Shown: positions 1 through 64,000 of the stretch, one piece after another | How positions within the stretch are numbered: position 1 is the stretch's first letter | Layout of the letters: each line of letters opens with the position of its first letter | From: Ionaspis alba | Taxonomy: Eukaryota | Reading direction: 5' to 3' | NCBI GenBank assembly: GCA_964255285.1 | Contig: CAXUUL010000012.1 | Location: 1 to 64,000 of the forward strand | DNA length: 64,000 bases | Notes under the pieces: model-generated | What the model was told of the DNA's origin: nothing | Seen by the model: only the letters and a program-made list of their open reading frames with translations | Databases searched by the model: none | Program-made: the position numbers and the translations under genes

Positions 1-109
1 AGTGGGGCTCGTGGGGCTTTCCACGAGGCTGAGATATCAGATTTTAAAATGACCGAGAAACCCTTCTTTCTTATCTCTTGTACTCATTTCACCTCCCGTT
101 TTTGCCGCC

Positions 110-2549
110 ATGGAGGGGCTCGCTGGTGCGGCCAGTGCTTTTGCCGTTGTTTCTGTCGCAGGGCAATTAGGGGTCGGCATCAATCACCTAATCCGGTTCT
201 GGAACTCGATCAAAAATGCGCCAAGCGACATTCAGTCCATTGGCAGAGAGCTCAAGCTGCTTCAAGCTGTTCTACATGATATCGAGGATGCCCAGCAGCA
301 GTACGGCCCCGATCCAGCTGTCACCGATGCACTCGCAAGCTGCGGCGACCAGGTCAAGCATCTTATAACCCTCACCGATGGGTTCGAGGCAGGGTTCGCT
401 GTTCGGAATCCACATATGAGAACATGGGCTGCTCTGAAGGCTGTTCTCAAGCAGGACAAGCTCAAGAAGTTTCAGGAGGTCCTCCGGGACACAAAGTTGA
501 CGTTGCTGCTTGCCCAACAAAGTGCTACCAGGTCTGGAACATCAGCGGATGCCGACGAAGAGTCGTGTTTACTGATTATTCTGACCTAGCGGAGCTGCCA
601 GTGCCTATTACCGCAGTTCTAACTCACAGCTTTCCAGCCTAGTCGCCCATCTAACACGACTGCAGGCCGATGCGCCACCACTGATAGTCGAAACGAAAGC
701 CGCCCACTCTGATCTCGTGTCTCACATATCAGCATTACAATCACAGGTCTCTCGACTTGCAGCAAGTACCCAGAATCCCGCCCACAAAGTTGCACTAGAG
801 GAAGGAATGGGGAAGGCCTTGCAGCAGAAGCTAAATGATCTGAAACCACGCGACCCCCACGCTAAAAGTGCGAATCAAGACCGGGAACCTTCCAGCACTT
901 CGAGTCTGCAGCGCGCCAAAGACTTCGTCATACATTGGGAGCGTAGCCGTCGGCGAAACCTATTTGGTACAGTTTCTATAACTACTGAAGTCACCCAACT
1001 CGGTCGAAGCCGTGACAAAGATTTCGAAGACCTGGAAAACGACGACTTTATTCGCACAACCTCCCTCAGCATTCGTCCTGCTGAATGGCTTTTCAGACTG
1101 GGACTTGGTTTCTGCCTTCAGATTGGCGCTCGAGAGAGCTCCCAAGGGTGGAAATGTAGTCTCGAAGCGCCACGAGCTGTACCGAACGATGCCCCCATTT
1201 TCTCTGCCTGTAAATCCGGTCATCTCGACAAAGTGAAACGTCTTTGTGCTGATGGTCAAGCGTCAGTCTGGGACACAGACGAAGTTGGGCAAACCCCCTT
1301 AGAGGTATACTTCCCCCTCTTAGTCGTTGATATCAGCTGGGTGGTGTTTCCTGACGCTGTTTCTGATCAATCGGCCTCTAGTTTGCATTCTCGTATTGTC
1401 GTCCGGACATCTGCCGCTTTCTCATCATGGAAGCAGCCGGCAAGACTGATACTTCCAATCTTTCCACGTTGTAATGCCTCGTACTCCATTGCCCTCAGCC
1501 CTTTACTAAACGTCTTCAGCCATCCATCGGCACCATCTTTATTCGGCAGTACTTCCGTCGAAGACCGACAGATTGACACTCTGCGTTTGTTTCTGGATCA
1601 GATCGATTTGTGTACAGAGACCGCGGCTTCGGATTTCAGCTGGAGAGTTCTGTATTCCCTTCTGCAGCACTCCAGGATTCGCACCTTCGAATGGCTCTTT
1701 CGCATATCTATCCTAGGAATGGCGGGACCTTTTAATCGCCACGCACTTGGCATACTAGTATGGTTTTTACCAGACAATTCCGAATGGCAAACATTGTTCG
1801 TCTCAATATTATCAGCACTCGACAAGGAAAATATCGAACTATCAATAAATGTCTCTTGGTTCATATCTCAGGGAAAACACGTAGAAGCCCCACTTTCAGA
1901 ACTGATAAGACTCGGTGCAAATGTTCATCCGCGATACTTCGGTCCAAGCCCAACAGCAATTGCGATGCGTTCCTCGCTATCCTTCCACCATTGGCGAAAC
2001 AGCCTTCTTCTTGCGTTTATAGATCTAGAAGACTTCGTTCGGCAGGAATGTCAACATGGTTCAGTGGCGGAGGCAGGCTGGAACGAAGACACCCTACTTG
2101 CGCTATTCCGATTGGACCAGCGACCTGCTCGACAGCCTTGCGATGTGTGTTTCAGGTGCTCGGTTGTAAGATCGCCGCACGATAGGAAAGTGGTAGCTGT
2201 CGAAATCGGATGGCAGCTCGACTTGGAGAGATTGAAAGCAGGAGTGAGCAATCAAGCCGGAATTGAGAAGGCCACAACCGATCCAAATGTTGAAAGGGAT
2301 AGAAAGAGCATGGAGGATAGCATGGAGGATAGCATGTCAGTAGATGATGCTATGGACGATGACGGAGAACAGAGGCAGAGCAAGAAAGGTATTCACTGTC
2401 CGTGTGTGCAGCATTTTTCCTTCGTATGCTACTATTGTTGGCTGGAGCTCTTAGACCACGAGCACGTTGACGAGTCCGCGGATACAACCTCATCTTCGTC
2501 CTCGGAATTATCAGATTGGGAAGACTCGATGTTCCTGTTGTCGATCTGA
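110..2549 (+). CDS. Fungal STAND N-terminal (HeLo-like/SesA-type) domain plus ankyrin-repeat protein with Cys-rich C-terminus; spliced
   Basis: N-terminus MEGLAGAASAFAVVSVAGQL...FWNSIKNAPSDIQSIGRELKLL is typical of fungal HeLo-like N-terminal domains. An intron at about 532-589 joins it in frame to the 717 ORF. Ankyrin-like APIFSACKSGHLDKVKRL...DEVGQTPL is present. Further introns at 1305-1381 and 1471-1519. Confidence 0.75.
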
Positions 2550-3456
2550 TTGTTGGAGTTCACTGTCAGAGGCGCAGTTGGGATGACAGCTTTCATGTCA
2601 ATCAGAGACTGTATCTGAGCCCGTTGGGAATTTAGAGGGGCAAAGCTATGGAGGAACTAAGTACGTACTCTATACAACAGTATAAGTAGGATTGCTAGTA
2701 TCCTAGCCATCTAATACAGCTGTCTTTGGCCATCATTACAAGAACACGTCAACGTGGTATATCACGATTGAAGCTGTAGGAATGTGTAACGAGCAGTAAC
2801 AAATTATCCCCTATCATACACCTCCACATTAAGTCATACTACGTAACTATAGTACACACATCCAAGCAGCTGATCTCAAAAGAACGAATGACACAGAAAC
2901 AAAGATACAAGAAAGAAAGATCAACTAGGCCAAAGCGTGTTCCACATTCCCATGACATTAAAAATTGCTCCTCGATCCCTTGTTCATGCCCGCAAATATG
3001 TCGTGAAGCCGTCTTTCCATTTCCCCATTATTCTGCATTTTGCGTCCGCCCTTCCTTCCTGATCGTTCCTTCGTGAAAAGCTTTTGTGGGAGTAGAGTAT
3101 ATATGATGAGAGAAAGACGGTGGTGAGCTCTCAAGGACGGCCAGGTCGACGAGCTACAGGTAGATTGTATGCCTCGGAGTCGGTGGAGGAGATTCTGAAG
3201 CGAGGACTTCGTGCTCGAGCAAGACGACACCGCGGAAGCGGAAGAGCTCGAGGGTTCGTGCACCAGTGCTAGCTTGTTGGGCCCGTCATCCTTGGCGCAA
3301 GAATGATCAGATATAGACCATCTGTGACAGAGTAGGATGTCAGCCTTCATGCTGAAAGCAAAGCTCGAGCCAACCACGGACCCGGCTCCGGTAGTGGACA
3401 AGGCCGCAGCCTCGTCACCTCCAAAGCCAAAGTCCTTCAAAAAATGGGAGCCCGAA

Positions 3457-6400
3457 TCAACGAGGGCGCTTCACCTGCTGTTGGTCATTGAAGTATGACG
3501 ATTCCACATTCCACCTCCTTTTCAAAATATTGGGTTCGTATGTACTAGCCACAGTGTCTTGCCACATAGTCGGGCTGACAAAAGAATGGCCCGCTGACGG
3601 ATATGAAGTCGGCAGCGATGGTTGCAGTTGGGAGATAGGAGGCATGTTTGAAGTAAGGTTGAAGTGTTGCTGCTGCTGCATAGCATCATGCAGGGTGGGG
3701 AGATCGTGCGAGGGGACCGGCGATTGGGTATAGATGGTGGGGGAATGCTGAGACATAGAGCTCGCAGTGGCAGAGACGGAACTCGTGGGCGTTCCGAAGG
3801 CTGTGTTCCATTGACTTCGCGCAGGGTTAGCAGGGCTTCTTACCATAAGTGATTTGAAACTACGATGGGAAGTCTTGGCGCCATACTCAAAAATCCTCGT
3901 CGGGTTCCACGACATGTCTTCATCATCTAAAGCGCCTGTTGGAATTTGTGGTTGTTGTCTTTGACCATTCGCCATCATGGCTAAGGAGACTGCTGCGAGC
4001 GATCCATCTTTGGCGTCATCATGACCAGCCGAAATGGGAGGGGTCATTGGCGTGGTGCTGTAGCCACGAAGCGTTGGTGTCTGTTCACTAATTGACTGTG
4101 GACCTAGATTGCTTTCGGAGTAGTGTCCTTCGAGCGGCGGACTTGGTTGCGAGCGAGCAACCGGACTGCCGTAAGGAAAGCTCGGCTTCAACACAAATGG
4201 TTTGTTCGTGTCTGCTGAGAATGCCTCACGAAGGGATTGGATTTGAGCTTGCATATCTTGGCTCGGCCAGTGCGCGGTGCAGTTCTCGAGGATCCGCATA
4301 TGTCGGGTGAAATAGTCCTTAGCATCACCATTGAAGTCGGGGTCTGGCGAAGTGATAGCAACCTAGCTTTTGCATCAGTTTATGACACTTAATTGGGAGA
4401 CTAAATTGACTTACGAGATGCAACATGACGCATGTCAAGATGCAATAGATCGCGAAATTAACGCCTAATAAAGTCAGTTGTCTGTCCCAAAAAGCTCGAG
4501 AGTGATTACATACCTCGTTGCATACAGATGAAGCCATTCTGCCCATGAGTCTGCCACAGAGCTTCCTGAAGCCTGCACATATTCTTGGCAGAAGAATAAC
4601 AGAGCGCCATATGTTGCTTCCAACTACCTCCAGCAGCGAAGGACGAGGAGTTCATAAGCTGGGGGCGATGAAGCATAATGATGCTGAGATGGAAGTAGCA
4701 ATGCATGTTACCGACGAAATGACTTGGAAGCCATGGTGGTGATCCATCGGGAGGGTAGTGAATCTGCATGTCCACTGGGAGCTCCTCAGCCCACTTCGCG
4801 AACATAGGGTTCAAGTTGACGAATCGAGGATTGGAGCCCCAATCCTTTTGCTTCCTGATCTTGACGTAGATATCATTCAATATCCGGATGTTACGGGCAA
4901 TTCGGATAAGGAAGGTGAAATTCCGAGAGACAAGATCTTCTGGATCCAAGGCTTCAGGGGGTGTATCTTTGACACTGACATCCACAGTCTCCGTGTCGAC
5001 ACCCATATCAAAACGTCCTATTCCAGGTCAATCTCGGTAATTGCTAGAGGCGTCCACAGTCTAAACGCACCTTGAGGACCTCCAACCATCATCTCGCAAA
5101 CATAAATATTCTGCCAGATACGTTTCTTGACAAGGCATTCAGTTGGATCAGAGCCACATCCTCTGCCTTCTTGGTGATCCATGTAATGTTCGTTTAGTTC
5201 AAGATCCTTGGCCATCGCAACGATAGTCTTTATGGTCATCCAAGATCTATAGTAGTAGCCTCTCTTCGGAGCGGACTCCCTTGCCTTGAGTAGGATAAGG
5301 AGAGCTTGGATAGTGCTCAATCGAGGCACATCCATGAAGCAGTTCTCATGTTCTAAAGAACGTGTTAGTCCGGTCGGGTACGAAACCATTCACAGGTGAA
5401 CACATACTTGAAGCAAGAGCCAGCCATTGAGCACCTTGAGCCGCGTCATCGGACATTCTCCCGGCACATGCGAAGATTGCTTCAAGGAGCAGTGGTGAAA
5501 TCGACCTGCGATTGGTGTTCCACTGCTGATAAAAATAGGACTTGCTGATTACTGGGACGTACGGATGAATTGTAGTAAAGAATATCTCGAAGTATTGCGT
5601 GATTTGATCGTTGTCTGGCATAAGCTCCGGAGGAATGCGCACTGTTGCGCCAGAGCCTGGATTAAGAGCGGGTAGATTCATGTCGTATTCCTCCAATGCG
5701 GGTGCTTCGGCAAGCGTCTTTTTCTGTTGATAGATATATGGCGCTGTTCCGTAGTTAGTGTATAATGCCAAAGTTCCAGGTTTTGTAAGACTTACCAATG
5801 CCAGTTTCGTCGATCTTTAGTTCGCCCAAAGCCTCACTGAGATTCTCAGCAGATATGTCTTCGTGTCTCCACGTGTCGGTAGATTCTGCTGGCTGGATAG
5901 CAACCGGCATCGAATTGCTTCGAGGAAGGTGAAAACTAGATTGAGTGTGATAGGGAGCATCCGAAACGGACATTGAGAGAGAAGAGACACTGTCGTACGG
6001 CATGTGGCCGTGACCCTCCATCTTTTCGACGTATGGGGAAGCATGGAATGCGCCAATACCAGTGGTATACGCAGCTTGAGACGCAGCGGCCAGTTCAGCC
6101 CTGCTGCCAAGTTGGTAAACATTCGACATCATAGGTGGTGGAGGGTAATCTTCATCACCACTCCCTCCGCTAGAGTTGTCGAAGTCCAAGACTCTTTCGA
6201 GTCCGGACACGTGTGACCCGGCAGAGTGTGCTCGGCTGTAATTCACGGTTGGAGGTACGCATTGGAGCTTCAGTCTTACACATGCAGCGCATGGCCAGGC
6301 ATTAGTCGTTGCTGCATCACACTTTATTTTCCGCCTCCGACAGCCCTCGCAAGCTCTCATTACTGTGAACCGGTTTAGTGTTCAGGTTACACGAGTACCA

Positions 6401-6627
6401 TTACTTTGACACGCACCTTTAAGCCTTTTGTGCCGATTGTGTTCGTCCACAAAAACATAATCTGTACCACTTTGTCAGAGACTTAAATCACATCTTCAGG
6501 AGACAGATCGGTTCTTCAACTCACTTTTTTTGGTATCTCCAAGCCCAAGGTTAGGTGGAGCAAACTGGAAAGTCTGCACAGGGGTAGCCTGCGGCAGCAG
6601 CGGCCGCCCACCTGGTCCGCGTTCCAT
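3457..6627 (-). CDS. Zn(II)2Cys6 fungal transcription factor with middle homology (Fungal_trans) domain; multi-exon
   Basis: RACEGCRRRKIKCD...PCAACVRLKLQC zinc cluster; FFTTIHPYVP, LSTIQALLIL and RIWQ...MMVGG motifs. Exons splice back through DYVFVDEHNRHKRLKV to an ATG at 6627 (MERGPGGRPLLP). Confidence 0.9.
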
Positions 6628-9600
6628 CTCCGCTATATTGCTCAAATGTGTTCTTCTCCAGCTCGATTTTCACTGTATTGCGCTGCGCAGTAATGAAATT
6701 GACATGTGACAGAGCCTGGACCGTGCGCATGGAGTTGTGATGGTCGACCAAGGAGGATCGATCACAGGATCGATGGCAGAGAAGGACTGAGATGCTAGAC
6801 AGAAAAGGATCAGTATCTTCGTATAACGCCAGAAGCAGGAGTGTTCCGTACCGGTTGGTCTCTGGCTATTCTCAGAGTCCGATGACACTGCTAATCAGTG
6901 TGATATGTTCGTAGATGATCACTACGAGAACTTCAGCAGGTCTGACGACGAGGGCAACCTATCAGGTACCGTCGTGGGTCAGTGGCGACTGAGCAAAAAA
7001 GGAGCACTGAAGTAGTAGATATAGGAAGGTGGACACAGGTATCAGGTTGAAGCCCAAGTCAAGCGGGCTGGTATGACGATTCTAGCGCACAGTCTGCATC
7101 CGAAAGAGTAAACGTACTATGATAAAGGAAGAGGTACAGCTTCGGGATATATCCTGATCTGGGGGATTCCTCCGTGCGGATGCTGCCGTCTTAGCAATAA
7201 TCGTCAGCAACTTTTAACGTGCTTCCTTCCCCCTTAGACAGGGACAAATCACCTTGGGATTCCTTCCAGAAATGCAAGGGTTGGTGTTGCGAGCAGGGTG
7301 TTGCTAACGCCTGGGTTGGAACATTAATGCTTTGGTCAAATCAGCTAGGGTTCCAAATGTTGGTCTTCTAGAAGGGTGCCGGAACGGTGGCCACCATGCA
7401 GCCCGAGTCGCACCCACCAAAAAGACGTCCCTGAGGTAGATCGGTAGATGCCTTGAGAACTCTGCGAATCAAATGGTGTGTGCGAAGTGCGTAGAACGGA
7501 CACGGCGAGCGTGTTTCGTCGAGGATGGGATGGTTGTGAGGCGAAATGCGAGGTCGAGGCGCGGGGTACGATACGGATCTTTTTGTATTCCTGCACAACC
7601 CAGGAGGGGTGTGAGATGGGGGCAGTGACACTTCGACGATGCCGATGGTTTGCGATCTTGATGCAGGCTCAACGGCTCGAGGCGGCTGCTTTGATTTGGG
7701 AGTGGAAGGCTCGAGGACAACCAACAACGTACCTTAGCTGAAGCTTCCGCGCACACCTGATGTCTCCGCTCACAGCAACAACTGGGCAATCAACGGTCCA
7801 CGATGTCCTCTCACAGAGTCAGCCTCGCACCTGGTATTGTCGGGTCGGACAGCTAGAGGCTCTCAAGACCAGAAATACAATATGGACAAGCATGTGCGAC
7901 TGTGAAGGTCGCTGGCTTCCGAGGCGTTTAGTGGTGGAATTCCTTTCAGCTTACGGGAGGAGTGTAGACAAGGCAAATCCCATCAGGAGCGAGCATTTCG
8001 ACTCCTCTTCGTCCTCGGCTGCGGTAACGACTGCTTTCGATTGGGCCATCGCATGGTGGAGGGCAAGGAAGCCTCGGGGGGCAACTGGGGGAAATCAACT
8101 GGGATCAACTGGGGGTGACATTGCGGTCCCTTGATGGTGCGACATTCGCGAGGGAGCCGGTGCCATTGGTGCCATTCGCAGAACAACGACTGAAGTGCTG
8201 CAGTAGTGGCTGAGTAGATCCTAGACTATGATCAATCCATGGCTCGCCGCTTGACTGACTGCATAACACTCCAGGACACCAGAAGCCCTTGCAGCCTTCC
8301 AGAAGACAGCGATGCCGATCGTCCTAAATTTGGATCGCATTGCAGTGAAAATTTTGAAAGACGTGCGCGATAGAGTGCAGAGACAAAGATAGGGGCAAAA
8401 AAAGTTGCGACTCGGACGTATCATGCATCTTTTGCGCATGGCAACACGGATCTCCTGCGTGTCCGAGGTTCTTCTGGACACGCCTTGGAAGGCATCCACG
8501 GCATCCAGCCGAGTCAACACCCAATCAATGGACAGAGCTTATGCGACCCGCACGAACTGGCTGATCAACGTGGAATCCAGCGATAGCGTCTCTACGATAC
8601 ATTGGTTACACTGTAGCGAATCTGCTTGTACTCGTTCACATGTGCGTCGTCATCGAGCTCCGCATAGGAGCAGCACGGCAAAAACATGTCCTGCATCTCT
8701 CGCGGGAGATCAGCGGCTCGTGCATCAGGTACGCGGGTTTGCGGCTTGTGATATTAACGATCTATACTTGGATACAGTAGTTGAACCTCAGTATGGCCAA
8801 ATATTGCAACACTCCCGCTATCGGATCCAACCAGCTTCTATCAGTGTTGTCTCTGCCTTAACACACCTCTCTGCGCGGTCCCTGTAGAGATTTCTTAGCC
8901 GAGTATTGAGCCTACAAGCGCCCGAATCCAAACCATCAACCAGGTGTCAGATTACTAAGTCTGCTGCGTTATTATCCCGAGACATCGCGGCCACGAGACA
9001 TATTTCAATTCTCACGGTAAGAGACAATATTGCTGATGCAGTCGCACAGAGTACTCCTGAGATCCAGCGGCTGAAACAACACAAGAGCTTACGGCTGAGT
9101 GAAGTAGAGGCATCTGAGTTCTGAGGGCAAGGACAATCACAAGGGAAGAAACCGTGTCTTGGCAAGGAGTGGCGGTGTATCCTCACTGCTCTCACTACAG
9201 CGTCGTTTCAGACGGCTCAAAAGGAAGGCTTCCTTGGGCCTATGAACAGCAGAACCCCACGCTATTTCCGTGTCTCACGGACGTATGAAGGTGACGGCTC
9301 GAGTGTCTTTGAGTCGAATTTTGAAAAGCCAAGTCATCGGTAAAATAATGAAGAGCCACATTATCCTAAAATCCGAGACGGATGCGGGAGACAATCCATG
9401 CTGCAAAGATGCTGGAGAACATCACAGCATGGGAGGTGCGGAGAGAACGAGTCTCAAAACTATTTCAAGCTAGGTATCCTCAAAAGAAAGGGGTAAATGA
9501 GGCTCAAAAATGAATAATGCATGGTAGGAAAGGAAAATATAGGAAGTTTCGACTCGATAGTGCCGGACCATGACTGGCACTAGATCGGAAAGTGCCATGT

Positions 9601-10645
9601 GGTGGCGCATGAGACATTCTAGAAGGTCAATGGAAGCCAGTGAGAACAATTCCTAGGTCATGCACAGGGTTGTTCGGAAAATGGTCCTCAGAAATCCAAG
9701 TCTAAGACTGATTGTCGGGCAACCTATATGAAGGATTCATTTCAAACTGATCCTCGTGGCGTATCTGCCAGCCCAGTTTGCGATAATGAACAGGGTTCTT
9801 AACGGACAGTACACCTCCCGCGTTAGGTGGGGGGAAAGAGCAGACCAGCTAATACCCCCATCATAGAACTATTTTTGGGGCAAGTAATAGAACTGAGACC
9901 AGCATGAACAGGTCACCTTGGCAAAACCTCAAATTCACATGGACAGCCCCGGAATTAGGGATCTCAAGTGATCGAACGATAAGGATGTCTCGTCACATCA
10001 TGCACAGCCGAGCAGACGGGCTGAAATGCGACCTGCTCAAACCGCCAGATTCACCTGCGGACAGAAGCAACGAGAAACATGCGGACGCGACTCGGAGGAT
10101 TATGACGGGTAGATGATAGTTGAGGAGAAATAGGTTTTGTTAGACATGTTGGAAGATATAAGCGTTTTACAATATGCGTTGTAATCAATATGATTGCGTC
10201 CTTCATGCTCACCCTTTTGAACAAAACTGGGGCGTTTTCAACAACAATGTTGGCTTCAAAGTCAAGTCAACCATTGAGGACTCGGCGGAATGATTTGAAA
10301 TATTGCCGTCGGTACTGCTGGTAAAAGTAGCGCAGGAGGACCCTAGGGTGGGGATGACAATGGAGACTGGTGTAACATTTGACGTTTGACGTTTGACGTT
10401 GGAAGATTAACAAGTTCAACAATTGTGCAACAGCTCGCCATTTATGCTATCGGGCAGTCTTCATAGACCGTGCACAAAAAACCACGTAAGAACGTTACAC
10501 TCGAGAAACCGATGTAATCTCTTGGCATAAGCTTTTAGCTCAAAGATGTCGATCAACATTCCCAAATTGAAATTTTTTTCCCATAAACTTAAGGGAACAC
10601 TCAGGAAACAAATCCGAACATAAAAGACTTGCAATAAATATAAAT

Positions 10646-12051
<1,406 letters not shown>

Positions 12052-12151
12052 NNNNNNNNNNNNNNNNNNNNNNNNNNNNNNNNNNNNNNNNNNNNNNNNN
12101 NNNNNNNNNNNNNNNNNNNNNNNNNNNNNNNNNNNNNNNNNNNNNNNNNNN
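12052..12151. other. Assembly gap (100 N)
   Basis: Run of exactly 100 N, which is likely a placeholder; the true size is unknown. Confidence 0.99.
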
Positions 12152-15100
12152 ACATCCTCGCTCAAACCCTTTCTCCTTCTCGTTTTCAGTACAAAGTCCC
12201 TAGCCGTAGCCTGCACACTCGCCATTTCCAGCGGTCTAAGCTTGACATCCTTATCGAGCGGATCCCCCGGTACGACGCTCCATCGTTCAAAGACCAGACT
12301 GACCATTGCTTGGCCTTGTGTATGGATTCTGACATCGGTTTCGAAGCCAAAGCTATCTATTACAGGAAGGAGGCCACGAACGCCATATAGGGGTGTTCCA
12401 GCGATAGGACCATCGGAGAGGACGTGGCCTCGTCGCCGGGAGAGTACGGTGTAGAGCGAAGAAACGGAATCGGCAGGGCCGGTCATGGCTACAGTGTAGA
12501 GTGGTTCCATCAGACGAGGCGAGGCAGTAAGAAAAGAGGAGTAGACAGCGCGGCGGGTTGTAGGGATGATTTGGCCACCACCGCGGAAGATGGCTTGCTC
12601 GGCCAGGGAGATGTCGGTAAGTTTGAATCTGGCGTTACGAATGGCTGAGTTTGTATCGTGTCAGTGCAGTTGGCAAGAAAGGGGACAAAAGTTTATCACT
12701 CACGCTCTTCACATAGAGGTCCTTCTCGTGTCCCCCAGCTAAACCCTTGGCGAATCGTATCGCGGACAGTTCCCAAAAGCTTCTTGTCTACCTGTGAAGG
12801 AAGTGTGTCGTCCTGCAGAATGTTCGGGCCCATTTCGTCTGGCCCGAACGCCCAGATGCTTCTAGATGCTAGTTTGTCCCAGTCGTAATTTTCTTCGAAA
12901 AATTGTCCAACTTTACGGATGGGGTCCTTGATGTTGACTTTTCCAGACTCGATATCTTGGGCAATGCCATCATCCAGGGGTTCGGCAACCATAGTAATCT
13001 TATTCTTCTTATTGGGTGTCAAGGCGTAGCACATAATAGCGGATGTTTCGACCACTGTTTCGCAGAACCTCGTCACAGGATCGGAGACTTTCAATTCCAT
13101 TTCCGAATACAATCGCCGTAAGTCATGAAGCACACAGTCCATGTACAGCTCACCAGTACCTAGCACCACGTGCTCACCAGACTCTTCAACCTTAGTAGTG
13201 ATCAAGGGATAGCTCTTGTTGACTTTTCGCAGACCGTCCAGCATTTTGGGAAGTTCCGAAGGATTTATTGGCTCGACAGCCACTTTGAAGACAGACTCGG
13301 TGAAGTGTCTGATAGGCTTGAAGATGTACGAGTCCTCATCATCTTCGAGCCGTGGAGGAACCAAAGTAGCACTTTTCACAATAGAGTTATCAATACCACT
13401 CAAGAGCACCCAATTACCTGCTGGAACACCACTAGTAGGAACGTTATATCTTGACTCTGCAATCCAGGTATCCGAGATGGTGGACGTCGTCATGTCTTCC
13501 TCGTCGTCGATCGTATATCCCTCACCAAGCACCCGTACCTGTTGGCCAGGTCTTGCTGTACCGCTCATGACTCGACCAAAAGAATAGAACGCCATTGCAT
13601 CCGGTGTGTTGAAGAGTTTGGTAATTTGAACCACCAATGGGCCGTCTTGGTTGCAATTGCCTATGGCAGTTGCGACTTTGGTATCCATTGGTCCCGTATA
13701 GTACTTTTCCAGCTTCTTCTTCGCGCCGTCGACAGGGGAAGGGGTATGCTCGACAATCATGTCAACAAACCCTTCCGCGCCCCCAAAGAACTGTGCGCAG
13801 ACCATCTTGAGAAGATCTCTGGCGTCAGTCTTATACTGAGAAGGTTTCAAATAGATGCCGAGGGTCTTTAATGTAGCTTTGAGATCTTCTGGACTTTCAC
13901 TGATCGTATGCGAGTAGAGCTTATAAATTGGCTCAAGCACAAAATTGACAAAAGTTCGCTTCGACTTCTCTTCCACCCCTTTTCTAGTGAACGATCTTCT
14001 CTTGGGGTTGAAGAATATGTCGCCCCACAATCGAACGCTGAATTCTTTGATGTTGACGTCTGAGTAGCTGTCTGCATACATTTTGGCAAATGAGGGAAGC
14101 GTGAAGATCCAACTCATTGTGCTGCAAGCAAAAGCGACGTTGCCCTTTTCGGGGCTCAAACGTCGCTTCTCTCCTTGCCCAGGGAGCGTGTTTTCAATCA
14201 CTGTGTTTACTTCCTCAATCACATGTTTCAGCTTGAAATATGCGTCTGTGGGCGGCAGCTTGAGTTCGAGGATAAGGCGATCCATCTTATTAACTATCAA
14301 CGTCAAGGGTAGATCTTCGAGTACTGCATATTTGATGATCTGCTCTGTGTTGATTTGTACTCCTTCGACAACATCAACCACCAAAACCACACCATCGACT
14401 AGTCGCAGAGATGCCGCAACCTCATCGACGAAGTTGACATGACCAGGAGTATCCAATATGTTGAAAAGGTGCGATTTACTTCGAGTTCCTTGAAGGACCA
14501 AGCTCATAGGCGCTGCTTTTATGGAGATACCCCTTTCTCGCTCAAGGATATGGACGTCAGTATATCTCAGCTGCTCGTCTCGTTTTCTGCCCGTCCTCTT
14601 CTCCAACCTGTGATCGATGTCGTGTGTTTGCATGACCAGCATGTCCATCAAAGCAGTTTTCCCATGATGCAAATGGCCCGCAAATGCAATGTTCCGGATT
14701 TGTTCCGGGAAGTTCATAAGATCCATCATGAAATCTCGAGCAAAACGAACTGGTGGTAGGTCGGCTTCTTGAACGACGAATTTCTTTTGCTGTATAGGCG
14801 CAATGATGGGCTGCGAAAGAGGCTGCGCATCTTCTTCCTGCACCATCGTCTCAACATCGGCTCCATATACTTGTTGCGCGGTAGGATAGTATTGTTTGTC
14901 CTCGTGTAACACGACTGCGTTTGAAGGGCCATCATCTTCAGAACACAAGAACTATTAGATACAGAATCAACAAGAATCCATGTTACTCACCATCGAGATC
15001 CATCAACTGCTGGTCGTTTGTACTAGCAGCTCCGTCTTCCTCCTCGTCCTCATCCAGATAGGTATTTGCGCCATTAAGACCATGTTGCGATTCTTCTTCC

Positions 15101-15208
15101 GAGGACTCCTCCGCTTCCCCAATGAAGTTCCCAAACCTGCGAGGAAGCCATCAGTATCCGATTTGTATGGAAGCTGAGCTTTACTAACTCATCATAAAGG
15201 TCGTTCAT
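12152..15208 (-). CDS. SNU114: 116-kDa U5 snRNP GTPase (EFTUD2/Snu114); 3' end lost in the gap
   Basis: Acidic N-terminus MNDLYDE(FGNFIG), [16 protein letters not shown] and NKMD GTPase motifs, EF-2-like C-terminus ending [17 protein letters not shown]. Confidence 0.96.
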
Positions 15209-15450
15209 GGCAACGATCTCCAATGCTCTTGAGTCGGCTCTCGAAGTTTGGCGAGCTTGAAATCGAATTCGCGATTCATGGCGCTAGTTTGGGCCTAAAA
15301 CCTTAATTTGCGAACCCTTATCGATAAGTCACCACCTCTTTTCGCCCAGTTCCAATACATCCCGTCACTAGAGAGATAGCTTTACCTCCCGTTAATCGCA
15401 TTTGGATTTTTCCATCATACAGGCTTCTCGATTTTTGATCGAATTCTGCT

Positions 15451-16135
15451 ATGGCGGAGATACAGAATGCCAATCCAACCATCCGCAACGTCTCTGACCT
15501 TCCCACTCGGCGGCGGCGAACCTCTTCACCAAGCAGCAAAAAGCGTACGCTCGGCCTCTTCGCCAACTCAATACCATCGCCTGCCTACCTGAGTGATCCT
15601 TTCGATACCACGAGATCCGCTTCGGGTTCTGACAGCGATGACGATGATACTCTAGAGCCAATAGATGAACAGGAAATCTACGGTGAGTCCAATGCAAGCA
15701 CGTGGTTAAAATTGTCTAGAATTTGCTATTCTTCCCAGCGCGACACAACCTTCTTCTGACATGATATTACAAATAGATCTCATTTCCACAATATCCGACC
15801 CAGAACACCCTCTCTCTCTAGGCTCTCTTGCCGTTGTGAACCTCCCCGATATCCACATCAAGCCCCTGGGCCGAGATCTACAAACAGTTCTGGTTGAAGT
15901 CACTCCAACAATAACACATTGCTCCTTAGCAACAGTGATAGGATTAGGAGTGCGTGTACGTCTGGAACAGGCTCTTCCACCTCGCTTCAGAGTTGATGTG
16001 AGAATCAAGGAAGGGACACATAGCACGGGGGATCAGGTAAATAAACAACTTGGCGACAAGGAGAGGGTGGCTGCCGCGTTGGAGAATGCACAGTTGATGG
16101 GCGTTTTGAGGAAAATGTTGGAGACTTGTCAGTAG
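15451..16135 (+). CDS. CIA2: MIP18/FAM96-family cytosolic Fe-S cluster assembly protein; one intron
   Basis: QNANPTI N-terminus; EIYDLISTISDPEHPLSL, TPTITHCSLATVIGL and VNKQLGDKERVAAALEN motifs. Confidence 0.93.
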
Positions 16136-16475
16136 ACATTGCTTTCGGACATGGCGTTTGGAGATTATCTTCCTAATATTGTATGATCGGGACGTCTCAT
16201 GTTCTTTGTGACCAGGAGTTTGTGTACCAAGACTCACATAGAGACAAATTAGCAGCTCGCTACTTGTGCCAACCAAAGAGTGCTACACGTCGTTTGGCTT
16301 AAAATAGGCAAGAAACGCTCGAGGACTGGTTCATGTCCGGCAGAGGCAAATTTGCAAGGACAAGCTCGTGACTGAGACGACATTCTTCCACACAACTATA
16401 GTTCTATGCCCATTTTCCACAAGGTAGCATAAACTCCTTCCTCGTTCAACGAAAACATATCGCGCCACAATGTGT

Positions 16476-17801
16476 TCATACCCGTTCATAATGAGCATCA
16501 ATCAAAGTGCACAAGAGCCAGTAGCCTCGGTGATCTCCCTTAAGAGACCTATTGTACGTCCAATTGACCAAGTCGTTGTCCCATAGAGCATCCTTCCTTC
16601 TCAACTTCGAGTAACACCTAGCATGCAACAATGCATCGACAATCTTGAAGTTGAAGCCTACCTCAAGCACCGCAATCCTCAAAAGTTCCCGTGTGACGCC
16701 AAGTCCGGCCGATCGGTCAAGATATTTGCAACAGCTCATAGTACATTCATGGTTTTCTTCAGTCCCCTCTGCTTCCTCGCGTTGGAGAGAAAATGGTAAT
16801 CTAGGCTGTTGACGTACCGGTCGCTCCAACCTGGATAACAACGATGTAACGGCCCTGAAGTTCCCGGATCGAATGGCATGCACTAAAGTTTCCTCCGCGA
16901 CTTCCTGATCTGAAATTGCCAGCTTTGCGCCACCTGAGAGAAGCATCTCAAGTAGACTGCACTTCTCTGCTGTCCACGGTGGACAAACCAGCTTGCTTGG
17001 CACGGAAGCATGAGATAGATCGAACTTACCCAGGTACGACTTGGAAGTGAGGTCTTCGGTAGGCACTTCCTGACTAGTCTGAATAACCCACATCTCCATA
17101 GGAAAGCTTGTTATTTCGATTTCGAAGGACAATTTCTTTCTGACGATATCGAATCTGTCTACACTGGTTTTGCCGCATTTGTCCATGGAACGCTCCACCA
17201 TCCACTGTATTCCCTTCAGTTTATCTTCTTCCACTTCCTGCCCATCCTGGAGAAGGAAGTCACGGTACTTGGACTGAACTTTTCGAGTGAAGAAAGTGAT
17301 GTGTGCTGTTCTGATGAGATTGAGGTTCACCCAAGATAAATTCAACAAACGAGTCTGCACAGCACAGCGCTCCTGAGGCTTGTTCTCATAGTCATGAGCA
17401 GGTCCATCAGAGTCGCTCACAAAGCCGTGAATGAAAACTTCGACGTAGATGTGCGTGGCAGCTAAGGCACTTTCAAGGCGACAGGAAGCACAAGGCAAGC
17501 TCAGTATTTGTAGAGCATTTCCTTCCAAGCTTTCGAGGTAGATCGTCTGCAGGAGTTCGTTCGGCAGACGTTCTAGGGGAGAAAGAGGCAATCGGCGGAA
17601 GCGCTGACGCTTAGAAGATCGTGTCTTAGAGGAAGGGCCTTTCGATTCTGAACGGGTGTTTGCTGACGGAGGATGATCTAATGCTGGTCGTTTGCGAATT
17701 GATCTTGTATTGGTAGTGCTGACCACCTCAGCGAGATTTGTTTCACGCGGCATTCTCGACGGTGCTTTCGTCTTTCGTCCCTTCCTCTTCTGTGAGCCCA
17801 T
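16476..17801 (-). CDS. Hypothetical protein with basic N-terminus and F-box-like motif
   Basis: 441-aa ORF; LSPLERLPNELLQTIYLESL resembles an F-box start. A degenerate paralog lies immediately adjacent. Confidence 0.75.
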   Translation of the reverse strand: MGSQKRKGRKTKAPSRMPRETNLAEVVSTTNTRSIRKRPALDHPPSANTRSESKGPSSKTRSSKRQRFRRLPLSPLERLPNELLQTIYLESLEGNALQILSLPCASCRLESALAATHIYVEVFIHGFVSDSDGPAHDYENKPQERCAVQTRLLNLSWVNLNLIRTAHITFFTRKVQSKYRDFLLQDGQEVEEDKLKGIQWMVERSMDKCGKTSVDRFDIVRKKLSFEIEITSFPMEMWVIQTSQEVPTEDLTSKSYLGKFDLSHASVPSKLVCPPWTAEKCSLLEMLLSGGAKLAISDQEVAEETLVHAIRSGNFRAVTSLLSRLERPVRQQPRLPFSLQREEAEGTEENHECTMSCCKYLDRSAGLGVTRELLRIAVLEVGFNFKIVDALLHARCYSKLRRKDALWDNDLVNWTYNRSLKGDHRGYWLLCTLIDAHYERV

Positions 17802-18429
17802 ATTATTTAATGATCAATGGTTGATAACATCAAAAATGGACCGACCAGGCTTAAGCTCCGATTACAATCGAGATTGAAGCAGATAAGGCCATCTCAATAC
17901 TAAGAGATAATGATAAAAGCAAGGTGGTAGCAAGTTTACACTGCTGTATATAAAATATTATTATAGAAATGATCGTACATGTCCTTGTGCTGACAGGCGA
18001 CTCAAGGTCTGTTAATGAATGAAGTCCTCACGTGAGTTTTTGCGATGCTGGGTAGTAATTCCTCCGGTCATGGCACACGATGGACAAAATAGGTTGTGGT
18101 TCGTTCTATGGGCCACGGGCTCGTTATCTGGTCCATCGTGTGCGGCTGAATGAAGATCCCGCCAAATATCTCATTTGGTGTATCACTTTTTGTGACAGCT
18201 GTGCCAAAAATGGTACTAATTCTTTATGATACTTGTTGATCAATGTCACTGCATCCTTCTTTTCGATCTGGAAATTCTGCTTTGTACAAGTTTTCTCAAA
18301 GGAGAAAGTATTAGAGTCACCATGTTGACAATGATTGTAGCTGGGTGACGAACCGCCAGCGTGGAATTGCTACCTGGTCGGCAGCAAAGCTTTTCTAGCC
18401 TTAACCACAAATTCACATGGTGAGCTGGT

Positions 18430-19706
18430 CTCTATGACAGCTCAACTAATACAGCCCTCCACGATCATCTATCTGTCTTGCGACCGGGATCAAACATGAT
18501 ATTCAAAGCCAGTCGTTCCTAAGACCGCCTGTTTGTTCTGCGGAGCTGTCGCCTTATGAGACGTTCCGATACGGATAGGTCCCTGATTAAATCACCTTGA
18601 AACCCAGCTTCTATGGCAAGTCGAATATGTTTCGGGGTGGGCTTGAGTTCCACAGAGACTCCTATATGAAGCCCCAGACATCTAATATCGCAGTAGTGGC
18701 TGTTATTTAGCCCAAACTTCTTAAGGCGTCTTCCGTGCGGATAGATGAATTGATAATCCCAATGCTGCCACTATCCTGTGTATCCCGTGAGGATGGCCAC
18801 TGCTCTATCGTTCTTCTCACGGATGGCTTCTTTCAGGCCGATCATAGCTCTTTCTTCACCCCCCGCTGTAAGCCACCATTCTTCGACCAGCAACGTCTCA
18901 AGCAAAGCGCACTTTTCGTCCGTCCATGGCCCACGAAGAACTTGACTAGGCAGGGTTGCATTTGGAACCAGCTGGAGAAATGATGGGTGCGTGAGGCTGA
19001 GGTCTGCTCCATACCTGCACCTATAGCTCACGTTCGTCCGGAACACCCAACATGAGGTGTGAATGTTGCATCCGAATACATTACCGTTTCCAGTTTCTGG
19101 TTTGATCTCGAATTCATCTAAAATGCCATGGGTATCCATGACCTGCGTGACCATTTATCGTAAATAGTCCAAATCGTGAGATTGGACTTCGATGTTGAAG
19201 GCCGTGGACCATGTGTAATATCTAGCCTGCGCCTCGGTGACAAACCAGGTGACATGAAGGGCTTTGGTAGTTTCGGTACAGAACCAACGATGATTGAGAA
19301 CCTTTGAACGTAGGGCGGAGAACTCCCGATATTCTGGCAGGAGTCGAAAGTGCGACTTTTCCCTGAGCTATGTTTTGAGTGAGCATTTGAGGGATCAAAA
19401 ACTCGCATCAGAACCTCATTGTATATTGGTTTCCGAAAGAGTGTCACCCCCAGAAGTGGAGATGATTGTTGCAAGCTAAGAGCACGAGCCATGCTCTCGT
19501 CCAAGCTGAGCAGGCAGGTTTTTCCTAGAAGCTCATAAGGAAGTCGCTCGAGCACAGATAGGTTCACTGATCTGGTTTGTCAAGGTTCGAGTGGCGATCT
19601 AGAGTCCTCGCTGGTCTTCCACGAAGTTTGCGGATCTGAATGTGGCTGTTCTTTAGAACCAGCTACGTTTGAGATGTTGATGTAGTTGGCGAGGGTTGCC
19701 TTCCAT
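18430..19706 (-). pseudogene. Decayed tandem paralog of 16476-17801 (ends approximate)
   Basis: Collinear blocks LSVLERLPYELL / SKVLNHRWF...ALHVTWF / LPSQVLRGPWTDEKCALLETLL / HIRLAIEAGF match the neighbour. They are broken by a frameshift near 19330 and in-frame stops (TAA 19155-19157, TAG 18771-18773, TGA near 19581). Confidence 0.8.
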
Positions 19707-20290
19707 GATGACGAGAACAGTTGCCACATGTCCACGAAGAGTGGCTATCCTCAAAATTCTAGGACTTCGAAAGTCTAGGATCTGCCTCGAAGACATTCAG
19801 CTTGAGGCTCGACTGAGTACATGAAAAGGCCAACTATACCTTTCCTCATCAAATCCCTTGAGGAAGTCTAATTCGTGTGCTCCGAAGAAAGAACAAGTTA
19901 GAAGGATGTTGTGAAGTCTAGGCTATGTTCACAAGGCAGTGTGGTTTATGCAAGAGTGGTACTTGTCAGTGGTCGACTATGCGTAAGTTTGACATTAAGA
20001 CGAGCCTGAGCGTGCATTCTCGCCTCATCATAGAACAAAAGGTGGTGGCCAGGCGAGTGTTGTAGTGTTAAACTTCTGGTGTTGAAAGATCGCTCATGGT
20101 TCACATCTCCGCGACTCTTGGCTCGATTGAGTCATTATTCAATGGTCCATGATTGTCAACAATCTAAATGTCAATAAATTCTGTGCGATCTGCTCTATCC
20201 GATATCGGGTCTGCTATTCTTACAAGTGCAATGCAACTCCACTGACTATGAAAGCTGAGCAAACAGACCTGGGATATCTAAACAGCAGCA

Positions 20291-23200
20291 CTAGAGACTG
20301 AATCTCTCGAGATACTTTGTAGCCACCTCAAGAGCATCTTCCACCTTCTCCGGATTGGTACCGTTGCCAATACTTGTGGATCCTTTGCCTCCAGCTTTCC
20401 CACCCACGATGCCAGATACAGCACTAGACCATTCAATAGCAGAAGCGCCCCGCCTGCTGATTGTCTACCATCACGAGTCAATGAACACAGCTATCAAGTC
20501 GAAGTAGGTAGCTTACCTCAGCCACGTGGCATCCATGCACAACCTTTCCCTCGGATTTGTCTGCAGCGAAGAGGTACACTGACTTGTCCCTATTCTTCGT
20601 CTTTATGGAGTTCAAAACTTCGCCTACGACCTTGGCGTTCGCGGATATCGGCAGCTGAACCACAAGTTGCGACTTCTTCTCATTCTCAGTCTTCGCAAAG
20701 TACTCTGTGACAGTTTCGAGTGCCTTCTTGGATTCCGCTTTCTGCTGTGCCTTCTGTTCGTCTAGCTGGGACTTCTCAACTCTTCCGAACCTTTCTCGGA
20801 ATTTCGCTTTGGTTGTTGCAGATATTGAGAGCTGAGGAAGATCGATCTTTGTTGCTTTGATTTCTTGGTCCTTCTCAGGGCCGTGACTCAATTTTTCAAG
20901 CCTGGACAAACGCTCATCGAATTCGTCTGCAACCCTTTGGACAGCATGGGCATCTTCACCAGTCACAGCAATAATTCTGCGGATACCTTTGGCGATACCG
21001 CTCTCCTCGAGGATGATCATTTCCTTGATGTCACCAGTCTTTTGCACATGTGTGCCACCACAAAATTCGATGCTGACTTCCTTCCACTTCGGATCTTTCA
21101 CGTTTTTCAAGAGCTCCTCGATCTCGACTCCCACTGAAACAACTCGGACAGGATCAGGATAGGTCTCACCGAAGACTGCACGGACTCCTTCGATTTCCCT
21201 TGCAACGGCTAGAGGAACATCTTGGGTGTAGACTCCGCAGTTCTGCCGTATGTACCTAGTGGAAATGTCCTCGATCTTCTCCAGCTCTGCGTCCGTAACA
21301 CCGGACTTGTGCGAGAAGTCGAACCGAAGTTTTTCTGCTGCGACGAGAGATCCCTTCTGTTCGATAGCATCACCCAAAACTTCTCTTAACGCAAAGTTGA
21401 GGATGTGAGTGCCTGTATGGTTGTTCCGTATGGGCCACCTTCGAAGTTCATCATATTCGCAGAGCACCTCATCTCCTACAGAGAGTGTACCATACTTCAT
21501 GTAGCCAGTATGGAGAATATATCCTCCGTAGACTTGTACATTTTGCACTTCGAGTTCGGCAACACCGTCGATAATGATCTTTCCAGTGTCGTATTCTTGC
21601 CCACCCTGCTCAGCATAGAAGTTTGTCCGGTCTAGTATAAGTCCCATCTGCTCCCCTTCCGGAATCTCTTTCGTGTCCTGCCAGAACTTCTTTCCATGGT
21701 AGACCGCTTTGATGTGTGAAGTGATGTTCTCTCTACCAAATTTAGCTTCGTCGTTAGTTTTCGGTACATCTTTCATTTGTGTAAGGTTGCCAAGATCATG
21801 GACGTCCAGCTTTACGAGATCTGAGGCAGCTTTCTTCACACCTCGGCTTGCCTCTTTCGCTTTCAATCTGGCATCTTCAAACTCTTGTTCATCGATGTCC
21901 AGTCCTCGCTCCTCAGCCATGAGTCTCGTGAGATCCACAGGAAAGCCGAACGTGTCGTACAGCCGCCACACATCCGCGCCATGAAGTTTCTTCGACTCCT
22001 TCGCCTTTGACTGCTGCGCATAGCTCTCGAATTGCTTCTCTCCACGATCTAAAGTTTTTGAAAACGACTCTTCTTCCTCGTTCAAGATCTCCTTGACGTC
22101 GGACTCCTTCTTCCTGATCTCGGGAAACATATCGCCCATTTGCAGGACTAGGGTTGGCACGATCTTGGAGAAAAAGTCCCCTATCTCCGTATTGAAGTAT
22201 TTTCTTGCATAACGAGCACCCCGTCGTAGCACACGCCGAACAACGTAGCCACGACCCTCGTTATTAGGCACGCCACCATCGGAGATAGCAAAAGTCAACG
22301 TCCGCACATGATCGGCGACCACTCTGTACGCTGTGTCTAAGCCATCTGTATCTTCTTCGCCAAACTTACCTCCATACTCCCGAACGCCGGTGATCTTCCG
22401 TATTGTGTCAAATAGTGGTGTGAAAACATCAGTATCGTAGTTGGAGAGCTTGTTCTGGAGTACAGATACCAAGCGTTCGTAGCCCATGCCAGTGTCCACA
22501 TGCTTGTTCGGCAGTGGTCGTAGAGACCTATCCGGCTCCCGATTGTATTGTATAAAGACGTTGTTCCAGATCTCCAAGACATTCGGATCGTCTTGATTGA
22601 CAAGATGGGCGGCATTTCTGCCTCCTATCCTATCATAGTGAATCTCACTACATGGTCCGCACGGTCCCTGATCACCCATCTCCCAGAAGTTGTCTTTCAT
22701 GTTTCCGGTAAGGAGATGGTCGTCAGCAACGCCTACGGATCTCCACAAATCTCTTGCTTCGATATCTGGCTCAAGACCTTTGGCTTTGTCCCCCTCGAAA
22801 TAAGTGACATACAGTCGATCAGGTTCTAGACCATAGACTTTGGTGAGAAGCTCCCATGAATACCGGATGGCATCTTTCTTGAAGTAGTCCCCAAAGCTCC
22901 AATTGCCAAGCATTTCAAAGAAAGTCTGGATGCTTTTGTGAGTACCTGAATAGCGAGAGTGAGCACGCCGACTTACGTGGTGGTAACTGTCTTTCCCCAC
23001 ATCGTCGAGGTCCTGGAGACATGAGCGAGGCGCAAGACAGTCTGGATAGCGATCTTACATTGTGCTTCCCACCAGCACGAATACACTAATATCATCAGCT
23101 AGAAGAACCTGACCGGGTCGCACGGACACATACCTTTTGAGAATTGACAGCACGCTTGAGCTGCGCAAAGTCGGAATTAGGATCTACAGTACCGAGGAAT

Positions 23201-23584
23201 ATGGATTTATATTGATTCATCCCAGCATTCGCAAACAGCAGAGTAGGATCAGAAAGTGGAACGACCGATGATGAGGGAACTGCTCATGCTGTAAGCTGCA
23301 CCATCCGTTCACTTCGAGATTCTATCAAATTCCGTACTGAAGGTATGGCCATTTCTCTTGAAGTAATCAAGAAAAGTATCCCGCACCCGGACTGCACTCC
23401 ATTGCTCTTCTCTAATGGATGGAGACATAGTAGAGTATCTCCTGTTCCAGACCTTGGATGTTTGGAAAGGAGAGCGTGGTTTAGAAGATATATATTTGTT
23501 GAAATATGCTCTCTGCAAGTTGTGACTCAAATATGACCGAAACGGATTGCAACTCTGCACCACCACCACCCCCACCACTCGCAT
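20291..23584 (-). CDS. ALA1: Alanyl-tRNA synthetase, likely dual cytosolic/mitochondrial; multi-exon
   Basis: [37 protein letters not shown] and EFCGGTH editing motifs, C-terminal GGKAGG. An upstream in-frame ATG at 23584 precedes the conserved start at 23428. Confidence 0.97.
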
Positions 23585-23736
23585 CAAGCTTGTGATCTTC
23601 GACGATGTAGCCGCTGCGCTGTAGCATGCGACTGAATTAAAGCCTTTTTCTTATTGCAGCGTTCTTTCTAGCGCAGAGCAGTCCACAGGCACAGATAGGA
23701 GAACTAGTGTTGAGGTGTGATGAGGTAGGATGGAGA

Positions 23737-24408
23737 ATGGACCATCGAGATGCCAATGGATTATCAACTCCCCATGGGCAGAAGCGCCATGCCGATGACA
23801 ATCTCGATAATGAGCAGCGGCTGGCGAAACGATTCAATTCGCTCAACATAGGTATGTTCTCTACAGATGCGACACAATACCAGTGAGCTGACCAATTTAC
23901 AGACCACATTTCAAAGCTCTACCAGCTAGCTCCGCCGTCCCCGCCAACTCGGCGCAATAGGTCCAATGCCTTCAGCGATTCCATGCATCTGGACGACTCA
24001 CGAGACAGAATCTACATTCATAACCTAGACGACGAGATATCTGACGTAGAGTCCGAGGAAGAGAAGCTGGTCTTCTTGCCAGACATAGAGAAGCGGTTGA
24101 CAAAAATTCCGAAGTCGGTACTCACGAGCCAAAGCCAGCCACACACAAGCAATGAGGTGGTTCTGTACAGTGTTCCGGAGTCGTTGTCTATACCGCGCGA
24201 GCAGGACAATGTCCGGAAAGCTATTATCGAGGCTAGAGAGAGGGTAAGGGAGAAGCAGGCGCACGAGCTTGATGTGTCAGAGAATTTGGATGCCATTGCC
24301 ACCGACATGGATGGCCGAGAGCACCAAGTTCGTCTTAATCAGGAGGATCTGAGGATGGTAGATGAGATGCTGTATGATGAGGATGAGGATGCAATGGACA
24401 TTGGCTAG
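23737..24408 (+). CDS. Hypothetical protein; one intron (about 23852-23902)
   Basis: Exon 1 MDHRDANG...KRHADDNLDNEQRLAKRFNSLNI splices in frame to the 141-aa ORF (MHLDDSRDRIYIHNLDDE...VFLPDIEKRL). Confidence 0.75.
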
Positions 24409-24630
24409 ACATATACATTCGAAGAACGATTCCTGCAACTAAGACAGTAAACTCGCCGAGCAATTAATGTCCAAATCAAGGACCCAGCCATGATCTATAC
24501 TCTATTACAACGCTCTGCAGGTCGGCACCACGAAAATGCGAAGATCTTTGACTGTCCCTATGCTCGCCCCATGCCTCTGGATATGCCTAGATGATTTTGA
24601 GGCATGGAATGTATCGGGACACCAACTCTG

Positions 24631-25281
24631 TCATCTAAAAGGCCGAGCTGTGGGCGGCGGAGACTCCAGTGTACCCGTCTCTTGCACTAAGTGAGTTGGG
24701 TTCGAACTCAAGGGAGCACTTGGTGATGGAGCAATGTGGTCCGGTCCCACGGTATCTTTCGCGGCTCCTCCCCGAGGCTGATAGGTTGGGGGTGGGGCAC
24801 TGTTAATATCGTACACTAAATGGGTGGTTAGACTGTATGTAGATCGAGAGCTGAACCGCATTGCTTGCCTGGTGGTGGAGCATTTTCCACATCACTGTTC
24901 TGATCATTTACCCGGTAAAATGAAAATTCATTTTGAAGTCGAGGGGCCAGGCGCGCGCGCTCATAGTCCGACAGGAAACACTACAGAGCGTTAGCACAGG
25001 CCGGTGGGCTTGAGAACGTGGGAATTGTTACTCCATCGTATCGTGCAGGCGGCATTCCTTTCCTTGCCCTCTTCTTGGCCCCAGAGTACGCCACAATCAG
25101 GTAGCCAGCGGCTGCGAGAAATATTATCAGGAGTATGGAAAATAAGATAATTCCAGCAATCTTCGGGCAAGTCAGCGTGAGGCACAGGATAGTGCTGATA
25201 TCTCACTCTTCGGTGCTCTCCGTGATTTCTGGAATCATCCACAATAACATAATCATCCCGACGCAGCAAATCCACCTTCAT
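24631..25281 (-). CDS. RCR-family (Congo-red resistance) single-pass membrane protein with PPxY motifs; 4 exons
   Basis: Hand-spliced: MKVD...HRR|IAGIILFSILLIIFLAAAGYLIVAY (TM) SGAKKRARKGMPPARYDG|CFL...ENAPPPV|YDINSAPPPTYQPRGG. The third intron (24816-24868) is GC-AG with a CTAAC branch site. Confidence 0.75.
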
Positions 25282-25985
25282 GTTAGGAGATGTCCTCGAA
25301 GAACTAAAAGAAGAGTATTACGTAGGAAGCCAAGTAAAGACAATGTTCGAGCCGTCTCGAGTTCTCGAGAAGAACGATATAGATAACTCGAAGGAAATGA
25401 TAGGTCACTTAGCCAAGTCTTGTAGTCGGTATAGCGGGGCGTTCACTGCATAATATCCTGAATCACGAGTGGTTTCATATGCAAAATCTCACTCACACGA
25501 CGTCAGATTTCGTCAGTCAGCATGAAGATATAGAAACGGATCATGGTCAAAGCCAATCATTGTTAGTTGAGTAGAATTACACATTGTTGGTTGTGTTGGG
25601 CCAGTAATGTGGTTGTTCTCTCATCACTGGTAAATAGAGTTAGCCCCATCAGCCAATCATATTGAAGTCAAGAACTTCCGAGAATTGCACCTCAGATCGC
25701 AGCAACGATAGGAAATATCAATGAGTATCGATCACCGTTGATGGGTAAAGCTTCCCTGAATTTGCCATGGGCGCTGGTCACCAGCTATTGAGACATGATC
25801 TTAAGAAGGACGCGCAGCTCAATTCGTATCCTATGATCCGCAACACTTCCGGCAAGCTCGATCAATAGGAAGAGTCACTTAAGCTCCCCTCGCCTCAAAA
25901 ATGACATCCCGGACACATTTGTACGCAGCACCGTGTCTTCCGTCATGAGAACTTTTCCTACCGCACTGTCGACAGTTACAATACC

Positions 25986-28900
25986 ATGGTCGGACTGCTT
26001 GAGACTCCTGGAGCCGCCCCCCCTCCTCCCGGGTTGGGCTTCTTAGTCTCACACCAGAAGGTTCACCTCGACATCGAATTTGCAACTCGACAGCTACGTG
26101 GCACCACCGAGATAACGATCAGCCCTCATACCCCCGATCTGAAAACGATCCGTCTCAATTGTCGACAATGTCACCTCAATCGCCTGACCGTGAACGGAAA
26201 ACCCAGCGCGAGCCTGGTGTATACCGATCCCTACACTCAAGCTAAGCTTCGATGGAAGGCAGATGTGCACCAATATCACATGCTTCAAGAAAGGCTAGAA
26301 GCCCAGACGAAGATTCCTCCAGAATACGACTTGGTGGTCAATCTGCCCAAGAGCATAAGGATACAAGAGCTAGATCCGTTCCGCGCAGTAGATAGTACAA
26401 GCAGACAAGCTGGCGATACGAACACGATTGACCTCGGGACAAACACCAAAATCTCTGTTGAACAGGTTACTCGATTCACTCCAATTACAATATCCATCGA
26501 TTTTACTATCGATAGGATACGTGAAGGACTACAGTTCATTGGATGGGATCAGGACGATCTGCGATATCCCCATGTATATAGCCAAAAGCTCCCGACAAGT
26601 CCCTCATGCTGCCTCTTTCCATGTCTTGATGCCATTGACTCTCGCAGCACCTGGGAAGTCTCCATAAAATGTCCTAAAACAATTGGTGATGCGTTGAGAG
26701 CGTCTCAAGGCACAGCCACTGATTCGAACAACGCGTTCAAAAGACCTGAGCTCCAAGACGAGCTGGCTCGAGAACTGTGTAGCTTCAGTCAAGAAGATCA
26801 AGCACTCGATCTGGCTGTAATTTGCTCAGGCGACATGACCGATGAGGTATCTAAGGCAAAATATGAATCTACACACTCCCACTGACCTGATCAGATCGTT
26901 GACCCCAAAGATTCTACGAAAAAGACCACCTCTTTTGTTTGTACTTCGCCAGTGGCGCCACAGCATATTGGCTTCGCGATCGGTCCTTTCGAGCACGTCA
27001 ACCTTGCCGCCTTCCGCGAGAGCGATGAAGACGACAAGCTTGGGCAAAACGCTATTCCGGTACATGGCTTTTGCCTTCCAGGAAGGATTCAAGAGATGAA
27101 GAATACGTGTCTGCCACTTGCAAAGGTATCTTGCCGTCCTCGAAAGATGTGCCATGCACTAATTTCGAAAGGCTATAGACTTCTTTACCTTGACTTATGG
27201 CTCTTTCCCGTTCTCGAGCTACAAAATATGTTTCCTTGACGATATGATTCAAAACTGTATCGACACAGCGTCATTGTCTTTATGTAGTAATCATCTACTT
27301 TTCCCGGAAGAGATCACTGAGCCTTTGGATCGTGTGACGCGGCAGTTAGTCCATGCTCTCGCCTGCCAATGGCTTGGAGTCAATATCATACCAAAAGATC
27401 CGGTTGATACGTGGGCCGTCGTTGGCATGGCATACTTTGTCACGGACATGTTCATGCGTAAGCTCTCCGGTAATAATGAATACCGATATCAGCAAAAGAA
27501 AGCCGCAGATAGAGTCGTCGAGCTTGACATTGCACGACCATCAATCTACGATATCGGGCAGTATCTCTGGATTGACCCGTCCCAGCTTGAATTCATCGCC
27601 GCGAAAGCACCCCTGGTTCTCTTCATTCTTGATCGACGTCTAACTAAAGCCAGTGGCTCATCCGGTCTATCTCGCATCATCTCCAGAGTTTTCTTGAATG
27701 CCAAGGTTGGAGACCTAGCAAACGGTGCTCTGACTACGGCATACTTCATCAAGACCTGCGAAAAGCTTGGTCATGCAAAATTAGATGTCTTCTTCAACCA
27801 ATGGGTTTTCAATGCGGGCTGTCCTCGTTTTCGTGTTACTCAGAGATTCAACAAGAAGAGGTTAGTGGTTGAGATGCTCATCCAGCAGGTTCAAGGTGAT
27901 ATACCCATTGATCAGGATCTGAAAAGGAATGACTTCATGCGCGATGTCAAGGAAGAGCACCAGGAAATTGATGCCGGGAGCGTTCAGTCAGTCTTTACAG
28001 TAAGCATGGCCATTGAGATTCAACCATCTACAGTAGCTGAAACATACAGGGCCCCATGACTATTCGAATTCATGAAGCTGATGGCACGCCGTACGAGCAC
28101 ATCGTTGAGATTAAAGAAGCAACCACCAAATTCGACATACCTTACAATACAAAGTACAAGAGACTGAAACGAAGTCGAAGACAGAAAGAAAGGACTACAA
28201 CTGGTGGAGTAGCGGACTTCTCAACAGAAAACCAGGACGATGTACTTTTGTACTGTCTCGGTGACGTCCTGCAATCGGAGCAAGAGGTCCGAGAATGGAA
28301 ATTGACCGAATGGAGCAAAGAAGATGAAGACAGGATGAGCCAAGAGTCATACGAATGGATACGAATGGACGCAGATTTCGAATGGATCTGCAAGATGTCC
28401 CTTAGCATGCCTGGATATATGTATCTCTCACAACTACAGCAAGACCGAGATGTTGTGGCACAGTTTGAGGTAACTATGTGCCGGAATCTGCTCGTCCTGC
28501 TAGGTACTGACTGTTGATAGTCCGTGCAATACATGGCCTTGCAGCGAGAACATCCACTGGTCTCCACAATTCTTATTCGGACTTTAATGGATGGGCGATA
28601 CTTTCACGGTATTCGAACCACTGCAGCCGCGGCACTGGCAAAGCAAGCAAAAGACGAGATAGGCTGGCTGGGACAATTCCATCTTGAGAAGGCTTTCCAA
28701 GAGTTTTTCTGCTTCTCGGATTCTCGGATGACTCGTTCGAATGACTTCTCAAATCGTGCTTCATACTATATACAATGTGCCATAATAAAGGCGATGTCTA
28801 AGATAAGAGATAATAATGGCAAGTCACCTCTATCTGCAAGAAAGTTCCTTTTCGAGAAGCTTAGGTACAATGATAACTCGAATAATGAGGTAAGGCTATG

Positions 28901-30087
28901 ATCACGTATCACTGAGCTTTAATTGACACTTCCAGTATTCCGATTGTCATTACCTTGCTACCCTTATGGACGCCTTAGCGGAAACCATAGCTACGTCGCC
29001 GCCGCCGACTGACGACACCTTCGACGCTGACTTTGCAGCTACCTCTGAAGAGCAGCACCTCTTCACCACTAGCCTCGAAGAGATCGACCGCTATCGCCGC
29101 ATCGACGAATGGATCCCCTCCTACCACAATATCCTCTCAATCACCGCCCTCAAGAACCAATCTCTGCTAGCAGAAGCTGGCTGCATCCCTCTGAACCCTG
29201 CCCACTACCTCCAATACACTCAACCCGGCACGTTCGATATCCTGCGTGTAATTGCCTTTTCCTGCCTCATGGATCTCGGCCAGCACAAAACACCTCAAAT
29301 TCTATCCTGGTTTCTCTACGCTCTGGGATACGATCCATCCCCTTACATCCGCAGCAACCTCCTCCGCCTCTTCGGACGCACCCTCGGTGCAATCGCCATC
29401 GGCGAAATTCATGCCCCGACTCCCGCCTCTTTGATCGCTCATCAACAGAACGGCCTCATCATCGAACAAGATTCCACAACTTCCGCGCGACAAGCCGACC
29501 TTGCCCGCAAACAAACCATCCCCGGTGCACTAGCTGCTCTCAAAACTGAGCTCAGCGGCAATATGCCTCTCAAAAAAGCCCTCTGGTCCGCAATCGAATC
29601 TCCCCTCCTCACCCTCCACGAACTGCACGAACTCCTCGAGATATGTTCCCTCCTCTACACCCCCGAAACGCGCATGCTACTTACACTGCGATATCCCCGG
29701 TACTGGCGCTGCATAAACAACGGCCGTGTCAGCGTCCCAGGACAGCCACCTAGACATATCGTCACGTTCAAACAGACGGAGCGGATACGCACAAAGCCGA
29801 TTCCGAAGATCAAACTCCCAGTTCCTGTGAAAGAGCAACCACCGGGGCTGAAGAAACAGGCGAACTCAGGGCCGGTAGCGCCACCTGTGAGGACGTTGTT
29901 GAAGCCACCGAAACCTCCACCAGGGCATAAAAATGCGTCTGGGCAGATTCAGACACCTACTGGGGCTGCGACGGGACAGGTCTTGGCCACGCCAGGAACG
30001 CAGGTGCAGGGTGAGGTGAAACCGAAGTTAACTATTAAGCTTAATCTGAAAAAGGGAGGTGCTGGTGGGAGCTCGGGGACACAGTGA
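25986..30087 (+). CDS. TAF2: TFIID subunit 2 (aminopeptidase-like fold); multi-exon
   Basis: VSHQKVHLDI, APQHIGFAIGPF, GPMTIRIHEADGTPYEH, WIRMDADFEWI, QLQQDRDVVAQ and YNDNSNN motifs. Confidence 0.95.
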
Positions 30088-30439
30088 CAGGAGTATCGAT
30101 TCGGCATAGTTCTGAGGCGGGAGCATGGCTGGCGTGGGAAAAGCATCCGAGAGATTGGATCTCACAGAACAGGAAACATTAACAGCATTCCGTGTTTTAG
30201 GTTTGCACAGTAAAGATTCAACTCGCCAGTGAAACTCTGCTACTCAGTTAAGTAGGCTGTTCTTTACCGATATTCGAGCTCTGATCCATCATCTAATTCC
30301 TTCTACTTTTTTCACAATGCCCACCCGGCTTATCCATCCTCCCCAGACGTACTGATATACAACTACGATGTGTAGCCTCTAATCCCCGTAAACACTTTTC
30401 TGCCCCACAAGACTTCCACTCGGCCTATGTATTCATAAC

Positions 30440-33400
30440 CTACTCCAATTTCAACAACTCGAACTGCTCCATACTAGCCGCCAACTCCGCCCCCTCCGCC
30501 TCCGCATCCCTCAACTTCCTCCTCTCAACCTCCTTCAGCTCTTCCTTAACCTTAGCCTGGAAGCCTTCTTCGCCCAAGATCGCTTTCTGCCTCTTGATAA
30601 CCTCATTCGCTCTCTCCAGCTTCTTCCTCGCCTTTTCAATCTCCTGTTCGATATCGACTCTCCCCTTGACGAGCAAGAAAACAGTCGCTTCAGCGGAAAC
30701 AGCGAACGGGACACAGCCTTTAGGTCTTTTGTCGTCGGGGCCGAGAATGGAGATGTCCGCGACGCCTTTGCCTGAAAGGGAGCGGATGGCAGGGAGTTCG
30801 TCGGTAGCCGTTTGGAGGGCGGTTGGTGTGGTGAGCTGTAGGGTTATCGTACCAGCGTCTTTGATGGCGTACTCAGCCATCAAGCTTCTTATGCCTCTGG
30901 ACAGGGCGAGCACAAGTTCGTAAGCTTCCTCCGAGGCGGGGTCTGCTAAAGAGGAATCGTAAGTGGGATATTTGGCGATTGTGATAGATGGTGTCTTGTC
31001 GTCAGGCCGGCGAGGGAGACGCTGCCAGAGTTCTTCGGAGATGAATGGCATGAAGGGGTGGATCATGGTAAGACCGCCCTCGAGAGCAGTGTACAGAGTG
31101 TCTTTTGCCGAGAGTTGTTCCTGGGTAGTCCCGGATTGGATGATAGATTTTGAGTTTTCGATATAGACATCACAAAGATGGGTATACCAATACTGGTATG
31201 CAATGGAAGTAGCCTCGGAGAATTCTCGGGCGGTCAGAGCGGCATTGATGTCCTTGGCGGCAGTCGTAAATTTGTGGAGAATCCAGCGCTCGGCGAGAGA
31301 TCTCCCTGCAGTGTTCGAAGCCGTAGCTAGAGGAGTGAACGAATCATCGAGCTTCCCGAGGACGTACTTCGTGGCTTGGTAAACCTTGTTACAGAAGCGA
31401 CGATAGCCGTGCATCACACGGATGTCGAAATTGATATCACCACCTGAAGCGTGTTAGCTGCGGTAGAATGAATCGAGCTTCGTTAGAAGAGCTCACCTCC
31501 GGTATTGTACGAGATCAACGAGAACCTCAAGGCATCTGCACCACACTCCGGAATACCATCCGGGAATGCAGTCTTCTGGAACTTTGTCGCCCGCTCAATC
31601 TCTTTAGGATCTAGATTGCCAACCTTGAGCTTCTCATGCAGCGACGACAAATCAATACCCTCCATGACGTCTAATGGGTCAATGACATTCCCCAACGACT
31701 TCGACATTTTTCTCCCTTCAGAATCCCTGACCAAAAAATGGCAGTAAACCTCCCGGAAAGGAACCTGACCTGTCATCTTGATGCCCATCATGATCATCCG
31801 AGCCACCCAGAAAAACAAGATATCCCAGCCAGTCTCGAGAACGGAAGTTGGATAAAGCGTGTCGAAATCATGCGTCTTGTTAGGCCATCCAAGCGTCGAG
31901 TACGGCCACTGACCGGAGGAAAACCACGTATCCAAGACATCCGGATCTCTTCTCAGGGTAAACTTCTTGCCCGAAAACTTATTCTTTGCCTTTTCTTCAG
32001 CTTCTGCCTCGGTTCGACCAGTCACCCATCTTTCGCCTTCGCTATCATCAGCAGGCTCTCCTTCGATCTCGACGAAGTAAGCCGGTGCCTGATGTCCCCA
32101 CCACAGCTGTCTCGACAAACACCAATCATTGATGCCCTCGAGCCATCTAAAATAGCTCTTCTCAGCTGTCTCAGGCCTAATCTTAATTTGACCATCTTTT
32201 ACCACTTTAATCGCCTCGTCTGCCATCTCTTGCATCCTCATCCACCATTGCGGCTTCATGAGAGGTTCGATAACATCTTTTGATTTATCGCACATTGGTA
32301 CCTTCATAGCATTGTTCTCCCACTTGACATACAGTCCTTTCTCTTTAAGTGCAGCAACGACTTTGTAGCGTGCGTCGAACCGCTTCATGCCCACAAAGTC
32401 GCCAGTGTTGTGATTCATCGTGCCATCGTCGTTCAAAATATTGATGAATTCAAGAGAGTGCCTTTGACCGATTGCGAAATCGTTGGGATCGTGCGCGGGC
32501 GTGATTTTGACTGCACCTGTACCAAATTCCATATCAACGTAGTCGTCAGTGAAGATTGGCATCAACCGGTCCACGAACGGATGTTGAGCTTTTTTGCCAA
32601 CAAGATGCTTGTATCTCTCGTCTTTGGGATTGACAGCAATACCAGTGTCTCCAAGCATAGTCTCAGGTCTGGTAGTTGCTACTTCGATCTTTTCGTTCGA
32701 TCCATCAATCTCGTACTGGAAATGGGTGATGACGCCAAACTCCACTTTTCGATCATATCCCGGGACGTCTAGTAGCGTCCGCCCTTCAAGCTCTTTGTTG
32801 ACGACCTCCAGATTGGATAGTGAGGTATTCAGCTTCACGCACCAATTGACGAGTCGATTGGCGCGGTAAATTACACCCTCGTCGTGGAGCTTGACGAAAG
32901 TCTCTGTGACAGCCGCGGAGAGGTTCTTATCCATTGTGAAAGCTTCCCTCGTCCAGTCGAATGACCCGCCCATCCTGCGTAGAACGCTGTTGATCTTCCC
33001 GTGATTCTCCTCCTTCCAGACCCATATTGTCTCAACCATCTTGCTTCTCCCGAGATCATGCCTCGTCTTCCTTTGCCGTCTCCATAGCATATTCTCCACA
33101 ACGCTCTGAGTTGATATGCCAGCATGGTCGCAGCCCGGAAGCCACAACGTTGTCTTCCCTTGCATTCGATTCCACCGTATCAGCGTGTCTTGTAGTGCAT
33201 TCGTGAGGGCATGACCAAGATGCAGAGCACCTGTGACGTTTGGGGGTGGTTCGGCCATTGAGAAATATCCCTCCTCCTTGACAGTGCCATTCGGACGGAA
33301 TTCCGGCTTGAAAAAGCCCTGTTCTTCCCACCAAGCATACCATCCTGATTCGACCACTTTCGGGATATAGGCTTTGAGGTAAGGATCGTCGAGAGGTTTC

Positions 33401-33967
33401 AGTACTTTGGATGTTAGTTAGTGGCCGGTCACATGCTTCCGTAGCAACACGTACCCTTCTTCTGTCCTGCAGGAGTCTCCTCAACATATTCTGGAAGTGC
33501 TTCTTCTTTAGCCGACTCTGCCTTAGCCTTCTTCTCTTTCGTTTTTGACGTGGTCGGGCCCGTGGATGAGTTTGTAGATTTGGCCGCATGTTTCTCGGCG
33601 AATTTCTTGGCCTTCTCTGCCTTCTTCCGCTCTTTCTCGACTACAGCATACAGTCAGATATTGTTGTATGATTGAATTGCTAGTAATACACATCGTATAG
33701 CTAGGCAGGATCCGTACGCTCTTTCTCGCTCTTCACCTTCTTCCCCTCGTCCTTGTCTCCGCCATCCTGCCCGCCAACATGCTGTCCCAGCGGATCAGCT
33801 TCCGAGGCGCCCATCAATTTCTCCGTAATGTCTGAAGTCGGGGCCGGGGGTGGTCCAGTAACTGGGCCAGTCTTTTCCCCAGCTAGTAGACGTTGATGTT
33901 AGTATCTGACATGGGACAAGGCTCTTTTCAACCTACTCGGGTTGTGCGAGGCCGCGTTGAGAGCCAT
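30440..33967 (-). CDS. VAS1: Valyl-tRNA synthetase; multi-exon
   Basis: [13 protein letters not shown] (HIGH), [31 protein letters not shown] and KMSKS motifs. First ATG at 33967 ([10 protein letters not shown]). Confidence 0.97.
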
Positions 33968-35017
33968 ATGAGCGTGTCGTGATACCTGGAATGCCCGTCG
34001 CGGGACTGCGCGTAACAGATACGCCCTAGACAGTATTTTGAGAGCGCCCCTCTGTAGTGGGGTGACAGCCTCAACGATGCTCTGCTCAGTGGTTGTTCAG
34101 CTATCAATGAAGTGTGTATATAGTTGCTAAGATAAGTAGTGTAAGTCCTAATGTTCTCATACTTCGTCCGAGGATGACTCACCAGAACCAGTAAGAGTAC
34201 TGATATGACAGTCGAAGTGGACCGTTGAGAATGACGCAGAAGCTGAAGATCTACGCTTCTCGAATGCTCGTAACAGAGGACGAAGAAGGCAGACAGATTC
34301 CCGTTACTTTCCAGATCTAACAGTAAGCCAGGGATAGCTTGGAGAGAGTATTGGACGTGTGGCAGGGAATAGAGATATATCGTGCGAGCTCTGACCCGCG
34401 CATTATCGTTCTCATGGACAAGGCAGGGATCAAGTAGTAGCCAATCTACGCTAAGCTTTGGGACATCGGTGCCATAGACTGACAACGCCATCGGTTGCCC
34501 GCGATCCTCGCTAAAGCATAGAACTGATAAGGGCTCCCTGGAGGGAGAAGGAATTTACAAATAAAAATAAAAGTTTGAACGGGGCAGGGTTGATAACACT
34601 AATTGCTGAGTCGTGTCATAATACGAAGACAACCGCGTGAGATTCAACTACATAAATTCTGCAATAATACTTGGCCACTGGGACAGTGCAAGATAGTGGG
34701 AATATCATAAGAGTAGTTGCATTTGCTGTTCTATGGACTTCCTACACACATTATTCCATGCAACAAAGCCATCTGCTATCTTCCCATACCCAAGCCTTTC
34801 CATCTCGTCATGCTTGCACGCTGCGTAAACGTCATCCTTAGCCTGTATTGGAGGGTGTGTAGTCAAGTGGTATCCTGTGAACGATATATAAGACCATAGG
34901 AGATGAGATAAGAATCATCGGTGGAAGCTTAGTCGAGTGTTTCCCCCACCAGAGGATGTGATTTCTGGGTTGCGACGGTGCCATCTTTGTCAAGGAGAGA
35001 CGGCCATTGACTCGTAT

Positions 35018-36251
35018 CTAGGTGTGGAAGCTCGTTCCAGTTTGGCCAGCGGTCTCTTTCCGTACTGGACTGAAGTAAGCATGCGCCATAGCTTCTTTCG
35101 CCGTCAAACGCTCCTAGGCCACTGTTAGCAATCTGCGGGTATCCATAGTTCGTCCGAGATCCTCATACCTGATGATCGTAGCGTAGCAATTTATCAAGGA
35201 AATCAATCGCGTCGTTACTGACGAATCTTTGGTTCTCCGTGTTCACAAATCCATGCCAGTTCTTCTTCGGAAATCTCCCCAATATGTCGTCATACTGAGC
35301 ATCAAGCTCGATATCATACTTGTCAAGATATTCGAAGAGGTCATCAGTCCCAAGTACTTTGGCAATCTTGACGAGCTGGTCTGAATTGCTATTGCCATGG
35401 AAGAAGGGCTCTTTTCGGAAGATCATTGAGGCGAACATCGCACCGAGTGACCACATATCCAGAGAGTAGTCGTATTCTTGGAAGTCCACCAGTAACTCGG
35501 GACCCTTGAAGTATCTTGATGCGACCCTGACATTGTACTCGGTCCCTTGGTGATAGAATTCAGCAAGACCCCAGTCAATTAACCGCAACTGAAAACTGTT
35601 AGCAATCAAGTTTTCTCCTCAAGTATCTAGATCCTGACCTTTCTCTTCTCGTGATCTATCATCACATTATGGGGCTTTACATCCCTATGCATAATGCCCT
35701 TGCTGTGGCAGAAGTCTAGAGCCTAAAGTGGATGCATCAGTATCCTCATTTTCGCAATTTCTCGAGACATTCATACCTTGAGAAGCTCGTAGATATAGAA
35801 TCTCACATCGTAATCGACGAATTTCGGGTACAGACTCCGAAAGTCGGTGTTGTTGACGTACTCGAATATCAAGGACGGTGTCTTGCTCTGGCTATCCCGC
35901 ACCACATCTAACAGCGCAACCACGTTTGGCCCACCCGAGAGGTTCTGCAGAATCTTGATTTCTCGCTTTATCTTCTTCTTCTTTACAGGTTTGAGAACTT
36001 TGATGACGCATTTCTGGTAGTTAACGATGTTGATGCCTTCGAAGACCTCCGAGTACTTGCCCCGTCCTGGAGGATTTTGTTAGTGTGAGCAAGATATATT
36101 TGATCGCGCCCTGTGCACACTGTTTCTGAGACTTACCTATCTTCCGCACAACTTCATAGTTCTCGAGCACGCCCCAGGTGATGTTGACGCTATCATAGTC
36201 CCAATAGGCCCTAGGCATCTGCTGGTTGACATCGGCATACACCCGAGCCAT
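35018..36251 (-). CDS. CKA1: Casein kinase II alpha subunit; multi-exon
   Basis: [61 protein letters not shown]; last exon [14 protein letters not shown]. Confidence 0.97.
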
Positions 36252-36638
36252 GCTGTCGATAGCCTCGACAGGCTTTCGTTTGCCTTTGTTGGCGCGCACA
36301 AGTTACAGTATAATAGTATAGCTGTGTCTGATCACGTAGATACGACCGTCACAGTAGATTAAGACTAGTTGAAGTCAGGCCGAATAGCTGATTGGGCAGG
36401 GCAAGCTTTGTAGCGTTAAAGGCAAGAGTGAACCAAAACTATCGCACCGGGTACGTTCACGACGCTTGGACCACGTTCGCCTAGCGTCAGCCACGCGAAC
36501 CACGATCGACGCTGATTGCAGAAGCGTTGGAGCTTCTACTAGCGTGAACAACGATAATAATGCTTGTCTGATAACAAAAAGACACTACTGGTAAGTCGAT
36601 AGTCGTGTAGTTGGAGCGGACACGGAGGAAGGAGAAGG

Positions 36639-37723
36639 ATGTTTTACGACCTCAACGTCCCATGGACATCTAATCACATTGAGCTGCAGCGAACACTGTC
36701 ATTTCTGTCGGAGTGTATGTCACCTTTCAATGTGCACTCCCATAACCGCTGACACGCTTCAGTGGACTACAATGTGGTCGCATTGAGCAATTCGATCACC
36801 GGCAGACTTCCTGCCGACCTTGTGAGCTCCCCAAGTCTTCAATTATCACCACCCGTATTAACCAAATACCCTAGACGAGCCCAATCACGCTCCCTCTGCC
36901 GTTCACAGCTCCACCGAAGCTTCACATCCTCACGCGCCTTACACTCTATCTCTCTGACCCTTCTCAGAACCACCGTCTCTCGGCCCTCGCAGCCAACTAC
37001 TCAATCCTCGCTCTCCGCCCTACGACGGAGAAAGCACTGCTGCTCGCCTGCCAGTCACCCGACTGTGACATCATATCCCTCGACCTGTCCCAACGCTTTC
37101 CATTTCATTTCAAGTACAAGACTCTATCCTCTGCTCTCGCGCGAGGCGCCAAAATCGAAATCTGCTATGCCGCTGGTGTTGGTAACGCAGATGGTGGAAC
37201 GAGCAGGAGAAACCTCATTAGCAATGCCACAAGTCTGATTCGGGCAACCAGGGGCCGAGGAATTATAATATCTAGTGAGGCAAAGAGAGCAATCCTCTGC
37301 CGAGGTCCTTGGGATGTTGTAAATCTAGGAGTTGTCTGGGGTCTGCCGCAAGAGCGCGGTCGAGAAGCGGTTGGTAGAGAGGCTAGGGCTGTGGTCGTAC
37401 AGGCGGAGATGAAGAGAAGAAGCTTTCGAGGGGTCGTGGATGTGATCTATGGCGGGGAAAAACCTGTGTTGCCGGAAAAAGCAGATGCAAAGGAAGAGAA
37501 GTCTGCGGTAGCAATGAAAGGTAAGAGAAAGGCGGATGCGATGGAGAATGGCCGAGGAGAGAAGGTAAAGGTCGAGGAAGAACAGCCTATCTCAAAGAGA
37601 GAGATGAAGAGACGAGCAAAAAGGGCCAGGCTCGAAGCACAAGAGGGCACGGCTACAGATGGGCAGCAGACCAAAGCTTCGTCCGAAGCCGCGAAAGACG
37701 TAACATTACCTGTTTTGCCTTGA
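36639..37723 (+). CDS. RPP1: RNase P/MRP subunit p30; two 5' introns
   Basis: MFYDLNVPW start, ILALRPTTEK, RRNLISNATSLIRATRGRGIIISSEAK and RGPWDVVNL motifs. Confidence 0.9.
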
Positions 37724-38371
37724 AGATCATCACTACCGTTTTGACTGAGTTCGTCGGTCAATCTGTCCACGGAGCAGCGCCTTTACTATCGGCGTAATGA
37801 GCACATCACGCTCTGCAGCTTAAAGCATCCTGTATGATACGCTGCTTTCCAAAACCGGAGCAGCAGCGAGCAAGGTAGAGTATAGGGGACGCAGCTAGCA
37901 GGACGAAACGCTTTGAGTGTGACACAGGTTGCGTCCCCCCTATCTCTAGTGCGAGTCATCGGTCTAGCAATGGTGCTGTGGAAAACTGTGTGACAATCGT
38001 CAGGCCACTGCAAGACGGTCAATCAAAAACCGATGAGACCATATGTTGGGTAGCGGGAAGAGGAAAATTGGTGGACCTCTTGGAGAGATGGCTAGTATAG
38101 CTATGTACATCTCGAATGCTCAAAACAACGAACACCAGCCAACTCCATGTTCCATTTCGGAATGCGCCTAGAGACATCGCTCAAAGAACCATTTGTCCAA
38201 CGAAATCGTGGATTCTATTACAAGTGATTATTTTCCTCCAGAACAGTATCTCGAGTCTCAAGGTCATCTTCCCGCTTGTAATTGGCTCAGTGCCAGCTGA
38301 ACCTTTACGTCCACTTCAAACCTTCCTTGCATCCATGGCTTGCGTGTGGGGACAGCTTCACCGGATGTCTC

Positions 38372-39198
38372 CTAAGACCCTCCGTTATAATCAAATGGCA
38401 CAGTAACAGCACTATGGAGCGAGAAAGTCCTAATGTCGAAAGGGGCATTGGGAGGAGGAGGTGTCGGCGCTGGCGGCTTCGAATCAGGTAACCCAGACGG
38501 CAAAGCAGACGATGAGATTGGTGTTGCGACATTTGGAGCAGGGGGTGGAGGCGGAGGTGAAGGCGGTAGGGGTGGAGGTGGTGTCGCGATCGATGTTGAG
38601 GAAGTTGTGCTGGAAGTAGACCTGGACGCCATCGCTACCGCCATGGTCAAACTGGCAGCCGTTGGAGGCGACGTTACACTCGCGGAGGAGGTCGCGGAGC
38701 TCATTTCGGTAGAATTCGGTGGGGGAGACGAGCTTTGCAATGGCACCACAGTCTGAGTTGGTATGGTTGTTGTGCTGCTTGCTGAAGGCATGTACAAGAT
38801 TGAGAACGAAGCCATTGGGCATTGACACATGCAAGGACCATCGCCTGCCACGGAGCCTGCGACGAAAGGGACCGCTGTTTGAGTGCTGTTATCCGGACTC
38901 GGTAAGAGGATCATAGACGGATCTGCAGCTTGAGGAGGTGGTGGACCTGGGGGGAGAGGCTGCTCGCTGTTAGCAAAGGTTATGGTGTGCTATGTGATCG
39001 GAATAATTGCCATTGATGGGTCGGTCATCGGGGTGCTTTTGTATGTCAGCAATTGCTTTCGTCACAAGGAAGATGGACTTACCCTCTCCCCAGAAGCTCC
39101 CTATGTGGTTTTGAATCTGCCACGACGGCGGCATGGCATGAAAAGAAGAGAAGGGAAATATAGAGCCATAGGCTATTCTGACGATCAAAGCATCGCAT
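38372..39198 (-). CDS. Predicted secreted Pro/Ser/Thr-rich orphan protein; 3 exons
   Basis: Signal-like MRCFDRQNSLWLYISLLFFSCHAAVVA, a GT-AG intron, then a 51-nt GC-AG intron (38960-39010) joining in frame to the 180-aa ORF with CMCQC and poly-Pro tracts. Confidence 0.65.
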
Positions 39199-40671
39199 GG
39201 TAGTGAGAGAGATCATTGATTTGGCCGGCAATGGGGCTGCAGAAAAGGTACGGCAGAAATCGTGGTCTTAGTCTCTGGACGTCCCGAGCGGGTATATGGG
39301 GCGGATCACGCAGCTGGGACGCATGCAGTCTCGTAGAAATTATTGAAAGAGATTGGAGATGGAATATATTCATGTGACAGTATGGAGCATTAGCAGAGAA
39401 GTCGCAAGCTATTCTCGAACTCAAAGTGAAGTAGTTGAGCCAGACACGCTCCTGGAGGTAAAGAAGACATTCTGGTATCAGAAGAGATCATCTTGAAGCC
39501 GTTAGAAGCATTGCAGCCGTTGATCTAGGCTGACATGATCTGCATGAATTTCAGAAAGATCAGACGCCTCATGTTTCATCAGGGCCGAGCGTCAGCAATG
39601 CATCACGTGTACCATATGATCACGGCTATGGGCCGCTACCTTGCAAATGTATTGCATGATCATGTTAAGGTTACCAGTCGACCATGTTGCTGCAACGGTC
39701 GTACTCGCACAGTTGAAATGGAGACCATAGAAGAACCCTTGCAACTCCATGTTGCGCTTGCAACGCGCTTGAAGTGCTTGCCGATGACCCTTAAGCTGAC
39801 TTACGCTTGCCTTCGTGACCCTTGTAGAGGAGCGGATTAATACTGATCCGTAAAACCTTGCCAGAGGGGCTTGAGTCCATAAATTGCGAATCTGCTTAGG
39901 TCGGTTTTTATGTATTTACGATTACAACGCAACGACCAGTGTATATATTGTTGATTCGATTTCGCTGAGAGCGAGATTTGTGGTCATTCGACAGACTTAC
40001 GGAATCATTTGACAATTAAAACATGAGTAATATTGTTTACAAAACCTCGACGTAAATTGACTGGGTTGTAACCCTCAAAAATACGCAAAAGTGTATATAT
40101 GGGAATCCCCGCCTGGCTATGTTAAATTTGCCCAGACCCTCTGGGAGGGTTTACGGCCTTGACCGGGGTCTGAATTTCTGAGGCAAACTTATCAAGGCCA
40201 AAACATTGCTGTCCAATCGCTGTTGGACAAGAAGCTCCCACCAGCCAACAAATTCAGGCTGTTTGAGCAAAACAGAGTCGATCGCGTTCACTGAAGAAGG
40301 TTATGATTCTCACTTCTCAGTCACCATGATGGTCCAGAAATGTAAAAGGTCGCTTTTGATCATCCGCAGGAATTGCTTGTTCACCGGCTGGCGGTTGACT
40401 AGGCGGGCCTCAGTCAAAAGAATGCCAAATTCTGCCACCCGCGTGCCCGATTAGCATTTTCTTTATTTATGTGACACGCTCTTTATCCATGTGGATAGTG
40501 CATCACGATTCCGGCATCTATGCTCGTCTCCGGAATGCAATGTGCTGGGGGAATGCCAAAAAGGGGGCCGTTTGCAACAAAGAAACACAACGAAGCAGAA
40601 ATGCACTTCTCCGCGAGACAATCTCCTCCCTATCCACATCAACAAAATATTCTTGATTCAACTTCCATATC

Positions 40672-42991
40672 ATGCCTCCTATCACCAGATCCAAAGCAGC
40701 GAAGGCTTCTAGCTCTATCTCCACGCCAGAGTTCTCTACCGCCAGATCTGGCAAATCAGAAAGACATCCCAACACCGAGAGCACCCAAAAGAAGTCGATT
40801 CGACAGCTCCCCGTTCCCAGATCTCAAGAAGTAACAGAGCCTTCTCAAACCCCATCTGTTCTGTCAAAGGGTTCGAGGCGAGTGCTTCCCGACAACGCGA
40901 TCGTTCATTGGCCCTGTCAAAGTTGCTCCTGTCTTCAAGGCGTTTTCACTCCACCGACTGAAGGGTGTATATTCTGCGAGCACAATATGGGTGAGCACAC
41001 AATTCCACCTTCGGATGCAGGGTGGGACCCATATTGCGACCACGTGAGTCAAAGAGAAGGACTCGTGACTGCTACGCTCCGACTTGTGCTCGAGAAAGGA
41101 ATGGTAGTCATTCGTGCCACTCCTCAAGTCGGAAAAACGACACTGCTCCTACTGCTAGGTCGTCATATTCGGGATAAGTGTCCCAACTTGGAACCAATCT
41201 GGCTCCAATGGAAAAACGCGGAACAGCGGTCAGGCCTTCCATATCACAAATACCTCGACAATGAAGCAAAGCATTGGCGCCAACTCAATGCTGAATACCG
41301 GCCCCACAACCCAAAAGCAAGGAACATATTTCTCATCGACGAAGCGCAGAATTCCTATACTGACACCGACTTTTGGTCCCGCCAACAGAAAAACAGATTC
41401 ACTAGATCACAATCATTGTTTCTGTTAGTGTGTGTTTATGGGTCGACTACGAATTATTTGGCAGAAGGGTACAAGTACCCTCAGTCTGAGGCCCTTATGG
41501 TTGAGCAGAGCCAAAGGATCGAGTTACGTCCTTCCGTAACGAGTGGATTGTGTATGCAATTCAATCCAAAAGAGACTGAAGAAGTTATCCAAAAATGGGC
41601 GTTCACGAACAAGTACAAGCTCGTGGGTAGTGTGTCCAAGTACATGCACATGGCAACCGATGGTCACCCTGGCATGATTGGATTGCTTCTCAACTCTTTT
41701 GACTCTCACTTCAATCAGGTGAATACTTGATCAATAGTCTTGAATATTGTCTTGCGCTAACCATACTTCGCAGCTGGACAGCGAAGTTCGATCCTCAAGA
41801 GCATGGACACCCGAGCTTTGCCATGCGATCATCGCCAACCAGGCCGGTTTCATGGATCTGCTTGAACGTCGTGGTAGAGGAGTCTGGACGGCGCAAGCCG
41901 AGACTTTCTGCCGGAAGGCTTTGCTGACAAGACACTATGGCGAATTCAAGTTCTCGGACATGATCAGAGTGATGCAGCATGTAGCGACGAAACCTAACGG
42001 CTACACTCATTTCCCAACAGACTTCGATGCATTTGCGTTGTGTCACAAGATGGGATTCCTTCATACAGAACCGTCGGCTGGGCCCGATAAGAACGGGATC
42101 ACTTATGTATTTGCGTCCCCGATCCATCGAAGGTATACAATAATTATCCACAAGCTGATAGTAATGCTAATCGCTATTTTAGAATTGCATACAGGCGCCT
42201 CCTACCAGGTCCCGACCCAGATGCAGGACCTGATAACCGCACGCTTTTGCAGGTATGCCTGAATGCGATCGAAGGGATTAGTCCGTCGGCCATACAAAGT
42301 CGATCCAGCGATCGCTGGAGTGTTCCGGAGGCAACATTCCAGGATGAGATATATCGTTGCCTTCATTGCGAGCTCCAGCATTTACCCATCTTATCCGAGT
42401 ACTCCCATTCCTCGGACGGGAGGGTTGACTTCTATATTTTCGACAAAAAATGGGGTGTCGAAATCCTTCAGTCCGGAAACTATGCACAGATCATGGAGCA
42501 TGCGGTTCGATTCGGACCAGGAGGCAAATACAAAAGATGGAATATCTTAGAGGATTATATCGTTCTCAACTTTTGTCCCAAGTCTAAGCTTCGAAGCTTG
42601 GAGGTTCAAGGTAATCGTCATCTAGTTCACCCAGCTTGCCTTTGGCTAACCTTAGTATGATTGGATGGTAGACAAGGAGCTTCAGGCCCATATTATACAG
42701 GTTGCGATAGATTCTCTCGAACGTACGGCTGAAATATACACCTACGATATGCAGTTGAGAGCCAGCTTCACGTTGGGTGAAGGGCGGTATGGCTCTGGTA
42801 CAGGAGTGGATAACCTCGGGATAGCGATTGGCGAATCAGATGCCTTGAAGTCCAATGAAACCGGTCCTCTGTTTCTAGCATCATATGAGAAGGATTGCGA
42901 GGAAGCTCGTGGTCTTATGGAACTGCTGGAAAGTAGAGTGCCTCGGATGTCGAAACAAGAGAGAGAAGCCGTGTTGGAACTCTTGGGTTGA
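40672..42991 (+). CDS. Cys/His-headed STAND-like P-loop NTPase plus PD-(D/E)xK restriction-endonuclease-fold protein (Crinkler/RHS effector-like); 4 exons
   Basis: Walker A ATPQVGKT, Walker B FLIDEAQ, TDGHPG motif, FASPIHRR, and nuclease EATFQDE...GRVDFYI...WGVEIL...EHAVRF. Introns 41719-41773, 42133-42182 and 42611-42671 keep the frame. Confidence 0.8.
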
Positions 42992-43382
42992 GGGTGTGGT
43001 ATGTACGCGGTTTGCAAAACGTCCGAAATACCCAAACCACAAGCTGGTCGATTATCCACTAAATGTCCGCCTAAATCCATAAGTAAGGAGCGGCTTCCTG
43101 GTTTTTTGAACCTCTTTGGGTTGAGTGTATTGTCACGTAAACGAGATGCTAGCGTAAAGGTTAGATAGAAAGCGCCAAGACTTGAGTCGAACGTGCACTC
43201 GAGTAACTATGAAGTCTGCGACTTCTCCATTTGCACTCACTTGTACCTATTCTGAGCCATGTCTTTGCGTGAGCACACCTCACTACAAATACTCAGCTTC
43301 GTTCGACATTGACTAGATGCTTAGCTAGCGATGAGATCATGGCTATTCAATACCTTCGACCACTGTCCTTGCACTTTCTGTC

Positions 43383-45021
43383 ATGGACACAGCAGCGATC
43401 GAGTGCCAGGTCTGTCTTAGATCTGGCAATAGCCAGCTCCATCTCTACTGCCCAACTTGCGCCCGAAACGCGCTGTACGAACCTCGAGTCCAGCATGCCC
43501 AGGTCTTACTCACTCGAGAGGCCCTTGGGAAAGAGGTAGAGCTGGTCTTGAACGGCGGGAAGAGAGTGGCTGGAACAAGATCTCTTCAGACTTCAGAGAC
43601 TATGAACGGCCATATTTCGAGCCGTATCACTTATGAGCGTGCTGAAGCCGAATGCGCTCACTCGACTGAACGGACCAGGACTGTTTTAAGCCACGTCGAA
43701 GCTTTGAGAACACAAACGAAGTTAATTAAGGACGATATCGCCAAACGAAAAGCCAGCTTGTCTCAGCGACAAAAAGTCCTTACTTCGATCAAGCAAGAGC
43801 TCGTACAGCAGAAAGTCAAGGTTGTCGAGCCACTTCAGAAAGGTTATGGCAATACGGAAAATCGTTGGAACGCGCTCCATAACAAGAGTGCTGAGTCTCG
43901 TATTTTCCTGTGCCGTGAAGCAGCGAGACTTTACGGACTGCAACAACGCAAACGCAAGAAAGGGGTTCCTGGTCGAGATAGCTATCTCATCGGTGGTGTA
44001 CCAATAGTCGATCTCCGAGACATCAATAGTAAGACGCCCTCGTGTCGAGCTTATCTTGCCTCTAATATCTCTTCGGCTAACATATTACCAACTAGCCGCG
44101 ACTCCTGTCCAGATTACAGTTTCAATCACCTATCTCGCCCACCTCCTCCACTTGACATCGCACTACCTCTCCCTCCGTATGCCTGCAGAGATAATACTCC
44201 CGTCAACCAACAATCCGCATGCTCAGATCTTTTCTCCGCTGTCCTCCTATAACTTCTCTACCCTACCCTCACCCAGCTCCAAGTCCTTCCTCTCGACCAG
44301 ATTCCCCACCTCATCGACACCACCAACTACCAAGACTCCTCCTCGACCTCGACCTCTACACCTCGACAAACCCCTGCAAGCGCTCGCGACCGAAGACGCT
44401 ATTGCCTACTCCCTCTTCGTGGACGGCATAACTCTGCTGGCATGGGATGTCGCCTGGGTATGCAAAACACAAGGACTAGACATAGGCGGTAAATCCTGGG
44501 AAGACGTCTGCGCCATGGGTCGGAATATCTGGCTGCTCCTAGTCGCGCCGCCACAAGCTGCCATATCCCGCGGCCTGATTCCTGACAAATCTGCTCCAGA
44601 TTCCCGAAATGGCACACCTACCAAGCCTGATACAACAACCGTGAAAGCTCTCGACCCATATCCTACCAAAAAGGTTGTGGAAGGAGCTGATGCCAAAGAG
44701 CATGTTCGACCTAGTCATTTCTCGCATGGGACGAATCACTCTTTCCTCGCCGCTGCCGAAGGGGAAGCTTTCATGCGGAGCTGGAAGTTGGCGAGTCCGG
44801 TGCGAGTTATTGAGAAGGTGAAGGCAGCATTGGCGAGCGAGCGGATGGGAGCTGAATGGGAGATGCTGGAGGACAGGGAGTGGGCCGACGAGGGAAAAGA
44901 AGACGACGGAGCTAGGACTGTGGAGGGGGACGAGAAGGTCAATCAAGGGGAGGCAAATACTGTGGGAGAGAAGGGGAGAAGTGGTTGGATGAAGGTTAAG
45001 AACCGGGGCGGGGAGAGCTGA
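43383..45021 (+). CDS. Atg14/UVRAG-family autophagy PI3K complex subunit; one intron
   Basis: N-terminal CQVC...CPTC zinc motif, long coiled coil, RIFLCREAARLYGL, LAHLLHLTSHYLSLRMPAEI and LLAWDVAWVC. Confidence 0.8.
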
Positions 45022-45716
45022 GAGTGGTCCTGGATCTGGCCGTGCTTTATCTTACAATCATATGGGACGGAATGGCTGTTGTTTGCATAGCATCGGTGCT
45101 GGGGATTGGAATACTCGTGGCACTCATCCTCTTCGGCAAGCATCCGGGCGGCATAGAACTTTGTATCAATACGACTTGATCATGAAGAAATGCTTCGATG
45201 AACCTGGTGCCTGGGACTAGATTTCTTCCTTTACGGGACTTCTTATCCATTCCTGGATCTAACAAGTTTCTCTGAGCTCGATGCACACTCAGACGTATAA
45301 CTGTGGATCGAAAGTAGAGAACTTCGAATGTCTTCAGAACCAGCAAAAGTCAAAGATCAAATGCTATTTGCATTTCAAGAAACCATAGTTTTGTTTGAAG
45401 GGCATTTCCAAACCCACTAAAAAGGAGATTAAAAGGACACTAATTTTCCGAGCGGGTTGCGCGATTCGCAGCTAAAACACACTCGATAAGTACGCGGAAT
45501 TCGGACACAACCGAGGACCGTTGATTGCGATCGCAGATCCACGACGTCATCAACGACTCTTGAAGTTTGACAGCTCGGTGTTGCAGGGAGTTTGGCCCAA
45601 GGGCGGTATATCCGCTGGTCTTTTCTATATGCTACTCTTCAACTTGCCCATTTCCCACTACTCGAGCTTTTCAGGCCTCTGGACGACACTGACAACCATC
45701 TGCGCACTGGGAAATC

Positions 45717-46856
45717 ATGGCAGAAGTCCACGCGCTCGACGACTACTACCTCGCCATCTCCCTCCTGATCACAATCGCCTATCAGCTGTTCTTCTTCTCT
45801 ATAGCCTATTCGCTCAAGTTTGACAAGCTCACTGGTAATGTGACTGCCAGAATCCATATCGCAAGGCTAATAAACGGCTCCAGACTTTGCGGGGGGTACC
45901 AACTTCGTCGTCCTAGCTATTATCACCCTTGCTTTCTCAGGCCACCATCATGCACGACAGATTATTGCCTCGATATTTATTATGCTGTGGGGAGCCCGAC
46001 TCTCTGGCTTCCTGCTGTTCCGCATCATCAAGACGGGCAAGGACGACCGCTTCAATGACAAGCGCGACAAATTCTTTCCATTTCTTGGATTCTGGGTCTT
46101 CCAGATGATCTGGGTGTGGACGGTATCATTACCTGTTACGATCTTGAATTCGCCAAATGTCACAAAATATCCACAACCAGATTTTGGTACAGGAAGGGAT
46201 ATTGCTGGTGTGATATTCTTCGCCATTGGATTCATCTTGGAAAGTGTATCCGACATCCAGAAATACATCTTTAGGAGCAAGCCGGAGAATAAGGGCAGAG
46301 TCTGCGATGTTGGGTTCTTCACTTGGTCGAGGCATCCCAACTATTTCGGGGAGATCATCATTCAGTTTGGTATTTCAACGGCTTGTCCGACCAGTCAGTC
46401 AAGCAGTACTGACTCTTATCAGGAATCTTCATGATTGCTGTATCACCAGCTGCATACGGCTATGTCACAGGTGGAGCTTATAGCGCTCTTTACGCCTCAA
46501 TACTAGGAGCTTTCTTCCTGACAACTCTTCTAATGTTCGTCTCGGGATTAACGCTACAAGAACGGCCAGGCGCCAAGAAGAGATACGAAAGTGGCAATCA
46601 CTGGGAGTCTTTCTCGAAATACTCAAAACGAACAAGCATCCTTATACCATTTCCACCACAATTGTATGAGCGTATGCCTACTATCTTGAAGAGGACAATT
46701 TTCCTGGAATTCCCTATATATGTCTTCGATCCTGCGAAGCATGCTGATCAGAGCAAAGTGAGAGAGCGGGAGGCCGAGGAAGGAAGTCGTAATAGGCAAG
46801 AGAGCGAGAGACATAGTGGGGATCAGCTTGTTAATGGGCAGACCGGGTCGAGCTGA
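45717..46856 (+). CDS. DUF1295 / steroid 5-alpha-reductase-like membrane protein; two introns
   Basis: FDKLTDFAGG, WGARLSGFLLFRI...DDRF, WSRHPNYFGE and LLMFVSGL motifs; hydrophobic helices. Confidence 0.88.
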
Positions 46857-47676
46857 GAAGGCCATTATTTTCGTTCAATGGTTGCGGGTATTCAGCGTGG
46901 CGTCAAGGAACCAGATAGAGAAAATGACTGTCTTAAAAAAACCCCTAGTAAATAACGCCGCAGAGTCTAGATAATGCATGTTGTCACCACCGTTGTGACC
47001 TCGATGCGAGAGGTAGACACTGAGGCTGTTGTACAGAATGAATGGTAGGTAATAGGAGGTTTTTAGAATTTACTAGCATAGCTGTTGTTTCGCCAGATAA
47101 AGCGCACTATTCCCAAGACCGTGAAGACCAATGCTGTGCTGTTGATTTTGCTGTTGATCTGCGAAGGCATTCAAGTGGCTGGTGATTTCCAAATGTGGCT
47201 GGCATACTGAGAAACAAGCTCAAACTCGCGATCTTAGCGTGCGGCTCGCGGCTCCAGGGATTTTGATATCACCGCGCTTCTTTTCAATATCAAACATTCA
47301 ACGGCGTATTGACAATAGCTTTGACCTTACAGCTTGCGCAGCATACGGGACAAGGTGAAGAGCAGCAAAGTTGATAGGGTTCATCCTTCTGGCTTCTCTA
47401 GGCTGTGTTGTCCCATACAGTCGATTCCTGGTGAGCCCAGGGACCTCGACCTTGCTGCTCTGTGCTTCCTCTGACTTGACGCCTTGCTAATGATAGCCTT
47501 GTAGCTAGCCAGCGGCCTCGAGAGTGGGTATGCTACGAACATTAAGTCTACCTCATTCGCTTTCGACTTGAAGAGGTTCTCGTGGCAGACCAGAGGTGGA
47601 GCAAACCTACCTAGCAAACACGTCGCCTCATTCCACGACTTGAGCTGCTTCCTCTACTTCTATCAATCCAGTCATC

Positions 47677-48641
47677 ATGGATGCCAAAGCGATCAACGAG
47701 AAGTCAAAGGCGCTGACAAAAGCAATGGCCTCTGGTGAGTCGCCTGGGATTATCCTCGGCATCCTAAACGACCTGAAGTCCGGGGTTGTCGCAAATGAAG
47801 ACATCCTCCGCTCCACTCGCATCGGCGTCACGGTCAACAAGTCTAAGCAGCACAAAAACCCTGATGTGGCTCGTCTTGCTAGCGAGATCGTCCGAAAATG
47901 GCGCGACGATATCGCCAAGCTGAAGCCGAGCACGCCGAATGGCAAAAAGTCCACTGGCACCCCACCCAACGGCACCGCCTCCCCTGCCCCAGCCAACGAG
48001 AAATCTAAAACCTCAACGAAGTCCTCTTCCTCCTCGGTACCTCCCGACCAGCGATCATGGAAGAAAGACAACGTCAAAATCAACCAAACCGGCCAAGCCA
48101 CACGCGACAATTGCATAGGCCTAATCTATGACGGGCTCGCGCACCTCTCCACCGCCACACCCTCCGCCGTTCTAGCCGTCGCCCTCGCCGTCGAAGCAGC
48201 CGCCTACAAAGAGCACGGACCCGAAGACCGCGGGCCCTACAAAACCAAAATGCGCTCCCTCTACCAAAACCTCAAAAACAAATCCAACCCCTCACTCCGC
48301 GTGCGTGTGCTAAGCGGCGAGATCGAGCCCAAACGTTTCGTGACCATGAGCCACGAAGAGCTGAAGAGTGCGGAGAGGCGGGAAGAGGACAAGAGGATTG
48401 ATCGGGAAAATATGCGGGCGGCGCAGGCGCCGCAGATCGAAAAGAGTATTAGTACGAGCTTGACTTGTGGGAAATGTGGGCAGAAAAAGGTTAGCTATTC
48501 GCAGGCGCAGACAAGGAGTGCGGATGAACCGATGACGACGTTTTGTGAGTGTACGGTTTGTGGCAAGCGGTGGAAGGTGGGTCTTGTTCTGGCCTTACTG
48601 ATGGGCTTATGGAAGCTGATGACAATGTGCAGTTTTCGTGA
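47677..48641 (+). CDS. DST1: Transcription elongation factor TFIIS
   Basis: LRSTRIGVTVNK, KMRSLYQNLK and zinc ribbon CGKC...QAQTRSADEPMTTFCECTVCGKRWK. A final intron gives FS-stop at 48641. Confidence 0.96.
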
Positions 48642-49135
48642 AAGACCTTTCTTCCATGAGATACCAAAGTGGATCAGGACGATGGGATTTGAACCATGCG
48701 AAAGTGGTTGGTGTAGGCCAGCCTTGACGGTGTGGTGATGACGATTTCTTGATGTGGCATGGCTCTTGTCGTCCACAAGTCGTCACATGCTGGATAGTCC
48801 GGAGTGTACTTGTATTCGAGCGATGATATCTCGTGTATTTAGCGGGGAAAGCACCACTGCATGACAGCATTGAATCATGAATTTCTAGTCAACCGCTGTT
48901 TCTCATCGGTGCGTGCTGTAATGTGAAACTGCTTTGCGTAATTAGGCAAGTACCCGTCGATGGTGTCTTTCATGGTAGAATCTAGAACAGGATTTACCAC
49001 AGATGTTCATCGAAGTGGAACTTCCAATCATGCTGCCCGGTCGCGACGGTGGAACTATCAAGCTCAGCATGGAATCACCTTTTGTTGAGGAAACTGCTCT
49101 GCTTGAATTGGTTGCTAGATTTGGATTTCCATTAT

Positions 49136-49875
49136 CTACTTCGAGCGATATCGATCGTTGCTCAGCGTCTGACGAGGCGGGAGCAGAGGCTTTGATGAAG
49201 GATTATCAGCCAAATCAATATCTTCATAGGGGCCAGTAGTAGGAATTGCGGATTCTGGGACAGTGAGACCGGCTAATGGCAATCTACGCTCTTGGTGAAC
49301 CAAGTATGCGCACATGCTTCGATTCCACCGAACGCCATAAAGGGAGAAATCGATTCCTTGACCATCATGACTCCCCAACAAAACGAGATGTCATAGCTAA
49401 CACATTTAACTCGTGTCACACAGAATCTCTTCCAGCCCAGCCAACACCAATCGCGAAGGCCTCCAGCTATATGGAGATTATAGTGACTAGATTTGGCCTT
49501 CCTCCACGAAGCGTACTGCGCCAAAGTCAGCGTTTTCGCGACCACAGTCAATGGCCACTTACTTTGAAGGTCCACCAAGCTCTTCTTCACCACAAGCAAT
49601 GCCTTCAACTTGGCGCGTTCTTTCCTAATCTTTTGTTCTATCTGAACTTTACGACCGTTCATGAGAGTCATGATATAGTTGAACAAGTTAGGTGGCATTT
49701 CCAATATTGAGGTAAACTCCTCAGTGTATCTCAAGTGCGATCTGTAAGTTAGATGCATCTCACGAATCACGAGTTTGAGGTTGGCCTCTTTTTCTTGAAG
49801 CAGTCGCAGGAATTGCTCAACTCCGAAGAGGGTTTTCAGTAAGGCGATGTTAGTCTTATCGTCTGGGTCGACCAT
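49136..49875 (-). CDS. Hypothetical protein (possible coiled coil); 3' end uncertain
   Basis: ATG-initiated 200-aa ORF with protein-like composition, possibly continuing into the overlapping 49136-49381 frame. No recognisable motif. Confidence 0.4.
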
Positions 49876-51065
49876 TCTCGCAGCCGGTCGGATCCCAGCA
49901 GCGGTTGATCTATATTATCTTCAGTAGCAATTTCTCTGGAGTATTAGGCGCCTGGCCGCTCACATGGTGTTCAGCAGAATTTTGATCTGCTTAATTATTA
50001 GTTAATGGAAACATCTTAGGTGCGAATGAAAAGCGTTTACAGGTTTGGAAGATGCTTCCGAGAACGGCTGGGAGCTTCGGGTTCCTGGAGTTGTGATTGG
50101 TATGTTAGCGTGATTCTTTGCATAGGTCAACGAGATACCATGAAGGTAACACGGAGATATCCGACCTACAGGATGTCCAGAATCGCTCAGACGTAATATG
50201 AGGCTGGTAGGATTGGTAGTGCTGTGGAGCGAAGATGAATTATCCCAATGGTCCTCCAACAATTTCAGCTCCTAGGGTTAATGCAGTGTGAAGGATGGCA
50301 GGTAGAGAAGATCTACTCCAGAGGACATAAACGGCTTTTGGATTGCATTAGGTATACTAGAATGAGATGGAACGTCGAAAGCATGATAGGAGCACAGTAA
50401 GGATAGATAAGGTACTGTCCGCCACACAAAGACCGCTTCATCTAGGGAAAAGCCGTGTCTTGCCTAGAAGAACTTTCCAGAAGCACCAAAGCTTGGACCT
50501 CTGAGACCCTCAAAGATGCTATGTGCTGCTACCCTTAATCGAGCGCAGTTTCCGTGAAAGTCTCCGATCGTTATCAAAGGCCCTGGATAGAAAGGGAATC
50601 GTTCCATGAGACTCATTCTCTAGCTCCTTTGCGATCCGATCCATGAAGCCGGATATGGTGTTTGGTCTCACCAAGAGACAGTGCTGCTCGCCGGTGGGGT
50701 GTCTCTTCACCAGCATGAGACCGAGCAAACATTGAGCTCGACAGCCCAACGTGAGTACGGCAACATGAGAAAATGTTGGGAGGCAGTCTTGTGATTGCAG
50801 TATCGAGGTGGGGTAGGTTGGTTATTTCACACAATGCTTGGAGCCGCTCATCAATTTGAAGTCCACTATGGAGCTAAGATGTCTGGGTTATAGGACGGAC
50901 CATCTTATTGAAAGGATTGGAGAAATGAGGGGGACGTCTCTAACACGGTGTTGCGATAGAGAAAGGAATCAGGAACATAGTAAATATAAGATCGAATTGT
51001 TAGGTCACTTGAGGCACTGATCCTGGTGTCGAAGATATTACCAAGAGTTTGGTCAGTTGTTGTCC

Positions 51066-52671
51066 CTAGACTGTGGTCATAACACTAGCATTCTTATACC
51101 AGCTCAGCATCGGGTTCTCCTTGCTCTTCGTCTGCGTATCCTCCACATAGGCCCATCTCCTCAAGAATCCTTCGTGACTTGACACTTGTGTCAACTTACC
51201 GGTCATGGCTGAATATATATCTTCCATCACAGAAAAATCCGTAGGGAAGAGGATATCAAAATATCCTTGTTGAACCTGGGAACGATTAGTAGATTACTTG
51301 AACGAGTGTTGAAAGGAAGGACTCGTTTACATAAGGCGTGCTAACAGGAACCACGCGCCGCTTGTAGCGTGTCTGTACAACAGGAGCATTATAACCTTCG
51401 ATCGTGTCTGGTAACGAATGGAAATCGCTCATCAAAATCCGGTGAAGTGGGAAGTACTCGTGAAGGACATCGAAGAACTGCATCAATCGTGTCGGTATAT
51501 ACTCTGGCAAAGTCAGATTGGTTGCGAATGGAAGGCTGGATCTCAGGCGGCGCAACACCGGCGATCCTTTCAATGGGTGATTATAGGGGTGGGAACAGGC
51601 CGCATCTCTAACACGGAGGAAACGCGAAGCGACAGGATCAATGGTGCTTGAATAGAACTCGTAAAAGTCGCCAGCATTGTCGATCAGGACGTGACCTTGC
51701 ATTGGTTCTTCTGTGAATGGATTGTACCGGATGCAGTCGTGTGCGAAATTGTCGAAGACTTCAAGGGCGAGGAAGTAGCATTGTTCGGGCACATAAGTCT
51801 TCCAGTCAAATATGGATCGATTGATAATCTCCACATGGTCGGCATGGCCTCTAGAATCGGCTGTCTTTGCCAATTGCGCGGTCTGGAGAGACGCTAATGC
51901 CGTGGATATCTCAATAACCTTGAACTTGGTGCGATCGTAAACATCTGGATAAAAATCGCGGATGTAGTCCAAGATGTTCAGCATCAATGTGCCATTTCCT
52001 GCGCCCATCTCGTAGATTATAAGGTCGTGGTAGGGATGACTCGAGAGCTTATAGTTCTCAACCAAATACCGCGCGATCGCCTCTCCATAATGGGGCCGAA
52101 ATAGCTCTGTCGGTGTATGCCATAATTGACGAGCATCATTCGGAGCTTTGCGATCCAGTTCATCCTCAAATCTTGTATACCGCTCTCCAAGGACGTTGTA
52201 GAATTCGGGTTCATCACGCATCGCATTGAAGTCGAAGGGCTCCCCAGGAGTGAAAATCACAACTTGTTGGCAGAAGTAGCCATAATTGGGATTATATAGA
52301 CTGTCTATAAGAGGGTTCCTATGAGTACTGACACTGACGAAGCTGGGGGTTGACACACCTTCAATAAAATCACGAGCAAGCATCTTGACCCTCCTAGGCC
52401 TTTCCTTCCGGGTCCTCAAGGTCTCCGCAGTGACTAATGGATATTTCTCGAACTCCTTGGACTTGTCTTGTGGGAACAAGTCCGTTCTCTGCTGCCATGA
52501 GCTCTCTCGCTTCGAGTCATCGTTGGAGCTTGACTTGAATGCAAGACTGCGGGTATGCTTCGGAGGCCATGTCGATATTGGACGACGTGGACTTGGTCGA
52601 TACCTGAACCTGGAGCAGGTGTCATGGGAGAATAGCTGGCGGAACAGTCGGGACACCACGGGGCTGTCCAT
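51066..52671 (-). CDS. Mitochondrial protein-arginine methyltransferase of the NDUFAF7/MidA (DUF185) family
   Basis: Arg/Ser-rich presequence, [29 protein letters not shown] motif [16 protein letters not shown]; last exon [12 protein letters not shown]. Confidence 0.9.
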
Positions 52672-52802
52672 GGTAAAGGACTGAAGGTCCTCGTGGGGTT
52701 TGGAGCTTCGGCAGCTTCGAGTTGGTCCAAGCTCGTCGGTAGTTCTAACAACTAACGGCTTTCCTTCGGTTCACAACCGCACCTGTAAGACTACAAACTG
52801 GT

Positions 52803-54351
52803 ATGATGAGCAATCATCCGCGAGTCTATACCACTGTAGCCTTCGTAGCTGGTATACTGCTTACTCTAGGTTTCAAAGATTTCTACCCAGATCTTGAGCG
52901 CCGCTTCCGGCGGAGACGGAAAGCCCTCGGAAGAAACGCTGCTCTCCCGGCGTTACATACGGAAGAAAAGGTTGAATTGACTGATCAGACCGACTCGAAT
53001 GTTCATAAAGGGGCTCCTAGTCTCGAGAGCCGGAACGTTAAAAGCGATTCTTCCACTATACCGGAAGGAATTGAGAGCTGTATAGGGAATACACCGCTTT
53101 TCAAAATCAAATCCCTATCTGACGAGACTGGCTGTGAAATTCTAGCGAAAGCTGAGGTATGTTGGCAGGGGACTCAGGAAATGTGCACGAACGTTCGAAC
53201 ATCTAACATACAGCTGTCTAGTTTCTCAACGGAGGTGGGGGAAGCCCTAAGGACCGGGTAGCTCTAAGCATTATTGATATGGTGAAGATAGATCTCCTAT
53301 TTACTGATTGTCGTGCTTGATCTAAGAGGTTCATAGGCTGAAGCACAAGGTCTCTTGACGCCTTATTCAGGTGATGTCATATATGAAGGCACTGTAGGCT
53401 CTACTGGGATATCACTTGCAACATTATGTAGAGCCAAAGGGTATCTAGCACACATGTACGAACATTGCCCAATCGAGATCGTTGATCGGATCTGGATGCT
53501 GAGATCAACTAGATGCATGCCTTCTGACCAAGCGACCGAAAAGTCCGACCTCTTACTTAAGCTTGGTGCAATTGTCGAGCGTGTCCCGCCTGCTCCTATA
53601 ATCGATCCCATGCACTTCGTCAATCGTGCACGTACACTTGCTACCGAGCACACCGCAGATCCCAGGAAACAAGGGAGAGGCTTCTTTGCAGATCAATTTG
53701 AGACAGAAGCGAACTGGAAAGCTCACTATGATAGTACTGGACCAGAAATTGAGCGCCAATGCGGAGGAAACCTAGACGCATTTGTTGCGGGAGCCGGTAC
53801 AGGAGGCACTATAGCTGGCGTTGGCCGGTATCTAAGAGGTAAATTGCCAAACGTGAAAATAGTGTTGGCAGACCCGCAGGGTAGCGGACTGTACAATCGA
53901 ATCAAGTTCGGTATCATGTTCGATCCGAAAGAGAGGGAAGGCACACGGCGAAGACAGCAAGTTGATACTATTGTGGAAGGAATTGGAATCAACCGGGTGA
54001 CAGCAAATTTTGAGATCGGAAGAGAGCTCATCAGCGATGCTGTCAAGGTTACAGATGAGCAAGCATTGAGTATGGCCCGATGGCTGGTTGAGAAGGACGG
54101 AATTTTCGTGGGAAGCAGCAGTGCTGTGAATTGTAAGCAGGTGCGATTGCATCAAGACGTAGTTGTCAAGTTGACATAATTCAGGTGTTGCAGCTGTGAC
54201 GCTTGCAAAAAGACTCGGCCCAGGCCATCGCGTAGTCACAATACTTTGTGACTCGGGAACGCGCCATCTTTCCAAATTCTGGGCAAATGCTGGTGATATT
54301 GGTGGAGAGACGGAAAGTAGACTTCCGGATATATTAGGGCCCGTGGAATGA
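52803..54351 (+). CDS. Cysteine synthase-like PLP enzyme with N-terminal membrane anchor; multi-exon
   Basis: IGNTPL, KAEFLNGGGGSPKDRVA, EGTVGSTG, GAGTGGT, EGIG, GSSSAVN and TILCDSG motifs; hydrophobic VAFVAGILLTLGF. Confidence 0.92.
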
Positions 54352-54408
54352 AAATGTCCCCTTCAACAAAAGAATCCACATTATAGAATTTAGCGCCCAA
54401 GAGATTTT

Positions 54409-56785
54409 TCAATCACACCGTAAGCATAAGCTGCGCTGACATCTGAACCCTGGCGTACCGCATCGGCGGTTCTGCGCAGAGTTTCGAGGCATGGGCGTTA
54501 CGGGCACAGATGAGCTAAGCGGCATGGAGAGTTCGTCATCGCTGAAGTCTCCCAAGAGTGAGCTGAACGAGGATTTCTGGGCTACACTGTTGATATTCCG
54601 TTTTCTTTTGGTCGACGAAAGATTTCTTTTTTGGGACGACGTGGCGTGCGTTGGGGAGGGCAGAAATATGGGTCCAGGCATAGAGAGAACGTCTTCCAGC
54701 TCATCCAATAAAGATTGCGACTCTTTTCCGCGGACTACCAGCTCAGAATGGCACCCTCTCCCTTCGGAAAGGCTGTTAACCCGCTGTGGTGTCTCAGGAC
54801 TAGTCTCCGTTCTGCTGTACAGAATCCTTCGCCGCACCTTGGGAACCGCTGAGAATTGAAGCTTCTTTGTTGTCGATCTCCAGGTTGACTTCTGAAAGAG
54901 CTTTCGATGCCTCCTTTTACGTTTTAGCTTAGGTCTTCCCGTATGCTCGATAGATGCCGCTAGCTGCTCCGAATTATCTATCACGACTCGGGGGAACAAG
55001 CCACGTTGTTCGTTCTCGGAGGTCATGTCCCGGGGTGGATTGGAAATAGACTGCACCTCCGATTCTTCCATAGGAGTTGTGCTCATAATTGAACTGCTTA
55101 TAGTGAATTTTTTTCCACACATCGCGTCCTTAGAGTCACTCTCGACTAAGGATAGTGCTTGATACTCGCATTGTATGCCATCTGTAAAAGTGTCGGGTGC
55201 TGCTCGTTGGCCTAGCTCCTGGCATTCCACCCCTGAGTCCTTGCTTATTGGGATTGCGAACATCGGATCTCCTCTAAGCATGTCGTTGGTGGTCTTCTCT
55301 GAAGTCGACGTTCTCTCATGCTGATCAGGCTCTGGGGATTGACACCCTTGCTCAACTACTCCTTCATCACTGATTGGAATGCCTGAGCGTTCCATCTGAG
55401 TGTTGCGTTTAGTTAGAATAAAGGTCGTGGGGGAACTTTCCGACGCTAAAGATCTCACAGTTTCTGAATGCCCCGAAACCCGTAGTGGTCGGAGCTGCTC
55501 CACAGATTCTTTGTTCTCTTCGGCGAGTAATGCATGGTCATTCTCATTGAATCTCAGATAATGCGGATCTTCCCATCCAACAAAAGAGCGAACGCTGTCC
55601 CCTCGCTGTCGCTCCAGCTTTTTCTCATCTATGGTATTGGTCAGCTTCGGGAATGTAGCGCCTTTCAAGCCACTTACACGCTCTTTTGTTGTAGGCGTGA
55701 CGCACAAATCGTCGTCTTTCATCCGGATCAGATATTTTCTTGTCCCAGTATTCAAACGGGGATTGTTTGGGGTGAGCATGAACGCCGTGATCGATACTTA
55801 TAGATGGCGAGGACAATCTATCATCTGTGCACATCTTCAATGGCTCTGAACCAGCATTTTGGTATTCAGGCAGCTTTTGTAACTTCGACTTAGCTCGATC
55901 GGTAGCTAAAATCTGGATTCGAATGTCTTCGAGCATACGACTCGTGGCCTTCTTCAGTAACATACTGACTTCGGGACTCCAAGACACCCGCTGGCGCCCC
56001 TTCCTGTTAAAGGTATTCATGGCCCAGAGAGACTGTCCGGGAAGGGACGATGATATCAAGTTCTCTGAGTCGTCACTGATGTACAATTCTTCCTCTTCCA
56101 TTGGCTCGTCCTCATCCTGTAAATGGCAAGTTGATGGTGGGATGAATGGCACTTGCCACTTAGGATCGATGGTAGCATTCTCTATTTCCCGTGGAGGAAG
56201 CCGTTGGTGTCCTAAGTGTTCTCGATCAGGACTGTAAGGATATCTTGAACCTCCTCCATTACGAGCACCGTTCTTTCGCAGGCGAGCAGGAGTAGATAGT
56301 GAATCATGCTCTGTCCAAAGAGTTGACTTTCTTTCGAGGTCAACATCTGCATGAACCTCATCGCGCAAACATTCTTCGTACTCCCATACCTCTCCCATCT
56401 GCATGGCTGTGTTGGGATCTGAACGATGCAAGCTGGGCGACCCTAAGTCTCGGTGGCTAGCTCTTTGTCTAAGGTCGTTAAGCAATGATCCATCCACAGA
56501 AAGCGCAGTGGCTTCTGCAGGACTTGTGCTGGGGAGGCCGTCCGCATGATCCACAAAGCCGATATCCTGCTCATCTCGCATAGAACTGACATGTCCATTG
56601 TCAACAACAATTTGACCAGTCTTCAGATCAATTTCGTCTCCTACGCCACTGAAGTCCTTGCCAAATTTCTCAAAAATTGCTTCAAATCTGGATTTTAGTC
56701 GTTGATCATTGCGAGCTCTTCTCTGCTGTAGATCACGATGTTGACCTTCAAAGCAAGTACGCTGTCGCTTCAGTGGTGGCTCCAT
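54409..56785 (-). CDS. SCM3: Scm3-domain (CENP-A chaperone) protein with long low-complexity region and C-terminal Cys motif; intron 55629-55677
   Basis: RARNDQRLKSRFEAIFEKFGKDFSGVGDEIDLKTGQIVVDNGH is the Scm3 signature. A GTAAGT...GCTGAC...TAG intron joins the two ORFs. Ends CGTPGFRCQRSLCLRCD. Confidence 0.82.
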
Positions 56786-57072
56786 AGTTCCGGGTCTTGA
56801 GGAACTATGAAAGTCGATAGCATGTATTGAGGAATGACAATTTTCTTCAAGTGCAAAGCTAGGGCGCAATGCATTTCTGTAATGCTCGGGACATGTGAGT
56901 GAAGTCGAAATGGAGATCAGTTGAGAGGAGTCCGTCGCGTGCATATTATTGAGACGCGTGATGGGAGCTATCTCGGTTAAGCTAATAAATATGCCAAGCG
57001 TCGTCAGTGTTCCGCTTAAACTTCAGAGACGTGGATGATGTAGCAGACACCGATATTCTAATAATCAAGGTC

Positions 57073-58705
57073 ATGAATTGTCAAAAGTGCCGAGCACCGC
57101 TCAGACTAGATCAATCTCTGGTAGATCTCAACCCAGCTGCCTATGATCTCCTTGTAGGTATGTGCAGTAACCCCAAATTCTTGGTCTAAACTCATTAGAA
57201 ATCCTACAGGCTCCAATGACAGAGTAATTGATCATGGACTCACCTCATCACGGCCGCCCTACCCCGAAGAGAGAGGAGACACCTACAGACATGCATCCCA
57301 AACCTCTACGCCACCTATCTTCAAGCGCAATGCCCCGCCTCCGCGGCGAGCAGGTCCACCGCAGTCGGCAAGCCTCCCACACCGAGCAGGGCCAAAGGAT
57401 AACACAGCAATGTCCTTCGTGATGCTGACCGAGTCACAACTTACTCCGCCCCTAGTTCCACAGCAACCCGCTGCAAGCAATGGATCTCCCAGGATTCAGG
57501 CTCAAGCACCCAAACCTATCAGTCAAGTGGCAGAACAGCCACTTCAGTCCTCTTCCCACAAAATCGAAGCAAATACACGCCTATTTGAAATTCTGTCATC
57601 TCACTCTGATATCGACCACCCCATCTGTTCAGAATGTACTGAGCTCTTGCTCTCCTCACTCCAAGCTCGCCTCTCCGCCTCCACGAAGGAACGTGATGCA
57701 TATATAGGCTTCCTAAAGGAGCTGAAAAACAATGTACCTAGCCATGCCGAAGTTGCGAAGGCTGAGGCTGATTTGGCATCTGCTCGATCGTCAGAGAAGG
57801 AGGCGTTCTCGGAGCTGCTACAGCTGGAGAAGCAGGTAGCTACATTAGAGGACGAAGCTGTAGCTCTCGAAGCCGAGTCCCGTACCCTGGACGAGGAGGA
57901 AGAAGAATTCTGGCGCTCTCGCAATGCTTACATTCTAAAATTGTCTTCTTTTCAAGCCATTCGGGATGCGCTGAATGTTTCCTACGATCATGACAGCCAG
58001 CAGCTTGAAAGGCTACAGCGGACCAATGTCTACAACGACACCTTTTGCATCGGTCACGATGGCAACTTCGGTACGATCAACGGACTAAGACTCGGGAGAC
58101 TGCCGCCGCCGAACAATGTGGAGTGGGCTGAGATTAATGCTGCCTGGGGTACAACTGCCCTGCTTCTCGCAACAGTCGCAGACAAGCTGGGATTCGCTTT
58201 TCGTGGGTATCGGATCAGACCAATGGGCAGCACTTCCCACATTGAGCGGTTCGAGCAGCCTCAAAATACCTCTGCTGGAAGTTCTACTGCATCTACAAGA
58301 ACAGCACCAAGCGGCTCTGCCACAAACTCTACTGTGCGTAGTCAACAGCAATCGAAATCTTTGAACCTGGAGCTCTTCTCATCCGGTGATCTGCCCCTTG
58401 GTCGTACGATTCTACACCGCCGCTTCAACGATGCCATGGTGGCGTTTCTGGAATGTTTACGCCAACTGGGGGAATTCGTTGAAAACGGTGAATCTGAGCT
58501 TTCATCGGGCCAGCAGCAGGGTGGACTGAAACTACCATACAGAATCGAGAAGGACAAGATAGGAGGCTTGAGTATCAAGCTGGGCATAAGTCAGGACGAA
58601 GCATGGACGAGTGCATGCAAGTACACCTTGACGTGCTGCAAGTTTCTATTGGCGCACGCGAGTAATGTTGCAGGTGGTGGAGGAACTAGGAGATATGTAC
58701 CCTGA
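57073..58705 (+). CDS. ATG6: Beclin-1/Vps30 autophagy protein; one intron (about 57158-57209)
   Basis: MNCQKCRAPL, MSFVML, DIDHPICSEC, coiled coil, LQRTNVYNDTFCI, FGTINGLRLG, EINAAWG and WTSACKY. Confidence 0.96.
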
Positions 58706-59001
58706 TTGACGTTGGACATGCGTGCTGGATCGGAATGAGGGGAGAACCATGGCGATAGCGGATTAGGCTTACAAATGATATGACCAGGAGATTCCCAGGG
58801 ATAGAGGCAGGTATGATGTGGGCGTACTCCGTCAATCAATCGATACACAAGGCTTGGGACCCTTGGCTCCTCCTGCATTATACTAGAACAATACATACGA
58901 AAGAACTTTTGATCACTTCTTCCACCGTACTCAAAATGAAATCTCTCTTGTATGAAACGAACCAGTCGCTTTATAGACACAACTACCCATTCCAATGCTG
59001 C

Positions 59002-61458
59002 CTACGACCATGTCTTCACAACAGTTCTTCTTTTTGATAATGGTAGGTGGCCCTGAGCCCCTCACGCCTCGAGCCCTTGTTTGTATCGCCTCGCTGATAC
59101 ACAATCAGGAAGTCGTTGGGACAAACCTAACATATCTGTGAGCAAAGCTTGTGATGGTTGAATTGTAGAAGACAGACCATAACCAAGCTTCTAACATTCT
59201 CAATGTTTTCAATGCCTGGGCAGGCCCCATTATTGGGTGATATCTTATCCGCAAGCTCAGGGGAAGGTGGCCTGCACATGAATTTGACATTACCATCGCA
59301 TGCAATTTCTCCATTACCTGGGGTGTTTTCTGTATAGACACAATTTCCGGTGGTGCGGCCAATAGTGCCTAACTTTCCTGGCGCTTGTCGCAATGGTTTG
59401 TCTGCGCGGATATTATCAATCCGGCCCATTGTCGGGTCGTCGACTGTCCATATGGGATTCAGGGGTAGATCGACACTATTACCACAGCCACCGTCAAGGC
59501 TCTCGGCAAAATCGGCTCTTGCGTTGTAAAAATCATATGTTGGTTGGCCAGTTTTGGGAGGGACATTCCAGATCACGAGCATGTTATTTGGTAGATTTGG
59601 TTCAGGCTTCGGCGCCGGGTTTGGTGCTGCGGTGGATGAAGGTCTAGCTTTCGAGGTTGATGATGGCATACGAGTGGCGCAAGCAACGGTCCCTGATATC
59701 TGAGTCGTCGGATAACCGCTGTTATCGTTACAAGTACAGGACGTAAAGACGCCGGTCGGCGCTCCGGCTTGAGTGAAAGTATTACTGGAGGCTTATATCA
59801 GCAGAGCTCAAGGGGTTCATAGCTTCTCTAAGAATCTTTACTCACGTCACGAATGAACAAGAGGTTACCGAAATTTGGATTGGGTAAGAGATCAAGGATA
59901 TCAAAATTGTAGATGTTGGTATAGTATTCAACGCACAAGGTGAAGACGTCGAAGGGATGGTGCTGTAGGGCTTGGAATCCCCGTGATCATTACATACGCA
60001 CCAAGACTCTGGAGAAGCAACAGGCTTCCCTTGGAAGTTCTTGCCATGGGTATTGACTGTACAGGAGGGTATTGGTGCCATTGTGACCGCAGATGCGGCA
60101 ATGATAGAAGCGAATATATCTTGCCGAGCGTCCCAGAACTCCTTATCATAGGGATGTGGTCCATGATACGGTATCACATCCAGACATGCACAACCCTTCT
60201 CCGGTCCCTGTCGAACTGTCAGCTTCCCATTTTGGAGGTGGCAGATTACAATCCCTAATTTACCAAAGTACACACATGCTTGTCTCCTTTACAGTCGTTA
60301 TCTTCGCAGAGGGGCTATTAGCAAGTTAGTACCCTGATATGCCCAGCGAACAGACTGACTCACGGAATCTTGGTCTGCCGGCTTAGATGGATCGCACATC
60401 TGTTTCGTCGACGTGGGTGTTGGTTTCGGCGCTGCTGGTGGCAGTGGTGCTGGTTTTGGCTTAGGTGGTGCTGGTTTTGGCCCAGGGATTGTAGGAGGGG
60501 TCCAAACGTCTCCGTTTAGCAGTCTTATTTTTGGGTTCAATTTAATGCTCTCTATTGTGATTCCTGCGATAGTGAAGAATATGACAAACTTGGCTGTTTG
60601 TTCCACCGTAAGTCCTGTTTGAATTGCTTCAAGCAAAACAACAGGGGCGTTCTCTGATATCTTCAGTTTGAAGTCGGCTAGACGAGCGTATAAATTGTCA
60701 AGCTTCCCTTCGTCTTTTGCGAACTTCAGAGATTTTTGGACCAAGCAGGTCAAGACTAACGCATCGATTGTTAGTTTCTTGTGCCAAAGTCGTGCATTGC
60801 ATGGGAAACGGAGTTCAGGAGTTCTGGAGTTCTGGGCCCGAATCATCTTGTACGACTATGACTGCACGTTGGGGAAACTCACGATCATTATTCCCGCGTT
60901 TCATTTTTTGAGCTGATCTACAAGATGTGACAGCCTCTTTGGCGGATGTTTCAATATCATGGAGCAGAGCTTCAGGGAGTATCACGCTGACTGCTCCAGG
61001 TGTTAGGCCGTTTACCGAACTAGTCTCTGTTGCTACCGCGATGACAACAGTGCTTACTGCTGTTGTCGGTTTTTTGTTGATGGTGGTTGTCAAAGTCTCC
61101 AAGGTCAGGTACTCGCTGTTCGTTCCGATATACTTCCGACTGTCAACAAAACCAATATATGAGTACAGCAATAGGGGTGCTGTAGGACTACCTTGACTGA
61201 ATTACCAACAGATTGGAGAACAAAGGTGTCTTGTCCCTGTATTTGTCCGATATATTGAGATACTTGGGTCAGACCAGAGATTCCAGAGCCAACGGGGTTG
61301 ATGCCAATCTGCCCTGTCGCAGTCGGCACAATAGCGGCATTATAGGTCTTGATAACATGCTTGTCGGACTGTGATGAGGTTGAAAAGCTGGGCTTGGTCG
61401 CTGCTGCGGTGATTGCTAATAAGAATGCGAGGAGCTCTACTAGATAAGTAGCATACAT
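59002..61458 (-). CDS. Predicted secreted Cys-, Thr- and Pro-rich multi-exon orphan protein; 3' end uncertain
   Basis: Signal-like MYATYLVELLAFLLAITAAA. Successive ORF blocks are linked by plausible introns, with PKPAP repeats and Cys clusters (CEDNDC, GCAC, WCVC, CTC). Confidence 0.6.
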
Positions 61459-62750
61459 TTCCAGGATACAGTGCTCTGCAACAATGTAAAAGACGAGTAG
61501 AAATAATCCAGTAAATCGGAATTGGTAGGAATATTGGACAAGATATGTTATCAAGGACGTTCACAGCCCCCATGATTTTTGTAAGAAGTTGGACAGTTTG
61601 AGCTTGTTGGAGATCGCGATCAAGACCCGTAAGTTCTATTGGATTGTTAGCAACTCAAGAAGGCGTTGAGAAGACTGTTTGTATATGACACGGTAAACGT
61701 CGTGTCTCTCGTGGCCTGTGATAGTGCCTGTTGGAGTCCTCCTGGAGAGTGTTTTCTTTTGCCACCCTCATGGAGAACAAGGCACTGTATATAGGCAGAA
61801 ACAATGATTGCGTATCATCAAGAGTTGTTGATAAGTTGTCAACGCTTCCGAGACACCCAAAGGAAACGCCCCGAACTCCCGGAGTTGGCGGCGGCACGCG
61901 GGATTTCTGGCGATTGGAGATTTGTGATTCGGCTTACGAGGCGCGGCTACTAGAAAGCCTTGTTAGTGTTTTCTATGCTGGCGCCTAGCGCTTTCCAACT
62001 GTTGTAAACGAGATGAAAGGCAAACCCTTTTAGATCATTTGCCGCCTCGAGGCGCTTGCCAACATGGCGACTTCACAAATCGCTTGCGCCTCTTTCAGCA
62101 TGCCACAACCCCTTGCCAGGCAGGGCAGTAGGTCTGCAAACTGTTGGATGCGTAGCGTCGCTTTCAACGTCCATCTCAAAAATCACCTTACCACCTGGCT
62201 AGGATACGTGATTGTCACTTCCATAGGCCAGAGATAACTGCTGTAGTGATGCCTACGTTTGCAACATACTTTGTTTCGTGCTCGGTCTTGTTTGATCCCT
62301 CGTTATTACCCCTCCATATCGCATACAGTCGTGATTTCAATATTGAACTTGCTGTTATACAATATTAAGAAGACCAATACAGTGATGCTTCATATCTATA
62401 TCTTATTGGTACGCTCTGAACTGTTGGTGTAAAAGTGAGCAACAGCGAGAGTGTTTCATCCGATCTAAACCTTTATTTTTATTTTTAAATCTGAGTTGAA
62501 TAACAATAACAGTGTTTGTAAGGTTGCAAACTACACTGCCAGCAGATAGAGCTATCTATAATTCAAGGCGTATCGATCAATCGATGTTAAGCAATAAAGT
62601 ACTGGCTTGTCCCACAATTTGCATACTTCTATAACGGTCACATTCTGTCTATCTCTAGTAAAATCTCCGTGTCTGCCTGGTCGCAGCTTTTTGATATCTT
62701 TATTTCCAATTATACGTGCGTATATTTCTAACAATATGCATGGACAAATC

Positions 62751-64000
62751 ATGAGTCTTTGCGTGACATTCCTCATATATTTATTTAATCTTAGCCATGC
62801 GTACTACATTGACAATTCTTGTAATCAAGGTAGGCATTTCTGTCTTATTATATATTCTTTTTTCTAATATTTGCTTGAAGCCCAGGTGCCATTTATTAAA
62901 GATGCTCTAGAGAGTGCTCTTACTATGGCAAACATTGCAGTGGAGATGGTGGATCAAGAACCGCATACACGAGAGGCGCAGAGACTGTTGATCAATTTGT
63001 TTGGTCCAGATCTACAGTTTGGGAAAGGTACAATCGTAGGTATGAACATTCAACCTTATTTGTTCTGATGTAAATCAATGTCTGATTACACAAATAGCGC
63101 GTTTGAAAGACTTGACCACAGATATAGGCACAGAAGTCACAGGAACAAACGCAATTGGTAGAAGAGACGTGGTAAGACAGCATTACTCTGTATTCCGCAG
63201 AGATATACAAAAACATTTGCCGTTAATCACGAGTCCAGAAAATCTATTGCAATTTGGAAAGATTTCGTCCAGCACGAGCGAAGGACATGTTATATGACAC
63301 AGGTCTGATCGCTTATCTTTTTCTCTACCCTGTGCAATTCCCAGGATACTAACTTTTTTCATAGATGTTCGTGCTGATGTCCCAAAGACCGTGAAAATCG
63401 ACTGTGAACCACCCAAGAAATTCGCTATGCAAACCTTCGTTCTGCCAGACAAACGTCATAGCCAGATCCAGATCTGTCCCTGGTTTCTTCAGTATGTTCT
63501 TGGGCTAAAAATTCGAACTAAAAAAGACATCACTCCTCTACTTTGGGCTGGTTTGGCAAAATTGATGGGTCCAATCGTGAAACGGCGCTATACCCCAGTG
63601 GATCTTGCATCTCTGTTTGATACAACTATGCTTCATGAGGTATTTGATATGGAAAACCTAAACTACTCAGATAAAACTGATCGCAGATGCAGCTCACTCA
63701 CACACGGTCTGGGGGCGAGACGCTTGATGTGGAAATAGAAGGGAACACAGCCTACGGTAATAAGACTTTATGGTCCAGACTATACAGGAGCTAATTCGAT
63801 ATAGGCTGGAAGAACTGCAGGAAGTTATCCACAATTGTGACAGATAGAACAACAGAAACATATGGGCCGGACTTTAATGCCGGTAATTGTTCGTGCTAAA
63901 TTATTTTCAACAAATTTGCTGATTAAAGAACCAGAATCATACGCTCTATTTGGAACATGTAAATATTCAAACTATGTTTGCGGATTGTGTTCATGTTCTG
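62751..64000 (+). CDS. Secreted HExxH zinc metalloprotease, M35/aspzincin-like; truncated by the window end
   Basis: Signal MSLCVTFLIYLFNLSHA, YYIDNSC, IQICPWF, then spliced TMLHE|LTH, D...AYG|WKNC and NA|ESYALFG. Confidence 0.75.

Follow-up and report, generated by a model that had tools for sequence, protein, structure and literature searches.

The NTPase-nuclease modules of the Crinkler/RHS-type (CR) proteins, in which an NTPase is combined with an HTH region and a restriction-endonuclease (REase) domain, were reportedly defined by Zhang et al. in 2016, under a title that is said to derive them from transposons. To our knowledge, this combination of NTPase, HTH and nuclease is the commonest Crinkler-type payload, with a mechanism that is essentially untested. 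According to PMC5289972, such assemblies were catalogued in 2016 as C-terminal modules of CR proteins, and the definition and context of the CR modules are also given in PMC11064341. Here we describe a module of this type that has a different head and is encoded by an intact ascomycete gene, a resident single copy with introns. The reading that we prefer, with a probability of roughly 0.6, is that of an NTP-switch nuclease located inside the cell, probably in the nucleus, and belonging to a large fungal family with a CR-type core of NTPase, HTH and REase; its role is likely to be one in conflict. Presenting the gene as an undescribed system, as the initial annotation did, is overstated, given that the module type already appears in the 2016 catalogue.

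The gene occupies positions 40672..42991 on the forward strand, as do all features described below, of the window, that is, the whole 64-kb stretch of DNA that was analysed. It consists of four exons (40672-41718, 41774-42132, 42183-42610, and 42672-42991) separated by three GT...AG introns, which measure 55, 50, and 61 nt. The spliced coding sequence of 2154 nt contains no internal stops and encodes 717 amino acids plus the stop codon. A protein of Circinaria calcarea, P0001 (726 aa), matches it from end to end, with residues 1-724 aligned to residues 1-717 of the window protein at 68.4% identity. The previously proposed intact four-exon model therefore holds, and all the motifs quoted for it are found in the spliced protein. 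Its placement between conserved genes is likewise borne out: the nearest flanking genes are those of RNase P p30 (36875-37723, forward) and ATG14 (43335-45021, forward), with genes for LeuRS, a protein kinase, a DUF1295 protein, and TFIIS farther away. Rfam and tRNA scans of 36000-46000 detected no RNA genes, and a tblastn search found no second copy of the gene within the window. The occurrence of a single copy amid housekeeping genes is atypical for fast-evolving conflict loci, and counts against the preferred reading.

The central part of the protein (aa 128-350; 41053..41776) is a P-loop NTPase with a helical lid, as indicated by its fold matches and by motifs that are invariant in the close-family alignment (A1, 23 sequences, with every motif position of the protein either invariant or conserved to at least 90%). 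These are the Walker A motif ATPQVGKT (aa 149-156; 41116-41139), the Walker B motif FLIDEAQ (aa 220-226; 41329-41349), and the GxP-type motif GHPG (aa 331-334; 41662-41673), each invariant in the family. The pattern of helices and strands in residues 351-474 of the P0001 model delineates the adjacent helical and winged-helix region (aa 351-478; 41777..42210), which is closed by the conserved SPIHRR motif with the codon of His 467 (42119-42186, spanning intron 2). Three residues of this motif, H466, R467, and R468 of P0001, show complete or almost complete conservation; the histidine is at least 90% conserved in A1 and is aligned by hhalign with a conserved histidine of the wider family.

The assignment to STAND-type NTPases made in the initial annotation is upheld by fold comparison, in which a model of the 68%-identical P0001 stood in for the window protein. 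The best matches of this model are 2qen (Z 17.5, rmsd 3.8, 281 aligned residues) and 2fna (Z 16.0), both aligned over model residues 112-472, followed by NLR resistosomes (Z 15.0 and 13.5), NAIP/NLRC4 (12.9), and CED-4 (10.8), whereas ordinary AAA+ proteins reach Z of about 10 and Avs5 reaches 10.0 and 9.8. At the sequence level, the Pfam search of the window exon translations gave sub-threshold hits only, of the AAA_14, nSTAND3, and AAA_22 types. The nSTAND3 family was also hit below threshold in 12 of the 23 close relatives (best E 0.0012) and passes the Pfam cut-off in four members of the wider family (P0077, P0172, P0166, and P0108). Sequence profiles of PDB proteins produced only P-loop-level or chance matches, and the mad8 hit in PADLOC (9.3e-7) falls on the P-loop of a distant relative. 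Pfam was also used to look for a repeat-type sensor at the C-terminus, such as TPR, WD40, or LRR, and no repeat family was found in the window exons and the 23 relatives. Most STAND and NLR proteins possess a repeat sensor, and the lack of one in the window protein goes against the preferred reading.

The ranking of fold matches bears on two other explanations of the gene. One is that it encodes a housekeeping factor of DNA metabolism, with an ATPase resembling ORC/Cdc6 or a clamp loader joined to a repair nuclease and conserved together with its neighbours. The housekeeping genes around it and the single copy at this locus fit that explanation, and so do the top rows of the Foldseek search with the P0001 model, which list RFC, ORC/Cdc6, and DnaA along with CED-4, at E-values from 1.5e-6 to 6e-5. 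In the fold matching described above, however, STAND and NLR proteins outscore the replication factors. Moreover, the Pfam search of the window exons and the 23 close relatives revealed no curated family above the cut-off. The search of a collection of 5.8 billion proteins yielded only 36 members of the close subfamily, all of them hypothetical proteins, scattered over Pezizomycotina (Lecanoromycetes, Eurotiomycetes, Leotiomycetes, and Dothideomycetes). Lineage-specific paralogs, five in Massariosphaeria and four in Pyrenula, fall into different clades of a quick IQ-TREE tree. A metagenome scan revealed two homolog loci in one sample, of which one (L001) is not syntenic with the window. Given the few, scattered relatives, the paralogs in particular lineages, and the different neighbourhood of a homolog, a housekeeping role is unlikely, a universal single-copy ortholog is refuted, and the specific case of a replication- or repair-type factor appears very improbable.

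The other explanation is that the protein belongs to a mobile element, or has recently been tamed from one, with an ATPase and an REase-fold partner paired as in TnsC/TnsA or MuB. A section of PMC5289972, "From Transposons to Toxins", points to a transposon origin of CR modules, which we count in favour of this explanation. TnsC and MuB are indeed among the fold matches of the P0001 model, the family is patchy and multi-copy, and one homolog adjoins an ORF with a Tc1/mariner-type HTH. The Z-scores of TnsC and MuB (10.4, 9.6, and 9.5) are nevertheless far below those of the STAND matches. A repeat search of 37700-43500 found no terminal inverted or direct repeats bracketing the gene; the longest repeat pairs there, at most 24 nt and 75-88% matched, lie away from its borders. 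There is no transposase or integrase among the neighbours, and the three introns are spliceosomal. In sequencing run X1, one contig covers the gene at a depth equal to that of the flanks, and no other pieces with at least 80% identity to the gene are present. Across 35000-47000, sequence of the source organism comes from X1 and, with shallow cover, from X2, and everything else there consists of short conserved pieces from other fungi; no gene-less contig bridges the locus in the covered parts of this interval in runs X1-X3. We give the mobile-element explanation a very small chance.

The wider family is large. Profile searches retrieved 1660, 713, and 141 cluster representatives at E-values of up to 1e-3, 1e-10, and 1e-30, respectively, and many of the matching proteins, of 500-680 aa, align to profile positions of about 135-610. 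Twenty clusters of this wider family were looked up; the 18 with source names are all fungal and are labelled either as hypothetical proteins or with a generic domain name. In the scan of prokaryotic genomes, two Psychroflexus matches cover the P-loop region only. The sole full-core match in that scan (L003) was considered as a bacterial homolog and rejected: it lies on a 3.4-kb contig of a bacterial MAG, at about 50% GC and with the gene spread over three frames, and is probably mis-binned fungal DNA.

Downstream of the winged helix, residues 486-648 (42232..42781) comprise a predicted REase-fold, PD-(D/E)xK-like domain, delineated by an exon-3 model and its fold matches. This domain harbors the helix motif PEATFQDEIY (aa 517-526; 42322-42357), VDF with the invariant D551 (42427-42429), VEILQ with the invariant E562 and with Q565 (42460-42471), and HAVRF (aa 575-579; 42499-42513). 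The model, which covers exon 3 only, with a mean pLDDT of 72 and without the three strands contributed by exon 4, consists of a helix (49-64), three strands (69-74, 80-85, and 88-96), a second helix (100-110), and another strand (124-130). The PD-(D/E)xK fold proposed in the initial annotation is borne out in that the best matches are restriction-endonuclease-fold proteins, at middling scores. The top rows of VIA-align are OkrAI, BamHI, BstYI, BglII, and EcoRV, with Z of 5.4-6.4. By the tool's own reference, a best Z of 7-8 is usual for models that have no true match, and the best value for the nuclease is 6.2-6.4, a point against the preferred reading. In the comparison with 48,161 chains, six rows reach Z of at least 5, five of which belong to type II restriction enzymes, and BamHI also tops a second fold comparison (Z 6.4). 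Other rows include Card1, CidB/CinB, Cap4, SwaI, NucS, NgoMIV, SfiI, Bax1, and Can2. A Foldseek search with the exon-3 model returned nothing at E of 0.001 or below; the neighbours of the C-terminal domain in the Atlas are PDDEXK_3, DUF8371, and PDDEXK_9 (0.88-0.91), and the sequence matches are weak (RE_HaeII in Pfam, E 0.073; REase_II in PADLOC, E 0.0057). The protein ends in an acidic, variable tail (aa 649-717; 42782..42988; 13 acidic versus 7 basic residues) that is poorly conserved in A1. In the P0001 model, the pLDDT is low at residues 647-679, and residues 673-725 include helices.

The residue two positions after the strand-3 glutamate is leucine in all alignment rows shown, so that the canonical lysine of the fold is absent and catalysis by this predicted nuclease is not assured. 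The domain might, then, be a nucleic-acid-binding or interaction part of a STAND switch that signals by other means, a reading that would also suit the presence of several non-catalytic or regulatory proteins among the fold neighbours, such as the nuclease-like domains of the CidB type, which we take to be non-catalytic. Against such a nuclease-dead scaffold, the close and the wider families alike show complete or almost complete conservation of the helix glutamate, D551, E562, and the residue three positions after E562, which is Q565 in the window protein and R in wider-family members. The strand-3 motif reads E-I-L-Q in the close family and E-L-L-R in the wider one, and an alignment of the window protein with its 36 relatives (37 rows) displays the catalytic-type residues in each sequence. 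Given this conservation of the acidic set and of Q/R, a loss of catalysis is not expected. Moreover, the lysine is missing from BamHI and BglII too, which are among the top structural neighbours and have Glu and Gln, respectively, in its place. A dead scaffold is thus an unlikely outcome.

The connection to CR modules proposed in the initial annotation is supported for the core of the protein, by comparison with fungal proteins; the head is a different one. Among 42 wider-family proteins, five contain the Crinkler domain PF20147 at E of 0.001 or below, in two cases above the Pfam cut-off of 24.6 bits (P0151 of Tricholoma furcatifolium, 57 bits, and P0166 of Serendipita vermifera, 54.7 bits) and in the other three just below it. 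Besides these five, PF20147 is present in P0193, also of S. vermifera, and in P0195 of Amanita muscaria. P0151, P0166, P0193, and P0195, all annotated as hypothetical, are homologous to the window protein over the whole core; the profile E-values are 1.5e-33 for P0151 and 2.2e-31 for P0166, over profile positions of about 136-612. The comparison of A1 with the wider-family alignment (A3) by hhalign gave a probability of 100% and an E-value of 1.3e-79 over 512 columns. Homology between the NTPase-to-nuclease core of the window protein and that of the Crinkler-headed fungal proteins is thus supported by sequence comparison. At E of up to 1, by contrast, PF20147 is detected neither in window exon 1 nor in any of the 23 close relatives, and because this domain is missing, the window protein does not, strictly speaking, count as a Crinkler protein. 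No RHSP-named Pfam family, which we take to be the family of trypanosome RHS proteins, was found at E of up to 1 in the window exons and close relatives. No oomycete CRN or trypanosome RHS protein was seen among the best 150 of the 1660 matches, and a word-indexed search based on A3, aimed at an oomycete link, yielded only more fungal and nameless proteins. Literature searches combining Crinkler, Ascomycota, and restriction endonuclease, or using the locus tag of a relative, found no paper.

The position of the Crinkler domain is taken by a different N-terminus. The first segment (aa 1-76; 40672..40899) is basic and rich in S, P, and T; the first 80 residues, in which K and R are abundant as well, include 13 basic and 6 acidic ones. 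Residues 1-69 of the P0001 model have pLDDT values below 50, and the segment is probably disordered. Nuclear targeting through this N-terminus is possible. It is followed by a Cys/His cluster (aa 78-125; 40903..41046) of the form C-x2-C-x-C ... C-x2-C-x-H-x4-H ... C, recognized from conserved columns in the subfamily. The strict pattern occurs in 43 of the 203 sequences compared, nearly all from the close subfamily. The region gave no Pfam match and no usable Atlas match, and the PDB sequence profiles include a weak alignment of the zinc-ribbon type with eS31 (E 0.38). We regard the cluster as a putative zinc-ribbon-like head that replaces the Crinkler domain.

The core homology, together with the basic N-terminus, raises the question of a delivered effector, which, like oomycete Crinklers, would be exported without a classical signal peptide to the nucleus of a partner or host, such as a lichen photobiont or a plant, and would damage or bind DNA there. 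The close relatives come, by their source names, from lichen-forming fungi and from plant-associated Sclerotiniaceae and Dothideomycetes, an origin compatible with delivery. According to PMC5289972, CRN proteins accumulate in host nuclei and the cell death that they cause is assigned to the REase domain, which we also count for this possibility. The PF20147 translocation head is, however, missing from the window protein and from all 23 close relatives. A signal peptide is absent too, as previously stated, the longest hydrophobic run within the first 40 residues being two residues. Export thus seems quite unlikely, and the protein is better viewed as intracellular.

If the preferred reading of an intracellular switch nuclease is correct, the NTPase would hold ADP in the resting state, with the histidine after the winged helix in the role that the MHD-type histidine has in NLRs. 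The Cys/His head, the winged helix, or the tail would then sense a trigger, possibly a nucleic acid, which would induce nucleotide exchange and self-association. Self-association would, in turn, bring the nuclease domains together and switch on DNA cleavage. We infer that such an NTP-gated nuclease functions in defence or killing; it may serve in defence against invading genetic elements, in the killing of non-self, or as a tamed selfish module. A broader proposition, which we advance only tentatively, is that the fungal Crinkler-type core is chiefly a cell-autonomous receptor for immunity or non-self killing rather than an exported effector, and a eukaryotic counterpart of the bacterial STAND-nuclease defence systems. 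In such a receptor, an exchangeable head, a putative Cys/His zinc module in the window protein and a ubiquitin-like Crinkler domain in others, would set sensing or location, and assembly would unleash the lysine-less nuclease on DNA.

The family comprises at least 1660 cluster representatives, and what it could reveal depends on which reading proves true. Under the STAND-switch reading, Botrytis or Sclerotinia would offer a tractable entry to an NTP-controlled nuclease of the restriction type in eukaryotes, and insight could be gained into the exchange of modules between effector payloads and endogenous conflict genes. Under the immune-receptor reading, the 1660-representative family would form a large branch of innate immunity in fungi that has escaped recognition, since it lacks the repeat sensors that usually lead to the detection of fungal NLRs. 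Should it be merely another uncharacterised paralog family, the value would be limited to better annotation.

Compared with known systems, the nearest structural neighbours of the exon-3 domain are BamHI, OkrAI, BstYI, and BglII (Z 5.7-6.4 over 106-114 residues, rmsd 3.6-4.3), with sequence identities of 8-15%; the sole sequence signal, a weak one, is of the HaeII type. These type II restriction enzymes are stand-alone bacterial dimers, whereas the nuclease domain of the window protein is fused to an NTPase. The nucleotide-binding, helical, and winged-helix unit is of the same kind as that of the archaeal proteins PAB2304 (2qen) and SSO1545 (2fna) and of the NLRs (wheat, Arabidopsis, NAIP/NLRC4, CED-4), and the window protein has a GxP-type motif (GHPG) as well as a conserved histidine after the winged helix, a candidate counterpart of the MHD-type residue. 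In NLR-type STAND proteins, a C-terminal repeat sensor is present, whereas in the window protein the winged helix is followed by the nuclease. The bacterial Avs proteins combine a STAND switch with an effector activated by assembly, some of them with an effector of the restriction-endonuclease fold, and are thus functional analogs. They carry the effector at the N-terminus and a large sensor for phage proteins at the C-terminus, unlike the window protein, with its C-terminal nuclease and no sensor. The PADLOC models gave no convincing match to the window protein.

The likeness to CR modules goes further. The order of domains (P-loop NTPase, HTH region, REase fold) is common to both, a signal peptide is absent from both, and the same logic, with the NTPase regulating the nuclease, has been proposed for both. 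CR proteins, in contrast, have a ubiquitin-like Crinkler head (LxLFLAK-type) where the window protein has the Cys/His cluster, and the window gene differs from them as an endogenous single copy among ascomycete housekeeping genes. The Crinkler-headed fungal proteins share with the window protein the D, E, H..RF, and DYI.L.F motifs, at a column identity of about 23%, and differ from it in their PF20147 N-terminus and in having E-L-L-R in place of E-I-L-Q.

The best overall explanation for the gene at 40672..42991 (forward strand) is that it encodes an NTP-switch nuclease of the Crinkler-type module kind, a reading to which we assign a probability of about 0.6. It is highly probable that this is an intact, conserved gene whose domains and domain order are correctly identified; for the proposed mechanism, a nuclease controlled by a switch, the odds are about even.

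The gene consists of four exons on the forward strand (40672-41718, 41774-42132, 42183-42610 and 42672-42991) separated by three GT...AG introns of 55, 50 and 61 nt, and the spliced coding sequence of 2154 nt encodes 717 amino acids (aa) without internal stops. Residues 1-717 align with residues 1-724 of P0001, a Circinaria calcarea protein of 726 aa named 'hypothetical protein' (68.4% identity), and an Endocarpon pusillum protein (P0002) is 60.6% identical; given these full-length alignments, the gene model is right, far beyond a chance ORF. Thus, the intact four-exon gene of the initial annotation stands, and all the motifs quoted there are found in the protein: ATPQVGKT (aa 149-156), FLIDEAQ (aa 220-226), GHPG (aa 331-334), PEATFQDEIY (aa 517-526), VDF (D551), VEILQ (E562, Q565) and HAVRF (aa 575-579). 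The signal peptide, likewise annotated as lacking, is absent: the N-terminus is enriched in S, P, T, K and R, and hydrophobic runs within aa 1-40 do not exceed two residues. A less probable rival reading takes the protein for a delivered effector; the Crinkler kinship described below speaks for it and the lack of a signal peptide against it.

The annotated location among conserved genes is borne out as well, with RNase P p30 (36875-37723, +) and ATG14 (43335-45021, +) flanking the gene and LeuRS, kinase, DUF1295 and TFIIS genes lying farther away. No RNA genes were found within 36000-46000. Between RNase P p30 and the gene, a 205-aa ORF (38372-38989, -) has a very high content of Pro, Ser and Thr, poly-Pro runs and no Pfam match; it may be a gene for a low-complexity wall or secreted protein, or no gene. 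An assembly gap (100 N, 12052-12151) is distant.

A housekeeping factor would fit these surroundings; the distribution of the family is the evidence on the other side. Querying longer proteins with exon 1 yielded 23 matches from 2327 candidates, and a query with the C-terminal part of P0001 yielded 23 from 387, 13 of them new, for a total of 36 close relatives, none of which (0/36) has an informative name. The sources include the lichen-forming Circinaria, Endocarpon, Pyrenula, Trypethelium, Bathelium and Bogoriella; the Sclerotiniaceae Botrytis and Sclerotinia; and, among Dothideomycetes, Massariosphaeria, Macrophomina, Lophiotrema, Melanomma, Polyplosphaeria, Lineolata and Mytilinidion. Class assignments were checked for Circinaria (Lecanoromycetes), Endocarpon and Pyrenula (both Eurotiomycetes). 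Several genomes carry paralogs, namely Massariosphaeria phaeospora (5), Pyrenula sp. (4), Sclerotinia trifoliorum (2) and Polyplosphaeria fusca (2), whereas the S. sclerotiorum pair P0004 and P0030, separated by zero branch length, is one gene with two models. In a quick tree with SH-aLRT support only (42 rows: the window protein and 36 relatives, rooted against five proteins of the wider family as outgroup), the window protein clusters at support 100 with Circinaria, Endocarpon and P0024, which is unnamed. The Pyrenula paralogs fall into three clades and those of Massariosphaeria into two, so the gene tree mixes classes, which could reflect old paralogy and loss, or transfer between fungi. 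The nearest relatives, 61-68% identical, span two classes, Lecanoromycetes (Circinaria) and Eurotiomycetes (Endocarpon), and Pyrenula paralogs are nested among Dothideomycetes sequences. Judged by the sequences collected, the close subfamily is patchy and paralog-rich; with 36 scattered relatives and up to five paralogs per genome, this is not a universal single-copy ortholog.

Another rival holds that this is the protein of a mobile element. No terminal repeats bracketing the gene were found, and the gene carries spliceosomal introns. In the sequencing run X1, which contains the whole stretch, a single 10.8-kb contig spans 37882-47000 with zero differences, its depth (120.5) is close to that of the neighbouring contig (131), and no other piece matches the gene at 80% identity or more. 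On the other side, a 42%-identical homolog in a metagenome contig (L001) adjoins a Tc1/mariner-type HTH ORF instead of RNase P p30 or ATG14; therefore, the position is not conserved across the family. The setting noted at L001:3306-4091 is transposon-rich and unlike that of the window, with the homolog ~0.8 kb downstream of an ORF matching HTH_23 and HTH_Tnp_Tc3_2 (Tc1/mariner-type transposase HTH). The only full-core match in the prokaryote genome collection, a 3.4-kb contig (L003) of a bacterial (Sediminibacterium) MAG, encodes at 517-2272 a product 35% identical to residues 175-634 of the Tricholoma furcatifolium protein P0151. We rejected it as a bacterial homolog: the gene is broken across three reading frames and the GC content is about 50%, so it is probably mis-binned fungal DNA or a pseudogene. 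Upstream of the gene, ~70 bases (39908-39977) are also covered in X1 by a further short contig whose loose ends are AT-rich and unrelated (summed depth in this bin 187 versus about 120); a short dispersed repeat may explain it, or DNA from another organism. A second run, X2, compared over 35000-47000, has short identical contigs of the window's organism at the low depth of 3-5, along with a second fungus of greater abundance (depth 18-40) whose matches are confined to conserved stretches of the kinase, ATG14 and DUF1295 genes. The runs look like mixed, lichen-type samples.

Searches of the window protein against curated libraries gave zero matches above the cut-off, with AAA_14, nSTAND3 and AAA_22 below threshold, and PDB sequence profiles gave no useful match. 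An AlphaFold model of P0001 as stand-in for the window protein, built with the 23-sequence close-subfamily alignment (mean pLDDT 68.1), comprises a disordered segment (1-69), a Cys/His region with short strands, an NTPase domain of alpha/beta type (about 128-300), a helical lid bearing GHPG, a helical and winged-helix region extending to about 475, an alpha/beta domain (489-645) and, at the C-terminal end, a disordered stretch followed by terminal helices. VIA-align against 48,161 chains matched this model to 2qen (PAB2304; Z 17.5, rmsd 3.8, 281 aligned, model residues 112-472), 2fna (SSO1545; 16.0), the wheat resistosome (15.0), an Arabidopsis TIR-NLR (13.5), NAIP/NLRC4 (12.9), CED-4 (10.8), ORC2/Cdc6 (10.7, 10.6), TnsC (10.4, 9.6), Avs5 (10.0, 9.8) and MuB (9.5). 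Foldseek (RFC, ORC, DnaA, CED-4 and 2qen, E 1.5e-6 to 6e-5) was concordant at the AAA+/STAND level. From these matches, aa 128-478 can be read as a predicted STAND-type unit with nucleotide-binding, helical and winged-helix parts; the invariant GHPG is read as its GxP motif, and a candidate for an MHD-type histidine is the conserved His of SPIHRR, which directly follows the winged helix.

For the C-terminus, exon 3 of the gene itself (142 aa) was modelled with the alignment also used for the HMMER profile (mean pLDDT 72.1), without the three strands encoded in exon 4; the model contains a helix, three strands, a helix and a strand. Foldseek returned zero matches at E <= 0.001, its weak rows including CinB/CidB, SwaI, BamHI and EcoRV. 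Among 48,161 chains, VIA-align produced six rows with Z >= 5, OkrAI (6.2), BamHI (6.2), BstYI (6.1), Rep15 (5.9), BglII (5.7) and EcoRV (5.4), and none with Z >= 8; because Z < 8 may reflect a common arrangement, the case for the fold rests on the uniformly REase-fold list and not on the score. Lower rows were Card1, CidB, Cap4, CinB, SwaI, NucS, AF1548, NgoMIV, LlaBIII, SfiI, Bax1 and Can2; a second look at the domain gave 35 chains with Z >= 5, topped by BamHI (6.4). The C-terminus models best as a PD-(D/E)xK fold, with middling Z of 5.4-6.4 for the top restriction enzymes. Independent evidence points the same way. In the language-model Atlas, residues 480-650 of P0001 are nearest to unnamed fungal clusters (0.94-0.97), followed among named ones by PDDEXK_3, DUF8371 and PDDEXK_9 (0.88-0.91). 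Weak HMM matches to Pfam RE_HaeII (E 0.073; the only match of the C-terminus in curated libraries) and PADLOC REase_II (E 0.0057) both cover the helix-to-strand-2 stretch. Conserved acidic residues occupy the places expected for PD-(D/E)xK, with Glu in helix 1, Asp opening strand 2 and Glu within strand 3. Two residues past the latter, Leu replaces Lys, and the next position holds a conserved Gln, which is Arg in the wider family. The missing Lys brings up a nuclease-dead scaffold as a less probable rival; BamHI and BglII, the best structural neighbours, likewise lack the canonical Lys. Nuclease activity is plausible for the modelled domain.

An exhaustive HMMER search over 1.84 billion cluster representatives yielded 1660 matches at E <= 1e-3, of which 713 pass E <= 1e-10 and 141 pass E <= 1e-30. 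Many of the matches outside the close subfamily are proteins of 500-680 aa that align to profile positions of about 135-610, the span of NTPase, winged helix and nuclease. Among 20 wider-family clusters looked up, 18 have source names, all fungal, from Basidiomycota (Serendipita, Tulasnella, Rickenella, Tricholoma, Paramarasmius, Botryobasidium, Steccherinum) and Ascomycota (Aspergillus, Paecilomyces, Tirmania, Kalaharituber, Ascobolus, Trichoglossum); two are unnamed. The Crinkler N-terminal domain, PF20147, was detected in 5 of 42 wider-family proteins, in P0151 (57.0 bits) and the Serendipita vermifera protein P0166 (54.7) above the cut-off of 24.6 and in P0120, P0146 and P0162 below it (20-23.5); precomputed annotation adds P0193 (Serendipita vermifera) and P0195 (Amanita muscaria). 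Compared profile to profile, the close subfamily and these 42 proteins match with 100% probability (E 1.3e-79, 512 columns); the aligned region starts ahead of Walker A and extends through the nuclease domain, keeping D, E, H..RF and DYI.L.F in register. By this match and the PF20147 heads, the core of the window protein is homologous to the core behind the Crinkler head in other fungi. Some proteins of the wider family carry additional modules: in P0077 (Botryobasidium botryosum, 1143 aa), the core (117-596) precedes a second STAND-type P-loop (NPHP3_N and AAA_16 matches at 682-728), and P0174 (Steccherinum ochraceum, 914 aa) is named in UniRef as an AB hydrolase-1 domain protein.

The Crinkler-type reading holds for the core only, as Pfam finds no Crinkler domain in the window protein or in any of the 23 close relatives searched. 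Where this head would sit, there is a conserved cluster, C-x2-C-x-C ... C-x2-C-x-H-x4-H ... C, which we read as a putative zinc-binding head; the region matches nothing in Pfam or the Atlas, and of 203 sequences compared, 43 fit the strict pattern, essentially the close subfamily and one Tirmania protein.

Under the favoured reading, the STAND unit would act as an ADP/ATP switch. A trigger, for which nucleic acid is a reasonable guess, would be sensed by the head, winged helix or tail and cause nucleotide exchange and self-association of the STAND unit, bringing nuclease domains together and licensing them to cut DNA inside the fungus itself, in its nucleus or cytoplasm. This would serve defence or the killing of non-self, or amount to selfish behaviour. 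The initial reading of the gene is largely borne out, except that the system is not undescribed: according to PMC5289972, the module type was described computationally in 2016. There is no curated model for the family, and we found no study under a relative's locus tag or for Crinkler, Ascomycota and restriction endonuclease combined. Two features are possibly new: the STAND assignment, with its MHD-like His, and the presence of a Cys/His head in a subfamily of Pezizomycotina proteins that come largely from lichen fungi and Sclerotiniaceae.

Crinkler-headed fungal proteins share the core with the window protein and differ in the head, PF20147 there and the Cys/His cluster here. According to PMC5289972, 'NTPase + HTH + REase' is the commonest payload of Crinkler/RHS-type (CR) proteins and the nuclease is proposed to be regulated by the NTPase, an account that PMC11064341 shares and that parallels the mechanism put forward here. 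Bacterial STAND-nuclease defence proteins have a working logic like that proposed for the window protein.
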